A stretch of DNA of 64,000 nt from an uncultured Bacilli bacterium (GTDB lineage: Bacteria; Bacillota_I; Bacilli_A; RF39; UBA660): positions 69,351 to 133,350 of the forward strand of contig CALVQE010000001.1 of assembly GCA_944355355.1 (NCBI GenBank), written 5' to 3'. Each line of letters opens with the position of its first letter. The stretch's first letter is position 1. The notes beneath the pieces are model-generated. The model worked only from the letters and a program-made list of their open reading frames with translations. It was not told where the DNA came from and did no database searches. The translations under genes and the position numbers were made by a program. Of the stretch, positions 1-64,000 are shown piece after piece.

Positions 1-412
1 GATTAATATACATTCGAAAATTTGCTTTATCACATTGAATTAACCAACTACTTCCCTTTTTATTTAAAGTAACGGTCGCTTCCCCAAAACAATCCGCCTG
101 AACGTCTCCTTTATTCTTCCCAAAAGATACAGTATCCACTCCTTGAATAGAATACAAATTTAAAGATTCATCATACAAAGGAATAGTATAAAAAAACGAT
201 TCTCTTACTTTATAATAACGAAAAGGAAGAATTACAATTTGCTTATGGTCATCCTCGTAAACCCATTGATCATCATGGGCATAAACATTTAAGAAATTTC
301 GCTCGTTCCCATCTTCATCCTTATAAGTCACCCAATAATTACCATCAATAATCTTTGGAAGATTGTAAATTTGAAAAGTCTTAGTATCATCAAAAAATAT
401 AACAATTTTCAT
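1..412 (-). CDS. hypothetical protein, N-terminal part only; ORF runs off the window start (MKIVIFFDDTKTFQIYNLPKIIDGNYWVTYKDEDGNE...)
   Basis: Hand translation of the minus strand from the ATG at 412-410 stays open to position 1. Not in the ORF track because it is truncated by the window edge. Lies downstream of the WXG-like gene on the same strand. Confidence 0.4.
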   Translation of the reverse strand, partial: MKIVIFFDDTKTFQIYNLPKIIDGNYWVTYKDEDGNERNFLNVYAHDDQWVYEDDHKQIVILPFRYYKVRESFFYTIPLYDESLNLYSIQGVDTVSFGKNKGDVQADCFGEATVTLNKKGSSWLIQCDKANFRMYIN

Positions 413-501
413 TTACCCACTTCCTTATTCTAAAACAATTATATCACGACTTTAATTTTAGACAAAGAAAAAAGTAGCTAAAAAGCCACTTAATAATAAA
501 A

Positions 502-1155
502 TTAACCTTGATCTGCCATTTGAGCAGCTTCAGCAGCAGCAGAAATATTACTTATACAAGTATTTAAAGCCTCGAAAATTTGACTCATATTTGTATTTAA
601 AACGTTAGTCAAAGTTTCTTTTGCAATTTCTGCAGCATTACCATCCCAAATACCAGAACCACTATTTAATTTAGCTAATTCAGAATCTAAAGTGTTTTTT
701 ACTCCCTCTAAATTACCCTTTATTGAAGATAAAGCTGTACCAATCTCGCTAATTACACCATAATCATAAGTAACAACTTCCTTATTTATATTAGCTTCGC
801 TCATTTCTGTAATTTGTGAAAAATTTAATTGTCCAAAATTAGAAGTAACTGTTGTATCAGCTCCTAAATTAGCAATTTCCAAATCAGCAATACTCTTAGC
901 AACATCCGTCATTGCTTGCGAAAAGCTTTGTCCAAACTCATTAGAAAAACGAATTAAAGCATTATGAGTATCCATAAAGTTTTGAAAATTTTGAGCAGCA
1001 GCAGCTCCTGTCCAAACATTTGGTTGAACTAACTTTTCAATTTGTTCATTAAACTTTAATGAACACCCTTTTACACTTTCGGGTCCTCCATTTAAACATT
1101 CTACAACTTTATTAGCCCAATTTTTTGCAGCTACTGGTTCATAAACTAAAGCCAT
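502..1155 (-). CDS. 217-aa protein with two WXG100-like hairpin motifs (NVWTGAAAAQNF and GIWDGNAAEIAKE); possible type VII secretion-related substrate or adaptor
   Basis: ORF track. Two W-x-G motifs each followed by an AA..F/AAE helix start, about 110 aa apart. Helical and Ala/Asn/Ser-rich like Esx-family proteins. TTGAGT-N17-TATGAT promoter and GAGAGGAG RBS upstream on the minus strand. Confidence 0.4.
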   Translation of the reverse strand: MALVYEPVAAKNWANKVVECLNGGPESVKGCSLKFNEQIEKLVQPNVWTGAAAAQNFQNFMDTHNALIRFSNEFGQSFSQAMTDVAKSIADLEIANLGADTTVTSNFGQLNFSQITEMSEANINKEVVTYDYGVISEIGTALSSIKGNLEGVKNTLDSELAKLNSGSGIWDGNAAEIAKETLTNVLNTNMSQIFEALNTCISNISAAAEAAQMADQG

Positions 1156-1250
1156 AATTATATTCTCCTCTCTCTATTTACACTCTCATCATAGCACACA
1201 TACATAAGATACTCAAAAACATTCAAAATAATTTGACACAATTTGACAAT

Positions 1251-2003
1251 TCAACATTTTTTAAAAATTTCTTTTATATTTTTCTCCGTAATTTGTGCTA
1301 ACTCCTCTAAAGAAATATCACAATATTCAGCGATAAACTTAGCTATATCCAAAACATATTTTGGTTCATTTCTTGTTCCACGATATGGATGAGGAGTCAA
1401 GTAAGGACTATCTGTCTCTAAAATAATAGAATCTAACACTTTAGGCAAAAGTTCTTTTAAATGACTATTTTTAAAAGTAACAACACCATTGATACCTAAC
1501 TTATATCCCATTTGAATATAAATTTTAGCTACTTCTAAACTACCAGAAAAAGAATGGATCACCCCTTTAACATCAGGATATTTCCGTAAAATATCTATTG
1601 TATCTTGAGTCGCTTCTCTTGAATGAATAACTACAGGTAACCCATATTCCTCCGCAAGCATAAGTTGTCTTTCAAATAAAATATTCTGTTCTTCCTTATT
1701 TTCTTTAGTGTAATGGTAATCAAGACCAATCTCACCTATGGCTATGACTTTAGGATTGCAAACACATTCGTTCAAAAATTCAATGTCCTGTGGTACATAA
1801 CTCTCTACATTTTCAGGATGAATACCAACACAACCATATATAGAATCATACTGCTCACATAAATCCATAACTTCCTCATTGCTCTTTCGGTCACAACCCG
1901 CAACAAAAAAAGTTTTTATATGATTTTCCTGTGCTCTTCCAATAACCTCATCAATTGAATCATAATACTCCTGATATAAATGACAATGGGTATCAACAAA
2001 CAT
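1251..2003 (-). CDS. tatD: TatD-family metal-dependent DNase/hydrolase
   Basis: MFVDTHCHL N-terminus and conserved His/Asp/Glu metal ligands. Follows metG as in B. subtilis (metS-yabD). Confidence 0.9.
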   Translation of the reverse strand: MFVDTHCHLYQEYYDSIDEVIGRAQENHIKTFFVAGCDRKSNEEVMDLCEQYDSIYGCVGIHPENVESYVPQDIEFLNECVCNPKVIAIGEIGLDYHYTKENKEEQNILFERQLMLAEEYGLPVVIHSREATQDTIDILRKYPDVKGVIHSFSGSLEVAKIYIQMGYKLGINGVVTFKNSHLKELLPKVLDSIILETDSPYLTPHPYRGTRNEPKYVLDIAKFIAEYCDISLEELAQITEKNIKEIFKKC

Positions 2004-3556
2004 TACTTAACCTCATTCTTAGCCTGAATTTCCTCTAACTTTTTAGCAATGTCAATTCGTAAGAAAAGTGGCACAGGTTCACTAACTACATATGAACCAT
2101 TTTCATTAAATTCATTATTTTTAACCGTTGAATTCAACTGTTTAAAAATCTTTTCACTCGTCTCAGGCATAAATGGTGAAAGTTCAAAAGCACAAATCCG
2201 AATACTTTCAAGAAGATGATAAAGTACTGTTTCCAAACGATCCTTCATTGCTTCATCCTTTGCTAAAGTCCAAGGAGCTGTATCATCAATATATTTATTA
2301 GACTTCCTTAACACCTCAAAAACTTCATCAATCGCGCGACCTATTTCTAATTTATTCATACACTCATCAACATTTCTAGGCATTAAGGATATACTTTCTA
2401 AAAATTCTTCATCAAGTGAATCTAAAATCTTTTTATTCTCAATATGTCCATCAAAATACTTCCTAGCCATCGCAATAGTTCGATTAACTAAATTACCCAA
2501 AACATTGGCCAAATCACTATTGATTCTTTCCATAATAAGTTCATAACTAATCGTTCCATCATTCTGAAAAGGAATCTCATGAAGCAAATAATAACGGATC
2601 GCATCAACACCAAACAAATCCACTAAATCATCTGCATACATAATATTTCCTTTACTTTTACTCATCTTATCATTATTCATTAAAAGCCAAGGATGCCCAA
2701 AAATTTGTTTAGGAAGAGGCAAATCAAGAGCCATCAATAAAATCGGCCAATAAATAGTATGAAACCGCAAAATATCCTTACCAATCAAATGTAAATCACA
2801 AGGCCACCACTTTTTAAACGTTTCGTTTCCACCATCAACATCATAACCAATATTCGTTATATAATTTGATAAAGCATCAATCCAGACATAAACAACATGT
2901 TTATCATTAAAAGGAACACGTACTCCCCAATCAAAAGAAGTTCTAGAAACACATAAATCTTGTAACCCAGGCTTCAAAAAATTATTAATCATTTCATTCT
3001 TACGAGCCTCTGGTTTAATAAAATCAGGATGACTCTCAATATACTCAATCAACTGATCTTGATATTTAGACATCCGAAAAAAATAAGATTCCTCACTACG
3101 TTTAGAAACATCACGTCCACAATCAGGGCATTTGCCATCAACAAGTTGACTCTCTGTCCAAAATGATTCACAAGGAGTACAATACCATCCTTCATATTGA
3201 TCCAAATAAATATCTCCTTGATCATATAATTTTTGAAAAATATGTTGAACAATTTCTTTATGATGAACATCCGTAGTTCGAACAAACTTATCATAACTTG
3301 TATTCATCACATCCCATATTCTTTGAATCTCTTTAGAAATATGATCAACATATTCCTGAGGAGTTTGAAAAGCATCCAAAGCTTTCTGTTCAATCTTTTC
3401 CCCATGTTCATCAGTACCAGTTTGAAAATAAACTTCAAACCCACGATTTCTTTTAAAACGTGCAATCGCATCAGCTAAGACAATTTCGTAAGTATTGCCA
3501 ATATGAGGCTTTCCTGACGCATAAGCAATAGCAGTTGCAATATAAAATTTTTCCAT
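2003..3556 (-). CDS. metG: methionyl-tRNA synthetase (short form without the C-terminal tRNA-binding domain)
   Basis: HIGH-type motif KPHIGNTYE, KMSKS motif, and a CPDC-GRDV zinc knuckle. Confidence 0.95.
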   Translation of the reverse strand: MEKFYIATAIAYASGKPHIGNTYEIVLADAIARFKRNRGFEVYFQTGTDEHGEKIEQKALDAFQTPQEYVDHISKEIQRIWDVMNTSYDKFVRTTDVHHKEIVQHIFQKLYDQGDIYLDQYEGWYCTPCESFWTESQLVDGKCPDCGRDVSKRSEESYFFRMSKYQDQLIEYIESHPDFIKPEARKNEMINNFLKPGLQDLCVSRTSFDWGVRVPFNDKHVVYVWIDALSNYITNIGYDVDGGNETFKKWWPCDLHLIGKDILRFHTIYWPILLMALDLPLPKQIFGHPWLLMNNDKMSKSKGNIMYADDLVDLFGVDAIRYYLLHEIPFQNDGTISYELIMERINSDLANVLGNLVNRTIAMARKYFDGHIENKKILDSLDEEFLESISLMPRNVDECMNKLEIGRAIDEVFEVLRKSNKYIDDTAPWTLAKDEAMKDRLETVLYHLLESIRICAFELSPFMPETSEKIFKQLNSTVKNNEFNENGSYVVSEPVPLFLRIDIAKKLEEIQAKNEVK

Positions 3557-3574
3557 ATAACATCAATTCCTTTC

Positions 3575-3821
3575 CGAAATTATTTCCCGGGAAATAATTT
3601 AAATAAAAAAATCATGAATATAAGGACGAGTTAAAACCCGTGGTACCACCTTATTTCATGATTATCTCATGCACTCTTTCTCTAACGCAGAAATACGTTT
3701 CAACTCCAGAGCCATCTTCCATAGTAACCCTTTACTTATTTTCACCAATCATAAGCTCTCTAAAAAAGAATCATTATGTACTCTTTCCTTCACCATTGAA
3801 TACCCTAATTCTAACATAAAA
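3575..3821 (-). promoter_or_regulatory. T-box riboswitch leader (Met-specific by context) upstream of metG, with a terminator/antiterminator switch
   Basis: On the minus strand there is an F-box-like GCGTTA, then the T-box sequence AAGGTGGTACCACGGG (plus 3637-3652; consensus AGGGTGGTACCGCGG). It overlaps the 5' arm of a hairpin (CATGAAATAAGG ... CCTTATATTCATG, plus 3614-3660) followed by a U-tract (plus 3601-3612). The 266-nt 5' leader length is typical of T-boxes. Confidence 0.75.
3582..3595. promoter_or_regulatory. Noc-binding-site-type palindrome ATTTCCCGGGAAAT, within the 22-bp palindrome AATTATTTCCCGGGAAATAATT at 3578-3599
   Basis: Exact match to the B. subtilis NBS consensus. Located in the metG leader. 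Confidence 0.65.
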
Positions 3822-4343
3822 TTAAAGAATGTCAATTTTATTTACAATAATTTTAGTAAGAAAACGTGTAAAATCTATCATATAAGAAAGAAAAGGTTGC
3901 TCTTGATATAAAAGGATCAAACCCATAATATCCCCAGAAACATTAATAGGCTCAATATGAAAATAACCGCTCAAATTAAAATATTGTACAGGCTGATTAG
4001 TAGTATAACATTCGCGATTCATAATAAATTCCTCTAAAGAAGAAGGAATAGATAAACTTACTAAAGAAGAATCAAATGCCGTAATAACCTTCTCACGATC
4101 TGTAACAATTAGCTTTAACCCCATTACCTCAAAAGCTAAATTACAAAGAGGTTCTAAAGTATCTGTAATATTTAACAAATGAGAATACTTTTGAAGATAA
4201 ACCCCTTTATCTCTCACAAATATTTCTAAATCCTCCCCATCTTTAATACCTAAATTTTTTCGAATTTCTTTAGGCAAAACAATTCTTCCAAGTTCATCAA
4301 TTTTGCGAATAATTCCAGTCTCTTTCAAAGAAATACACTCCAT
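3822..4343 (-). CDS. spoVT: SpoVT/AbrB-family sporulation transcription regulator (AbrB-type N-terminal swapped hairpin plus GAF-like C-terminal domain)
   Basis: N-terminus GIIRKIDELGRIVLPKEIRKNLGIKDGEDLEIF matches SpoVT/AbrB. The 173-aa length and the position immediately downstream of mfd match the B. subtilis mfd-spoVT synteny. Confidence 0.75.
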   Translation of the reverse strand: MECISLKETGIIRKIDELGRIVLPKEIRKNLGIKDGEDLEIFVRDKGVYLQKYSHLLNITDTLEPLCNLAFEVMGLKLIVTDREKVITAFDSSLVSLSIPSSLEEFIMNRECYTTNQPVQYFNLSGYFHIEPINVSGDIMGLILLYQEQPFLSYMIDFTRFLTKIIVNKIDIL

Positions 4344-4374
4344 TCTACAACTATTGTGAACCGCCCTTTAAAAT

Positions 4375-7300
4375 TTATACTTCTAAATCATCACAAATTT
4401 TTTGAACCAAAGCCACCACATCATAAATAAAATGCTTTTCTTGATATAAAATTGGTAACAAAATACTAATCTGTTTATTTTCAAACTTAATTTGAAATTT
4501 TGGATTAATACTATACGCCTCCAAAAACAACTTATCTCCCTTAATTTTAGCAGAAATCTCCTCTGATAACCAAAATTGAATGATTCGGTTATTTTGAACA
4601 ACCTTAACAATATTTAAGCGGTTAGCTAACTTTTCAAACCATTCTTCATACATATAAATTCCCATATTTTCCGTGATAGTTCCAAAACGATCGATTAGCA
4701 TACTCTTGACATCTTCTAATTTTTGATAAGAATCAATTTCATTAATTAATTGATGAATTTCAATTTTAACTGACTCATCCGAAACATAATCATCGTCAAT
4801 ATGTGTTTCAACTCGAATAAGAGACTCCTTATCCTCATCTTCAGGAACATATTCACCCTTTAATCGTTTCATTTCATCTTCAATCATTTTCATATACAAA
4901 CTAATTCCAACTGTATCAACAAAACCAGCTTGCTCACTACCCAAAATATCTCCAGCTCCGCGTATAGACAAATCTCTCATTGCAATCTTATAACCACTAC
5001 CAAGCTCCGTAAAATCTCGAATAGCCTGCAACCGTTTTACGGCAATATCATTAAGCATCTTATTTTTATGATATAAAAGATATGCATATGCAATCTTATT
5101 ACTACGACCAACACGGCCCCTAAGTTGATAAAGCTGACTAAGTCCAAAACGATCCGCATCATAAATAATTAAAGTATTAGCATTAGGAATATCAATACCT
5201 GTCTCAATAATAGTCGTACTAACCAAAATATCAAAATCATAAGCAATAAAACTACTCATAATATCATCTAACTCAGTTTTAGTCATCCGACCATGAGCAA
5301 AACGAATTCTAGCCTCAGGAACCAACTTTTGTAAATGCGAAACCTTTTCCTCAATCGTTTCTACTCGATTATATAAAACAAAAACTTGCCCATTGCGCGC
5401 TAATTCTTTATAAATAGCATCTTTAACTAACATATCACTATCCGAAACAACATAAGTTTGAATTGGATATCGATTAATAGGTGGAGTATCAATAATAGAT
5501 AAATCCCGAAGTCCCGATAAACTCATTTTTAAAGTCCTAGGAATTGGTGTAGCCGATAAAGTTAAAACATTAACATCATTTTTTAATTCTTTAATCTTTT
5601 CTTTATGCGTTACTCCAAAACGTTGTTCCTCGTCAATAACTAATAACCCTAACCGTTTAGGTTGAACCTCCTTCGAAAGAAGACGATGCGTTCCAAAAAC
5701 AATATCAATCTTTCCAGACTTTAAGCCTTCTAGAATTTCTGCTGCTTCTTTCTTTGTCGTAAAACGATTAAATAATCGAATTTCTACAGCAAAATTACGA
5801 AATCTCTCCAAAGCAGATTCATACTGTTGTTTAGATAAAATCGTTGTTGGACACAAATAAAGAACTTGCTTATTATTACAAACAGCCTTAAACATACCAC
5901 GAAAAGCAACTTCCGTCTTTCCAAAACCAACATCACCACATAATAAACGATCCATAGGCACAACTGAATCTAAATCATGAAAAACATCCTTAATTGCCCG
6001 AATCTGATCTCTTGTCTCGTCATAAGCAAAATCATTGGCAAATAAGTCCTCCTCAGGAAAATCTTGATACGCTTCACCAACTACACTATTACGCTTAGCA
6101 TATAATTTAATTAGTTCCCCAGAAATATCTCGAATTTTTTTCTGAACAGCTTGTTTCTTTCTCTGCCATACAGGAGAATTCAATTTATTAATCTGAGGCT
6201 TCATTCCATCTTTATCACTATATTTATATATACTAGAAATCTTCTCAACTGGCACATAAACCTTATCATTACCTAAATAAGCAATCTGTAAATAATCCTT
6301 TTTTAATCCCTGAACATTTAAAGTAACAACTCCACAATAAATGCCTATCCCATGTGCCCGATGAACAACATAATCACCAGTCTGTAAAGCATTTAAATCA
6401 CGAATTTTTTTCCCAATATGCAAATTATTTTTATACTTAACTTCCTGCTTAATTTCTTCAATATCAAATTCAGAAATAACGACCAAATTATCCCAAATAA
6501 AACCTTTATTTATCTTAAAATGAACGATATTAATTGCATTTTCATGAAACTGACCATCTTTCACTAAAACAACATTTTGCTCAAACAAATCACGAATCTC
6601 ACTAATCTGATTAGATGTTGACAAAGCAAAAACAACCGTCTTTTTTTGATAAATAAAACCTTGTACAACCTCTTTCAACTTAGTAAAATTTCCCTTAAAA
6701 TTATCAATTTCATTAGTTTGAAAACGACAAACATTTTTACTCTTTAAATCATTAACAACATGATTAACATATAAAATATAACTAGGATGAATTTCATCAA
6801 AAGAAAGAAAAAACTTTTGACTATCTAATTCTTGCTCCTTTTGATAAGCTAAACTTTCCTCAACCAAATGAGCATAACTAGCCTCAATTTGTGGATAATC
6901 AAAATAAACTACTGTAGCATCACCCATATATTGAAGTAAAGAACTATACCCTTCAGTTTTTACTTCATCAACAGGCCGACAAGTAATAGACGAAACCTCA
7001 CTAACAGTACGTTGTGTCTCTTCATCAAAATAACGAATAGATTCAATAGTATCGCCAAAAAACTCAATACGTATTGGATGGTTTTCATCAATTAAAAACA
7101 CATCCAAAACAAAACCTCTTACAGCATATTCCCCAGTTGAAGTAACCATAGAATCACGTTGATAACCTAAGTTCTCCAAAGTTGAAACCAAATCTTCACG
7201 AGAAATTTCCAAATCCTTTTTTAAAGTGATTTTCAAAGAATCCTGAACACTTTTTTGAGGAAGCATTCTTAGATATCCCATCAAATTAGTAATAACAATA

Positions 7301-7590
7301 CATTTTTCTTGAACCTTTTCCAAAGTTTCCAAACGCTTTAACTTTAATTCAGGAGATACAGCCAATGCTACTGAAGTAAAAAAATCATCCATTGGAAACA
7401 AAAAAACTTGATCTGTATAAGTTTCCATTGCTTGATAAAGCTTATTAGCATCATACAAATTACTTGTCACTAAAAGCACAGAAGAATCATGACATTTAAA
7501 ATACTCCAACACGTAAAAAAGAGATAACTCACTCGTTAATCCTTCATTTATTGTTCCATTATCAAATCTAAACTCTTTAAACTTTTCCAT
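4375..7590 (-). CDS. mfd: transcription-repair coupling factor Mfd
   Basis: 1071 aa, DEEQRFGV (DEAH box) and TLSATPIPRTL helicase motifs, with pth upstream. Confidence 0.95.
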   Translation of the reverse strand: MEKFKEFRFDNGTINEGLTSELSLFYVLEYFKCHDSSVLLVTSNLYDANKLYQAMETYTDQVFLFPMDDFFTSVALAVSPELKLKRLETLEKVQEKCIVITNLMGYLRMLPQKSVQDSLKITLKKDLEISREDLVSTLENLGYQRDSMVTSTGEYAVRGFVLDVFLIDENHPIRIEFFGDTIESIRYFDEETQRTVSEVSSITCRPVDEVKTEGYSSLLQYMGDATVVYFDYPQIEASYAHLVEESLAYQKEQELDSQKFFLSFDEIHPSYILYVNHVVNDLKSKNVCRFQTNEIDNFKGNFTKLKEVVQGFIYQKKTVVFALSTSNQISEIRDLFEQNVVLVKDGQFHENAINIVHFKINKGFIWDNLVVISEFDIEEIKQEVKYKNNLHIGKKIRDLNALQTGDYVVHRAHGIGIYCGVVTLNVQGLKKDYLQIAYLGNDKVYVPVEKISSIYKYSDKDGMKPQINKLNSPVWQRKKQAVQKKIRDISGELIKLYAKRNSVVGEAYQDFPEEDLFANDFAYDETRDQIRAIKDVFHDLDSVVPMDRLLCGDVGFGKTEVAFRGMFKAVCNNKQVLYLCPTTILSKQQYESALERFRNFAVEIRLFNRFTTKKEAAEILEGLKSGKIDIVFGTHRLLSKEVQPKRLGLLVIDEEQRFGVTHKEKIKELKNDVNVLTLSATPIPRTLKMSLSGLRDLSIIDTPPINRYPIQTYVVSDSDMLVKDAIYKELARNGQVFVLYNRVETIEEKVSHLQKLVPEARIRFAHGRMTKTELDDIMSSFIAYDFDILVSTTIIETGIDIPNANTLIIYDADRFGLSQLYQLRGRVGRSNKIAYAYLLYHKNKMLNDIAVKRLQAIRDFTELGSGYKIAMRDLSIRGAGDILGSEQAGFVDTVGISLYMKMIEDEMKRLKGEYVPEDEDKESLIRVETHIDDDYVSDESVKIEIHQLINEIDSYQKLEDVKSMLIDRFGTITENMGIYMYEEWFEKLANRLNIVKVVQNNRIIQFWLSEEISAKIKGDKLFLEAYSINPKFQIKFENKQISILLPILYQEKHFIYDVVALVQKICDDLEV

Positions 7591-7599
7591 TAAAATCCC

Positions 7600-8151
7600 C
7601 TACTTACTATTATAACGATTCATAGTTTTTTCTATTCCATTCTCAATAAAAAAATAAATAATCTCTTGATAAAAAGAAAAATGTTGGATTAAGAATTCCA
7701 TTTCATCTTTAGAAAAGTTTCCTAAAACATAATGTATAGTATCCCCTTTTAAATCATGCGAAATTCCTATTTTCAATCGAGCAAAATGAGTTGTTCCCAG
7801 TGCATCTATAATAGATTTAATTCCATTATGTCCTCCTGAAGAACTATCTATCTTCAACTTATGACGTCCAAAAGCTAAATCCATATCATCCTGTATCACT
7901 AAAATATCATCAGGATCAATATCATAATAACGACTTATCTTTGCAACGGATAAACCACTTAAATTCATAAAAGTAGTAGGTTTAACAAAAATACATTTTT
8001 CTCCTTGAATAGATTCTATCCGAACATAAGCTTGAAATTTTTTTTCTAAAGTAAATTCCTTCACAAAAGAATCTAAAATCATAAAACCAACATTATGACG
8101 AGTCAAAACATATTCTTTTCCAATATTTCCTAAACCAACAATCATTTTCAT
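7600..8151 (-). CDS. pth: peptidyl-tRNA hydrolase
   Basis: MKMIVGLGNIGKEY...TRHNVGF signature. Confidence 0.95.
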   Translation of the reverse strand: MKMIVGLGNIGKEYVLTRHNVGFMILDSFVKEFTLEKKFQAYVRIESIQGEKCIFVKPTTFMNLSGLSVAKISRYYDIDPDDILVIQDDMDLAFGRHKLKIDSSSGGHNGIKSIIDALGTTHFARLKIGISHDLKGDTIHYVLGNFSKDEMEFLIQHFSFYQEIIYFFIENGIEKTMNRYNSK

Positions 8152-8161
8152 TACTAATCAC

Positions 8162-8884
8162 TTACTTTCTAAAAATACCTTGATAACTTTCTAAACTTCC
8201 AATGTTTACTGGCGGATAAACACGAGTTCCAAATCGTCCTCCCTTAACACAAGTAACTAAAACCATTACAGGCTTTTCATTCATCTTAGAGTAAACAAAT
8301 TGTAATTCCTTTATAGCTAAACCAAAACGGTTAGCATAAATAAATATTTCATCAATCCGATCAGGAACATGTACTAAGTAAAATCTTCCCTTATCTTTTA
8401 AGAAAAAACTTGTTACTTCAAAAATTTCTTTCAATGTTATACAAATTTCATGTCGTGCAATACTTTTGATAAGATTTTTATTGATATTACTTGATTCTGT
8501 ATACTTAAAATACGGTGGATTACATAAAATAACATCAAAATTATTTCCCGGGAAATAATTTTTTAGCTCTTTTACATTATCGTGAATAAGCGTAATCACC
8601 TCTTCCATTTGATTATAACGGACTGACTCTTTGGCCAACTGGTATATTTCTTCTTGATACTCTACTCCCACAACTGGCTTACTATATTTATTTTGAATCA
8701 AAATAGGTATAACTGCATTGCCAGTACAAAAATCAATAATTTGATTATCATCTTTTTTTATCTGCGCAAATTCAAACAATAAAATTGAATCTAAAGAAAA
8801 TTTAAAACCTTCCTCATACTGATACACTTTTAGATTAGGATAATCAAATAACCAATTAAGAGTCTTTTTCATCATTCCAAACAA
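8162..8884 (-). CDS. class I SAM-dependent methyltransferase, YabB/TrmN6-like (NPPY motif)
   Basis: DFCTGNAVIPILI SAM-binding motif and NPPYFKY. Positioned after ricT and holB as yabB is in B. subtilis. Contains one copy of the ATTTCCCGGGAAAT palindrome. Confidence 0.75.
   Translation of the reverse strand: MFGMMKKTLNWLFDYPNLKVYQYEEGFKFSLDSILLFEFAQIKKDDNQIIDFCTGNAVIPILIQNKYSKPVVGVEYQEEIYQLAKESVRYNQMEEVITLIHDNVKELKNYFPGNNFDVILCNPPYFKYTESSNINKNLIKSIARHEICITLKEIFEVTSFFLKDKGRFYLVHVPDRIDEIFIYANRFGLAIKELQFVYSKMNEKPVMVLVTCVKGGRFGTRVYPPVNIGSLESYQGIFRK
8543..8556. promoter_or_regulatory. Noc-binding-site-type palindrome ATTTCCCGGGAAAT, with an identical 22-bp context at 8539-8560
   Basis: Inside the methyltransferase CDS, where it encodes YFPGNNF. 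Confidence 0.65.
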
Positions 8885-9653
8885 CCTCTTCTAATTGATT
8901 ATCAACAAGAACTTTACCTTTACGATTCAAAATGTCTATCTGAACGACTTTTCCCTTACCACGAGAAGTTTCAATTTCATCCCCTACACTAGGCAATCCA
9001 TAAGAACACCGAATATACTCTGCATCTTCATAAGACAAACAGCATAACAAACGTCCACAAGCACCATTAATTTTAGAAGGATTTAATGCTAAATTCTGAT
9101 TTTTAGCCATGTTCATAGTAATGGATTCAGTAAATTTATAGCATCCCGTACAACAAAGAAGACGTCCACACATACCAACACCACCAATATCACTAGCTTT
9201 ATCACGAGCACCAATTTGTCTTAATTCAATTCTCGTTTTATAAACTTGAGCTAAGCGCTTAGCCATCTCACGAAAATCTACACGCTGATCAGCATGAAAA
9301 TTAAAAAATAGCTGCTTTCGGTCAAAAGTAAACTCTGCATCTAAAAAATTCATACCTAAACCTAAATTTTCATTTTCTTTCTTAGCAAGCTTTAATGCCT
9401 CCTCAGCATCACGTAAATTTTTCAAATACTGCTCATAATCTTTCTTAGTAGCAATGCGAATTACATTTTTTAAATTAGATACATCTATAGAGGTGGATAA
9501 ATCAATTTTCCGTACAACACGTCCAAACTGCAATCCCCTCTCAGTTTCAACAATAACCGTAACACGATTAGGAATTTTTAAACGACCACCATTAAAATAA
9601 TATCCTTTTCCCTTATCTCGAAAAACAACTTCATAAATATTCATCAAATTCAC
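8856..9653 (-). CDS. ricT: PSP1-domain regulator RicT (YaaT, stage 0 sporulation / RNase Y specificity factor)
   Basis: Strong match to YaaT throughout (TRIELRQIGARD, CGRLLCC Cys cluster). Confidence 0.9.
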   Translation of the reverse strand: MNLMNIYEVVFRDKGKGYYFNGGRLKIPNRVTVIVETERGLQFGRVVRKIDLSTSIDVSNLKNVIRIATKKDYEQYLKNLRDAEEALKLAKKENENLGLGMNFLDAEFTFDRKQLFFNFHADQRVDFREMAKRLAQVYKTRIELRQIGARDKASDIGGVGMCGRLLCCTGCYKFTESITMNMAKNQNLALNPSKINGACGRLLCCLSYEDAEYIRCSYGLPSVGDEIETSRGKGKVVQIDILNRKGKVLVDNQLEEVVWNDEKDS

Positions 9654-10486
9654 CTACTTTTCAAAACAAAACGATCTAATAAAAATTGAATATTTAAATT
9701 ATAATTTAACTCATCTAACAACTCAGATAAGTAATTCATTTGTTTAAAAAAATATTCTGTATCCTTTTTCAAAAGAAAACTTAAAGCTTCATACTCTTGA
9801 GATAACTCAGAACGCATCATTTTAACTTGATAAAATGATGCATAAATTTTAAACAAACTTTGAAACAAATAAAGCAATTCCTTACGATCATGAATAAGAG
9901 GTAATAGCACACTTCGATTATACAAAACAGCTTCATCACCAACAGATTCATATTCTTTAATATAATTTATAGCAATTGAATGCCATACCTTAGGTACAGA
10001 ATAAGATACAACTCCCTCATAATAATCTAAAATAATCTGACAACGACTACGAATAGTATCAATAATATTCTCTTTATTATTTGTTATAAAAAATCCTAAA
10101 ATATTATCCTCAGGTTCCTCTAAAAATTTTAAAATCGTGTTAGCACTTGATGCATTCAAAGATTCAGCATTCATAAACACGTACATATTGTATTTAGAAA
10201 ATGTAGGTTTTGTCTGAAAAGACTGCATCATATCTAAAACCTGTTCCTTTTTTATACTAAGGCCATCTGGACGAATCACAATTAAACTAGGAAGACTCAA
10301 AGAAGTAATAAGACGCTCTAATTTAGCATTCTCCTGCTCATCATCTGTCTCGTTAATTCTAGCTAAGAACAATAACAAATTTTCTAAACATTGTTCGATA
10401 TCATTCGTTTCAAGCAAAAAAGCATGAGATAGCTTGTTCTCATGAAATTCATTATAAAGTTCTTGAATTCCTTTACTTTTTTGCAT
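9650..10486 (-). CDS. holB: DNA polymerase III delta-prime subunit
   Basis: 278 aa, AAA-like with a degenerate P-loop (HAFLLETN). Conserved position between dnaX-recR and ricT. Confidence 0.7.
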   Translation of the reverse strand: MQKSKGIQELYNEFHENKLSHAFLLETNDIEQCLENLLLFLARINETDDEQENAKLERLITSLSLPSLIVIRPDGLSIKKEQVLDMMQSFQTKPTFSKYNMYVFMNAESLNASSANTILKFLEEPEDNILGFFITNNKENIIDTIRSRCQIILDYYEGVVSYSVPKVWHSIAINYIKEYESVGDEAVLYNRSVLLPLIHDRKELLYLFQSLFKIYASFYQVKMMRSELSQEYEALSFLLKKDTEYFFKQMNYLSELLDELNYNLNIQFLLDRFVLKSR

Positions 10487-10502
10487 TTTTTCTCACCCAT
10501 CA

Positions 10503-10697
10503 TTATTTTACTATAAAAAATAAAATAATTAAAGATGAAAGACCAGGTATTCCAAGTAAAGTAACAACTCCAACAGTTATAACATTAATAGGAATATAAA
10601 CATGCAAAGAGGAAATAAAATAATTTAATCCATACAACAATAAAAATGATACTACAATCTTTCTTAATACAGCAATGATTTTTTTAATCATAGGCAT
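10503..10697 (-). CDS. bofA: BofA-like small membrane protein (pro-sigma-K processing inhibitor family)
   Basis: C-terminal LHVYIPINVITVGVVTLLGIPGLSSLIILFFIV aligns with B. subtilis BofA LGIHVPINLVTTAISGILGIPGIAALVV. bofA lies after recR in B. subtilis as well. Confidence 0.7.
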   Translation of the reverse strand: MPMIKKIIAVLRKIVVSFLLLYGLNYFISSLHVYIPINVITVGVVTLLGIPGLSSLIILFFIVK

Positions 10698-10730
10698 TCC
10701 TCACAACAATATATGAAAAAAAATTCAGAA

Positions 10731-11339
10731 TTATTCTGAAATTACTTTTCTATCACTTAGGGCTTTATCCAAAGTAGTCATATCAAGATAATCAATTTCT
10801 GCTCCTATTGGCAAACCATAAGATAATCTTGAAATTTTTACATTTTTCTGTTCAAAAATCTTTTTAATATATAACGTCGTAGTTTCACCTTCAATAGAAC
10901 TTTTTAAAGCTAAAATCAACTCTGGAGTCTTTAAAGATTCAACTCGCTTAACTAATGACGATAAATTAATATCCTCTGCACCAATATCATCAATAGGTGA
11001 AATCAGTCCATTTAAAACATGATACACACCTCTAAAATTACCAGCTTTTTCAAAAGCAAATGCACTTTTATAATCCTCAATAACACAAATCAAATTGTGA
11101 TCGCGATTTTCATTAGCGCAAATAGTACAAATCTCACTATCAGTTAAATTCCCACAAATAGAACAAGGGTGCAAATCTTTTTTAGCCTTAACCAACTCAT
11201 TACTAAAAATCTCTATATCATCTACAGGCAAATTAAGTGTTGCCAAAGCCATTCTTTCAGCACTTTTTTCACCAACACCAGGTAATTTCTTATAAAATTC
11301 AATAATCTTATCCAAACTTTCAGGATAAACCGAATTCAT
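10731..11339 (-). CDS. recR: recombination protein RecR
   Basis: C4 zinc finger CSICGNLTDSEICTIC, Toprim domain. Confidence 0.95.
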   Translation of the reverse strand: MNSVYPESLDKIIEFYKKLPGVGEKSAERMALATLNLPVDDIEIFSNELVKAKKDLHPCSICGNLTDSEICTICANENRDHNLICVIEDYKSAFAFEKAGNFRGVYHVLNGLISPIDDIGAEDINLSSLVKRVESLKTPELILALKSSIEGETTTLYIKKIFEQKNVKISRLSYGLPIGAEIDYLDMTTLDKALSDRKVISE

Positions 11340-11340
11340 T

Positions 11341-11637
11341 TTACATTAATCCATCAAGCATACCAGCATATTGTCCCATTTTTGCTTGAAATTCCTTATC
11401 TATCTTAACTAAAGCATCTTTTTGAGCCAAAACAATAAAATCTTCTAACATCTCAATATCATCTTTATCTAAAGAATCTTTTTGAATAGAAATTTTAACC
11501 AATTCTTTTTTGCCATTCAAAGTTACTTCAACAAATTCATATTTCCCGGGAAATAATTGTGCATTAATTTCTTCTTTCTTTTTTTGCAAATCTCTTTGCA
11601 TTCTCTGTGCTTGAGCCATTATACTCTGCATATTCAT
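11341..11637 (-). CDS. ybaB: nucleoid-associated protein YbaB/EbfC
   Basis: 98 aa, conserved position between dnaX and recR. Contains one copy of the ATTTCCCGGGAAAT palindrome. Confidence 0.9.
   Translation of the reverse strand: MNMQSIMAQAQRMQRDLQKKKEEINAQLFPGKYEFVEVTLNGKKELVKISIQKDSLDKDDIEMLEDFIVLAQKDALVKIDKEFQAKMGQYAGMLDGLM
11541..11554. promoter_or_regulatory. Noc-binding-site-type palindrome ATTTCCCGGGAAAT, within a 19-mer shared with the other two copies at 11540-11558
   Basis: Inside the ybaB CDS, where it encodes LFPGKYEF in a different codon phase from the methyltransferase copy. Confidence 0.65.
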
Positions 11638-11657
11638 AAAAATCTCCTTCTTTCTAT

Positions 11658-13283
11658 CTAAACAATTTCTATTTTATCACGATTAAAAACATTTGTCGTG
11701 ATTTCTTCCAACTCAGAACCTTTTTTAGGCTTCATTTCATCTAAAACAGACTCATCCATTAACGAATACTCAAATTTTTGTTTTAATTTTGCTATGTACT
11801 CTTCCTTTTCTTTACGCCAATCTTGTTCACTTAAAGCAAAAAAATGAACAGTCTTATCAAAATAATGCTTTAATGCCCCCTCCATTTGATCTAATTTTGA
11901 ATTCAATATCTTAGCGGTACTCTCCAACTTAGAAGTAATCAAAATATAGTCAGAAGAAGCAGCAACTATTGAAAAATCTAAAACGTAAGAAGCAATATCA
12001 GGGTCGGTTACAGCATCATCTGAAATCTTCTTCCAATTTGCTTGATACTGAATCAAATATTCTTTTTTTGCACCACAAAAGCAGTTATTAACACGTATTT
12101 CGCGTAATTTTTGAAGATATTGATTTTCTTGATCTACAATTTTCATTTCTTCTTCTCTATTTCCTTGTTCTTGAATTGGGACTGATGATTCATTCGAGAC
12201 ATTCAAAATTGAGCTATTCACAACATTCAACTCAACCTTAAAAGGGTTATTTTGAATATCCCCCAAAAGAACTAAAAGAATCAATGAAAAAGGATTCATA
12301 TTAATATTAATCTTATTCAAAATATCATTAAATTTAAAAATCATATCTCGTACTTGCTTAAAAGAAAAATTACCACTATAATTACCAGTTTTAATTAAAA
12401 CAGCAATATGAGACAATTCCTGAACAACTTTTTTTATAAAAACCTTATAATCACTGGATGTACTTTCTAAGTCTTGAATAGCTTCAACAACTTTTGAAAC
12501 ATCATTGTTAGCTACAGACTCTAATAAATCCTTAATAAATTTTGAAGAAATAGATCCATAATTCTCCAATATTTTATCTAAAGTAATTTCTTCTTCATTA
12601 CTAGATAACTGATCTAACAAACTCAAAGCATCTCTCATACCACCTTCTGATAAAGATGCAATTTCAGAAACAGCTTCATCAGTAATTTTAATATTTTCTT
12701 CCTCACATACATATTTTATTTGCTTTTTTAAATTTTCTAAGGAAATCTTTTGAAAATTAAACCGTTGACAGCGTGACAAAATAGTAATTGGAACGCTCTC
12801 AACATTAGTAGTCGCCATAATAAAAACTGCATGCTTAGGAGGTTCCTCCAAAGTAAGTAACAAAGCATTAAAAGCACTTGTAGTCATCATATGAACCTCA
12901 TCAATAATATAAATTTTGTATTTACCTGTCGATGGAGCAATCTTTACATTATTAATAAGCTCTCTAATATCATCAACACCATTATTAGAAGCAGCATCAA
13001 TTTCAATAATATCAGGACTAGTTGCAAAAGATAAACAGTTAGTACATTCTCCACACGCCTCACCATCAATAGGATTTAAACAATTAATAGTCTTTGCAAA
13101 AACCTTTGCAGTAGAAGTTTTTCCTGTTCCCCTTGGACCAGTGAATAAATAAGCATGAGAAATCTTTTGATGAATAATAGCATTTTTCAACATTTGAATA
13201 GAATAATCTTGTCCAACAATATTAGAAAATCTATCAGGACGATATTTACGATATAACACCTTATAATTCATATAATTCACCAC
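11658..13283 (-). CDS. dnaX: DNA polymerase III tau/gamma subunit
   Basis: GPRGTGKTS Walker A, clamp-loader motifs, zinc module CGECTNC. Confidence 0.95.
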   Translation of the reverse strand: MVNYMNYKVLYRKYRPDRFSNIVGQDYSIQMLKNAIIHQKISHAYLFTGPRGTGKTSTAKVFAKTINCLNPIDGEACGECTNCLSFATSPDIIEIDAASNNGVDDIRELINNVKIAPSTGKYKIYIIDEVHMMTTSAFNALLLTLEEPPKHAVFIMATTNVESVPITILSRCQRFNFQKISLENLKKQIKYVCEEENIKITDEAVSEIASLSEGGMRDALSLLDQLSSNEEEITLDKILENYGSISSKFIKDLLESVANNDVSKVVEAIQDLESTSSDYKVFIKKVVQELSHIAVLIKTGNYSGNFSFKQVRDMIFKFNDILNKININMNPFSLILLVLLGDIQNNPFKVELNVVNSSILNVSNESSVPIQEQGNREEEMKIVDQENQYLQKLREIRVNNCFCGAKKEYLIQYQANWKKISDDAVTDPDIASYVLDFSIVAASSDYILITSKLESTAKILNSKLDQMEGALKHYFDKTVHFFALSEQDWRKEKEEYIAKLKQKFEYSLMDESVLDEMKPKKGSELEEITTNVFNRDKIEIV

Positions 13284-13615
13284 AATCTATCAACAATACA
13301 TATTGTACCAAGTCGCTAACGCGAAGTCCAGATTAAAGTGGATTATTACAATTTAGTAATCCAAAATTTTAATGTTTTTATTGATTAAATTTTCAAATCA
13401 GGTATAATAATCAACATAATCAGGAATATAAATAGTAGAAAAAAATACTTTTTCCTAAATAATGATCCTTAAGGATAATTGTTTTTTCGCTACCGACTGG
13501 GTACAATAACGTTAGAACATATTTGTTAATAAATTTTTTAGAGCATTACGAATTTGAAGTATTGTTTTTTTTTATTAACAAATATGCCATAACTTACTAT
13601 AAATTATAACATATA

Positions 13616-14026
13616 CTAACGAAATTTCTTAAAAAAATCAGAAAGAATTTTAGCATACATTAGTTCGACATCGTTATCAATTTTGGCGAAAATAGTTCGA
13701 TCAAATTCTTTTTTAAAAGACAATTTTGTTAACAAATAGTAAACATTTTTGATCCTGGCTTGCTTAATAACCTCTTTACACATATTACATGGCTCTAAAG
13801 TCACATATAACTCGCAATCAGCCAAATTCCAACGATTTAAGAACTTAGAGGCGCTCATTATAACGTTAATTTCAGCATGTCCTAAAACATTATGCTCTTT
13901 TTCTCGTGTATTATGAGCAAAAGCAATAATTTTTCCATCTTTAACCAAAATAGCCCCAATAGGAACATCACCAGTTTCTAAACTTTTCTTAGCTTCCTCG
14001 ATACATACATCAAAATATTCCTTCAT
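13616..14026 (-). CDS. tadA: tRNA-specific adenosine deaminase TadA
   Basis: HAE and PCNMC deaminase zinc motifs. Start placed at the internal ATG (MKEYFD) preceded by a GGGAG RBS. The 33-codon upstream extension in the ORF track lacks an RBS and runs toward the parS array. Confidence 0.85.
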   Translation of the reverse strand: MKEYFDVCIEEAKKSLETGDVPIGAILVKDGKIIAFAHNTREKEHNVLGHAEINVIMSASKFLNRWNLADCELYVTLEPCNMCKEVIKQARIKNVYYLLTKLSFKKEFDRTIFAKIDNDVELMYAKILSDFFKKFR

Positions 14027-14157
14027 AATATACTCCCATAAAAAAAGTGCACACAAACAGGGAATGATGTGGCTGCTATCTTCCGATCCTGACCAGATTA
14101 CACTATATTTGTTGCACGAATACATAATATCAAATATTCAAGTAAAAATCAATCCAA

Positions 14158-14173
14158 TGTTTCACGTGAAACA
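14158..14173. promoter_or_regulatory. parS: parS site TGTTTCACGTGAAACA
   Basis: Perfect 16-bp palindrome. Matches the Firmicute parS consensus TGTTNCACGTGAAACA 16/16. Confidence 0.9.
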
Positions 14174-14277
14174 TCTTATCAACATTTAAGATATTTGCCT
14201 ATGATTATATAAATTTTGATAAATTTAATTAATTTGTAAAACTAATTCCTATTTTAAATGATTAATACAAGAATATA

Positions 14278-14293
14278 TGTTTCACGTGAAACA
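14278..14293. promoter_or_regulatory. parS: parS site TGTTTCACGTGAAACA
   Basis: Perfect match to the parS consensus. Confidence 0.9.
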
Positions 14294-14597
14294 TTGTTAT
14301 TCACACAATAATAAAATAATTTAATCAAAATGTAACAAAAATTATTCATTAAAAGATATTCGTAATAAATTAAGAGATTACAAATAAGGATATTTGATCT
14401 TTATACGATCAAAAAAGTAAAGTTTAATAAAAAACTTTAATACATGCAAAAAAAATTACTATCATTTTGCTTAAATTATTGAATTTCTTATAAATAATTT
14501 GAAAATTGAAATTAATAAAAAAAATACAATTAACTATTTTTACATTCATATATTAAAATCAAGAATAAATTTAGTTATATAATTTTAATTATTATCA

Positions 14598-14613
14598 ATG
14601 TTTCACGTGAAAC
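14598..14613. promoter_or_regulatory. parS: parS site TGTTTCACGTGAAACA
   Basis: Perfect match to the parS consensus. Confidence 0.9.
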
Positions 14614-14719
14614 ATCTTATCAACATTTAGGATATTTAACTATAAATATACAAATTTTAATAATAATTAATAAATTATCCATAAATATTCTATATTTTAA
14701 ATGATTAATACAAAATATA

Positions 14720-14735
14720 TGTTCCACGTGAAACA
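14720..14735. promoter_or_regulatory. parS: parS site TGTTCCACGTGAAACA
   Basis: Identical to the B. subtilis parS consensus. Confidence 0.9.
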
Positions 14736-14881
14736 TTGTTATAAACATAGGCAATTAACTAATTATTAAACTGATTTTTTAATCACACTAAAAATATTAC
14801 TTAAAATAAATAATTATTGTATTAAATTATAAAAAATTGATATAAGTAAAAAGTATACTATTTATTTGCATTATTAATAAA

Positions 14882-14897
14882 TGTTTCACGTGAAACA
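14882..14897. promoter_or_regulatory. parS: parS site TGTTTCACGTGAAACA
   Basis: Perfect match to the parS consensus. Confidence 0.9.
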
Positions 14898-15002
14898 TCT
14901 TATCAACATTTAAGATATATGCCCATAATTATATAAATTTTGATAAAATTTAATAAATTTGTAAAATTAATTTCTATTTTGAACGATAAATACAAGGATG
15001 TA

Positions 15003-15018
15003 TGTTTCACGTGAAACA
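15003..15018. promoter_or_regulatory. parS: parS site TGTTTCACGTGAAACA
   Basis: Perfect match to the parS consensus. Confidence 0.9.
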
Positions 15019-15305
15019 TTGTTATTCACACAATAATAAAATAATTTAATCAAAATGTAACAAAAATTATTCATTAAAAGATATTTGTAATAAATTAAGA
15101 GATTACAAATATAGATATTTGAGCTTTATATAAAAAAACTTTAATACATGCAAAAAAGATTACTATTATTTATTTTGCTTAAATTATTGAATTTCTTATA
15201 AATAATTTGAAAATTGAAATTAATAAAAAGATACAATTAACTATATTTATTTTCATAAATTAAAATCAAGAATAAATTTAGTTATATAATTTTAAATATT
15301 ATCAA

Positions 15306-15321
15306 TGTTTCACGTGAAACA
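15306..15321. promoter_or_regulatory. parS: parS site TGTTTCACGTGAAACA
   Basis: Perfect match to the parS consensus. Confidence 0.9.
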
Positions 15322-15426
15322 TCTTATCAACATTTAGGATATTTAACTATAAATATACAAATTTTAATAATAATTAATAAATTATCCATAAATATTCTAT
15401 ATTTTAAATGATTAATACAAAATATA

Positions 15427-15442
15427 TGTTCCACGTGAAACA
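15427..15442. promoter_or_regulatory. parS: parS site TGTTCCACGTGAAACA
   Basis: Identical to the B. subtilis parS consensus. Confidence 0.9.
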
Positions 15443-15588
15443 TTGTTATAAACATAGGCAATTAACTAATTATTAAACTGATTTTTTAATCACACTAAAA
15501 ATATTACTTAAAATAAATAATTATTGTATTAAATTATAAAAAATTGATATAAGTAAAAAGTATACTATTTATTTGCATTATTAATTAA

Positions 15589-15604
15589 TGTTTCACGTGA
15601 AACA
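15589..15604. promoter_or_regulatory. parS: parS site TGTTTCACGTGAAACA
   Basis: Perfect match to the parS consensus. Confidence 0.9.
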
Positions 15605-15710
15605 TCTTATCAACATTTAAGATATTTACCTTAAATATACAAATTTTAATAATAATTAATAAATTATCCATAAATTATTTTATATTTTAAATAATTAATA
15701 CAAAAATATA

Positions 15711-15726
15711 TGTTCCACGTGAAACA
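15711..15726. promoter_or_regulatory. parS: parS site TGTTCCACGTGAAACA
   Basis: Identical to the B. subtilis parS consensus. Confidence 0.9.
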
Positions 15727-15819
15727 TTGTTATGCACATATAGGCATTTAACTAATTATTAAGTTATAATTTTATTTAAGATATTCATTTAAAAACAGTA
15801 CCAAAGTTAAATTTACGAA

Positions 15820-15835
15820 TGTTTCACGTGAAACA
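15820..15835. promoter_or_regulatory. parS: parS site TGTTTCACGTGAAACA embedded in a 26-bp perfect palindrome ACGAATGTTTCACGTGAAACATTCGT, 20 bp downstream of the gyrA stop
   Basis: Perfect match to the parS consensus. The extended palindrome spans 15815-15840. Confidence 0.9.
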
Positions 15836-15854
15836 TTCGTATAAAAAAAGAAGA

Positions 15855-18308
15855 TTACTCATCTTCCTTTTTTATACTAGCTTCATCTTCAGAAATATTA
15901 CTTTCCTCATGACCTACGATACTTATAGTAGATACAGTTTGATCATCTTTTAAATGAATAAGTCTAACACCTTGAGTGGCTCTTCCAAGAGTAGAAATTT
16001 GTTGTAAAGGCAAACGAATTAACATTCCTGTATCTGTAATAACTACAACATCTGAATTATCTTCAACAAGTTTAAATGCAGCAATAGTACCGTTTTTATC
16101 AGTAATATTCAACGCTTTAACACCCTTACTACCTCTACTAGTTTGTCTATAGTCACGAACATTTGTTTGCTTTCCATAACCTTTCTTAGTTACAATTAAG
16201 ATTTTATCATCATCTGTGGCAATTTCAGCCCCAATACATTCTTGATTATCCAAATTAATTCCACGAACTCCACTAGCAGTTCTTCCCATAACTCGAACAG
16301 CATCTTCATTAAATTTTACCATTCTTCCAGCATTAGAACCTAATAAAATCATATCATTTCCTGTTGTTTTTCGTACGCCAATAAGCTCATCTGAATCACG
16401 AAGTGAAATACATATCTTACCATTCGTTCTAATATTGTCAAATTCTTCTATTGCAGTTTTCTTTACTATTCCTTTGCGCGTAGCAAACAATAAATATTTT
16501 GCCGGATCATCTTTTGTAATCTTAATCATCGAATTAATCGATTCATCTTTATCGATTTGTAATAAGTTGATAACAGGTATTCCCTTAGATTGACGATTAA
16601 ATTCAGGCACTTCATAACCTTTCAAACGATAAACTTTACCCTTATTTGTAAAGAATAAAACATAATCATGCGTAGATAAAGTAAGTAAATGTTCCACAAA
16701 ATCTTCTTCATTGGTTCCCATACCTTTAACACCTACTCCACCACGATTTTGAGATTTAAATGTATCAACAGTTGTCCGTTTAATATATCCCTTGTTCGTA
16801 AGTGCAATCATAATGTTTTCTTCTGGAATTAATGACTCATCTTCGATATACTCAATAGCTGTCATATCAATATTAGTACGACGTTCATCAGCATATTTTT
16901 CCTTAATTTCCAATAATTCCTGTTTAATAATATCCAATACCAATTTCTCACTAGCTAAAATAGCTTTATATTCTTCAATTTTCTTCAATAATTCCGCCAA
17001 TTCAGCCTCAATTTTATCTTTCTCTAAGCCCGTTAAACGACGTAATCTCATTTCAAGAATTGCATCACTTTGAATTTCAGAAAGTCCAAATCGACTCATC
17101 AAAGCTTCTTTTGCTTCAACATCAGTTCTACTACCACGAATAATTTTTATTACCTCGTCAATATGATCTAAAGCAATCTTTAATCCCTCTAAAATATGAA
17201 CACGATCTTCAGCTTTCTTTAAATCATATTGTGTTCTTCGAACAATAACTTCTTTTTGGAAATCAATATATTTACTAATAATATCTTTTAAACCAAGTGT
17301 TTTAGGAACTCCTTGATCAATCATTAGCAAAATGATACCATATGAAATTTGAAAAGAAGTATGCTTATACAAATTATTCAATACAACTTGAGGATTAGCA
17401 TCCCTTTTTAAAGTAATTGTAATTTTAATACCATCTTTTAAATCAGAATGATAATCAGAAATACCATCAATCACTTTATTGTGAACAAGTTCAGCCACTT
17501 TATTTTTTAATTCCAAAGTATTAACACCATATGGAACCTCATCAAATATAATTTGATAACGACCATTCTTTTCTTCAATGCTTGCTTTACTTCGAATCGT
17601 AATTGTTCCACGACCTGTTTCATAAGCTTTCTTAATACCACTATTCCCTAAAATAGTTGCTCCCGTCGGAAAATCAGGACCTTTGATATACTGCATTAAT
17701 CCAAGTGTATCAATATCTGGATTATCAATATATGCAACACAGCCATCAATAACTTCACCCAAATTATGAGGAGGAATATTTGTTGCCATACCAACAGCAA
17801 TACCCATAGTTCCATTAACTAAAATATTAGGAAAACGACTAGGCAAAACCTCAGGTTCTTTCTCAGATTCATCAAAATTTGGAATCATATTAACAGTATC
17901 TTTGCCAATATCTCTTAATAGTTCACCGGAAATCTTAGCTAGTCTAGCCTCAGTATAACGCATTGCTGCCGCGCCATCACCATCCATATTACCAAAATTT
18001 CCATGACCATCAATCAAAGGACAACGATAACTAAAATCTTGAGCCATACGAACTAACGCTTCGTAAATAGAAGAGTCACCATGTGGGTGAAATTTTCCCA
18101 TAACATCACCAACAATACGAGCGCATTTTTTATGTTGCTTATCAGAAGTATAACCAGATTGATACATAGAAAATAAAATACGACGATGAACAGGTTTTAA
18201 ACCGTCTCGTAAATCTGGTAAAGCACGAGAAGTAATAACACTTACAGAATAATCAACAAAAGATTTACTAACCTCATTAACAATATTGTTTTGTTCAAGC
18301 TTATCCAT
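15855..18308 (-). CDS. gyrA: DNA gyrase subunit A
   Basis: 817 aa, active-site Tyr region [15 protein letters not shown]-like segment, C-terminal beta-pinwheel repeats. Confidence 0.97.
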
Positions 18309-18318
18309 ACACTACCTC

Positions 18319-20241
18319 CTATATATCCAAATCAGCATAACGAGCATTATCCTCAATAAACTTACGTCTTGGCTCAACTTCCTCACCCATAAGTGTTGAA
18401 AATATCTCATCTGCTGCAATTGTATCGTCAACCGTAATCTGTCTTAATGTTCTTTTCTCAATATCCATAGTTGTCTCGTAAAGTTCATCAGCATCCATCT
18501 CACCTAAACCCTTCATTCGACCAATTTCATACTTTGTACTAGGAGATAAAGATGCGATATATTCATCTTTTTCTTCATCTGTTAAAACATATTTAATTGT
18601 TTTACCATGTTTAATACTATATAAAGGTGGTTGAGCTGCATAAACATGCCCTGCTTCCACAATTGGTTTAAAGAAACGATAAAACAATGTCAATAAAAGT
18701 ACTCGAATATGAGCTCCGTCAACATCAGCATCGGTCATAATAATAATTTTATTATATCGAAGTTTAGATAAATCGAATTCTTCACCAATACCAGTTCCAA
18801 ATGCTGTAATAATAGTTCTAATTTCTTCATTAGATAAAGCTCGATCAAGTCTTGCCTTCTCTACATTCAATATTTTTCCGCGCAACGGAAGAATAGCCTG
18901 TGTCATACTATTACGACCCTTTTTAGCAGAACCACCAGCACTATCACCCTCGACTAGGAAAATTTCACACTCAGAAGGATCTTTACTCTTACAATCTGAT
19001 AACTTACCATAGAAATTAGTAATATCCAAATCGCCTTTCCTTCTCGTCAATTCACGAGCTTTCTTAGCCGCTAAACGAGCCCTAGAAGCAGTCATACATT
19101 TCTCAATAATTGCCCTAGCAGCATCAGGATTTTCTAATAAAAATCTTTCTAATCCATTACCAAAAACATCACTGGCAATTTTTTTTACTTCACTATTTCC
19201 CAATTTAGTCTTCGTCTGTCCTTCAAACTGAGGATTAGGATGTTTACAAGAAACAATCATAACTAATCCCTCTCGAACATCTTCACCTGTCAAACTGTCA
19301 TCATTATCTTTTAATAACTTATTCTGTTTAGCATAATTGTTAATAACTCTTGTTAAAGCTTGCTTAACACCATCTTCATGAGTACCGCCTTCAGTAGTAT
19401 GAATATTATTTGTAAAAGAATATATTTGAGAATTATAAGAATCGTTATATTGCATAGCCACTTCAATCATAACATCATTTTCTCGGCCCTCAACATAAAC
19501 AATATCATTAAATAAAGGCTGTTTAGCTTTATTAAGCATTTGAACATATTCAATAATTCCACCATTATAGTGAAAAATCTCTTTTTGCTCGTCCTCACGA
19601 TGATCAATTAAAGTAATTCGAATTCCCTTGTTTAAAAAAGCCATCTCTTGCAATCTTTTAAAAAGAATATCCCAATTATAAATGGTTGTTTCAAAACAAG
19701 TAGGATCAGCATGGAATGTAACCGTTGTTCCTGTTCGATCTTCACTACACTTATCAATAATTTTCAAAGGTTCTACAGGATGACCACCGTTTTCAAATCT
19801 TTGATAATAAACATTACCATCACGATAAACCCTAACCTCCAACCAATCAGAAAGAGCATTAACAACACTAGCACCAACACCATGTAGTCCTCCGGAAACT
19901 TTATAGCCACCGCCACCGAACTTTCCACCTGCGTGCAAAACTGTAAAAATTGTTTCAATAGTTGAAAGACCTGTTTTTGCATTCATTCCAGTTGGCATTC
20001 CACGACCATCATCTTTAACAGTTATTACATTACCTTTGCCAATTTCAACCTCAATATCATCACAATAACCAGCTAATGCTTCATCAACAGCATTATCTAC
20101 AATTTCCCATACCAAATGATGAAGACCTGCTTCATTAGTATTACCAATATACATACCAGGTCTTTTTCGAACTGCTTCTAACCCTTCAAGAACCTGGATA
20201 TCATTATCACTATAATGATTGTTATCTTGTTTCATGTTCAC
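18319..20241 (-). CDS. gyrB: DNA gyrase subunit B
   Basis: 640 aa, GHKL ATPase, Toprim [19 protein letters not shown]. Confidence 0.97.
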
Positions 20242-21328
20242 TCTCCTCCACTATATTTCCTAACTCAATACAAAATTTCTTATAGTTAAACTGATCTAAA
20301 AAACATAAATGATCTAATTCTGTTGTTGTAATAAAAGTCTGAACCTCAGGCTTTAACAATTCCAAAATATTTTTTATTTTTCCTTGATCTAACTCACTAA
20401 ATAAGTCATCTAATATCAAAATAGGATAATTCCCTGTACTTACTTTAAATATTTCTAATTCACTAAATTTATAGGCAATAACAGCATTCTTTTGTTGACC
20501 TTCACTACCATAATCCTTTAAATCCTTACCGTCAAGCAAAAATCGCAAATCATCCATATGAATACCAATATGAGTTTTACCAAATTTTAAATCTTTTTCC
20601 AATCCTTTTTGATATAACTTCGTTAAAACCTGTTTATTAACATTATGATAAGAAGAAATATACTCAAGTTGTAATCCAGCAGAACCAGTAATTTTCTCAT
20701 AATAAGTAGTCAAGTATGGATTTAATAAACGAATAAATTCATCACGTTTTTGATAAATATAATAACCATATTCAATTAATTTTTCCGTTAAAATATTCAA
20801 ATATTCCCCGGATTGATTGGCATTTACAATCATTTGCTTTAAATAGGCATTTCTTTGCTTTAAAACATTTTGATAATTATTTAAATACTGCAAATATTGA
20901 AAATAAATTAAAGAAATAGAAATATTTAAAGTTTTTCGCCTGGTACTTGGAGCATCTTTAATAAAACGTAAATCATCTGGATGAAAAAGAACAATAGCCA
21001 TATTCGAAATATAATCGCTAATCTTGGTAATATTTTGCTGATTAATTCTAACTTTTTTTCCTTCCTTAGAAAGATAAACACGATAATTAATCAACGATTT
21101 TCGGTAAACATTGCCCTCAATACGTGAAGCATCTTTACCATCTGATATTAATGTTTTTTCTTGAGCCATTCGAAAACTTCTAGTTAAAAACAAAACATAG
21201 ATAGCTTCAACCAAATTTGTTTTACCTGAACCATTTTTTCCATAAATCAAATTAAGCTTAGGATGGAATTTTATATCTAAATGTTCATAATTTCTAAAAT
21301 TTAACAACTTCAAAGACTCAATTCTCAT
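20222..21328 (-). CDS. recF: DNA replication and repair protein RecF
   Basis: Walker [10 protein letters not shown], position between gyrB and dnaN. Start moved to MRIESLKL because the 26-codon upstream extension in the ORF track is AT-rich junk. Confidence 0.9.
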
Positions 21329-21407
21329 AAAATACCTCTTAATTTTAATTTTAAGAAAAATAATAGGTATAATAATACTCCTATACCTACAAACATTATA
21401 ACACATT

Positions 21408-21875
21408 TTAACGCCTGTTAAAATGTTTTTTTTGTACTTTTCGTCCTCTTAAAGCACTTTCTAACCGTGTAGCTCTTAACAGTTGATTATCAAAAATACC
21501 AAAAGTGACATTTAACAATATTTTTCGCCCATTTAAGAATTCCAAAACTACATTTTTACCTTCTTTATAGTACTTATTCACATACTTCAAGCTAATCCAA
21601 GGAGTATCATGATATCGTGCAGAAGAAAGAGGAAAAAAAATCAATCCAAAAGTTTCTTCTACAATAATAGGCGCTTTATAATTAACCCCTATCATCACCT
21701 CAGTACCTTTACGCCTTCCCTCTAAACTACTTCCAAAATATTGACAACTATTTTCCATAATTTGAGTAGCATTCATATCCAAAATAAACTCTTCTTCATA
21801 CTCTAATACCTTAACTTTTTCTTTAGACAAAGGAATCAAAGCCATTGTTTCATTATTAATTTCATAATTTTTCAT
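21408..21875 (-). CDS. comK: ComK-family competence transcription factor
   Basis: YEINNETMALIP, SCQYFGSSLEGRRKGT, KAPIIVEETFGLIFFPLSS, WISLKYV and FDNQLLRATRL align with B. subtilis and S. aureus ComK blocks. Start at MKNYEI, preceded by a GGAGGGGG RBS. Occupies the slot where yaaA sits in B. subtilis. Confidence 0.75.
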   Translation of the reverse strand: MKNYEINNETMALIPLSKEKVKVLEYEEEFILDMNATQIMENSCQYFGSSLEGRRKGTEVMIGVNYKAPIIVEETFGLIFFPLSSARYHDTPWISLKYVNKYYKEGKNVVLEFLNGRKILLNVTFGIFDNQLLRATRLESALRGRKVQKKHFNRR

Positions 21876-22021
21876 AATTTTTCCCCCTCCAAAAATGAAA
21901 ATTATCTCTAGAATAACACACAAAAAGAGAAAAAAATGTCGAAAAAAGAATTGTTCTAAAAATTAAGTTTAATTAAAAAATTTATAGCATTTATTAAAAT
22001 AAAAAACTGTCACTTGACAGC

Positions 22022-23140
22022 TTAGTATGTTTTAATTGGTAAGATAAGTTGAATCAAAGACTCATCCGTTAAAGATTTAATAACTAATGGCTTAACATCA
22101 TTATTTAATAAAATTAAAATATCCTCGTCTTTAATTGTTTTCAAAGCCTCTAACATATATTTAGAACTAAAAGAAATATCGATATTAGCTGACTCACTAG
22201 TATCAATCATAATTTTTTCTTCGGTTTTACCTATCTCTGAAGCAAAAGAATGAATAATCATCTCTCTGTTTTCTATTTTCATTTTAATAATATTTTTATC
22301 TTTACCTTGAGTTAACAATGCCGCACGATCCACAGCGCCCATAAAATCATTTTTCTTAGTTTGAACAATGATTTCAAATTCAGTAGGAATTAAATTAGAT
22401 GTATTAGGATAGCTTCCACTTAAGATATTAGTTTGAAATTTAATGTTTTTGTATTGAAATAACACCCTATTATTGAAAACATGAATATAAACATCTTCAT
22501 CATCAACCAAAATATGCTCTAATTCAATAACATTTTTACCAGGAATTACAATATTAACATCACTAGAAGCAGGATTATCAAGTCGAATATTCTTTTTAGC
22601 CAAACGATAAGAATCCGTAGCAATACATTCTAACAAATCACCATTAATTTTTAAATTTAAACCAGTTAAAATTGGTCTTAACTCTTGAGTTGAAATAGCA
22701 AAACTAGTTTGGTTAATAAGTTCTTTTAAAATACTAGCCTTCATAACAATTGGATCCTTCTGAGTTAATAACTTAATACTAGGATATTCACTTGGATCTA
22801 AACAATTTAAGTTATATTGATTAAAATCAGAATAAATTTTAATTTTTAAACTGTCCATCATTTCAAAATTAATAACATCACTAGGCATCTTTCGAATAAT
22901 TTCCAAAATATACTTACTACTAATAATAATAGTACCTGTACTTTCGATATTCTTAATAAGGTTACTTTCAATAAAAGTCTCTACAGTTAATTCACTATCA
23001 CTAGCCATTAAAGTCAAACCATCACTTTTTAATTCAAATTTAATTCCGTTTAAAACTGGAATAACATTTTTAGTTGATATTCCTCTTACTACATTATTTA
23101 AATTTTCTAACAAAATACTTTTTTCGATTGCAAATTTCAT
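22022..23140 (-). CDS. dnaN: DNA polymerase III beta sliding clamp
   Basis: Start set at MKFAIEKS with an AGAGGGAAGGA RBS. The 37-codon upstream extension in the ORF track overlaps DnaA boxes. Three-domain clamp, about 372 aa. Confidence 0.93.
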   Translation of the reverse strand: MKFAIEKSILLENLNNVVRGISTKNVIPVLNGIKFELKSDGLTLMASDSELTVETFIESNLIKNIESTGTIIISSKYILEIIRKMPSDVINFEMMDSLKIKIYSDFNQYNLNCLDPSEYPSIKLLTQKDPIVMKASILKELINQTSFAISTQELRPILTGLNLKINGDLLECIATDSYRLAKKNIRLDNPASSDVNIVIPGKNVIELEHILVDDEDVYIHVFNNRVLFQYKNIKFQTNILSGSYPNTSNLIPTEFEIIVQTKKNDFMGAVDRAALLTQGKDKNIIKMKIENREMIIHSFASEIGKTEEKIMIDTSESANIDISFSSKYMLEALKTIKDEDILILLNNDVKPLVIKSLTDESLIQLILPIKTY

Positions 23141-23295
23141 AAAGCATCCTTCCCTCTTTCTTATTTTATTTAATATATATTCATAATAATAATGATGTGG
23201 ATAATGTGAATAACTTTTGGAATAACTATAAATACTAGCTTCATAGCCCATTTTTTATGTGCATAGTTATTCACATTGATATTTTTTTATCCACA
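23141..23295. promoter_or_regulatory. oriC part 2 (dnaA-dnaN intergenic, incC-like): DnaA boxes plus an AT-rich unwinding element
   Basis: TGTGGATAA and TTATCCACA are perfect DnaA boxes; TGTGAATAA and TTATTCACA are 1-mismatch boxes. The AT-run ttattttatttaatatatattcataataataat at 23161-23195 is a candidate DUE. Confidence 0.8.
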
Positions 23296-24681
23296 TTACA
23301 TCTTATTTTGAATTTCTTTAATTTGATTTTCTAAGGTTTTATTCACCTTCAGCTCCTCTACAATTTTATCACAAGCGTGAATAACTGTCGAGTGATCCCT
23401 ACCTCCAAATTCTAAACCAATTCGGTTTAAATTTTCTTCAGTTAAAATACGTGACAAATACATAGCTATTTGTCGTGGATAAGCTATATCAGCACTACGT
23501 CTTTTTCCCTTTAAATCCTCTACTCGAATATGAAAATAATCTGCTACAGCTTTTTGAATAGATTCAATACTGTCTGTTTTATAAATGTTTCTATTTACAA
23601 AATCAGCTAAAGCTTCAATAGCAAAATTTAAATCAATTTTAGGCGGAACAACCATTGCAGTATAAGCCATCAAACGATTTAACGCTCCTTCCAAAAAGCG
23701 AACGTCATTTTGACAACTATTAGCGATGTATTCAATAACGTTTTCATCTATTTTAGTCGAAATAGACATGTTCTTAAGTTTTGCACGAATAATCTCACAT
23801 CTAAGTTCGAAATCAGGTGGATAAATGTCTACAGGAAGCCCCCACATAAACCGACTTCGAAGTCTTTCTTCTAACAATTTTAGATCATCTGGACTTCGAT
23901 CAGAACTAATAATGATTTGTTTATTAGCTTGATGAAGTGTATTAAAAGTATGGAAAAATTCTTGTTGAGTCTTCTCTGCTCCAACTAAATATTGAATATC
24001 ATCGATAATCAGCACATCCACTTCACGATATTTACGTTTAAAATTTGCCATGACTTGCACATTATTTCCTTTATTCTCAGAATTAGAAATATTGATATAG
24101 TCATCTTTAAACATTTCACTTGTCGTATAGAGTACTTTTTTCTTAGAATGACTAACAATATAATTACCTATTGCGTGCATTAAATGGGTTTTACCTAACC
24201 CACTCTTTCCATAGATAAACAAAGGGTTATGCACTTTACCAGGTTGTTCAGCTACAATCATTCCAGCAATTTTAGCCAGTCGATTCGAATCCCCAACAAT
24301 ATAATTATCAAAATTCAATTCAGGACGAAGATTTGTTTCCCATTTTTCATCAACTTGAGAAACTTCAATCTTCTCTTCAACAAAGTTATCCACATTATCC
24401 ACAATTGGGTCAAACTTTAGAAGTTCATCCCCTATTTCTTCTTTTAGTAAAAATTCAAATTCATAATTGTGATTCGTTACTTTATAAAAAGCGTCATCGA
24501 TCAAATTATAATAATTTGTAGTTAAAATACGCTTATGAATTTCCATCGGTACTTGAATATATACCTTATTATCTTGAATTTTAATTAGTTTTAAATCATG
24601 AAACCAGGCATGAAATGAAGCTGAATTTACTTCAGGATATATTTCATCCAACACAGATTGCCAAAGATCTTTTTGCTCCAT
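23296..24681 (-). CDS. dnaA: chromosomal replication initiator DnaA
   Basis: 461 aa, AAA+ GKSGLGKTHL, C-terminal DNA-binding domain with the DnaA signature IGLEFGGRDHSTVIHA. Confidence 0.97.
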   Translation of the reverse strand: MEQKDLWQSVLDEIYPEVNSASFHAWFHDLKLIKIQDNKVYIQVPMEIHKRILTTNYYNLIDDAFYKVTNHNYEFEFLLKEEIGDELLKFDPIVDNVDNFVEEKIEVSQVDEKWETNLRPELNFDNYIVGDSNRLAKIAGMIVAEQPGKVHNPLFIYGKSGLGKTHLMHAIGNYIVSHSKKKVLYTTSEMFKDDYINISNSENKGNNVQVMANFKRKYREVDVLIIDDIQYLVGAEKTQQEFFHTFNTLHQANKQIIISSDRSPDDLKLLEERLRSRFMWGLPVDIYPPDFELRCEIIRAKLKNMSISTKIDENVIEYIANSCQNDVRFLEGALNRLMAYTAMVVPPKIDLNFAIEALADFVNRNIYKTDSIESIQKAVADYFHIRVEDLKGKRRSADIAYPRQIAMYLSRILTEENLNRIGLEFGGRDHSTVIHACDKIVEELKVNKTLENQIKEIQNKM

Positions 24682-25131
24682 TTCACCACCCCGCTCGCTT
24701 TATAACCAATATTCTACACTTTTTTTGCTCCATTTAAAAGAACAAAATTTATCCTAACATACTATTCACAAGTTATCAACAAAATTAATGCCGTATTTAA
24801 AAGAAAAAAAGCAGTTATCCACATTATCAACATTTTCAATTTTTAATAAATGTGATTAAGTTGAAAGGGTGTAAAAACTTATCCACAATAATGTGAATAT
24901 GTGCAAAAAATAAAAAAACACCCGTTAAATTCAATATAAAATTAACTAATACATTGTGAATAGTTATCAACAATTAAAAAAAAATGCACAGAAATATATA
25001 TAATAGCCCTAAAAGTTATGCACATATAAATGCAGTTTTAATGTTAGGTTAGTGGAAAAATCAATAAAGGATTGACTTTTCAAGCTATTTAATATTATAA
25101 TAAGGGAGCTTTTAACGAAGGAGGGAAATAT
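24682..25131. promoter_or_regulatory. oriC part 1 (upstream of dnaA): DnaA-box cluster and the divergent dnaA and rpmH promoters
   Basis: At least 7 DnaA-box 9-mers. Perfect TTATCCACA at about 24815 and 24879; 1-mismatch TTATCAACA (three copies) and TTATGCACA. The replication strand switch occurs here. Confidence 0.8.
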
Positions 25132-25257
25132 ATGGAAATAGGAACTTATCAACCAAATAAAAGAAAAAGAGCAAAAAAGCATGGATTCTTTGCCCGTAAA
25201 AAAACAAATATTTTAAAAAGAAGAAGAAAAAAAGGTCGTAAAGAATTATGTAAATAG
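25132..25257 (+). CDS. rpmH: 50S ribosomal protein L34
   Basis: Hand translation gives [50 protein letters not shown]. Too short for the ORF track. Confidence 0.9.
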
Positions 25258-25258
25258 T

Positions 25259-25286
25259 CCACATTTTTCATGTGGAATTTTTTTTT
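25259..25286 (+). terminator. intrinsic terminator or attenuator between rpmH and rnpA
   Basis: Hairpin CCACATttttcATGTGG followed by T9. Confidence 0.6.
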
Positions 25287-25301
25287 GAAAGGTGTGGAGT
25301 T

Positions 25302-25649
25302 ATGAAAAAAATAGAAATGATTAAATCTCATCGTGAATTTAGTGAAATGATTCAAAAGGAAAAATATATAAAAAATAAAGAATTCACTATATATATAAGG
25401 AAAAGCATATATGATTTTTCTCATTATGGCATAGCAGTTTCAAAAAAATTAGGTAATGCAGTAACCCGTAATAAATTAAAAAGAAGAATGCGTTCGATTC
25501 TTGACGAATGCAAAAAGTCATTGCCGAACAATCAAGATTATATTATAATAATGAAAGAAAACACCAAGAATATTTCTTATCAAGAATTAAAAAATAGTTT
25601 TCAAAATCTAATGAAAATAAAAGGAGAAACAAATGAAACAAAAAAATAA
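25302..25649 (+). CDS. rnpA: RNase P protein component
   Basis: RNR-motif region AVTRNKLKRRMRSIL. Start at MKKIEMI with an AGGTGTGGAG RBS. The ORF-track start at 25272 overlaps the terminator. Confidence 0.9.
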   Translation: MKKIEMIKSHREFSEMIQKEKYIKNKEFTIYIRKSIYDFSHYGIAVSKKLGNAVTRNKLKRRMRSILDECKKSLPNNQDYIIIMKENTKNISYQELKNSFQNLMKIKGETNETKK

Positions 25650-26652
25650 ATTACTAGCAATCATTTTAATTGCAATAATTAGCTTAGCTGGTGGATGCGG
25701 AAGCGATAATTATCTAAAAGACGAAAACGGAAACATCATTGTTAATGAAGCAACCGGTCAAAGTGTTCAAAAAGATATATTATGTCAACCACAAAAAGAT
25801 TCAGAACTCTATAGAATTTATGAGGAAAATGAAAGTCAGTTAGAAGTAAAAGTATCTGATTTACCTACTTGTGAAGAATTTACAGTAACATCGAATGAAT
25901 ATGATGGCTTATGGCAAGCCTTACTTGTTCGTCCGTTAGCTTTTATAATTTTAAAAGTTGGATATTTATTTAATAACTTTGGTGTAGCTGTAATGCTTTT
26001 AGGAATTGTAATTCGCTTGATTTTATTACCATTATCACTAAAAAGTATGAGACAAGCCAATGTAATGCAAAAACTTCAACCAGAAATTGCTCGTATAGAA
26101 AAAAAGTATGCTGGGAAAACCGATAGTGAATCAATGATGGCTAAGAGTCAAGAAACAATGTTAATCTATCAAAAATATAAAATTAATCCTGTTTCTGGTT
26201 GTTTAGTTGCATTAATCCAAATTCCATTATTCTTTGCCTTCCTAGACGCTATTAATCAAGTTCCAGCTATTTTTGAAGGAAGTTTATTTGGAATGAGTTT
26301 AGGAATGACCCCATGGAAAGGATTATCTGAAGGTCAATACACATATATTATTTTAATTTTCTTAATCGTCGCGACAACTTATATTTCTTTCAAAAATTCT
26401 ATGAAGAGTTCTCAAAATAATGAAATGATGAAACAAATGAATATTATGTTTATGTTTATGATAGTCAGCATTTCAATCGCATCATTCTCACTACCAACTG
26501 CAATTGCTTTCTACTGGATAGTAGTAAATGGTTTTGCTGTTATTCAAAATAAATTAATTAAACGAATTTTAGATCATGAAAATAATCCAAAAGATAAAAA
26601 AGTAATTGATGTTAAACATAAAGAAAAGAAGCAAAAAAAAGGAAAGAAGTGA
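25633..26652 (+). CDS. yidC: membrane protein insertase YidC/SpoIIIJ (lipoprotein type)
   Basis: Lipobox LAGGC, five TM helices, conserved YidC core, Lys-rich C-terminal tail. Confidence 0.92.
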   Translation: MKQKNKLLAIILIAIISLAGGCGSDNYLKDENGNIIVNEATGQSVQKDILCQPQKDSELYRIYEENESQLEVKVSDLPTCEEFTVTSNEYDGLWQALLVRPLAFIILKVGYLFNNFGVAVMLLGIVIRLILLPLSLKSMRQANVMQKLQPEIARIEKKYAGKTDSESMMAKSQETMLIYQKYKINPVSGCLVALIQIPLFFAFLDAINQVPAIFEGSLFGMSLGMTPWKGLSEGQYTYIILIFLIVATTYISFKNSMKSSQNNEMMKQMNIMFMFMIVSISIASFSLPTAIAFYWIVVNGFAVIQNKLIKRILDHENNPKDKKVIDVKHKEKKQKKGKK

Positions 26653-26656
26653 GAAT

Positions 26657-27253
26657 ATGCCAGTTATAACCGAAGCAAAAACGCTTTTAGAAGCAGTGGA
26701 AACAGCTAAAAATGATTTACATACAGAAAAAATCATTTATAAACAAGAAATAATTAAAGGAAAACTTTTTAAAGGGCAAACCTATAAAGTGACTGCAGTT
26801 TCTTATCAAGATATAATGGAAGAAATAAAAAAGTTTTTAGAAGAAGCAATCGCCGGATTAGGTTTGCAAGTCCAATTTGAAACAAGTATAAAAGAAGAGT
26901 CTTTTGAAATAACAATGTATTCAGACAACAACTCAATCTTAATTGGTAAAAATGGACAAACTATGAAGTCATTAGAAACACTTGCCAGAGCAGCTATTAA
27001 TAAAGAATGGGGATTTCTTCCCAAAATCATTTTAAATGTTGAAAATTACAATGAAAAAAGAGTAGCTGCTTTAGAAAAATTAGCAATTAGAACTGCCAAA
27101 GAAGTCCGCAATACAAAAATTGATGTTGAATTAGAAAATATGAACTCTTATGAGCGAAGAATAATTCATAATAAACTTGCTAACTTTAAAGGCGTATCAA
27201 CCACAAGTATAGGGGAAGAACCTCATCGGCACGTTGTTATTAAAGCAGAGTAA
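26657..27253 (+). CDS. khpB: KhpB/Jag RNA-binding protein (Jag_N, KH and R3H domains)
   Basis: Conserved partner of yidC. Start placed at MPVITEAK. Confidence 0.8.
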   Translation: MPVITEAKTLLEAVETAKNDLHTEKIIYKQEIIKGKLFKGQTYKVTAVSYQDIMEEIKKFLEEAIAGLGLQVQFETSIKEESFEITMYSDNNSILIGKNGQTMKSLETLARAAINKEWGFLPKIILNVENYNEKRVAALEKLAIRTAKEVRNTKIDVELENMNSYERRIIHNKLANFKGVSTTSIGEEPHRHVVIKAE

Positions 27254-27288
27254 ATCTGCTTTTTTTAAAAGGAAAGAAGAGGAACAAT

Positions 27289-28914
27289 ATGAAATTAATA
27301 GATTATATGATTTCTTTACCAAAGGGCATAATATATGAAAAATATGTTCGATTATTTGAAAAGTCTACAAATTATCAAAAAATTACTAGAAAGAAAATGC
27401 TTGAAGAAATCGTATCTTTTTATAACGAAGGGAACAAGTTACAAGAATTGTGCTTATCTAAAGAGATAGTAGTTTTGAAAAAAATTAAAACAAAAAAAAT
27501 AGATAAAAAGCGTTTATCCGAAAAATATTTTGAAGAAGTTTTGTCTTTAAAAGAAAAATTACTTTTGATAACAGACTCAAATGGAAAACTATGTATACCA
27601 GAAGATATAATAGAAAATGTTTTGAATAACTTAAAACATATTAACGTTCAAAAGCTAGAAGAAAATGAAACACTAAATATCTTAATTAAAAATATCCTTT
27701 TTTATTATAAAATCTTACCTGAAAATGATTTATTAAAAATAATAAAAAAATATGTTAACTTAAATGAAGAATCTTTAAAGAACTTTTTATTGAATAATAA
27801 ATTCATTCATTTTTACATTGAAAAAGCAAAATATAAAAAGAAAGTTTTTTGGATTTATCGTGATGAAGAAATACCTCTAAGTGACTTTATTTGGATGTAC
27901 TTTCACTCAGAAGTCAAAGAATATAAAAATATTACTATAGAAGAACTATATAAGTATGCTCAAAATCCATTATCTAAATTGAATGAAGAAAAATTTGTTC
28001 AATTAATAAATGACCTGAATCAATATAATCTACCAGTAAACTATATTATTAGCGTCATCTTAACGAACGCAATATATGCTAGTGATGACGGAAAAATAGA
28101 TAAATTACTTAATATTTACAGTAAAACAATCTCAACAGAAAAACTGTCAGATATAAAAAATCACATAATAGATATGATCTTGCAATTACCTTCCGTTATG
28201 TTAAAAGGATACTCAATAAACGAGTATCAAGAAATAAAAACAAAAAAAACATTTGATGAAAGATTTCAAAAAACAATGGACAATCTTGAAAATCCAGATG
28301 TAGTGGAAGACTATTTAGAACTAAGAGAAGAATTAGATCGAATAAATTGTGATTGTGTAGAGTTTTTCGTTATGAATGAACCAAAAAAGTTTGAACGTTA
28401 TCAAAAAATGTGTCAAAAATATGGGTTAATTCATTCTAAAATTCCTGGAAATGTCATGGATAATTTTGTTTTATATCATGCATTAGAGGAGGATGAAGAA
28501 TCGCCTTTTGCAAATTATGTAAATCATCATCTAAATATCTTAGGCAAAGACTATTCAATTGCATGGCAAGTCTTAGAAAATACAGAAGTATCAATATTTC
28601 GGATCAAAAAATTAATTCCATCTCAAGCGATAGTAGAGTTAGAAGATATAAAAACAAAGAAACCGTATGTAATATACGATATTTCTCTTTCAGCAAGTGA
28701 TCCAGAAATTGTCAATTCCTACCTATACACCAAACTTATAAAAATAAATAATATCACTTTTGCAAGTGGCTGCGCCTTCTTATTTTATAAAAATCTACAT
28801 CCTGATTTGTTAACAGAAATAGAAAAGAAAAAAGAGGAAATAAAAGATATTTCGAACGACCAAACTAAGTTTTTTCTTGCATGTTTTTTAATAAATACAA
28901 AGGATTTTGACTGA
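27289..28914 (+). CDS. hypothetical 541-aa Lys-rich soluble protein with no recognisable domain, inserted between jag and mnmE
   Basis: Long ORF with consistent codon usage, an own RBS (aaggaaagaagaggaa), and a terminator downstream. Family not recognised by eye. Confidence 0.6.
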   Translation: MKLIDYMISLPKGIIYEKYVRLFEKSTNYQKITRKKMLEEIVSFYNEGNKLQELCLSKEIVVLKKIKTKKIDKKRLSEKYFEEVLSLKEKLLLITDSNGKLCIPEDIIENVLNNLKHINVQKLEENETLNILIKNILFYYKILPENDLLKIIKKYVNLNEESLKNFLLNNKFIHFYIEKAKYKKKVFWIYRDEEIPLSDFIWMYFHSEVKEYKNITIEELYKYAQNPLSKLNEEKFVQLINDLNQYNLPVNYIISVILTNAIYASDDGKIDKLLNIYSKTISTEKLSDIKNHIIDMILQLPSVMLKGYSINEYQEIKTKKTFDERFQKTMDNLENPDVVEDYLELREELDRINCDCVEFFVMNEPKKFERYQKMCQKYGLIHSKIPGNVMDNFVLYHALEEDEESPFANYVNHHLNILGKDYSIAWQVLENTEVSIFRIKKLIPSQAIVELEDIKTKKPYVIYDISLSASDPEIVNSYLYTKLIKINNITFASGCAFLFYKNLHPDLLTEIEKKKEEIKDISNDQTKFFLACFLINTKDFD

Positions 28915-28940
28915 CCAAAAATAAGGCCGGTCATTTTTTT
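28908..28940 (+). terminator. intrinsic terminator after the 541-aa gene
   Basis: TGACCaaaaataaGGCCGGTCA followed by T7, then an extended -10 promoter TGTGATATAAT (about 28975-28992) for mnmE. Confidence 0.55.
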
Positions 28941-29013
28941 AAAAACGTCTTTTCTCTTATAAATTTCTTTTTGATGTAAATTGTGATATAATACGACCGA
29001 AAAGAGGGAGAAT

Positions 29014-30369
29014 ATGGATACAACAATCGCCGCAATATCTACAAACAATATAGGCTCATCAGCAATTAATATAGTTCGTGTAAGTGGTAAAGATGCTATA
29101 AAAATTGTTAGTTCAGTTTTTACAAATAAAAAATTAGAAACAGCTCCTAGCCATACTATTCACTATGGTTATATTACAGAAGGAAAAGAAAAAATCGATG
29201 AAGTATTAGTTATGCTTATGCGCGCGCCTAAGACTTATACAACAGAAGATACAGTAGAAATAAACTGTCATGGAGGTTATTTGACAACCAACAAGGTGTT
29301 AGAAACATTATTAACTCATGGAGCTGTACTAGCTGAACCTGGAGAATTCACTAAAAGAGCTTATTTAAATGGCCGTATTAATTTGCTAGAAGCAGAAAGT
29401 GTAAGCGACATGTTAGAGGCTAGAACCGAAAGTCAATCTAAAATGGCTATGCAAGGATTAACTGGAAAAACAACTGCCCTAATCTCTAACTTAAGAGAAA
29501 AAATGGTAGAGCTTTTAGCTAATATTGAAGTAAATATAGATTACCCAGAGTATACAGATGAATTAATTATTACGAAAGAAAACATTACTCCAGTTTTAAC
29601 GGAAATAAAAAAAGAATTAGAAAAAATTATAAATGAATCCAAAAATGGCCAATTAATAAAAAATGGTATTAACATAGCAATTGTTGGCCGACCAAATGTT
29701 GGTAAATCTTCGTTATTAAATGCAATATTAGAAGAGGACAAGGCAATTGTAACAGATATATCAGGAACAACAAGAGATATCATAGAAGGTGTCATAACAT
29801 ATCAAGGAATTTTATTCAATTTTATTGATACTGCCGGTATAAGAAAAACTGATGATATTGTGGAAAAAATAGGTGTGGAAAAAAGTAAAAAAATGTTAGA
29901 ACAAGCTGATTTTACTATCTTAGTTTTAAATAATAATGAACCATTCACAAGTGAAGATCAAGAATTATTAAAAAGTATTGATCCAGAAAAGGGAATTATT
30001 TTTATAAATAAAATAGATCTAGAAACAAAATTAAATTTAAACCAAAATAAACTAGCGGTATTAAGAGGAAGCACTATTAGTAAAGAAGGCATAGAAGAAT
30101 TAAAAGATAAGATCTTATCTTCCTTTGCTTTAAAAGATATTGCTACAAAAGACTTAACTTATCTATCAAACACAAGACAGATCAGTTTAGCCAAAAATGC
30201 TCTAGAGAACATAAAACATGTTATTTCTGAAAATGAAAAAGATGTACCAGTTGATATGTTAGCTATCGAAATTAAAGAAGCTTGGGAAAATTTAGGCAAA
30301 ATAATGGGCGAATATTATGAAGACGAATTAGTCGACAACATTTTTGTTAGATTTTGTTTAGGAAAGTAG
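29014..30369 (+). CDS. mnmE: tRNA modification GTPase MnmE
   Basis: G1 motif GRPNVGKSS, C-terminal CLGK. Confidence 0.95.
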   Translation: MDTTIAAISTNNIGSSAINIVRVSGKDAIKIVSSVFTNKKLETAPSHTIHYGYITEGKEKIDEVLVMLMRAPKTYTTEDTVEINCHGGYLTTNKVLETLLTHGAVLAEPGEFTKRAYLNGRINLLEAESVSDMLEARTESQSKMAMQGLTGKTTALISNLREKMVELLANIEVNIDYPEYTDELIITKENITPVLTEIKKELEKIINESKNGQLIKNGINIAIVGRPNVGKSSLLNAILEEDKAIVTDISGTTRDIIEGVITYQGILFNFIDTAGIRKTDDIVEKIGVEKSKKMLEQADFTILVLNNNEPFTSEDQELLKSIDPEKGIIFINKIDLETKLNLNQNKLAVLRGSTISKEGIEELKDKILSSFALKDIATKDLTYLSNTRQISLAKNALENIKHVISENEKDVPVDMLAIEIKEAWENLGKIMGEYYEDELVDNIFVRFCLGK

Positions 30370-30377
30370 GTGATAAA

Positions 30378-32249
30378 ATGGAATATGAAATTATCGTAGT
30401 AGGAGGGGGACACGCTGGCATTGAAGCCGCTCACATTGCAGCTTTCAAAGGTCATAAGACCCTTTTAATAACAATGAATAAACAAAATATTGGAGATATG
30501 CCTTGTAATCCGTCTATTGGAGGAACAGCAAAAGGTATCATTGTTAGGGAAATAGAAGCCTTAGGTGGCTTAATGGGAAAAATTGCTGATCGTTCTCATT
30601 TTCAAATTAAGATGTTGAACAATTCCAAGGGTCCAGCAGTGCGTTCCTTAAGAGCTCAAGCAGACAAAGTTATTTATCCTAAAAATATGTTAAAAGCTTT
30701 AGAAGAAACAGAAAATTTAGATATTTTAGAAGGAATGGTTGAAGACCTTATTATAGAAGATAATGTAGTAAAAGGTGTGATATTAGAAAATACTCAAACA
30801 ATAAAAGCTCAGATTGTTATTTTAACCACAGGAACTTACTTAAAAGCAAACATTTTAATTGGTTCTGAAAATACCGAAAGTGGTCCACATGGTGAAAGAC
30901 GAAGCAATTATCTTAGTGACAACTTAAAAAAATATGGTTTAGAGATTCAAAGATTAAAAACTGGTACACCTCAAAGAATAAAAGCAAGCAGTATTGACTT
31001 TTCTAAAATGCATGAAGAAAATGGTGACGATTGTCTCTGGACATTCTCTTTTGATGAACCAGCAACCTATAAACCAAATGAACAACAAAAATGCTATCTA
31101 ATATATACAAATGAGAACACACATAAAATCATTTTAAATAACTTAGAAAAATCAGCTATGTATGGTGGCTACGTTACAGGAGTTGGGCCAAGATACTGTC
31201 CAAGCATTGAAGATAAATTAGTTCGGTTTAAAGATAAAGAAAGACACCAATTATTTTTAGAACCAGAAAGTTTATATTATGATGAATGGTATCTTCAAGG
31301 CTTTTCGACTTCAATGCCTCGTGATGTTCAAGAAAAAATGGTTCACTCTTTAGAAGGACTTGAAAATGCTATTATTTCCAAATATGCCTATGCGATTGAA
31401 TATGATGCCATAAATCCATTACAGATCACTCCAACATTAGAATCAAAAATAATTACTAATCTCTTTACTGCTGGTCAAATTAATGGCACAAGTGGTTATG
31501 AAGAAGCCGCAGGACAAGGCTTAATTGCTGGCATTAATGCAAGTTTAAAAATAGAACAAAAAGAACCTCTCATTTTAAAAAGAAATGAAGCATATATTGG
31601 AGTATTAATAGATGACCTTGTAACCAAAGGCACTCAAGAACCGTATCGAATGCTTACTTCGCGTGCCGAATTTCGTTTAATTTTACGACATGACAATGCT
31701 GACTTGCGCTTGCGAGAGTTGGCTCATCAAAAAGGAACAATTACTGACCAACAATATCAAAATTATCTTAACCGAAAAAAAGCCTTAGAAGAAGGAGAAA
31801 AATACTTAAGACAAACTAAATTAAAAATCACTTCTGAAATTAAAGAAATATTTATTCAAGAAAATAAAACCGTTCCTGTCGTAACTGAAAGTCTATTTGA
31901 TCTTTTAAAAAGACCAGAAATAACAATGAACTTTTTAAAAAATTTTATAGAAATTCCCTTTACAAGTGATATTGAAGAAGAATTAGAAATTCAAATTAAA
32001 TATGAGGGATATATAAAAAAGACATATAAAGAAGTAGAAAAGATGACAAAATTAGAAGAAAAGCAAATTCCTAAAGATATCGATTATCAAAAAGTCAAAA
32101 ATTTAGCTTCAGAAGCTCGTCAAAAACTAGAGAAAGTTCGTCCTATCTCTCTAGGGCAGGCTGCTCGTATAAGTGGCGTTAATCCAAGTGACTTAAGTAT
32201 ACTAAGTATTTATTTAAAGAAAGAGTATGGAAAATATGAACAAAAATGA
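30378..32249 (+). CDS. mnmG: tRNA uridine 5-carboxymethylaminomethyl modification enzyme MnmG
   Basis: FAD motif VVGGGHAGIEAA. Start at MEYEIIVVGGG. Confidence 0.95.
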   Translation: MEYEIIVVGGGHAGIEAAHIAAFKGHKTLLITMNKQNIGDMPCNPSIGGTAKGIIVREIEALGGLMGKIADRSHFQIKMLNNSKGPAVRSLRAQADKVIYPKNMLKALEETENLDILEGMVEDLIIEDNVVKGVILENTQTIKAQIVILTTGTYLKANILIGSENTESGPHGERRSNYLSDNLKKYGLEIQRLKTGTPQRIKASSIDFSKMHEENGDDCLWTFSFDEPATYKPNEQQKCYLIYTNENTHKIILNNLEKSAMYGGYVTGVGPRYCPSIEDKLVRFKDKERHQLFLEPESLYYDEWYLQGFSTSMPRDVQEKMVHSLEGLENAIISKYAYAIEYDAINPLQITPTLESKIITNLFTAGQINGTSGYEEAAGQGLIAGINASLKIEQKEPLILKRNEAYIGVLIDDLVTKGTQEPYRMLTSRAEFRLILRHDNADLRLRELAHQKGTITDQQYQNYLNRKKALEEGEKYLRQTKLKITSEIKEIFIQENKTVPVVTESLFDLLKRPEITMNFLKNFIEIPFTSDIEEELEIQIKYEGYIKKTYKEVEKMTKLEEKQIPKDIDYQKVKNLASEARQKLEKVRPISLGQAARISGVNPSDLSILSIYLKKEYGKYEQK

Positions 32250-32940
32250 ATGGATAGAAGAAATTAAAAAATTAAATATAAACTTAACAGAAGAACAAAT
32301 AGACAAATTAGATGAATATGCCAATTTTCTTTTAGAATATAATCAATACACGAACTTAACAGCAATAAAAACTAAAGAAGAAGTTTATTTAAAACACTTT
32401 TACGATTCTTTAACATTAATAAAAATAGCAAATTTAACTGAAGGTAAACTTTTAGATGTAGGTACAGGAGCTGGTTTTCCAGGGCTTGTCTTAGCCATTG
32501 CATTTCCTAAATTAGAAGTGACACTATTAGATAGTAATAATAAAAAGATCGCTTTCTTAGACGAGTGTATTCAAAAGTTAAAAATATCAAATGCTACAAC
32601 AGTATATGATAGAGCTGAAAATTACACCAGAACACATCGTGAACAGTTTGACTTTGTAACCTCTAGGGCAGTTGCAGAACTAAGAATACTTTTAGAACTA
32701 AATATTCCAGCTTTAAAAATAAACGGCGAATTTCTTGTAATGAAAGCTAACGTTGAAGAAGAGTTAAATCAAGCCTTAAAAACTATAGAAATTTTAGATT
32801 GTAAAATAATCAGTCAAGAAATATTTGAACTTCCTAAAAATGGAGGAAAACGAACTTTATTAAAGATAAAAAAAGAAAAACAAACCCTTTTAAAGTATCC
32901 CAGAACTTATGACAAAATAAAGAAGAAAGCAATTGGTTAA
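32227..32940 (+). CDS. rsmG: 16S rRNA (guanine527-N7)-methyltransferase RsmG
   Basis: GidB family, SAM motif LDVGTGAGFPG. Confidence 0.93.
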   Translation: MENMNKNEWIEEIKKLNINLTEEQIDKLDEYANFLLEYNQYTNLTAIKTKEEVYLKHFYDSLTLIKIANLTEGKLLDVGTGAGFPGLVLAIAFPKLEVTLLDSNNKKIAFLDECIQKLKISNATTVYDRAENYTRTHREQFDFVTSRAVAELRILLELNIPALKINGEFLVMKANVEEELNQALKTIEILDCKIISQEIFELPKNGGKRTLLKIKKEKQTLLKYPRTYDKIKKKAIG

Positions 32941-33091
32941 AGATTAATACAAACATTAAAGCTTAAAAATGAATAGAATAGTGAAAAACTATTTTATTTT
33001 TTTCTTAATTATTCTAAACAACTCTTGCCTAATTGTAAAATAGCTGTTAAAATTAAATATAGATAAAATAAGCGGTAAGGGGCTGATTTTA

Positions 33092-34306
33092 GTGAATACA
33101 GAACAAAAGGTAATACAAGTACCGATTGAAGATATTATTCCCAATCGTTTTCAACCACGTCTGGCTTTTGATGAAGAAGGATTAAAAGAATTATCTGAAT
33201 CAATTAAACAACATGGCATTATTCAACCATTAGTTTTAAGAAGACTAGGGGATAAATACGAAATTATTGCCGGCGAAAGAAGATACAAAGCTGCAACAAT
33301 GGCAGGGTTAAGAACAGTTCCAGCTATTGTTTCTGATATCGATGATAATAAAAGTGCCGAAATTGCTTTAGTAGAAAACATTCAAAGAAGAAATCTTACA
33401 CCAATTGAAGAAGCAAAATCTTATAAAAATCTTTTAGACCGAGGCTATATGACACAAGAGCAACTAGCTGAGAAAATGGGTGTGAGTCAAAGTTCTATTG
33501 CTAATAAATTAAGATTATTAAATTTAGCACCTGAAGTCCAAGATGCTCTTTTACAAGAAAAAATCAGTGAAAGACATGCAAGAAGTTTACTATCTTTACC
33601 AAAAGAAGAACAAGCTGAATGGTTACAAAAGATAATAACAAAACGTTTAACCGTTCGTCAATTAGACTTAGAAATAAAAAAAGCGAAAGGAGAACAGGGG
33701 GAAGAAATTCCATTAGTTTCTTCTCAACCAGATTTAAATACTATGATAAATAACGCAACAGACATTAATCCAACAGAAGTTCAAGAAAAAACACCAATAA
33801 AAGAACCTGTAGTAGAAGAAAAAAATATGCCAAATAAGTTTTTTAACTTTTTGGAAGATGAAGCAGCAAATATGAACATGACAATAAATTCAAATCTTAA
33901 TACACCAATTGAAGATACCCAACCAGAAGATACAAATATTGAAGTGTTAGATGATTTTAGTCTCGAAGAACCAGCAAAAGAGGAAACTAAAACTCAAGAA
34001 GAGGATACAATCATGCCGTTCTTCTTTGGAGCTAATACATCCGAAAATAAAGAACAAAATACAATAGAAGAAATTAAAAATACACCTCAAGAAATAATTG
34101 TTGATCCTATGGATTCAGTGATGAAATTAGATCCAAACTACAATAAAAAAGTAGAAGAAGCTCAAGGATTAGATTTAAAAACCGCTATAAATGAAGTTCG
34201 CGATTTAGTCGAACAACTAAAGGCTCGGGGCTTCCAAATTAACTTAGATGAACTTGATCTTTCGGGCAATTACCAAATGACAATAAGCATTAAAAATGAT
34301 GACTAG
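33092..34306 (+). CDS. noc: ParB/Noc-family protein with Noc-type DNA-recognition residues and a long acidic C-terminal extension; likely nucleoid occlusion protein Noc rather than Spo0J
   Basis: GTG start with an AAGGGG RBS. The ParB N-terminal box is IPNRFQPR, which is Noc-like (Spo0J has PNPYQPR). The HTH reads GVSQSSIANKLRLLNLAPEVQDALLQEKISERHAR, giving Gln, Lys and Arg at the positions that discriminate NBS from parS, versus R...G in Spo0J. It sits directly after rsmG, where B. subtilis has noc. It is 404 aa, against about 283 for a typical Noc. Confidence 0.6.
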   Translation: MNTEQKVIQVPIEDIIPNRFQPRLAFDEEGLKELSESIKQHGIIQPLVLRRLGDKYEIIAGERRYKAATMAGLRTVPAIVSDIDDNKSAEIALVENIQRRNLTPIEEAKSYKNLLDRGYMTQEQLAEKMGVSQSSIANKLRLLNLAPEVQDALLQEKISERHARSLLSLPKEEQAEWLQKIITKRLTVRQLDLEIKKAKGEQGEEIPLVSSQPDLNTMINNATDINPTEVQEKTPIKEPVVEEKNMPNKFFNFLEDEAANMNMTINSNLNTPIEDTQPEDTNIEVLDDFSLEEPAKEETKTQEEDTIMPFFFGANTSENKEQNTIEEIKNTPQEIIVDPMDSVMKLDPNYNKKVEEAQGLDLKTAINEVRDLVEQLKARGFQINLDELDLSGNYQMTISIKNDD

Positions 34307-34343
34307 TGATTAGTCATTTTTTTCTATAAAGAAAGGAAATTTT

Positions 34344-35480
34344 ATGAAAAGACTGATAAAATGCATAGTATTAAGCAGTTTAATTATCTTAGGAATATGT
34401 TTAATATGGATAAAAAAAGAAAATACTTCCAATAACCCAAATGAAAAGACATCAGATGTAATACCAGATCTATTTGAACAAGAAAAAATATTAGCCAATC
34501 AAAAACTTCAAACCATAAGTATAGATGAAAAAATAGGACAACTATTTTTAGTAAGAATTCCTGAACAGGGTATTGAAGAAGATATTCAAAATTATCAATT
34601 TGGCGGTCTTCTTTATTTTGCCAAAGATTTTAAAAACTTAACTAAAAATGAAGTTCAAAATAAAATAAGTAATTATCAATCCCTTGCAAAAATTCCAATG
34701 CTTATGGCTGTCGATGAAGAAGGTGGAACTGTCTCCAGAATCAGTAGTAATAAAAATCTAGTCGCTGATCCATTCTTATCACCAAGCAAACTATATCAAA
34801 AAGGAGGACTAGAGGCAATAAAAGAAGACACCATTAAAAAAACAAATATCTTATCTGAATTAGGCTTAAACTTAAATTTAGCCCCAGTAGTAGATATAAC
34901 TTTAAACAAAGAAGATTATATGTATGAAAGAAGTCTTCAAGAAGACGCCCAAACAACTTCTGAATATGCCCAAACAGTTATTCGAACTAGTGATCCCTCA
35001 AAGCTTTCCTTTACATTAAAACATTTTCCAGGTTATGGTAACAATGCAGATACCCATCAAGGCATAAGTATAGACACAAGAGACTTAAATACCATTAAAC
35101 AACAGGATTTAAAACCATTTATAGCTGGAATAAATGCTCAAGCAGAAGCCGTTTTGATTAGCCATAACATCGTAACAGCCATTGATTCTCTAAATCCTGC
35201 ATCTCTTTCTAAGCCAGTCCATGATTTATTAAAAAATGAATTACACTTTACTGGAATAATCATTACAGATAACCTAGACATGGCAGGAGTAGATATTGAT
35301 GAAGAAACAAAAATCTATAAAGCTCTGACCAGCGGTAATGACTTACTAATCACTACAGATTATAAAAATGATATTTCCATCGTAAAAAAATTACTTTCAG
35401 AGAAAGTAATTGATGAAGAATTAATAAATGAAAAAGTTGTAAAAATTTTGGCTTGGAAATACTATAAAAAGCTAATCTAA
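34344..35480 (+). CDS. glycoside hydrolase family 3 beta-N-acetylhexosaminidase (NagZ/YbbD-like), membrane-anchored
   Basis: N-terminal TM segment, GH3 motif KHFPGYG, catalytic region ITDNLDMAG. Confidence 0.8.
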   Translation: MKRLIKCIVLSSLIILGICLIWIKKENTSNNPNEKTSDVIPDLFEQEKILANQKLQTISIDEKIGQLFLVRIPEQGIEEDIQNYQFGGLLYFAKDFKNLTKNEVQNKISNYQSLAKIPMLMAVDEEGGTVSRISSNKNLVADPFLSPSKLYQKGGLEAIKEDTIKKTNILSELGLNLNLAPVVDITLNKEDYMYERSLQEDAQTTSEYAQTVIRTSDPSKLSFTLKHFPGYGNNADTHQGISIDTRDLNTIKQQDLKPFIAGINAQAEAVLISHNIVTAIDSLNPASLSKPVHDLLKNELHFTGIIITDNLDMAGVDIDEETKIYKALTSGNDLLITTDYKNDISIVKKLLSEKVIDEELINEKVVKILAWKYYKKLI

Positions 35481-37420
35481 GAAGAATTTTCCTCTTTAGC
35501 CACACTTTGAGTTTCCGTACCCTTAACATAGTAAAATATTGTATTATTTTCTGTACTGTTAATTTCTCCAGTGACAGCATTTTGAACAAGACCTATTACA
35601 TTTTGAGGTTTTTCATACCAAGAATCTTCTGTATCTTGTAAAATTTTTTCCATCGTATCTAACCAAATATTTTTAGAATAATAGCTTGCTGTACTATCAA
35701 CCTCTTTAGCCTCGTCATTACCAACCCATACCAACATAAGTAAATCAGGATTATAGCCAACGCTCCAAGAATCCGTATTTGTTGTTCCAGTTTTCAAAGC
35801 ATATTTTCTCGTCATTCGATTGGCCAAAGATAAAGCCGTTGGAGTCGTATAATCAGAAAATATAGCATTTGTTGTTCCCGTCATCATTTCATTAAGAATA
35901 TAAACATAATTACTATTTAAAACGTAATTGTGTTTATTTTTATGTTCATAAAGAACATTACCTTCCATGTCTTCAACCCGTTCAATAAAATAAATATCTT
36001 TTTCATCACCGCCACTTGCTAAAGTTGCATATCCATGAGCAAAATCAAGCATATTTAATTCACTTGTTCCAAGTGCCAAAGAAGGATTTCCAACCAATTC
36101 TTCTTCAATCCCAGCTAACTTAGCCGTATTAACAAGCGTATCTGTACCTAAAAACAAATGTGTCTTTACCGCGTAAACATTATCCGAATAAGCTATGGCA
36201 GCCGCCATCGTAATATCCTTATTACCATAAATCTGATTATAATTATTAGGAGAATAAACTTGATTATTAGCAAAATGAAAAGTTGTCGGTTCACTTGTAA
36301 ATGTCGAAGAAGAAACTAAACCGTTTTCCAAAGCAGCATAATACAAAAAAGGTTTCATAGTACTTCCAACTTGTCTTTTTGCCTGAGTCGCTCGATTATA
36401 TTGACTTTTTGCATAATTAAGCCCACCTGTTAAAGCTCGCACTGCCCCAGTCGTTGGATCAACAATTACACTAGCCACTTGTAATTCATCTTGTTCTCCC
36501 ATATAACTTAAAATAGACTCTTCCATCTTTGCTTGAGCATCCATATCAAAAGTAGTATAAATTTTTAAGCCACCTGATTCCAACAAAGAAGTAGGAACAG
36601 ACTTAATACTTTCAAGCTCTTTTAATACGGCATCCTGATAATATAAAATCATCTGCGAGTTATTTTCTGTCCTCTTTCCATATATAGGTATTTCACTTTG
36701 AAAAAGTCCATCATATTCTTCTTGAGTAATGTAGCCATTTTTAAGCATAGAATCAGCCACAATCCAAGCTCTTTCAATACAAGCTTCATAATCACTTACT
36801 GGATTATAATTACCTGGATTCTTAGGAATACCAGCTAACATAATTGCTTCCTCAAGAGTTAAATCTTTACTACTCTTATTAAAATAATACTTACTAGCGT
36901 CTTCAATACCATAATTTCCTTCACCATAATTAATTGTATTTAAATATCCTTCTAAAATACTATCCTTACTATAATGCACTTCCAATTCAACAGTTAAAAA
37001 AGCTTCTTCAATTTTTCTTGACCAAGTTTGATCAAAAGTTAAAAACATATTTTTTATATATTGTTGTGATATCGTTGATGCCCCTTGACGTGTATTATTT
37101 TTAATATTAGAAACTAAAGCTTTGCCAATTCTTAAAAAATCAAACCCAAAATGTTGATAGAAATTTTTATCCTCTACACTTACTACTGCATTCTTTAAAT
37201 TTTCAGAAATATCATTAATACTAATCCAATCATTAGACCCAGATCCCTGATAAATCAAATTTTCTTCATGATCATAAATAAAAACCTTTCCCATATTCTT
37301 TAATTCTAATTTGGGTGAGAAAAACGCATAAACATAAATTCCTATTAACACGACCAATCCAGACAAAAATAAAAATAAACCAATTTTAACACACCATTTT
37401 AATATCTTCATGGAATCCAC
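35477..37420 (-). CDS. class A penicillin-binding protein (transglycosylase plus transpeptidase)
   Basis: GT51 motifs SVEDKNFYQHFGFD and STISQQ. Transpeptidase motifs STMKPF, SxN and KTGT. Confidence 0.9.
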   Translation of the reverse strand: MDSMKILKWCVKIGLFLFLSGLVVLIGIYVYAFFSPKLELKNMGKVFIYDHEENLIYQGSGSNDWISINDISENLKNAVVSVEDKNFYQHFGFDFLRIGKALVSNIKNNTRQGASTISQQYIKNMFLTFDQTWSRKIEEAFLTVELEVHYSKDSILEGYLNTINYGEGNYGIEDASKYYFNKSSKDLTLEEAIMLAGIPKNPGNYNPVSDYEACIERAWIVADSMLKNGYITQEEYDGLFQSEIPIYGKRTENNSQMILYYQDAVLKELESIKSVPTSLLESGGLKIYTTFDMDAQAKMEESILSYMGEQDELQVASVIVDPTTGAVRALTGGLNYAKSQYNRATQAKRQVGSTMKPFLYYAALENGLVSSSTFTSEPTTFHFANNQVYSPNNYNQIYGNKDITMAAAIAYSDNVYAVKTHLFLGTDTLVNTAKLAGIEEELVGNPSLALGTSELNMLDFAHGYATLASGGDEKDIYFIERVEDMEGNVLYEHKNKHNYVLNSNYVYILNEMMTGTTNAIFSDYTTPTALSLANRMTRKYALKTGTTNTDSWSVGYNPDLLMLVWVGNDEAKEVDSTASYYSKNIWLDTMEKILQDTEDSWYEKPQNVIGLVQNAVTGEINSTENNTIFYYVKGTETQSVAKEENSS

Positions 37421-37561
37421 CTAGACTTAGTATGAAACAAAATAAAAAAAATATAAGAAAAATTTATAAGAAACAATCCAGCTTTTCTTAATAGTAAAAT
37501 AAATCTTTTATTTCTCTCCATTCCATGTTATAATGTACCGGAAAAAAAGAGGTGTTTTTCA

Positions 37562-37921
37562 TTGAAACTACAATGTCAATTGCTAAAAAAAGGCCAAGTA
37601 GAATTAGAATATAAAGATATTCCATATCAATCAGATAATAATATATTAAAATTTGAATTAGAAAATGTTCTTCATGAAATAGATTTACAAAAGAAGACAT
37701 TTATAAGAGAAAATGATGAGTATTCCTTCTTTTTAGACATTGAAGGTCAAACAAGTGAGATAAGTTTAAAAAAGGAAAAATATTACTTGCAAGTTCTAGT
37801 AGAGTATGCTAATCTATTGACGATGAAAAATATGATTAAATTAACATACTTTTTAGAGACAGATGATAATGAAATGGAATTTATTATAGAATTAGAAGGT
37901 GAGAATTTTGATAACGAATAA
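37562..37921 (+). CDS. DUF1934/YwiB-like small protein
   Basis: 119 aa with a TTG start, immediately upstream of argS as in the B. subtilis ywiB-argS pair. Confidence 0.5.
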   Translation: MKLQCQLLKKGQVELEYKDIPYQSDNNILKFELENVLHEIDLQKKTFIRENDEYSFFLDIEGQTSEISLKKEKYYLQVLVEYANLLTMKNMIKLTYFLETDDNEMEFIIELEGENFDNE

Positions 37922-39590
37922 AATAGAAAAAGAAATAGAAATAGTCTTGAATGAATTAGAAATGCCTTTAGAAGGCGTTGCTGTAACAATTTCTAATCGT
38001 AAAGACCTATGCGACTATCAATTTGATGGCGTATTTAAACTAGCTAAACTATACCATAAAAATCCTATGGAAATAGGTTCTCAAATTGTCGAAAAACTAA
38101 AGAACAATCAGGATTACCAAAAAGTTGAAATACTACCACCAGGATTTATAAACTTTACTTTGAGCGATTCCTGCATTAATAATGAATTAAATAATATGCT
38201 TCAAAATGAAAAATATAATATAAAAATGCCTGCCAAAGAAACAATAGTTATTGATTACGGAGGACCAAATATTGCTAAACCTCTTCATGTAGGTCACTTA
38301 AGAAGCGCAATTGTCGGTGAAGCAATTAAAAGAATGTTAAAATACATGGGCCACAATGTAATCTCTGATGTTCACCTTGGTGATTATGGACTACAAATTG
38401 GTCAAGTTATTTATGGTTTGCAACAAGAAAATATTTCTTTACAAGATATCACTCTAGAAGATTTAGAAAGAATTTATCCTCAAATGAGCAAACTCTGCAA
38501 AGAAGATGAGAATGTTAAAACAATCTGTGCAACCATTACTAAAGACTTGCAAGATGGAAATGAAGAATACCAAACCTACTTTAAAGTAATTAAAGAGTTA
38601 TCTCAATCTGATATTAAAAGAATTTATGATTATTTAGATGTATCCTTTGACTTATGGAATGGAGAATCTGATGCCTACCCATATATTACAAAAGTTACAG
38701 AAGAACTAGAAGCAAAACACCTATTAAAAGACAGTGAAGGCGCTAAAATTGTTGAAGTGAGCAAAGACAGTGATTCTAAAGAAATACCACCATTAATTTA
38801 TCAAAAAAGTAATGGAGCATATCTTTATGGAACAACTGACTTAGGAACAATCAAACAAAGAAGTATAGATTATCAACCAGATCGCATTTTATATGTAACC
38901 GATCGTCGTCAAGCCTTACACTTTGAATCAGTTTTTCGTGTATGTAATCTATTAGGTTATAAAGAAAAATTTGAACATCTTGGCTTTGGAACCGTAAATG
39001 GTCCTGATGGTAAACCTTTTAAAACAAGAGCTGGAAATACACCAAAATTAGAAGAATTATTTGAAGAAACAAAACAGACATTCTTAAATTCAAGTGAAAA
39101 AAATCAAGGTATGAATGAATCTGATTTAGACATCCTAGTAAATGCAATCATTAAATTTGCTGATCTTCAAAATAACCGTGAAAAAGATTATATTTTTGAC
39201 ATTAAAAAATTTTCTCAAACAACAGGAAAGACAGGACCATATATTTTATATACATATCTTCGGGTAAATAAAATATTAACTCAAGAAAATAAGCAGTCAG
39301 AAACGCTAAATAAAATCATTTATAACAAAGAAGATCGAGATCTAAGATTAAAGATAATAGAACTAGAAAGCGCACTGAAATATGCCGTAGATACAAGGCT
39401 TCCTTCACTTCTTGCTAATTATCTTTATGAATTATGTGTAAATATAAATGCATTTTACGAAAAGAATCATATTAATAATCTAGATGATGTAAACAAAAAA
39501 GAAAATTGGTTGATTTTGCTCGCATTATCTAATAATATAATTAAGGATATGTTAGACTTATTAAGTATAAAAATACCAGAAAGGATGTAA
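37899..39590 (+). CDS. argS: arginyl-tRNA synthetase
   Basis: HIGH motif PLHVGHLRS, anticodon-binding C-terminal domain. Confidence 0.95.
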   Translation: MRILITNKIEKEIEIVLNELEMPLEGVAVTISNRKDLCDYQFDGVFKLAKLYHKNPMEIGSQIVEKLKNNQDYQKVEILPPGFINFTLSDSCINNELNNMLQNEKYNIKMPAKETIVIDYGGPNIAKPLHVGHLRSAIVGEAIKRMLKYMGHNVISDVHLGDYGLQIGQVIYGLQQENISLQDITLEDLERIYPQMSKLCKEDENVKTICATITKDLQDGNEEYQTYFKVIKELSQSDIKRIYDYLDVSFDLWNGESDAYPYITKVTEELEAKHLLKDSEGAKIVEVSKDSDSKEIPPLIYQKSNGAYLYGTTDLGTIKQRSIDYQPDRILYVTDRRQALHFESVFRVCNLLGYKEKFEHLGFGTVNGPDGKPFKTRAGNTPKLEELFEETKQTFLNSSEKNQGMNESDLDILVNAIIKFADLQNNREKDYIFDIKKFSQTTGKTGPYILYTYLRVNKILTQENKQSETLNKIIYNKEDRDLRLKIIELESALKYAVDTRLPSLLANYLYELCVNINAFYEKNHINNLDDVNKKENWLILLALSNNIIKDMLDLLSIKIPERM

Positions 39591-39593
39591 AAA

Positions 39594-40031
39594 ATGAAAA
39601 AAATTAAAGAATTAAGTAAAGAAGAAATTGAATTATTAAGTTATGCAGATTTAGCTTATATGATATTAGAAGAAACAAAGAAAAAAATGAAAATCAATGA
39701 TCTCTTCCAACAAATTTGTGATATAAAAGAATTAAGTGAAGATGATTTTGTTAATCAAATTGGTGATTTCTTCGAAATTTTAACAACAGATAAAAAATTT
39801 ACCATGTTAGAAAATGGTTTTTGGGATTTAAAATCTCGTCATAGTGAAAAATTAATTGTTGAAGAAGACGACGAGTTTGAAGAAGATGTCGAAGAAACAA
39901 AAGAAGAAGATGAAACAGAAGAACCTAGCATTGATGATACCTATTATGATGAAGACGATGTTGATGATGATACCGAAAGTGATTTAAAAGATTTAGTAAT
40001 CATCGATGAAGAGGAAGAAGATTCGATGTAG
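39594..40031 (+). CDS. rpoE: RNA polymerase delta subunit
   Basis: N-terminal HARE-HTH-like domain followed by a poly-acidic C-terminal tail typical of Firmicute RpoE. Confidence 0.75.
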   Translation: MKKIKELSKEEIELLSYADLAYMILEETKKKMKINDLFQQICDIKELSEDDFVNQIGDFFEILTTDKKFTMLENGFWDLKSRHSEKLIVEEDDEFEEDVEETKEEDETEEPSIDDTYYDEDDVDDDTESDLKDLVIIDEEEEDSM

Positions 40032-40045
40032 AAGGAGCATCTACA

Positions 40046-41101
40046 ATGAAAGAAAAATTAGAAAGCATTAAAACACGTTACGAAGAACTAACAAAAGAAC
40101 TGATGGATCCAGCAGTAATGAGTGACTTTAACAAAGTCAAAAAACTATCAAAAGAACAAAGTGATCTAAAAGAGATAGTAACCAAATATGAAGAACTATG
40201 TACTTGTGAAAAAAATATTGAAGAAGCCAAAGCCTTAGTAAGTGATCCTGAATTTAAAGAAATGGCTGAATTAGAAATAGCTGAAAACACTGAAAAATTG
40301 GATACTTTAAATCATGAATTAGAAATACTTCTTATTCCTAAAGATGAAAATGATGGTAAAAACGTTATCATGGAAATTCGCGGCGCAGCTGGTGGCGATG
40401 AGGCAAATATTTTTGCCGGTGATTTATTAAGAATGTATACTTACTACGCTGAAAAGCAAGGTTGGAAAATTGAGATTGATCATCAAGTAGAAGGAGCATC
40501 TGGAGGTTTTGCTGGAGTAGAATGTACAATTAAAGGAGAAAATGTTTACAGTAAGCTAAAATATGAAAGCGGTGCCCATCGTGTTCAAAGAGTTCCTGTC
40601 ACTGAAACACAAGGACGTGTACATACCTCAACCGCGACAGTTTTAGTCATGCCAGAAGTCGAAGATGTTGATATTGATATCAAAGAAAGTGATTTAAAAA
40701 TAGACGTTTATCATTCTAGTGGAGCCGGTGGTCAATCCGTTAATACATCAAACTCAGCAGTTCGTATTACACATTTACCAACTAATACCGTGGTTACATG
40801 TCAAAATGAACGTAGTCAGCTAAAAAATAAAGATAAAGCGATGAAATTATTAAAAATAAAATTATATGATCGCTTAGAGCAAGAAAAAGAACAAGCTGTT
40901 GGTTCAGAAAGAAAAAGTAAAATTGGAACAGGTGATCGTTCAGAAAAGATTAGGACCTATAATTATCCTCAAAACCGTGTAACAGATCACCGCATTGGTT
41001 TTTCAATCATGGCATTAGACCGAGTAATGGATGGCGATTTAGAGCCTATTATTGATGCCTTAATTACTGAAGATTTAAAAAGAAAATTAGCAGGGGAATA
41101 A
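40046..41101 (+). CDS. prfA: peptide chain release factor 1
   Basis: GGQSVNT motif and the RF1-type PVT tripeptide. Confidence 0.95.
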   Translation: MKEKLESIKTRYEELTKELMDPAVMSDFNKVKKLSKEQSDLKEIVTKYEELCTCEKNIEEAKALVSDPEFKEMAELEIAENTEKLDTLNHELEILLIPKDENDGKNVIMEIRGAAGGDEANIFAGDLLRMYTYYAEKQGWKIEIDHQVEGASGGFAGVECTIKGENVYSKLKYESGAHRVQRVPVTETQGRVHTSTATVLVMPEVEDVDIDIKESDLKIDVYHSSGAGGQSVNTSNSAVRITHLPTNTVVTCQNERSQLKNKDKAMKLLKIKLYDRLEQEKEQAVGSERKSKIGTGDRSEKIRTYNYPQNRVTDHRIGFSIMALDRVMDGDLEPIIDALITEDLKRKLAGE

Positions 41102-41163
41102 CCTGTTTTTTCTAATTAAACTCAATTAAAAAATAAAATACTGTAACAATAGAAAGAGAGCAT

Positions 41164-41892
41164 ATGAAACCAGAAAATATAACCGATATAGATTGGAATC
41201 TTCTAAAACAAAAATATCCCAATCAAGAACAAGAACTTGTAGAAAAATTAGCTACCCATTATCCTGTTCAATACTTAATTGGTAATGTTGAATTTTTAAA
41301 TACAACAATTAATGTCGATGAAAGAGCTCTAATTCCACGTTTTGAAACAGAATTATTTGTAGAAAAAGTCATCGAAAAAATAAAGATAATGAACCTAGAT
41401 AACCCAAGTATTTTGGATTTAGGAACTGGAAGTGGCTGTATATCTATAGCCTTAAAAAAGAATATTGCTTGCGAAGTAACAGGAGTAGACATTTCTTTAA
41501 ACGCTATAACTTTAGCTAAAGAAAATGCCGAGCAAAATAATGTGTCCCTAATTTTTAAACAAAAAAATATGCTAACTATAAGTTATGAAGGATTTGATAT
41601 TATTGTAAGTAATCCTCCTTATGTTAGTGAAATAGAACCAGTTGGACCAGAAACAAAATATGAGCCCCAAAATGCTTTATTTGCCCCAAATCAAGGCTTA
41701 TATTTTTATGAAAAAATAATAGAAAAAATCGGTAAATTAACTAAAAAACCAAAACTAGTAGCCTTTGAAATAGGAATGACGCAAAAAGAAGCCATTAAAA
41801 ATTTAGCTCAAAAGTATTTATCTAATTGTAATATATACGGTGAAAAAGATTTGACGAATCGAGATAGATATATTTTTATAACTTTTGAATAA
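41164..41892 (+). CDS. prmC: release factor glutamine N5-methyltransferase PrmC (HemK)
   Basis: NPPY motif and SAM motif LDLGTGSGC. Follows prfA. Confidence 0.9.
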   Translation: MKPENITDIDWNLLKQKYPNQEQELVEKLATHYPVQYLIGNVEFLNTTINVDERALIPRFETELFVEKVIEKIKIMNLDNPSILDLGTGSGCISIALKKNIACEVTGVDISLNAITLAKENAEQNNVSLIFKQKNMLTISYEGFDIIVSNPPYVSEIEPVGPETKYEPQNALFAPNQGLYFYEKIIEKIGKLTKKPKLVAFEIGMTQKEAIKNLAQKYLSNCNIYGEKDLTNRDRYIFITFE

Positions 41893-41931
41893 AAAATAAA
41901 AAAATCCTCCATAAGAGATATAGGTGATAAA

Positions 41932-42438
41932 ATGAAAAAAATAATACCTATTCTCTTTGTCCTGTTTCTTATCTATGGTTTTGTAAATAAAGAAGAAATT
42001 TTAATACCGGACTATGCTATTCGCTTTCGCGTAATTGCTAATTCGAATACTTTAGAAGATCAAACTGAAAAAATGGAAATAAAAGAAGCAGTTGAAAAAG
42101 AATTAAATTCCTTAGTAAGCCAAGCAAAATCAAGCAAAGAAGCCGAAAATATTATTGAAAATAATTTAGAAAATATAAAAGAAATAATTAATCAATATAC
42201 AACAGATTATCAAATAAATTTTGGCTTAAATTACTTTCCCGAGAAAGAATATAAAGGTGTAAGGTATCCTAGTGGTGATTACGAATCCTTAGTAATTACT
42301 TTGGGAAGCGGAAACGGAGAAAATTGGTGGTGTGTCATGTTTCCTCCCTTGTGCCTACTAGAAGCAAAAGAACGGAACACAGAAGACATTCATTATACCT
42401 TCTATGTGAAAGAAGTTTTAGAAAAATACACAGGTTAG
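41932..42438 (+). CDS. spoIIR: stage II sporulation protein R (SpoIIGA-activating signal protein)
   Basis: Signal peptide. IPDYAIRFRVIANSNTLEDQ and NWWCVMFPPLC match the SpoIIR hallmarks (B. subtilis IPDQAIRLRILANSDSDQDQ and NWWCVLFPPLC). Confidence 0.85.
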   Translation: MKKIIPILFVLFLIYGFVNKEEILIPDYAIRFRVIANSNTLEDQTEKMEIKEAVEKELNSLVSQAKSSKEAENIIENNLENIKEIINQYTTDYQINFGLNYFPEKEYKGVRYPSGDYESLVITLGSGNGENWWCVMFPPLCLLEAKERNTEDIHYTFYVKEVLEKYTG

Positions 42439-42440
42439 CT

Positions 42441-42478
42441 CAGGCTAATCTTTTTTAGTGCTAAAAAGATTTTTATTT
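42441..42478 (+). terminator. intrinsic terminator after spoIIR
   Basis: AATCTTTTTagtgctAAAAAGATT followed by TTTATTTT. Confidence 0.6.
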
Positions 42479-42503
42479 TCATATATTTTGCTAGGAGAAC
42501 AAT

Positions 42504-43043
42504 ATGAAAGAACTTTTGAATATCCTACTAATTGCCATAGCTTTAAGCATGGACACATTTTCTTTATCTCTAGGCGTAGGAACCTATAATTTAACACGAA
42601 AAAAAATATTGACGATTAGTTTAGCTGTAGGTATTATGCATTTTATCATGCCTTTCTTAGGTGATTTAATAGGTGATCAAATTGTAACATTTTTTAAATT
42701 GAATAGTAACTTGTTTTTAGGTTGTATTCTTCTATTTATAGCTGTAAATCTTTTTGTTGAAATATTAAAAAAGGAAGAACCAACTGCAATAGATCTTTCC
42801 TTTTTTGGAGTTTTTCTCTTTGCTTTTGGTGTATCCATCGACGCTTTTTCAACCGGATTAGGCTTAACAGCTATAACTCAAAATAAAATCATGGCCATGT
42901 TTGTTTTCTCGGTCATAAGTTTTTTCTTCACCATGCTAGGTTTGTTAATTGGAAAATTTGCTTCACAAAAATTAGGAAAAAAAGCAACATACTTCGGTTT
43001 ATTTCTTTTAGTTACCTTAGCTATTTTCCATATCTGTAAATAA
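42504..43043 (+). CDS. mntP: MntP-family manganese efflux pump (DUF204/YwlD)
   Basis: Six TM helices and the duplicated MntP signature ALSMDTFSLS and GVSIDAFSTG. Confidence 0.75.
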   Translation: MKELLNILLIAIALSMDTFSLSLGVGTYNLTRKKILTISLAVGIMHFIMPFLGDLIGDQIVTFFKLNSNLFLGCILLFIAVNLFVEILKKEEPTAIDLSFFGVFLFAFGVSIDAFSTGLGLTAITQNKIMAMFVFSVISFFFTMLGLLIGKFASQKLGKKATYFGLFLLVTLAIFHICK

Positions 43044-43117
43044 AAGAGAAAAAAACTTTAAAAATAAAGAAAACTTTGATATAGTATAAAAGACTTAATT
43101 TAAAGGATGTGATCCAA

Positions 43118-44371
43118 ATGAAAAAAATTGTAATAAACGGTGGAAAAGAACTTTCAGGAAGTATTCCCATTTCTGGTGCCAAAAACAGTGTGGTAGCTTT
43201 AATACCAGCCTCTATTTTATGCGATGAAGAAACGACGATTTATAATGTTCCAGAAATATCTGATCGAGATGCTTTAGTTGATATTATAAAACTTTTAAAT
43301 GGTGAAGTAAAAACTACGCAAGATACAATGCATATAAATGCTCAAAACTTAAAAAATACCGTAATTAAAGAAGAACTATCAAGCAAACTTAGAGCTAGCT
43401 ATTATTTTATGGGAGCCTTACTTGGAAAATTAAAACATGTAGAAATGTATTTCCCTGGAGGATGTAAAATAGGAAATCGTAAAATTGATTTTCATTTAAA
43501 AGGCTTTGAAGCATTAGGCGCTACAGTAACAGAACAAGAAGATAGATATATTATTCATGCTGAAGAACTAAAAGGAGCACGTATTTATTTGGATTTTGCA
43601 AGCGTGGGAGCAACGATTAACATCATGCTTGCAGCCGTCAAAGCAAAAGGAACAACTATTATAAATAATGCTGCTAAAGAACCAGAAATAGTTAATATTG
43701 CCACATATCTAAATAATATGGGAGCTAAAATAAAAGGAGCTGGAACAAGCAAAATAACCATTGAAGGTGTTGACTACTTGCATAAAGCAATTATTGAAGT
43801 AATACCAGACCGTATTGAAGCGGGAACATACATTATTATAGGTTCTTTATTAGGAAAAGAATTAATAATCGAAAATGTAATTAAAGAACATTTAACTTCA
43901 CTGCTTTCTAAATTACAAGAAGTAGGAGTTAATATTGAGTTTAAAAAAAATAAGATTATCATTTCTCATCCAGATCATTTTCAACCATTTAACATTACGA
44001 CCTTAATTTTTCCTGGATTTCCAACCGATTTAGCTCAACCTATCAGTGTTTTAATGACTCAATGTGAAGGGCAAAGTATTTTAGAAGAAACAATTTACAC
44101 TAACCGAATGGGCCAAGTTGAGTACCTAAATCAAATGGGAGCAAATATAGAGGTGAATAATCAAACGGCATTTATCAAAGGAAAAACTCCGTTATATGGT
44201 ACAGATGTAGCTGCTAGCGATTTAAGAGCTGGGGCATCTTTGGTTATTGCTGGATTACTTGCTGAAGGAACAACAAAAATATCAAACATTGAATACATTT
44301 TAAGAGGTTATGAACATATTATTGAAAAATTAACAGCTGTTGGAGCTGACATTAAAATTATTGAAGAATAA
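43118..44371 (+). CDS. murA: UDP-N-acetylglucosamine 1-carboxyvinyltransferase
   Basis: MurA/EPSP fold, active-site Cys region FPGGCKIGNRKIDFH. Confidence 0.95.
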   Translation: MKKIVINGGKELSGSIPISGAKNSVVALIPASILCDEETTIYNVPEISDRDALVDIIKLLNGEVKTTQDTMHINAQNLKNTVIKEELSSKLRASYYFMGALLGKLKHVEMYFPGGCKIGNRKIDFHLKGFEALGATVTEQEDRYIIHAEELKGARIYLDFASVGATINIMLAAVKAKGTTIINNAAKEPEIVNIATYLNNMGAKIKGAGTSKITIEGVDYLHKAIIEVIPDRIEAGTYIIIGSLLGKELIIENVIKEHLTSLLSKLQEVGVNIEFKKNKIIISHPDHFQPFNITTLIFPGFPTDLAQPISVLMTQCEGQSILEETIYTNRMGQVEYLNQMGANIEVNNQTAFIKGKTPLYGTDVAASDLRAGASLVIAGLLAEGTTKISNIEYILRGYEHIIEKLTAVGADIKIIEE

Positions 44372-44416
44372 ATGAATCTTCATACCTTTCCATAGAATTT
44401 ATTAGAAGAAGAGCAT

Positions 44417-44441
44417 TTAACATTAAGACAAGAATGTCTTT
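44417..44441 (+). terminator. intrinsic terminator after murA
   Basis: AGACAagaaTGTCT followed by T10. Confidence 0.6.
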
Positions 44442-44476
44442 TTTTTTTTGTCATAAAATGAATTAGGTGATTACGC

Positions 44477-45142
44477 TTGAAAAAGAAAATACTTTTAACT
44501 GTCATAGTTGCAGCTTTCTTAACCTTTTTTATATATAAGCATGTATACCACGAAAGAATGAATATCGTTACTCTAGGAGACGGAATATCAACAGGCGAGA
44601 CAGCTTACGATGTAACAGGATATAGTTTTAATGATTACCTGCGAGATTATTATGAAGAAACAGGAACGGTAGAAGAATACATTAAAGAATTCTCTATAAA
44701 AGGAGAAACAACAGAAACCTTGAAAACCAAAATAAGTAATAACTATACCTTAGAAAGTACCAACACCAAAATTCAACAAGCAATTGCTGAAGCTAAAATC
44801 TTAACCATAGCTATTGGCATGGATGAACTTAATCAAAAAAATTTAAAATCAAAACAAATTGATCAATATATAGAAAATATGGATAAAATTTTAACTGTAA
44901 TTCGCATTTATAATAATAAAGACATCTTTCTAATAAGTCTCTATCCAACTGCCGTATTAAATAAAGAAAAAGTTCAAGAAATCAATCGGAAATTAAAAGA
45001 ATTAAGTACAAAACATCGCGTAACATATATAGATATAGAAAATATTACAGAAAATAAAGAATACTTTTTTGACTCCAATAGCTATTACTTAAATTATAAA
45101 GGGCATCGCTATATAAGTGAACAAATACAATCCTTTTTATAA
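44477..45142 (+). CDS. SGNH/GDSL-like hydrolase, membrane-anchored
   Basis: TTG start, N-terminal TM segment, GDS-like block VTLGDGIS. Confidence 0.5.
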   Translation: MKKKILLTVIVAAFLTFFIYKHVYHERMNIVTLGDGISTGETAYDVTGYSFNDYLRDYYEETGTVEEYIKEFSIKGETTETLKTKISNNYTLESTNTKIQQAIAEAKILTIAIGMDELNQKNLKSKQIDQYIENMDKILTVIRIYNNKDIFLISLYPTAVLNKEKVQEINRKLKELSTKHRVTYIDIENITENKEYFFDSNSYYLNYKGHRYISEQIQSFL

Positions 45143-45198
45143 AAAAACTTTACAAATTAATTTTTTGTGATAGAGTATAGACTCAAAAGAGGTGTACT

Positions 45199-46200
45199 AT
45201 GCCAAAAGTAAGTGTGATAATTGTTGCAAAAAACGAAGAGAAATATATAAAACAATGTTTAAATTCAGTTCTATCTAGTCAATTAAAAGATATTGAAATT
45301 ATTTTTATAGATGATCACAGTACAGATAAAACTGTTTCAATCGTTAGAAGTATTAGCCAAAAATCCATAGATATTCCTATAAGAATATTCTCCTTAGAAG
45401 ACAATTATGGATTGTCGGCTGGTCGAAATTTTGGAATGGCTAAAGCTCAAGGCGAGTATATAAGTTTTGTTGACGCAGATGATATGATCACGCCAAATAT
45501 GTTGTTAGATTATTATTGTTTAGCCAAAGCCTATCAAGTGCCAATAGTATCAGGAAACTTGTCTATAGTGGATAAAAATTATCAAGAGCTAAAACCTTCT
45601 CCAGTTACAAAAAAAACATACTTTTCTTATACAAAAAATCCAAATCATCTGCTCATTCAAAATCCAAGTTGCTGTACACGATTATGGCAACATGACTTTA
45701 TTGAAACTGAATCCTTTATAGAAGGAAAAAAATACGAAGACATTGCTTTTAGCTATCCCCTTTTAATAAAAGCACCCCATGTTCTAGAAGTGGATTCAGC
45801 TTGTTATAAATATAGAGAAACAAATGGTATTATGCGAACAACTTATATACCGAATCCAAAGATTTTAGATATTTTAGATATTATTACAAACTTAAAAGAG
45901 CATTGCTCTCGTCTAAATTTAAACGATCCTTTAAAACAAAGTGTTGAAGAATTAGCTAAAATGCATCTATTAATTATGGGAGGTATTTTAGCTGAATGGC
46001 AAGTAGATGAAGAGACCAAAAAACAACTTATGCACATTTATCACAGTTTATGTAACATAACAGTTCAAGATTATTGCAATATAAACTCACCAGTCACTCT
46101 TGCACGGACTAAAGATGCCTTAAAGCTATATCGCACTTTAAAAGCTGAAAATAAAGACGAATTAAGTCTAAAAAGAGAATTTCAAGCCCTTATTCGTTAA
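45199..46200 (+). CDS. family 2 glycosyltransferase
   Basis: VSVIIVAKNEE...IDDHSTD...DADD GT-A fold motifs. Confidence 0.85.
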   Translation: MPKVSVIIVAKNEEKYIKQCLNSVLSSQLKDIEIIFIDDHSTDKTVSIVRSISQKSIDIPIRIFSLEDNYGLSAGRNFGMAKAQGEYISFVDADDMITPNMLLDYYCLAKAYQVPIVSGNLSIVDKNYQELKPSPVTKKTYFSYTKNPNHLLIQNPSCCTRLWQHDFIETESFIEGKKYEDIAFSYPLLIKAPHVLEVDSACYKYRETNGIMRTTYIPNPKILDILDIITNLKEHCSRLNLNDPLKQSVEELAKMHLLIMGGILAEWQVDEETKKQLMHIYHSLCNITVQDYCNINSPVTLARTKDALKLYRTLKAENKDELSLKREFQALIR

Positions 46201-46301
46201 AGCAAACACTTTTTACTTGCAACCTTCAAATTTTATGATATAATACAAAAGACAGAAATTACTATATCTACAAGAGAGATATGGCGGAAGGAGTGTATAT
46301 T

Positions 46302-46511
46302 ATGAGAAATATTCATCCAGAAATGAAAGAAGTTACTGTAAAATGTGCTTGTGGAGCAACTTTCAAAACGAAATCAACAAAAGACAACATTGAAGTTGAA
46401 GTTTGCTCAGAGTGTCATCCATTCTATACAGGTAAACAAGGAAATACAGTGAAAACTGGAAAAATTGAAAAGTTTAATCGTAAATATAATATGAACAAAG
46501 AAGAAAAATAA
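46302..46511 (+). CDS. rpmE: 50S ribosomal protein L31 (zinc-binding type)
   Basis: MRNIHPE start with a GGAAGGAG RBS, zinc motifs CxC...[10 protein letters not shown]. Extended -10 promoter TTGCAA-N16-TGaTATAAT at about 46216-46250. Confidence 0.9.
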
Positions 46512-46580
46512 ATCTTCTTTTTTCTTTGCCTTTTTTTCCATATTTTATTCACAAAATCAGAGTAATCTGATTTCTGGGAA

Positions 46581-47606
46581 GTGAATCAATTGAAAATAAA
46601 ATATACATTAATAAGAATAGCAAACATGGATTATAAAAAATTTTGGAAAACATTAAAGAAAATACATTTTGCTACAGGAAAAAAACGCTTTTCTTTAACA
46701 GCTGACATCATTCTTTGTGGTCTAAAATATCAAGCTGGATGTACTGATTATGCTTTATTTGAAATGTATGATATGACTAAAGAAGAACGAAAAACAGTTC
46801 TAACAAGAGGAAAGAATAATGATCTTATCAAGAAGCTAAATAATCCGCAATATAATCATATTTTTCACAATAAAAATGAATTTAATAAAAAATTTACTAA
46901 ATATCTGAATCGTGAATGGTTTTTTATAAATAACAACGAAGAACAATTTTATCATTTCTTAGAAAGACACCCAATCTTTATAGCTAAACCTATTGATTTG
47001 GAATGTGGTAAAGGAATAGAAAAAATAAATAGTACAAATCACAACAAACATGAATTATATCAAAATCTACAAGAAAACAATCAGCTTTTAATTGAAGAGG
47101 TTGCTATTCAATGTAAATCGATAAATGATCTTCATCCTTACAGCATTAATACAATTCGAATTGTCACCTTAAATCAAAAAGTCGCTGCAGCTTTTATACG
47201 AATAGGAGATCATCAGAATATTGTAGACAATTTTAACCATGATGGCCTATTAGCTCCTATAAATATTGAAACTGGAGTTATTGACTTTCCAGCTGTTAAA
47301 AAAGACGGAAGTACTTATACACATCATCCCTTAACAGCCAAAAAAATCTTAGGCTTTCAAATTCCCTGCTGGGAAGAAGCTAAAAAAATGTGTATAGAAG
47401 CAAGCAAAGTAGCGAAAGAAATAGATTATATTGGTTTTGATGTTTGTATAGGTCCAGAAAAATGCTTTTTAATTGAAGCAAATGAATTTCCAGGACACGA
47501 CTTATATGCCTTACCAGGTCATCGCAATAAAAAAGAGGGAATTCTCCCTCATTTTGAAAAAATATTAAATTCAAATCATACCAACTTTATTTCAAAAAAC
47601 CCTTAA
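46581..47606 (+). CDS. sugar-transfer-associated ATP-grasp-like protein
   Basis: 341 aa. C-terminal half resembles an ATP-grasp fold (FDVCIGPEKCFLIEANEFPG). The neighbours are cell-envelope enzymes. Confidence 0.45.
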   Translation: MNQLKIKYTLIRIANMDYKKFWKTLKKIHFATGKKRFSLTADIILCGLKYQAGCTDYALFEMYDMTKEERKTVLTRGKNNDLIKKLNNPQYNHIFHNKNEFNKKFTKYLNREWFFINNNEEQFYHFLERHPIFIAKPIDLECGKGIEKINSTNHNKHELYQNLQENNQLLIEEVAIQCKSINDLHPYSINTIRIVTLNQKVAAAFIRIGDHQNIVDNFNHDGLLAPINIETGVIDFPAVKKDGSTYTHHPLTAKKILGFQIPCWEEAKKMCIEASKVAKEIDYIGFDVCIGPEKCFLIEANEFPGHDLYALPGHRNKKEGILPHFEKILNSNHTNFISKNP

Positions 47607-48504
47607 TGATGACATCTTCAGCATCTTTTTCACTTAATCCTAAACTCATAAGTTTCGTTAATTGTTCCCCTGCAATCTTTCCAATTGTCGCCTCATGAAT
47701 AAGATTAGCTTCGGGATTTTTTGCATAAATCTCAGGAATCGCTTTTACTTGACCATTCCCTTTTATAATGGCATCACACTCCACATGAGCATAACTAGGA
47801 GCATTACCAGTAATGTCAGATATAAACTCTTGATAAGAATTTTCTGTAGCAACACTTCGACTGGTTACATGAGTACTGGCATTCTCTCCATTTAAATCAA
47901 CCTGAAAAATAGTTTTAGCATTCTGATGTCCTTCCGTTAAAATCTTTTCATTAATAACTAATATTGTATTACTCTCCAAAATACCTATCGTTTTTCTTTC
48001 TGTTGTATCAACACCCTTGATTTGTATTGTATCCATAGTCATATTAGACCCATTTTTCATATAGATTTCAGTAACAGGATTTAAAATCTTTTTGCCTTTA
48101 CCCAGACCTTCACCATAATGTTTTTCAATATATTTAACTTTAGCATTTTCCTCTAAATAAAAGCGATGAATACCGTCATGTTCTGTATCTTTATGCTCAT
48201 CATTATGCACTCCACATCCTGCCAAAATAATAACATTAGCATTTTTACCAATATGAAAATCGTTATAAACAACATCAGTCAAACCACTTTCCGTAAGGAT
48301 TACTGGAATATGAACAACACTTAATAAAGTATTTTCTTTAACATAAATGTCTATACCTTGATTACCCTCCTTAGGTATGATTTGCACAAAAGGATTAGTT
48401 TTACGATCAATACTTTTTCCATTTTTTCTAATATTATAGGCATCAGCTTTTTGAGTTTCAGAATCACTTAACTCATTAAGTAGTCTTTTATCCGCATCAT
48501 TCAT
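47587..48504 (-). CDS. sufD: SufB/SufD-family Fe-S cluster assembly protein
   Basis: SufBD beta-helix region. Translationally coupled to the upstream ABC ATPase. Confidence 0.7.
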   Translation of the reverse strand: MNDADKRLLNELSDSETQKADAYNIRKNGKSIDRKTNPFVQIIPKEGNQGIDIYVKENTLLSVVHIPVILTESGLTDVVYNDFHIGKNANVIILAGCGVHNDEHKDTEHDGIHRFYLEENAKVKYIEKHYGEGLGKGKKILNPVTEIYMKNGSNMTMDTIQIKGVDTTERKTIGILESNTILVINEKILTEGHQNAKTIFQVDLNGENASTHVTSRSVATENSYQEFISDITGNAPSYAHVECDAIIKGNGQVKAIPEIYAKNPEANLIHEATIGKIAGEQLTKLMSLGLSEKDAEDVIIKGFLK

Positions 48505-49213
48505 GTTCTAACTCCTTTCTTTGACAGCATCTTGGTTCTTGTAAAATAAGTTTTAGCATTTCCTCTTTAGAACCAACTTTTTTTAATTTTCCTTGTTCTA
48601 ATAAAACAATTTGATCGGCAATTTGTAAAATTCGTTCTTGATGAGAGATCACTAAAGTAATTCCTTGACTTTCCATTTCCAAATCTTTAAAAACTTCAGT
48701 TAAATTTTGAAAACTCCACAAATCTATTCCAGCCTCCGGTTCATCAAAAATAGCCATTTTAGGATTTCTCGCAATTACAGTAGCAATTTCAATTCTTTTT
48801 AATTCACCACCAGACAAAGAATCATTGATTTCTCGATCAACATATTCAAGTGCACATAATCCAACCTTTGATAAAATAGTACAAGCTTCTTTTTTATTTA
48901 ACTTTTTACCGGTTGCGATATTTAATAAATCAAAAACTGTGATTCCTTTAAATCGCACTGGTTGTTGAAAAGCAAACGAAATTCCTTTCTTAGCTCTCTC
49001 ATCAATACCAAGTGAAGTAATATCCTCACCATTCCAAATGATTTGTCCAGAATCAGGCTTTACAATACCCATAATAATCTTAGCTAATGTACTCTTTCCT
49101 GAACCATTTGGCCCGGTTATAACATAAAATTTTTCTTCTTCAAGAGTCAAACTAATATGGTCAAGTATTTTCTTATGATCTCTCTCAAAGCAAATATCTT
49201 TTATTTCTAACAT
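48497..49213 (-). CDS. sufC: Fe-S cluster assembly ATPase SufC
   Basis: GPNGSGKST Walker A, LSGGE signature. Confidence 0.85.
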   Translation of the reverse strand: MLEIKDICFERDHKKILDHISLTLEEEKFYVITGPNGSGKSTLAKIIMGIVKPDSGQIIWNGEDITSLGIDERAKKGISFAFQQPVRFKGITVFDLLNIATGKKLNKKEACTILSKVGLCALEYVDREINDSLSGGELKRIEIATVIARNPKMAIFDEPEAGIDLWSFQNLTEVFKDLEMESQGITLVISHQERILQIADQIVLLEQGKLKKVGSKEEMLKLILQEPRCCQRKELEHE

Positions 49214-49347
49214 ATTAAAATCCTTTCATAAAACCAATTTAAAATTGATTTCAGGTTAATTATACAAAAGCCTGACGATAACCGTCAATAATTTTGGTTT
49301 TCAAGTAACCAAAAAAAGTTTATAATAAAAAAAGAAAGAAGGAGAAT

Positions 49348-49800
49348 ATGAAAATATATATTGGAGCAGATCACCGTGGAGCAAATCTTGCCCACCAAAT
49401 CTATGATCAACTTAAACAAGAAAATAAGGAAGTTGAATACACGAGTATTCCAACGACCCAAACAGATGATTATCCTGATTTTGCATTTGATGTCTGCAAA
49501 AACGTTCAAAAGAATCCAGAAAATTTAGGAATTCTTTTATGTGGCAATGGTATAGGAATATCAATCGCTGCCAACAAGGTAAAAGGAATTCGCTGTGCTA
49601 GAGTAGTAAACGAAGAAGATGCCCATCATGCTAAAAATCACAACGGAGCAAATGTGATTGCCTTTGGAAGCCTTCCTATAGATAAAGCTATGGATGTTGT
49701 CCACACTTTTATAGATACCCCAAATCCAACAGAAGAAAGACATTTAAATCGTATAAATAAAATCATAAAATATGAACAAGGAGAATATAATGAACTATAA
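49348..49800 (+). CDS. rpiB: ribose-5-phosphate isomerase B
   Basis: MKIYIGADHRG...LLCGNGIGISIAANK RpiB/LacAB signature. Confidence 0.92.
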   Translation: MKIYIGADHRGANLAHQIYDQLKQENKEVEYTSIPTTQTDDYPDFAFDVCKNVQKNPENLGILLCGNGIGISIAANKVKGIRCARVVNEEDAHHAKNHNGANVIAFGSLPIDKAMDVVHTFIDTPNPTEERHLNRINKIIKYEQGEYNEL

Positions 49801-49969
49801 ACTATATGTCTATATTTTCTTTTCTATGCTTTCAGCCTTTGCTCTATCCGCTGTGAATTTTAATAAAATTTTAAAAGAAAATAGATATTTTGAATCGCGT
49901 ATTTTAGTTGTTTTATTAAGTCTAGTCATGGGATATATTGTAACGAATTTTATCTATGAATTTCTCTAA
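49790..49969 (+). CDS. small two-TM membrane protein (hypothetical)
   Basis: The ORF-track entry 49772-49969 is 65 aa and hydrophobic. This call is placed at 49790 (MNYKLYVY), 18 bp into that ORF. It overlaps the rpiB stop. Confidence 0.25.
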   Translation: MNYKLYVYIFFSMLSAFALSAVNFNKILKENRYFESRILVVLLSLVMGYIVTNFIYEFL

Positions 49970-49981
49970 GGAGACTATTAA

Positions 49982-50914
49982 ATGAAAAATAAAATTTTAT
50001 TGGCTGTTGTAATTGTTTTAACAATTATCTTAGGGGCAGTTCTCATCTATGCCGAAAAAAATGATTATATGATTCCAATTGAACCACCAGAAAATACAGA
50101 ACCTATAATCGTACGTTTATTAAATGAAAGCGATGGATCCATTACGGAAATAAATCTAGAAGATTACATAGTCGGTGTCGTTTCTGCAGAAATGCCAGCA
50201 TTCTTCGAAGTAGAGGCCTTAAAAGCTCAAGCTGTTGCGGCCAGAACATACGCAATGTACAAAAAGGAAACACGTAATTTAGATTATGATTTAATCATAG
50301 GTACAAAAGATCAAGCCTATAGAAGTAATCGTGAACTATTATCTTCATGGGGATTAAACTTTTTCCCAAACTATTTGAAAGTCAGAGATGCAGTAAAATC
50401 AACTCAAGGAGAAATTATCACCTATAATAATGAAACCATCAACGCTTTCTATTTTTCAATGAGTAACGGTTACACGGAAAATTCTGAACTAGTATTTGTT
50501 GAAGACTTACCATACTTAAATAGCGTAGATTCATCATGGGACAACGAATCACTTGCTAACTTTGAATATACAGTCACCTTTACAAAAGAAGAGTTTTGCA
50601 ATGGTTTAGAAATAACTTGTGATCAAATTACAATTTCTAATATTGAAAGAAGTAATACCAATCGTGTTAATTCTATTACAATTAATGATAAAACTTTTAA
50701 AGGAACTGAAGTAAGAACAAAACTAGGTTTAAGATCAACAGATTTTACAATTACCATAAACGAAGCTGACATTACAATCACAACCAAAGGTTATGGTCAC
50801 GGTGTAGGTATGAGTCAATACGGAGCAAATGGTATGGCTAAAGAAGGATATACTTACAATGAAATATTAAATCATTACTATCAAAATACAGAAATTAAAA
50901 ATATTTATGTATAA
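49982..50914 (+). CDS. spoIID: SpoIID/LytB-domain protein (stage II sporulation protein D-like)
   Basis: N-terminal TM segment and the SpoIID signature VGVVSAEMPAFFEVEALKAQAVAARTYA. Confidence 0.8.
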   Translation: MKNKILLAVVIVLTIILGAVLIYAEKNDYMIPIEPPENTEPIIVRLLNESDGSITEINLEDYIVGVVSAEMPAFFEVEALKAQAVAARTYAMYKKETRNLDYDLIIGTKDQAYRSNRELLSSWGLNFFPNYLKVRDAVKSTQGEIITYNNETINAFYFSMSNGYTENSELVFVEDLPYLNSVDSSWDNESLANFEYTVTFTKEEFCNGLEITCDQITISNIERSNTNRVNSITINDKTFKGTEVRTKLGLRSTDFTITINEADITITTKGYGHGVGMSQYGANGMAKEGYTYNEILNHYYQNTEIKNIYV

Positions 50915-50954
50915 AAAATAAACAATCCTCCACAATAAGTTTAGGAGGAAAAGA

Positions 50955-51605
50955 ATGAAAAAGAGAAAATTAAAAGGATATGTTTTACCCACATTATATT
51001 TGTTTATAATTGGATTAATGGCAGTAGGAGTAACTTTTTTATCGAAAAATTTACTAGATAAAAATGTAGAAACAGATGAAAACTATAATTATTCCATGAG
51101 TGTTTTTGATGAAAATGAACAAACACCTACGACTACAAATGAAGAACCGGTAAGTGAAAAAGTAAGCATGCCTTATACAAGTGCAAATGTTACTGTAGCT
51201 AAAAGTTTTTACAACAAAGACGAATCAAACGAAAATCAAGAAAGCGCTTTAATTTACTATGAAAATACCTATATGCCAAATACAGGCGTATTATATGAAT
51301 CAGATGAAATCTTTGATGTTGTATCTCCTATGGATGGAACTGTCAAAGACATTAAAACAGATGAAATTTTAGGTACCGTGCTAACCATTGAACATAACTC
51401 CAAAGTCACAAGCGTTTATTATGCTTTAGGAGAAACAAAAGTCAATGTGGGTGATACAGTAACCAAAAATCAATTAATTGCAACTTCAGGAACATCAAAA
51501 TTGGAAACTGACAAAGAACAAACTCTTCTTTTCGAAGTATATATTGATGGTGTATTAACAAATCCTACAGAATTCTACAAAAAAACATTAGATGAATTAA
51601 AATAA
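50955..51605 (+). CDS. membrane-anchored degenerate LytM (M23) domain protein, SpoIIQ-like
   Basis: N-terminal TM segment plus a C-terminal M23 fold that lacks the second catalytic His (SVYYAL instead of TxYxHL), as in SpoIIQ. Directly follows spoIID as in Clostridia. Confidence 0.5.
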   Translation: MKKRKLKGYVLPTLYLFIIGLMAVGVTFLSKNLLDKNVETDENYNYSMSVFDENEQTPTTTNEEPVSEKVSMPYTSANVTVAKSFYNKDESNENQESALIYYENTYMPNTGVLYESDEIFDVVSPMDGTVKDIKTDEILGTVLTIEHNSKVTSVYYALGETKVNVGDTVTKNQLIATSGTSKLETDKEQTLLFEVYIDGVLTNPTEFYKKTLDELK

Positions 51606-51698
51606 TCCCAAAAGGGATTTTTTTAAAATATGGTAGCAATATATTTATTTGAAAACATCATTCAATATAAAGAAAAAGAAGAGATAAAAGAGTTCATA

Positions 51699-52205
51699 AT
51701 GCCTAAAAAAGCTATGGAATACGGTAAAATAAAAAATATTCCAATGTTTGAAGAATATTTAAGCAAATTAATAAAGCAAGAAAAATGGGTAAATTTATTT
51801 CAGTCAAAACCCATCGCCATTTTACTACCGTTATTCTATGAAGAAACAGATAAAGAAATACTAACAGTAATTTTAAACAATTTAGGAATAAAAAATATTA
51901 AATATAAAAAAGAATTAAGTTTATATGATAAAAAGAATAATCAATTAATATTAAATGTTCATACAAACTATATAACAGTATACTATCAGCAAAAAGGTGC
52001 AGGAATAAAAAGGTTTTATCCATTAAACATCTATCATAATATAGATGAAGCAATAAAACATATTCAAAAAAATTATAAAAATACAACAATGTATCTTTTA
52101 GGAAGTAATCCAAAACTAGCAAATTTAATAAAAAAAATAGATTCTCATCGTTGTTTTTACTATCAAAATCGTAGAACAATTCTTTTAGAAAAGTATATAC
52201 CTTAA
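51699..52205 (+). CDS. hypothetical protein
   Basis: The ORF track gives 51630-52205. Start moved to MPKKAMEY. No recognisable motif. Confidence 0.45.
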   Translation: MPKKAMEYGKIKNIPMFEEYLSKLIKQEKWVNLFQSKPIAILLPLFYEETDKEILTVILNNLGIKNIKYKKELSLYDKKNNQLILNVHTNYITVYYQQKGAGIKRFYPLNIYHNIDEAIKHIQKNYKNTTMYLLGSNPKLANLIKKIDSHRCFYYQNRRTILLEKYIP

Positions 52206-52275
52206 AAAAGGTATTTATTTTTTATGTGGTTTTATGGTATAATTGCTAATAGTAAACCTGTTAGGAGAGATAAGT

Positions 52276-52989
52276 ATGCAAGTAATAGTTGTAGAAGATG
52301 AGTTAAAAGATCAAAAGAGTATAAAAGAAATTATTAGAGAATTCTCTTTTGAAAATAATTGTGATATTGAAATAAAATATTTCAAAAAATACGATGAGAG
52401 TTTACAAAATGAAATTAACAATTGCTCTTATCGTAAAGTCTATATTATGGATATTGAATTAGAACATAGTATAAGTGGAATAGAAATAGCTAAGAAAATT
52501 AGAGAAAAAGACTGGGATAGTGAAATCATTTTTGTGACAACACATGATAAAATGTTTGAAAGTGTACATCGAAGTATTCTGGAAGTTTTTGATTTTATAG
52601 AAAAGTTTCAAAACTTTGACGAAAGGTTGAAGAAAGATTTGAAAATTATTTATGAAAAGAAATTTGATAAGAAACTTCTAAAATTAACAGGTAGAAACGT
52701 TAATGTAGAAATATATATGAAGAACATACTTTATATCACCAGAGATAAAGAAGATAGAAAAGTAGTCATTCACACTGAAAATGAAGTAGAGTTTAAAATA
52801 GGTATGACTTTAACAGAAATATTAAACATGTTAGATAATCGTTTTGTTCAAACACATAAAAGTTGTATTGTGAATAAAGAGAAAGTAGTAAAATTGAATT
52901 ACAGTCAAGGTTATTTTGTATTAGAAACAGGTGAGAAGGTAGATATGTTATCAAAGAAATATAGAAAAGGAATTGAAGATCAAAAATGA
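52276..52989 (+). CDS. agrA: LytTR-family response regulator (AgrA/ComE-like)
   Basis: Receiver domain with the phospho-acceptor Asp in IMDIEL. C-terminal LytTR domain (FVQTHKSCIVN). Confidence 0.85.
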   Translation: MQVIVVEDELKDQKSIKEIIREFSFENNCDIEIKYFKKYDESLQNEINNCSYRKVYIMDIELEHSISGIEIAKKIREKDWDSEIIFVTTHDKMFESVHRSILEVFDFIEKFQNFDERLKKDLKIIYEKKFDKKLLKLTGRNVNVEIYMKNILYITRDKEDRKVVIHTENEVEFKIGMTLTEILNMLDNRFVQTHKSCIVNKEKVVKLNYSQGYFVLETGEKVDMLSKKYRKGIEDQK

Positions 52990-54254
52990 TTGAATTTTTA
53001 TTAATTTTCATAGCTTCCCTTATTTCACAAATAGTAACTATCTTTGCATATGGTAAAATCAATAAGAAAAAGCTTTGTTTAAAAGAATTGGATTTTGTAC
53101 TTATAATAAGTATGAGTTTGTTTCAAGCCTTACAAAATATATATGAATTTTTTATAGGTAAACTAATTAGTCCCCTGATTTCTATTATTTATTTTATTTA
53201 TGTTTTTCAAAGAATGTATAAAAGTGATAGAAAAACAGCAGTAAGTTACAGCATAATTATTTGGACGATCAGCGTAATAATTGATTTAATAAGTATGTTA
53301 ATAATAAGTAATACTGTCACATTAAATGAGCAAAATCGTAATATATTAAAATTTTTTAGTTCGTTATTTATGAGCTTAATTCAATTAATAATTTTTATAC
53401 TTCCTATAAGTCAAAAATACATTAAAAAAATTAATCAAAAAATAGTTCAGGGTAACATTGATTTTAAACATATTAGTGTAGTAATAGTAATTTATCTAAT
53501 TATCGGTGTTTTTTCGGTAAGTAATATAGACAATGCTTATTTAATATCTGTAGTAGTTGTAATTGGCCTCATTTCATTAATTATTATTTATAATTTTGTT
53601 TCAATGAACTATCAAATTGTAATGTTAAAGAAAACTAATGACATTTTAGAAAAAAATAACGAGGGAAATTTGGAACTTTTAAAGGAATACAGAGTTTTGA
53701 AACATAATTTAGAACATAACTTGATGGGAATTAAAAGTGTAGCAAATAAAAAGTCTCAACAACTAATTGACGCTTTAATAAAAGAATATAATAGCAAATT
53801 TTATATTAAACAAGATATGACAAGTATGCCGGGAGGAATAAATGGTTTTATATTAGAAAAGTTCTATAAGTATGCCGAAGAAGATTTGAAGATCACAGTA
53901 GAAAATAAAATCAAGAAAAAGATCTTAGGCTTACTTGGACCAAGAAACTATAATTTGTTTTGTGAAGCTTTAGGAGTGACATTAGACAATGCTTTGGAAT
54001 CAGCAGTAAAAAGCAAAGAGAAACTTTTATATTTAGAGTTTAAAGAAACCAAAGAAAGTTTAATGGTAACGGTAACAAATACCTTCACAGGTAATATTGA
54101 AATAGATAAATTAGGCACAAAAGAATATACTTCAAAAGAAACAGGCCATGGATTAGGCTTATATTCTTTATTTAATCGTAAAAACCTTTATATTACTACA
54201 GCTATCAAAAATAATCTTTTTATAAATAAAATAGAAGTAAAAAAGAAGCATTAA
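52986..54254 (+). CDS. agrC: AgrC/ComD-type (HPK10) membrane histidine kinase
   Basis: Six to seven N-terminal TM helices. C-terminal HATPase with GHGLGLYS. ATGA overlap with the response regulator gene. Confidence 0.8.
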   Translation: MIEFLLIFIASLISQIVTIFAYGKINKKKLCLKELDFVLIISMSLFQALQNIYEFFIGKLISPLISIIYFIYVFQRMYKSDRKTAVSYSIIIWTISVIIDLISMLIISNTVTLNEQNRNILKFFSSLFMSLIQLIIFILPISQKYIKKINQKIVQGNIDFKHISVVIVIYLIIGVFSVSNIDNAYLISVVVVIGLISLIIIYNFVSMNYQIVMLKKTNDILEKNNEGNLELLKEYRVLKHNLEHNLMGIKSVANKKSQQLIDALIKEYNSKFYIKQDMTSMPGGINGFILEKFYKYAEEDLKITVENKIKKKILGLLGPRNYNLFCEALGVTLDNALESAVKSKEKLLYLEFKETKESLMVTVTNTFTGNIEIDKLGTKEYTSKETGHGLGLYSLFNRKNLYITTAIKNNLFINKIEVKKKH

Positions 54255-54280
54255 AAAATTGAGTTAAATAGCTCAATTTT

Positions 54281-54394
54281 TTACATGATTTCCAAATCAG
54301 CTTCAGGTTCATCCCAAAAATACCAAACACAAGCAGACGAAACAGATTTTGCAAAAATATTTGCAATTCCAGCTAAAATATCGGCTAGAAACAT
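54281..54394 (-). CDS. agrD: AgrD autoinducing-peptide precursor (37 aa, MFLADILAGIANIFAKSVSSACVWYFWDEPEADLEIM)
   Basis: Hand translation. Amphipathic N-terminal leader, a conserved Cys followed by 4-5 hydrophobic residues, then the acidic DEPE recognition tail typical of AgrD. Lies 44 nt downstream of agrB on the same strand. Confidence 0.75.
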   Translation of the reverse strand: MFLADILAGIANIFAKSVSSACVWYFWDEPEADLEIM

Positions 54395-54437
54395 TTTCTT
54401 TCACATCCTTTCTTCTTGTTTAAATCTATATAAATAT

Positions 54438-55070
54438 TTAAACCGAAAATTCTGGATACTTTTTATAATTATTAAAGGAAGTATGAAAGAGCTTATACGT
54501 AAGTGGATTAATAGATATACTTTCAATAATAACCGCATAAACGATGGTGTTCGATAATATGGTATTATTAGTAAATGAAAATAAAACAAAGTAGCAAACA
54601 AATATAACCATGGCAAGTACTTTTGCTCGGATTCTTTTATTTCTTCTTATTAAAGGCCTAGCTGGCGTATCAGCAGGTGCAAAGAATAAAAATGAAAGAA
54701 ATCCAAATATCCATATCAAATAATTAAATGAATCTGAGAATACAAAATATTTAATAAGTAAACACCCTCCTATATAAATAGGAACTGTAGTAAACCAACA
54801 TTGTAAACTTGTTTTCATATGTATTCCAAACCCATACATTCGAAGCGTTGAGTAAATAGCTGTTAATAAAAGCAATTCAGGTATTAGGTCTAAAATAATT
54901 GCTAAAATAAGTAAAACTACAGTCTTAGTTGCCAAATTATAAAATCCTTCTAAACCATACCGTAATTTTTTTTCCTCAAGTTCACTGATTGTTTTCTTTC
55001 TCTTAATAAGCTGAATAGAAGATTCAATAAACTTTTTTTTCACCACATCACTACTCCCAACGAAAACCAT
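54438..55070 (-). CDS. agrB: AgrB-family membrane peptidase that processes and exports AgrD
   Basis: RMYGFGIHMKTSLQCWF, FAPADTPARPLI and IIESISINP correspond to the S. aureus AgrB blocks R..HGAHA..SFWC, YAPAATKKKPI and IIEAITLLP. Confidence 0.8.
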   Translation of the reverse strand: MVFVGSSDVVKKKFIESSIQLIKRKKTISELEEKKLRYGLEGFYNLATKTVVLLILAIILDLIPELLLLTAIYSTLRMYGFGIHMKTSLQCWFTTVPIYIGGCLLIKYFVFSDSFNYLIWIFGFLSFLFFAPADTPARPLIRRNKRIRAKVLAMVIFVCYFVLFSFTNNTILSNTIVYAVIIESISINPLTYKLFHTSFNNYKKYPEFSV

Positions 55071-55350
55071 TCTACCAAAGAAAAAAGAGGATGAATCGTT
55101 CTTAGTCGAAAAAGTAAAATTAAAGGTTTTAAAAAGGAAAAAACTAAAGGAATATGTTATAAAAAAAGAATTTGAAGCAAAAAAAGCCTATTTTGAGACA
55201 AAAACTATTCTTTAATCAAAAAAACAAAGTATAATGGGCAACATCGTGGGTTATGTGATATTTATAGGTATGAAAGTTTATAAATGAAATGAACACATAA
55301 ACATGATAGTAGAAGTAGGTAGTGAAAAGTAATAGGAAGGGAGTGTAAAA

Positions 55351-55569
55351 GTGTTAAAAGGAACTGTAAAATGGTTCAACAATGCCAAAGGGTATGGCTT
55401 CATCCAATATGGAGATTTAGAAGACATCTTTGTTCATTATTCAGCCATTAACATGGAAGGCTACAAAACCTTAAAAGAAGGTAACATTGTTGAATTCAAA
55501 TTAATTGAAACTGCAAAAGGCCTACAAGCTATCAATGTTGAAGAAGTTTCCAATGTTGTTGAAGCATAA
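55351..55569 (+). CDS. cspA: cold-shock protein (CspA family), copy 1
   Basis: GTG start, RNP1 motif KGYGFI, 72 aa, long 5' UTR. Confidence 0.9.
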   Translation: MLKGTVKWFNNAKGYGFIQYGDLEDIFVHYSAINMEGYKTLKEGNIVEFKLIETAKGLQAINVEEVSNVVEA

Positions 55570-55917
55570 AAATTAAAACATTCAGCTTAGAAAAAACAGT
55601 TTAGAAAAGCAGAAATGTCTTGAAAAAATGTTTCTGTCTTTTTTTGCCACTGCGATTGCTATAAACAATTCTACTATAAATGTCCAAACCAACACTTTAA
55701 TAAATATCTTATTCTCTTAGATACTTTTGATACCAAAAAAACATACTTTGAGACAAAAACAATCTTATAAATGAAAAAACAAAGTATAATGAGCACTATC
55801 GTGGCTTATGTGTTATTTATTTTTTGCAAAATTTGTCGATCGAAATAAATTGAAGTCTATACATAAACATGATAAGGTAGAAACAGGTAGTAAAAGTAAT
55901 AGGAAGGGAGTGTAAGA

Positions 55918-56133
55918 GTGCTAAGAGGAACCGTAAAATGGTTCAACAATGCCAAAGGGTATGGCTTCATTAAATATGGAGATCTAGAAGATATCTTCGT
56001 TCATTACTCAGCAATCAACATGGATGGTTATAAGACACTAAAAGAAGGTAACATTGTTGAATTCAAATTGATTGAAACAGCGAAGGGTTTGCAAGCCATT
56101 AATGTTGCTGAAGTAACACACATTGTAAACTAA
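55918..56133 (+). CDS. cold-shock protein (CspA family), copy 2
   Basis: GTG start, about 90% identical to copy 1, with a duplicated 5' UTR and its own terminator. Confidence 0.9.
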   Translation: MLRGTVKWFNNAKGYGFIKYGDLEDIFVHYSAINMDGYKTLKEGNIVEFKLIETAKGLQAINVAEVTHIVN

Positions 56134-56205
56134 CCTAAAAAACTGCTTAGAAAAGTAGTTTTTTTTACCCATATCTGCTATAATAAAAATGAGGAAGGTG
56201 ATGAT

Positions 56206-56733
56206 ATGAGAATAGAAATAAGGGGAGACAAAGTTAAAATAACGGAGTCAATCAAATCATACATCGAAGAGAAAATCGGAAAGTTAGACCAATATTTTGA
56301 AAACCCAGAGGAACTCAAGGCTTATGTAGTAGTTCGTGTAATGAATAAAGAAGAAATTATTGAAGTAACTATTCCGACCAAAAAATTCACATTAAGAGCT
56401 GAAACAAGAAATAATGATTTATATGCAGCAATTGATTTAACCCTAGATAAACTAGAACGTCAAATTCGTAAAAATAAAACGAAAATGCGTAAAAAATTTA
56501 AAGATATCATGCAATATGAGCTTTTAATGCAAAATGAAGAACCCGAAAATGCTTCCGATATTGTAAAAAGAAAAACAGTAGAGTTAATACCTATGGATGA
56601 AGAAGAAGCAATCCTTCAAATGGAATTAACAGATCATGACTTTTATCTTTTCAAAAATGTAGAGAGAGACACAATATCTGTCTTATATAAAAGAAAAGAT
56701 GGTTCATACGGTATAATAGATGCAGAAAACTAA
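56206..56733 (+). CDS. hpf: ribosome hibernation promoting factor, long form (YvyD)
   Basis: RaiA domain plus a C-terminal dimerisation domain. Upstream of secA as in B. subtilis. Confidence 0.88.
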   Translation: MRIEIRGDKVKITESIKSYIEEKIGKLDQYFENPEELKAYVVVRVMNKEEIIEVTIPTKKFTLRAETRNNDLYAAIDLTLDKLERQIRKNKTKMRKKFKDIMQYELLMQNEEPENASDIVKRKTVELIPMDEEEAILQMELTDHDFYLFKNVERDTISVLYKRKDGSYGIIDAEN

Positions 56734-56846
56734 GGCTATAAAGCCTTTTTTTCTTCGAAAATTAAGAAAAAGCCTTATTTTAAGCGAAAAAATGACTTAT
56801 TTTTAAAATTATATGATAAAATGATAAAAGATGGAGGTTTATTTAC

Positions 56847-59336
56847 ATGGGAATATTTAGAAAACTTATAGATTCAGAATATAAAGAATTAAAAAGATTT
56901 GAAGGGATTGCTAATCAAATAGTTGCTAAAGAAGAAGAAATGGCAGCTTTAAGTGATGATGAACTAAGAAATAAAACACAAGAATTTAAGCAAAGATTAG
57001 AAAACGGCGAATCATTAAATGATTTAGTAGTAGATGCCTTTGCTGTAGTTCGCGAAGTAGACTACCGTGTTTTAAAAGAAAAGCCTTATTTTGTTCAGAT
57101 TTTAGGAGGTTTGGCTATCCATTATGGTAACATTGCCGAGATGAAAACTGGTGAAGGAAAAACCTTAACAGAAACCATGCCAGCTTACCTAAATGCTTTA
57201 GATGGCAAAGGAGTTCATATTATTACTGTAAATGAATTCTTAGCAAAACGTGACTCTGAATGGATGGGAAATATCTTCCGTTTCTTAGGCTTAACAGTAG
57301 GGCTTAATATGCGTGAAATGACACCAAAAGAAAAACAAGAAGCATATAATTGTGATATTTTATATTCTACAAATAACGAAATTGGCTTCGACTATTTAAG
57401 GGATAATATGGTTGTTAGAAAAGAAGATCGCGTTCAAAGACCATTAAATTTTTGTATTGTGGATGAAGTTGACTCAATCTTAATTGATGAAGCTAGAACA
57501 CCGTTAATTATATCTGGCGGTAAACAAAATGCAAAAAACTTATATATAGATGCCGACAAAGCAGTTAAATCATTAACTGAAGAAGATTATATCATTGATA
57601 ATAAAACAAAAAATGTGTCTATTACTGAATCAGGAGCAGCTAAATTAGAAAAATTTTTCCGTTTAAAAAATTTATATGATTTTGGAAATTCTGCTTTAGT
57701 TCATCACATTAATAATGCCTTAAAAGCAAATTATGGATTTAAAAAAGATGTTGATTATGTTGTAGATGCTGGAGCAGTAATTATTGTCGACCAATTTACT
57801 GGACGTCTTATGAAAGGAAGACAATTTAGTGAAGGTTTACACCAAGCAATTGAAGCTAAAGAAGGCGTAACTATTAACGAAGAAACGCAAACAATGGCAA
57901 CAATTACATTCCAAAACCTATTTAGAATGTACAGCAAACTATCAGGTATGACCGGAACAGCCAAAACCGAAGAAGAAGAATTTAGAAATATATATAATAT
58001 GTATGTTATTCAAATTCCAACAAATAAACCAGTAATTCGTGAAGATTTGGCAGACTTAGTATATTCTACAGAAGCTGGAAAATACCAAGCGATCGTAAAA
58101 ACAATAAAACAAATTCATTCTACAGGGCAACCAATATTAGTAGGTACAATTTCTGTTGAAAACAATGAAAAACTATCAGCAATGTTAAAAAAAGAAGGCT
58201 TAAAACACGAAGTGTTGAACGCTAAAAATCATGCTCGTGAAGCAGAGATTATCGCACATGCTGGTGAAAAAGGTGCAATTACAATTGCAACAAATATGGC
58301 AGGACGTGGTACCGACATTAAACTTGGAGAAGGTGTAAGAGAATTAGGAGGACTATGCGTAATTGGTACAGAACGTCATGAATCACGTCGTATTGATAAT
58401 CAGTTAAGAGGACGTGCTGGACGTCAAGGCGATCCAGGTATGAGTCAATTCTTTGTATCTTTTGAAGACGACTTAATGCGCCGTTTTGGGACAGATAAAG
58501 TAAAATCAATGGTTATGGCCTTAGGTATGGTCGGAGATCAAGCTATTCGTTCAAAATCATTAACTCGTTCTATTGAATCAGCTCAGAAAAAAGTCGAAGG
58601 CAATAACTTTGATATGCGTAAAAACTTATTAGACTACGATAATGTTGTCAACGAACAAAGAAGAATGATTTATGAACAAAGAAATATGATCATTGATAAT
58701 GAAAGTATTCACGATACGATTAAAGAAACATTTAGAAATACTGTTGAAGACTTAGTAAATGGTCATATTGTTGATGAAAAAATTGCTGACAAAGATTTAA
58801 AAGAAATTGTTGAATATATGAATAACAACTTCTTGAAAACCCAAAAAGTTACAGAAGATGAATTAAAGGATAAAGATGCTAGTGAATTAATCGAATACTT
58901 AACAAATATGATCAACGAAGATTATGAATTAAAAATAAAAGATGCTCCGCATTTTGAAGAATTCGAGCGTTCTATTTCTCTTCGCATTATAGATTCACTA
59001 TGGGTTGAACACTTAAATGCAATGGAAGGCTTAAAAGAGGGTATTTTCTTAAGACAATATGCTCAAACAAATCCACTTCAAGCTTATACAATGGAAGGAT
59101 ATGATATGTTTGAACAATTGCTAAACCGCATTGATGATACAATAGCTCAATTCTTACTAAAAGCAAATATTGAACAAAATACCGAACGTAAGCAAGTAAT
59201 CAAAGGAAAAGCTAACGATTCAAAAGAAGCAGAGAAAAAAGGCCCAATTAAAAAAGAAAAGAAAATTGGCCGTAATGACCCATGTCCATGTGGTTCGGGC
59301 AAAAAGTATAAAAATTGCTGTGGAAAGAACGTATAA
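56847..59336 (+). CDS. secA: preprotein translocase ATPase SecA
   Basis: 829 aa, DEAD motor motifs, C-terminal zinc finger CPCGSGKKYKNCCG. Confidence 0.97.
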   Translation: MGIFRKLIDSEYKELKRFEGIANQIVAKEEEMAALSDDELRNKTQEFKQRLENGESLNDLVVDAFAVVREVDYRVLKEKPYFVQILGGLAIHYGNIAEMKTGEGKTLTETMPAYLNALDGKGVHIITVNEFLAKRDSEWMGNIFRFLGLTVGLNMREMTPKEKQEAYNCDILYSTNNEIGFDYLRDNMVVRKEDRVQRPLNFCIVDEVDSILIDEARTPLIISGGKQNAKNLYIDADKAVKSLTEEDYIIDNKTKNVSITESGAAKLEKFFRLKNLYDFGNSALVHHINNALKANYGFKKDVDYVVDAGAVIIVDQFTGRLMKGRQFSEGLHQAIEAKEGVTINEETQTMATITFQNLFRMYSKLSGMTGTAKTEEEEFRNIYNMYVIQIPTNKPVIREDLADLVYSTEAGKYQAIVKTIKQIHSTGQPILVGTISVENNEKLSAMLKKEGLKHEVLNAKNHAREAEIIAHAGEKGAITIATNMAGRGTDIKLGEGVRELGGLCVIGTERHESRRIDNQLRGRAGRQGDPGMSQFFVSFEDDLMRRFGTDKVKSMVMALGMVGDQAIRSKSLTRSIESAQKKVEGNNFDMRKNLLDYDNVVNEQRRMIYEQRNMIIDNESIHDTIKETFRNTVEDLVNGHIVDEKIADKDLKEIVEYMNNNFLKTQKVTEDELKDKDASELIEYLTNMINEDYELKIKDAPHFEEFERSISLRIIDSLWVEHLNAMEGLKEGIFLRQYAQTNPLQAYTMEGYDMFEQLLNRIDDTIAQFLLKANIEQNTERKQVIKGKANDSKEAEKKGPIKKEKKIGRNDPCPCGSGKKYKNCCGKNV

Positions 59337-59419
59337 ATAAAGAAAAAATAAATATTAATGAAATTAAAAATTGGTTTGGATTTTTGTGAAATATCCACCA
59401 AACATTAAAAATATGCAGT

Positions 59420-59465
59420 AAAATGAAGGTGTGAACAAAAATTTAATTTGTTGACACCTTTTAAT
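59420..59465 (+). repeat. direct repeat 1 of a 45-bp hairpin element (AAAATGAAGGTGTGAACAAaaatttaatTTGTTGACACCTTTTAA); likely secA terminator
   Basis: 13-bp stem with one mismatch, followed by a T-rich tract. Recurs at 60473-60518. Confidence 0.7.
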
Positions 59466-59482
59466 TTAGAAAGGAGGCTTGA

Positions 59483-60487
59483 ATGGAAGAAAAAAATAAT
59501 ATAGTTATATATCAATTAGAAGATGGTAAGACAAAGATAGATGTAAAACTTGATGGGGAAACTGTATGGTTATCACAGCACCAAATGGCTGAGTTATATG
59601 ATACAACTAAACAAAATATTAGTTTACACATAAAAAACATTTTTGATGAAGAAGAATTAGATGAAGATTCAACTGTCAAGGAATTCTTGACAGTTCAACA
59701 AGAAGGAAATAGAAGTGTTGAAAGAAAAGTTAAATATTACAATCTAGATATGATTATTTCTTTAGGGTATAGAATAAAATCTAAAATTGCTACTAATTTT
59801 AGAAAATGGGCAACCGAAAGATTAAAAGAGTATATGATTAAAGGTTTTACTATGGATGATGAAAGACTTAAAGGAAATGGTGGCGGTAATTATTGGAAAG
59901 AATTACTTGCTAGAATTAAAGATATAAGGTCATCTGAAAAAGTATTATATAGACAAGTCCTTGATTTATACGCAACTGCGGTAGACTATGATCCGAAAGA
60001 TAGCAAGTCAATTGAATTTTTTAAAATTGTTCAAAATAAACTTCATTATGCAGCACACGGACATACTGCTTCAGAAGTAATCTATGAAAGAGCAGATGCT
60101 GAAAAGCCTTTTATGGGATTGACAACATTTAAAGGAGAAATTCCAGTGTTACAAGATGTTGTAATTGCAAGAAATTATTTAACAGAAGAAGAACTAAAAA
60201 TTTTAAATAATTTAGTATCAGGTTATTTTGATTTTGCAGAGATACAAGCTATTAGGCATAAGCCAATGTATATGGAAGATTATATTAGACAATTAGATAC
60301 AATCCTTTCTAGTGCTGGTGAAAAAATACTTGCTGGATCAGGTACCGTTAGTCATAAAAGAGCGATTGAAAAAGCAAAAAATGAATATAGAAAATATCAA
60401 GTGAAAACAATAAGCCCTGTGGAAAAAGCATATTTAGAAACTTTAAAAGAAATAAGTAATAAGATAGATGATAAAATAAAGGTGTGA
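59483..60487 (+). CDS. rhuM: RhuM-family virulence/Fic-related protein
   Basis: N-terminus IVIYQLEDGKTKIDVKLDGETVWLSQHQMAELYDTTKQNISLHIKNIF and the YYNLDMIISLGYRIKS block are typical of the RhuM family. Confidence 0.7.
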   Translation: MEEKNNIVIYQLEDGKTKIDVKLDGETVWLSQHQMAELYDTTKQNISLHIKNIFDEEELDEDSTVKEFLTVQQEGNRSVERKVKYYNLDMIISLGYRIKSKIATNFRKWATERLKEYMIKGFTMDDERLKGNGGGNYWKELLARIKDIRSSEKVLYRQVLDLYATAVDYDPKDSKSIEFFKIVQNKLHYAAHGHTASEVIYERADAEKPFMGLTTFKGEIPVLQDVVIARNYLTEEELKILNNLVSGYFDFAEIQAIRHKPMYMEDYIRQLDTILSSAGEKILAGSGTVSHKRAIEKAKNEYRKYQVKTISPVEKAYLETLKEISNKIDDKIKV

Positions 60488-60518
60488 ACAAGGTTTTAAT
60501 TTGTTGACACCTTTTAAA
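60473..60518 (+). repeat. direct repeat 2 of the 45-bp hairpin element; overlaps the rhuM stop codon
   Basis: AAAATAAAGGTGTGAACAAggttttaatTTGTTGACACCTTTTAA, about 90% identical to repeat 1. Confidence 0.7.
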
Positions 60519-60585
60519 TTTAATAGAATGGAGGTCGAATTCGACCAAATTTAGAGCTAAATTTTTATAAGAAAAGGAAGGCAAA

Positions 60586-61443
60586 ATGATAAAAGAAATT
60601 AACATAGAAGATATTAAAGAATTATTTAGAGAAAGAAATAAAGAAGCTAATAAAGGTGATTTTGGCAAAGTCGGTATTTTAGGAGGTTCCATCAATTATA
60701 GTGGAGCTATAAAATTAGCAAGTATGAGTCTAACATCTTTACGAAGTGGTTGTGGCTTAGTCCGTATAATTGTTCCATCAAAAACAGTAAATATGCTTGG
60801 TCCTTATATATTAGAACAAACCATATTTGCTTATGACTCTCTAGAAGACATTCAAAGAGCTATAACTGATTTAGATGTTTTAGCCGTGGGAATGGGCTGG
60901 GCAGCCAAAGCAGAACATTTAGGTATTTTAGAATATATCTTATTAAACTTTAAAGGAAAACTCATAATAGATGCCGATGGCCTAAATACTTTAGTAGGAC
61001 ATCTAGATTTATTAAAAGAAAGCCAAGCAAATATTTTATTAACTCCGCATTTAAAAGAGTTTTCAAGACTGACAAATATTCCTATTAAAGAAATAAAAGA
61101 ACAAGAAACATCAGTAGTACATACTTTTGCCAAAGAAAACAATGTAACAGTTCTATTAAAAGGAAGTACAACAATGATTACAGATGGTAAAGACATTTAT
61201 TTAACAAAATATGGAACACCTGGCATGGCTACGAGTGGCAGCGGTGATATCTTATCTGGTATACTAGCAGGTCTATTAGGTTACTTAGAATTTAATCTTT
61301 TAACCGTTAGTGCTGCTACAATTTTAAATGGTCTAGCCGGAAAATTAGCTGAAGAAAAATATACAGATATTAGCATGATTGCTCGTGATACAATCAGATG
61401 CATACCACAGGCAATAAAAAAAATAAGAAAAGGAGAAAAATAA
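60586..61443 (+). CDS. nnrD: ADP-dependent NAD(P)H-hydrate dehydratase (YjeF C-terminal domain, Nnr2)
   Basis: GDFGKVGILGGS and GSGDILSG motifs. Confidence 0.8.
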   Translation: MIKEINIEDIKELFRERNKEANKGDFGKVGILGGSINYSGAIKLASMSLTSLRSGCGLVRIIVPSKTVNMLGPYILEQTIFAYDSLEDIQRAITDLDVLAVGMGWAAKAEHLGILEYILLNFKGKLIIDADGLNTLVGHLDLLKESQANILLTPHLKEFSRLTNIPIKEIKEQETSVVHTFAKENNVTVLLKGSTTMITDGKDIYLTKYGTPGMATSGSGDILSGILAGLLGYLEFNLLTVSAATILNGLAGKLAEEKYTDISMIARDTIRCIPQAIKKIRKGEK

Positions 61444-61444
61444 A

Positions 61445-61909
61445 ATGTCATTAGAAAAAGCTAAAAATTATTTAAAAAAGTATAACCTAGATCAAAATAT
61501 TATGGAATTTTCTGAGTCAACTGCCACAGTTAAAGAGGCAGCCGAGGCTTTAAAAGTAACAGAGGCTGAGATAGCCAAATCATTGTCATTTCTCGTAAAT
61601 GATGAACCAATCTTAATCGTCACTTCGGGTGATCAAAAAATTGATAATAGTAAATTTAAAAGTGAATTTCATACTAAAGCCAGAATGATTCCAATCGAAG
61701 AAGTAGAAAATAAAATCGGTCATGATATTGGAGGGGTATGTCCATTTGGTATTAAAGAAAATGTTAAAATCTATTTAGATGAAACCTTAAAGCAATCTAC
61801 CTACATTTATCCTGCATGTGGATCTTCTAACAGTGCAATCAAACTTACTCCTACGCAACTAGAAAATATACTACCTGATACCCATTGGATAAACATCTGT
61901 AGAAAATAA
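61445..61909 (+). CDS. YbaK/ProX-type aminoacyl-tRNA deacylase
   Basis: 154 aa, YbaK fold block GGVCPFG. Confidence 0.7.
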   Translation: MSLEKAKNYLKKYNLDQNIMEFSESTATVKEAAEALKVTEAEIAKSLSFLVNDEPILIVTSGDQKIDNSKFKSEFHTKARMIPIEEVENKIGHDIGGVCPFGIKENVKIYLDETLKQSTYIYPACGSSNSAIKLTPTQLENILPDTHWINICRK

Positions 61910-61970
61910 AAAATTCAGTTGTTATTTCAAGAAATGCGTGTATAATAAATGTAAGAAATGAGGAAAAACA

Positions 61971-62549
61971 ATGGATAAAACAGACGAACTATATTTTATT
62001 GGAATATATCAAAGAATACTTTAATGGGGAGAGATCTCTTACTCTAATATTCTTGATGCTGGACTACACCGAAACATTTATAAAATTTGGTGTGACATAA
62101 TGCCAAGAGAAGAAAGATTGTGTATTGCAAAAATAGCCTTTCAAATTGTTAATCAAGTCTACTTAATAAAAACAAACACAAAAATATTGTTACAACAAAA
62201 GGATCCGTTTGATAATGTTCAAGAATTAATAAACCTTGACTGCGATCCAACGTATCAAAAAAGTTATTTAACAGCGCTTCAATTAATATGTAACAGTATA
62301 AATCAATTTGCTGAAAAAGGATATACAGTTTTCGCCATCGATCCGACCGAGGACAAACGAGAAAATGAAAGTCCTCATTTAAATATTTTATTAGATGAAG
62401 AAAATCGCTTCATACAGTTTCAAGCAATAAACATGGATAAATTAGAGCAAACAAAAGCAATGCTTCAAATTACTAAAATGAATTTGAATAACATACAAGG
62501 CCCTTATCAAAATGCCACTTGTATAGTTCGTAAAAAAGTTCAAAATTAG
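61971..62549 (+). pseudogene. paralog of the downstream 190-aa gene, interrupted by an in-frame TAA at codon 18 (62022-62024); the ORF track records only the 62100-62549 part
   Basis: ATG 61971 and ATG 62100 are in the same frame. MDKTDELYFIGIYQRIL*WGEISYSNILDAGLHRNIYKIWCDIMPREERL aligns with the paralog MNKTDKQIQDNYFYIIYRSLLIDWSKEILKEMCLDDTTIGFGRFWYDIIPIEDKV across the stop. Upstream it has an own RBS and an extended -10. Confidence 0.55.
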
Positions 62550-62622
62550 TTTGGCTACAAATAGTTTTGAGATTGAGATATTTTTAATAAAAGTAAAATA
62601 TGACAAGAAAAGAGGAGAAACG

Positions 62623-63195
62623 ATGAATAAAACAGACAAACAAATCCAAGACAACTATTTTTATATTATTTATAGAAGCCTACTTATTGACTGGTCAAAA
62701 GAAATTTTAAAAGAAATGTGCCTTGATGATACTACAATAGGATTCGGAAGATTTTGGTATGACATAATCCCAATCGAAGACAAAGTCAATTTAGCCCAAG
62801 CAGCACTTCAAACTATTAATCAAGTTTATTTAGCTAAACGCAAACAAGATGTGAACTTTAACCAAAAAGATCCGTTTGATATAGCCCTAGAATTAATAGC
62901 TATGAAAGATGATGCCTCATACAAACCGAGCTTCCTACTATCCATACAATTAATCTGTGCCGAAATATTAGGTATTATTGAAGGATCTTGCCCAATACTA
63001 TTTACGTCTAAACAAGAAGAACAAACACCTCACACCCTAGTAAAAGTTTATGAAAATGCAAACTATGACTTTGAATTCGTTAACATGAGCGAGTTAGAAC
63101 AAGCAAGAACTATTCTTCAAATTACTAAAATGGAAGTTGCCAAACAACAAGGACCTATCCCAAATGTATCCTATTTAATTCTAAAAAACATGTAG
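62623..63195 (+). CDS. hypothetical protein, intact paralog of 61971-62549 (KDPFD motif family, unknown function)
   Basis: Start at MNKTDKQ with an AGAGGAG RBS. About 35-40% identical to the upstream copy over its full length. Confidence 0.6.
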   Translation: MNKTDKQIQDNYFYIIYRSLLIDWSKEILKEMCLDDTTIGFGRFWYDIIPIEDKVNLAQAALQTINQVYLAKRKQDVNFNQKDPFDIALELIAMKDDASYKPSFLLSIQLICAEILGIIEGSCPILFTSKQEEQTPHTLVKVYENANYDFEFVNMSELEQARTILQITKMEVAKQQGPIPNVSYLILKNM

Positions 63196-63350
63196 ATGTA
63201 ACATAAACTAGCTTAAAACAGAAGCTAGTTTTAAAAAGAATAAGTTTACTTTTCAAGAAAATATGTTATAATAACACCAACTTGACTTAGAAGAACTGGT
63301 AAAAAAGAAAAAGCAAATTGATATAGGATAAATATATAAGGAGTGATTGT

Positions 63351-64000
63351 ATGTTATCTTATGGAAAAAACGTTTTGCTTATGACCGATCCAAGAGAAAT
63401 AAAAAAAGTATATATAAGTAAAACAAGAAAAGATGAAGAAGTTTTTAAATATTTAAAAGCAAACAAAATTCATTATCTTGTCGTAGAAAATCAAATTTTA
63501 AATAGCATGACAAAGGAAAACCATCAAGGAATTATTATTGAAAGAGAACTTTATCGTTATCAAAATTTAGAGGAATTATATGATAAAGAGTTTATAGTCA
63601 TGTTAGACCATTTAGAAGACCCTCATAATTTTGGAGCTATTATAAGAACATGTGAAGCAGCTGGTGTGGATGGTATTATTATTCCTAAAGACCGAAGTGT
63701 ATCTGTAAATGATACAGTCTTTAAAACTAGCGTGGGTACTGCAGAAAAAATGAAAATCGTCAAAGTGGCAAATTTAGTAGACACGATAAAAAAATTACAA
63801 CAAGAAGGTTATTTTGTATATGCCAGTGCAATGGATGGAAAAGATTATCGTGACATTTCTTTTGCTGAAAAGAAAGTATTAATTATTGGGAATGAAGGTA
63901 AAGGAATTAGTAAATTAGTTAGAGAGAAAAGTGATGAAATCATAAAAATACCAATGAAAGGTAATGTAAACAGTTTAAATGCTTCTGTCGCGGCAGCTAT
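63351..64000 (+). CDS. rlmB: SpoU/TrmH-family 23S rRNA 2'-O-ribose methyltransferase (RlmB-like), truncated by the window end
   Basis: AAGGAG RBS. SpoU motifs HNFGAIIRTCEAAGVDGII and IGNEGKGIS. Not in the ORF track because no stop falls in the window. Confidence 0.8.
   Translation, partial: MLSYGKNVLLMTDPREIKKVYISKTRKDEEVFKYLKANKIHYLVVENQILNSMTKENHQGIIIERELYRYQNLEELYDKEFIVMLDHLEDPHNFGAIIRTCEAAGVDGIIIPKDRSVSVNDTVFKTSVGTAEKMKIVKVANLVDTIKKLQQEGYFVYASAMDGKDYRDISFAEKKVLIIGNEGKGISKLVREKSDEIIKIPMKGNVNSLNASVAAA

Follow-up and report, generated by a model that had tools for sequence, protein, structure and literature searches.

The 64,000-nucleotide stretch of DNA analysed here (the window) carries a locus that its sequence strongly supports as a complete agr-type quorum-sensing system, consisting of AgrB, AgrD, an AgrC-like HPK10 kinase and a LytTR response regulator. 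Autoinducing-peptide quorum sensing of the agr type, encoded in two convergent transcription units, is our preferred explanation of the locus as a whole, and we regard it as highly probable. The preliminary description of this DNA had claimed a complete locus with convergent agrAC and agrBD operons, a claim borne out by profile matches, by synteny and by the co-variation of peptide and sensor within the species.

Gene content and genomic setting

The genes are arranged as A-C >< D-B, with the regulator and kinase on the plus strand and agrD and agrB on the minus strand. A scan with one genome per species yielded 21 related loci, all of them in assemblies labelled as uncultured Bacilli, 'Tenericutes' or Candidatus Ventrenecus, a genus that NCBI places in Bacteria incertae sedis. 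The synteny SpoIID-M23 peptidase-orf191-RR-HK >< AgrD-AgrB <> Csp-HPF-SecA is common to about 20 species-level genomes. An origin of the agr locus from a mobile element was rejected, because the locus keeps one core-genome position in these approximately 20 species. The departure from the canonical gene order and orientation, to which attention had been drawn at the outset, is real, but it amounts to a minor variation, since separate agrBD and agrCA operons and the order agrACDB have already been described in clostridia. The names of the metagenome assemblies suggest human, rabbit and chicken samples.

The response regulator gene (52276..52989, plus strand) encodes an AgrA-like protein of 237 aa with a receiver and a LytTR domain (LytTR, E = 7.6e-14; Response_reg, E = 1.1e-9). 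The mechanically called open reading frame begins at a TTG at 52243; in homologues and in public gene calls the start is M12 of that frame, which gives the 237 aa. The regulator is conserved in all related loci with 58-71% identity. Its best NCBIfam match was the AgrA equivalog, with 46 bits against a cut-off of 400, and hence below the threshold of that model. The regulator frame overlaps by 4 nt with that of the AgrC-like sensor histidine kinase (52986..54254, plus strand; 422 aa), in which Pfam HATPase_c_5 (PF14501) was detected with E = 4e-10. A membrane sensor with six or more hydrophobic segments occupies approximately residues 1-205 and is followed by a DHp/CA module, with His240 in a conserved 'KHN' motif and with conserved N box ('LDNA') and G box ('GHGLGL'). 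Judged from these motifs, the layout is that of the AgrC/HPK10 type, namely an N-terminal sensor with 6-7 transmembrane segments and no large extracellular part, followed by a DHp histidine and an HATPase_c_5-type GHKL ATPase. The kinase scored 34.7 bits against the staphylococcal AgrC equivalog (cut-off 500), and is therefore not regarded as a strict AgrC orthologue. The domains and the conserved kinase boxes thus agree with the initial assignment of a LytTR regulator and an AgrC-type HPK10 kinase to the plus strand. Mean pairwise identity across the related loci was 27% for the kinase sensor, 51% for the kinase module, 61% for the regulator and 58% for AgrB, the sensor being by far the fastest of the four to diverge.

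The agrB gene (54438..55043, minus strand) encodes the membrane cysteine peptidase/cyclase predicted to process AgrD, with 201 aa counted from a conserved GTG. AgrB matched Pfam PF04647 with 109 bits (cut-off 23; E = 2.3e-31) over profile positions 5-184 of 185. The segment GIH84MKTSLQC91W aligned with GAH77APSSFWC84Y of S. aureus AgrB (BLASTP, E = 6e-9), and on this alignment we take His84 and Cys91 to be the counterparts of the catalytic His77 and Cys84. The mechanically called frame extends to an ATG at 55070 (54438..55070, minus strand; 210 aa). In the closest relative (L001), both this ATG and the neighbouring GTG are absent and the GGGAG Shine-Dalgarno sequence is retained, and AgrB homologues are mostly 201 aa long. 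For these reasons, the GTG at 55043 is most likely the true start. Sequence searches of the PDB with AgrB and AgrD retrieved no relevant solved structure.

Downstream of agrB, after a gap of 43 nt (54395..54437; 44 nt in the preliminary description), lies a 37-codon frame with an ATG start (54281..54394, minus strand), whose translation is MFLADILAGIANIFAKSVSSACVWYFWDEPEADLEIM. It was assigned as agrD, the gene for the autoinducing-peptide precursor, on the basis of NCBIfam TIGR04223 and its conservation profile. The product is divided into a leader (residues 1-21), Cys22 as the first residue of a predicted ring C22-W27 (CVWYFW), and a follower D28-M37 (DEPEADLEIM). AgrD scored 20.4 bits against TIGR04223, above the cut-off of 19, and the same model matched 17 of 19 AgrD relatives (best E = 4.9e-8). 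Each of the 19 related loci long enough to show it has an AgrD-like frame downstream of agrB, and so have further contigs of the same species. In the Cys-aligned family, L7, A11, F14, A15, S17, S19, A21, C22, D28, E29 and P30 are invariant. The leader is amphipathic; its helical hydrophobic moment is 1.35, compared with a mean of 0.60 in shuffles (p ~0.007). The frame and the architecture originally proposed for it, an amphipathic leader, a Cys and a DEPE acidic tail, were therefore both recovered, and the profile searches that had been suggested for AgrD and AgrB gave positive results for both proteins, the Pfam AgrD model excepted (see below).

That AgrD is unannotated, as had also been claimed, holds in the sense that it has no name and no Pfam match in public gene calls; it is not generally uncalled, as the exact 37-aa sequence is present on 17 contigs in NCBI, ENA and Logan. 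Apart from spurious hits to long repetitive proteins, an exhaustive search of representatives for the 37-aa peptide gave just two short relatives, in each of which a Cys, five residues and DEP follow one another. Two further frames in this region, 54285..54557 (plus strand, 90 aa) and 54401..54616 (minus strand, 71 aa), were rejected as genes, being either out of frame with or antisense to agrB and agrD, for which the support is strong; they are mechanical open reading frames only, in agreement with their initial description as mis-annotations.

The stop codons of the kinase gene and agrD converge at a distance of 26 nt, and both are spanned by an A/T-flanked hairpin (54252..54283). Its fold energy was -12.7 kcal/mol (z = -3.9), and none of 200 shuffles folded as well. 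A consensus terminator scan did not flag the hairpin, because it contains few G-C pairs; it is a plausible candidate for a bidirectional terminator. Rfam detected neither RNAIII nor any other regulatory RNA near the locus. The locus thus departs from the staphylococcal architecture, in which one agrBDCA operon runs divergently from the transcript of the effector RNAIII.

Specificity groups and a predicted operator

Comparison with other contigs of the same species revealed a hypervariable allelic block (52990..54370) that takes in the kinase gene in full, the hairpin between the converging genes, and the core and follower of agrD. Nucleotide identity between the window and contig L026 falls from at least 98% to 43-60% in the interval that runs from the start of the kinase gene (about 52990) into the agrD leader (about 54370). 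The block is sharply bounded, measures 1.4 kb, and contains both the ring and the sensor, which switch together. Outside it, the flanks of the same-species contigs are 98-100% identical to those of the window, and their AgrA and AgrB proteins are 98.5-100% identical to the window's. The window allele specifies the ring CVWYFW, and its sensor served as the reference; L026 specifies CMWFMW with a sensor 30% identical to it, L031 specifies CLIYFW with a sensor 29% identical to it, and L032 specifies CLLYFW with a sensor 30% identical to that of the window and 64% identical to that of L031. Sensor identity between specificity groups of this species ranges from 29 to 34%. These variants of ring and sensor on near-identical flanks are agr specificity groups, and the species holds at least three or four of them, differing in ring and sensor and sharing one AgrB and one AgrA. 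As AgrB is invariant across these pherotypes, what varies is a cassette of agrC and the agrD core, and not one of agrB-agrD-agrC.

Direct repeats of 9 bp separated by a 12-bp spacer are the established architecture of LytTR operators, as in the sites of AgrA, ComE and PlnC. A repeat pair of this 9-12-9 form, GTCTCAAAA-N12-GCTTCAAAT (55170..55199, minus strand), lies approximately 123 nt upstream of the agrB start and is a predicted binding site for the AgrA-like regulator. Of the 22 loci, 18 have such a pair upstream of agrB, and in most of these it lies 114-128 nt before the start codon; no recognisable pair was found upstream of agrB in the related loci L007, L008 and L010. With a position weight matrix trained without the window's own site, 55170..55199 scored 25.5, the highest value in the 64 kb, and the maximum in 30 shuffles was 18.3. 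A look-alike of this site lies at 20836..20865. The same scan of the 64-kb window detected no repeat pair upstream of the regulator-kinase genes, so that agrBD alone appears to be autoinduced, and it identified no target genes besides agrBD. A generic sigma-70 promoter scan gave 37 hits where chance alone predicts 41.8 and was thus uninformative, and neither a -10 element nor a transcription start could be fixed downstream of the repeats.

Two alternatives call this interpretation of the locus into question. The first holds that the 37-codon frame is a chance opening in AT-rich intergenic DNA and that AgrB is an orphan, as might be argued from the shortness of the frame and from its score against the Pfam AgrD model PF05931, which is centred on staphylococci (14.1 bits, under the gathering threshold of 22.7). 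Chance would have to account, however, for an equal architecture in all 19 of the loci that reach far enough and in the further contigs mentioned above, for a TIGR04223 score over the cut-off, and for a conserved Shine-Dalgarno sequence upstream of agrD. In addition, the invariant residues are encoded by various synonymous codons (Cys by TGT in 13 and TGC in 7 cases; Pro by CCA in 10, CCT in 9 and CCC in 1; Ser19 by five codons across the family), which points to selection at the protein level. The chance-frame explanation is effectively refuted, its remaining probability being negligible, and the 37-aa product is, on the strength of its sequence conservation, a real AgrD. The other alternative grants that AgrBD makes a cyclic peptide and supposes that the adjacent kinase and regulator sense another signal, the peptide acting on other species or on an unlinked sensor. 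Loci with agrBD only and sensing across loci are documented in clostridia, and a similar proposal exists for C. difficile agr1; the two units here would be separate transcripts, and the kinase operon has no LytTR site upstream. Against this stand the adjacency of the four genes in about 20 species and the LytTR-type repeats upstream of agrB, and above all the joint change of ring and sensor in one bounded block with surroundings that are 98-100% identical. Since ring and sensor co-vary within the species, the peptide is tied to the adjacent kinase, and we consider an unlinked receptor very improbable. A self-contained agr-type system, with its signal and receptor encoded side by side, is thus retained as the preferred reading.

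Predicted ring and maturation of the peptide

The point at which AgrB cuts AgrD determines the size of the ring. In the family alignment, Cys+1 to Cys+4 are hypervariable (1.7-2.9 bits of entropy), Cys+4 being occupied by F, V, W, A, C, G, I, L or M, and Cys+5 is limited to F (12 sequences), L (7) and W (1). The invariant DEP begins at Cys+6, which places Pro at Cys+8. In precursors of five-residue rings, such as those of S. aureus group II, Listeria, C. difficile (AgrD1) and C. perfringens, the corresponding Pro lies at Cys+7, and the follower of S. aureus AgrD starts with D-E directly after the ring. C. acetobutylicum AgrD reads ...GKCVLVTLYEPKMPEELL and has its Pro at Cys+8 (supplement of PMC10301443); the autoinducing peptide of this species is the six-residue, tail-less CVLVTL (PMC12312760), the detection of which was reported in PMC8251862. 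As the spacing from Cys to Pro in the window equals that in C. acetobutylicum AgrD, a six-residue ring is predicted, with cleavage before the follower (CVWYFW/DEPEADLEIM); this analogy, together with the alignment, makes such a ring probable. R. cellulolyticum likewise makes a six-residue peptide, CWFWSY (PMC8251862).

The preliminary description had put the cleavage five residues on from the Cys, with the ring C-V-W-Y-F. AgrB would then cut between Phe26 and Trp27, and the product would be SSACVWYF, a five-residue thiolactone in which SSA forms the tail. Among the autoinducing peptides in the literature, a ring of five residues is the commonest architecture by a wide margin, and the sequence is compatible with a follower that has a hydrophobic residue before DEP. 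Under such a cut, however, the hypervariable Cys+4 would serve as the P1 residue and the semi-conserved Cys+5 (F/L/W) would be thrown away, and the position of Pro matches instead that in C. acetobutylicum, whose six-residue system has experimental support. Cys+5 appears to behave like a P1 residue, being hydrophobic and semi-conserved, and Cys+4 varies so widely as to include Gly and Cys, a pattern that favours six residues. The constancy of Trp at Cys+5 over the four same-species alleles that share one AgrB argues in the same direction. A five-residue ring is accordingly rated unlikely; the ring as first given is probably one residue short, with Trp27 stranded between ring and DEP, and the six-residue CVWYFW is preferred. 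The correction matters, as a synthetic five-residue peptide would probably be inactive.

The SSA tail is conjectural, since sequence alone does not fix the N-terminal cut. Ahead of the Cys, the invariant S-x-S-[ST]-A may either stay on the peptide as a tail or mark the site of a protease. Separately, it was observed that the invariant S-x-A directly in front of the Cys resembles a signal-peptidase site. In S. aureus, removal of the leader is carried out by MroQ and not by signal peptidase (PMC9388083); a crude motif screen of the window detected no MroQ/CPBP-like leader protease. Tail-less thiolactones rearrange to lactams, as shown for clostridia (PMC8251862). The calculated [M+H]+ of CVWYFW is 885.375, and 956.412, 1043.444 and 1130.476 with A, SA and SSA tails, respectively; the corresponding values for CVWYF are 699.296 and, with an SSA tail, 944.397.

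In the circuit that we propose, the 37-aa AgrD would be held at the membrane by its amphipathic leader. AgrB, as a His/Cys membrane peptidase, would remove the acidic follower DEPEADLEIM, most likely by cutting between Trp27 and Asp28, and would join the new C-terminus to the Cys22 thiol to form the six-residue thiolactone C-V-W-Y-F-W. A second protease would remove the leader; if it cut directly before the Cys, the tail-less thiolactone would be expected to turn into a homodetic cyclic hexapeptide by the rearrangement known from clostridia. The AgrC-like kinase would detect the peptide through its polytopic sensor domain and would phosphorylate the LytTR regulator, and the regulator would bind the 9-12-9 repeats upstream of agrB and raise agrBD transcription in a positive feedback. 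The regulator-kinase pair, having no such site, is probably expressed independently.

Our broadest proposal is a tentative one, which we hold to be possible rather than probable: that an uncultured lineage of gut Bacilli carries a core-genome agr system with a six-residue, Trp-rich and possibly tail-less homodetic ring, in which at least three or four mutually divergent pherotypes coexist in a single species and, unlike those of staphylococci, are all processed by one invariant AgrB. If so, AgrB would owe its specificity solely to the constant leader, the Trp at P1 and the DEP follower, exchange of the agrC-agrD cassette alone would suffice for pherotype switching, and synthetic peptides could be used as strain-specific handles for cultivation or manipulation. 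The lineage, a group of uncultured gut Bacilli, gains a defined and synthesisable predicted signalling peptide with predicted masses; intraspecific pherotypes are documented directly from metagenome data; and the locus offers a natural test case of one AgrB serving several rings. No literature on agr or a cyclic-lactone autoinducer in RF39 was found.

Comparison with known agr systems

The locus shares with S. aureus agrBDCA (AIP-I to AIP-IV) the four components, with aligned catalytic His and Cys of AgrB; an AgrD in which an amphipathic leader and a Cys precede a hydrophobic core and an acidic follower; a polytopic kinase sensor, a LytTR-type regulator and direct-repeat operator sites; and within-species specificity groups in which AgrD core and AgrC sensor co-vary. 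It differs in that the S. aureus genes form a single BDCA operon, whereas two convergent units (A-C >< D-B) are present here; in that S. aureus uses RNAIII as effector, whereas no RNAIII-like effector was identified here; and in the ring, which has five residues there and a predicted six here. AgrB of the locus is only about 22% identical to S. aureus AgrB, and its kinase and regulator score below the cut-offs of the staphylococcal equivalog models. S. aureus AgrB is in part group-specific, in contrast to the AgrB studied here, which is essentially invariant between specificity groups (98.5-100%).

The agrBD and agrCA genes form separate operons in C. acetobutylicum as well, and the spacing from Cys to (D/Y)EP in the precursor of its peptide (cyclo-CVLVTL, 'R6T0') is identical to that in the window, with Pro at Cys+8. 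In C. acetobutylicum, agrBD is followed by agrCA beside a LanM-like effector gene, whereas here the units converge and a LanM-like gene is lacking; the leaders are unrelated in sequence, and the hosts are a Clostridium and an uncultured member of the Bacilli, respectively. Rc-AIP1 of R. cellulolyticum (homodetic cyclo-CWFWSY) resembles the predicted peptide as an AgrB/AgrD-made, six-residue core that is rich in Trp and other aromatic residues and starts at the Cys; it is tail-less, and CVWYFW may lose its whole leader in the same way. In C. difficile agr2 (agrA2-C2-D2-B2), the regulator and kinase genes precede agrD and agrB in map order, as they do here. The agr2 genes are considered co-directional, because a polar agrA2 insertion is expected to block all four, unlike the two converging pairs of the window, and AgrD2 has a Ser in place of the Cys.

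The biology of agr systems is well established, and gut precursors of autoinducing peptides have already been mined at large scale (PMC11953309). As six-residue rings, split operons and specificity groups, like such mining, all have precedents, the locus adds no new principle. The details that set it apart from the known systems are its convergent units, its host lineage and an AgrB that is invariant across pherotypes.

Probable sequence exchange within the kinase gene

The kinase gene of the agr locus was compared with its alleles in three same-species contigs that encode other predicted peptide rings (L026, L031 and L032). Among themselves, these three alleles were 95-100% identical in the DHp/CA module, although their sensors were about 30% identical, while the DHp/CA module of the kinase in the window (53596..54254) was only 82-86% identical to those of the three. 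From this pattern of DHp/CA versus sensor identity among the four aligned alleles, same-species alleles seem to have been exchanged at the boundary between sensor and kinase modules, in addition to the edges of the allelic block.

Genes flanking the agr locus

A 191-aa ORF (51630..52205, plus strand) lies directly upstream of the response regulator gene, and is kept at the same position in most related loci with 28-49% identity, being missing from L007, L008 and L010. Its product generated no match in Pfam or NCBIfam and contained no predicted TM segment. A terminator-like hairpin (51604..51619) precedes the ORF, so the ORF possibly shares a transcript with the regulator and kinase genes.

On the agrB side, a cold-shock protein gene and its upstream region are duplicated in tandem (55351..55569 and 55918..56133, both plus strand), and some same-species contigs (L023, L028) carry a single copy. 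The upstream region of the second copy retains a degenerate form of the LytTR repeat pair (55725..55754, minus strand; matrix score 16.1).

Replication-origin region and a repeat pair in recF

The minus-strand segment 18319..24681 contains dnaA, dnaN, a small S4-like ORF, recF and gyrB, with gyrA lying beyond; this gene set marks the region of the chromosomal replication origin, which is thus separated from the agr locus by about 30 kb. A T-box leader (3619..3802) and the SRP RNA (14041..14121) were also located, both on the minus strand.

The second-ranked match to the LytTR repeat matrix within the window was found inside the recF coding region, on its antisense strand (20836..20865, plus strand; GCTTTAAAT-N12-GCTTTAAAA). 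It scored 22.9 versus a shuffle maximum of 18.3, and its spacer is also similar to that of the agrB site. No plus-strand gene lies downstream of this repeat pair. The match could be a chance occurrence in AT-rich coding DNA, or it could be an antisense target.

Variant gene content in related agr loci

In one related genome, agrD and the kinase gene are separated by an inserted gene for a 667-aa protein (L018, 5116..7119, minus strand). The protein has an N-terminal TM or signal segment and Gly/Asn/Thr-rich repeats resembling a beta-helix; it may be a surface-located or secreted protein that is linked to agr and was acquired locally. Locus L004 carries two tandem AgrC-like kinase genes (5828..8378), each about 45% identical to the kinase in the window, and one related genome carries two tandem LytTR regulator genes (L005, 7103..8643). 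These tandem arrangements suggest that the sensing module has duplicated and diverged.
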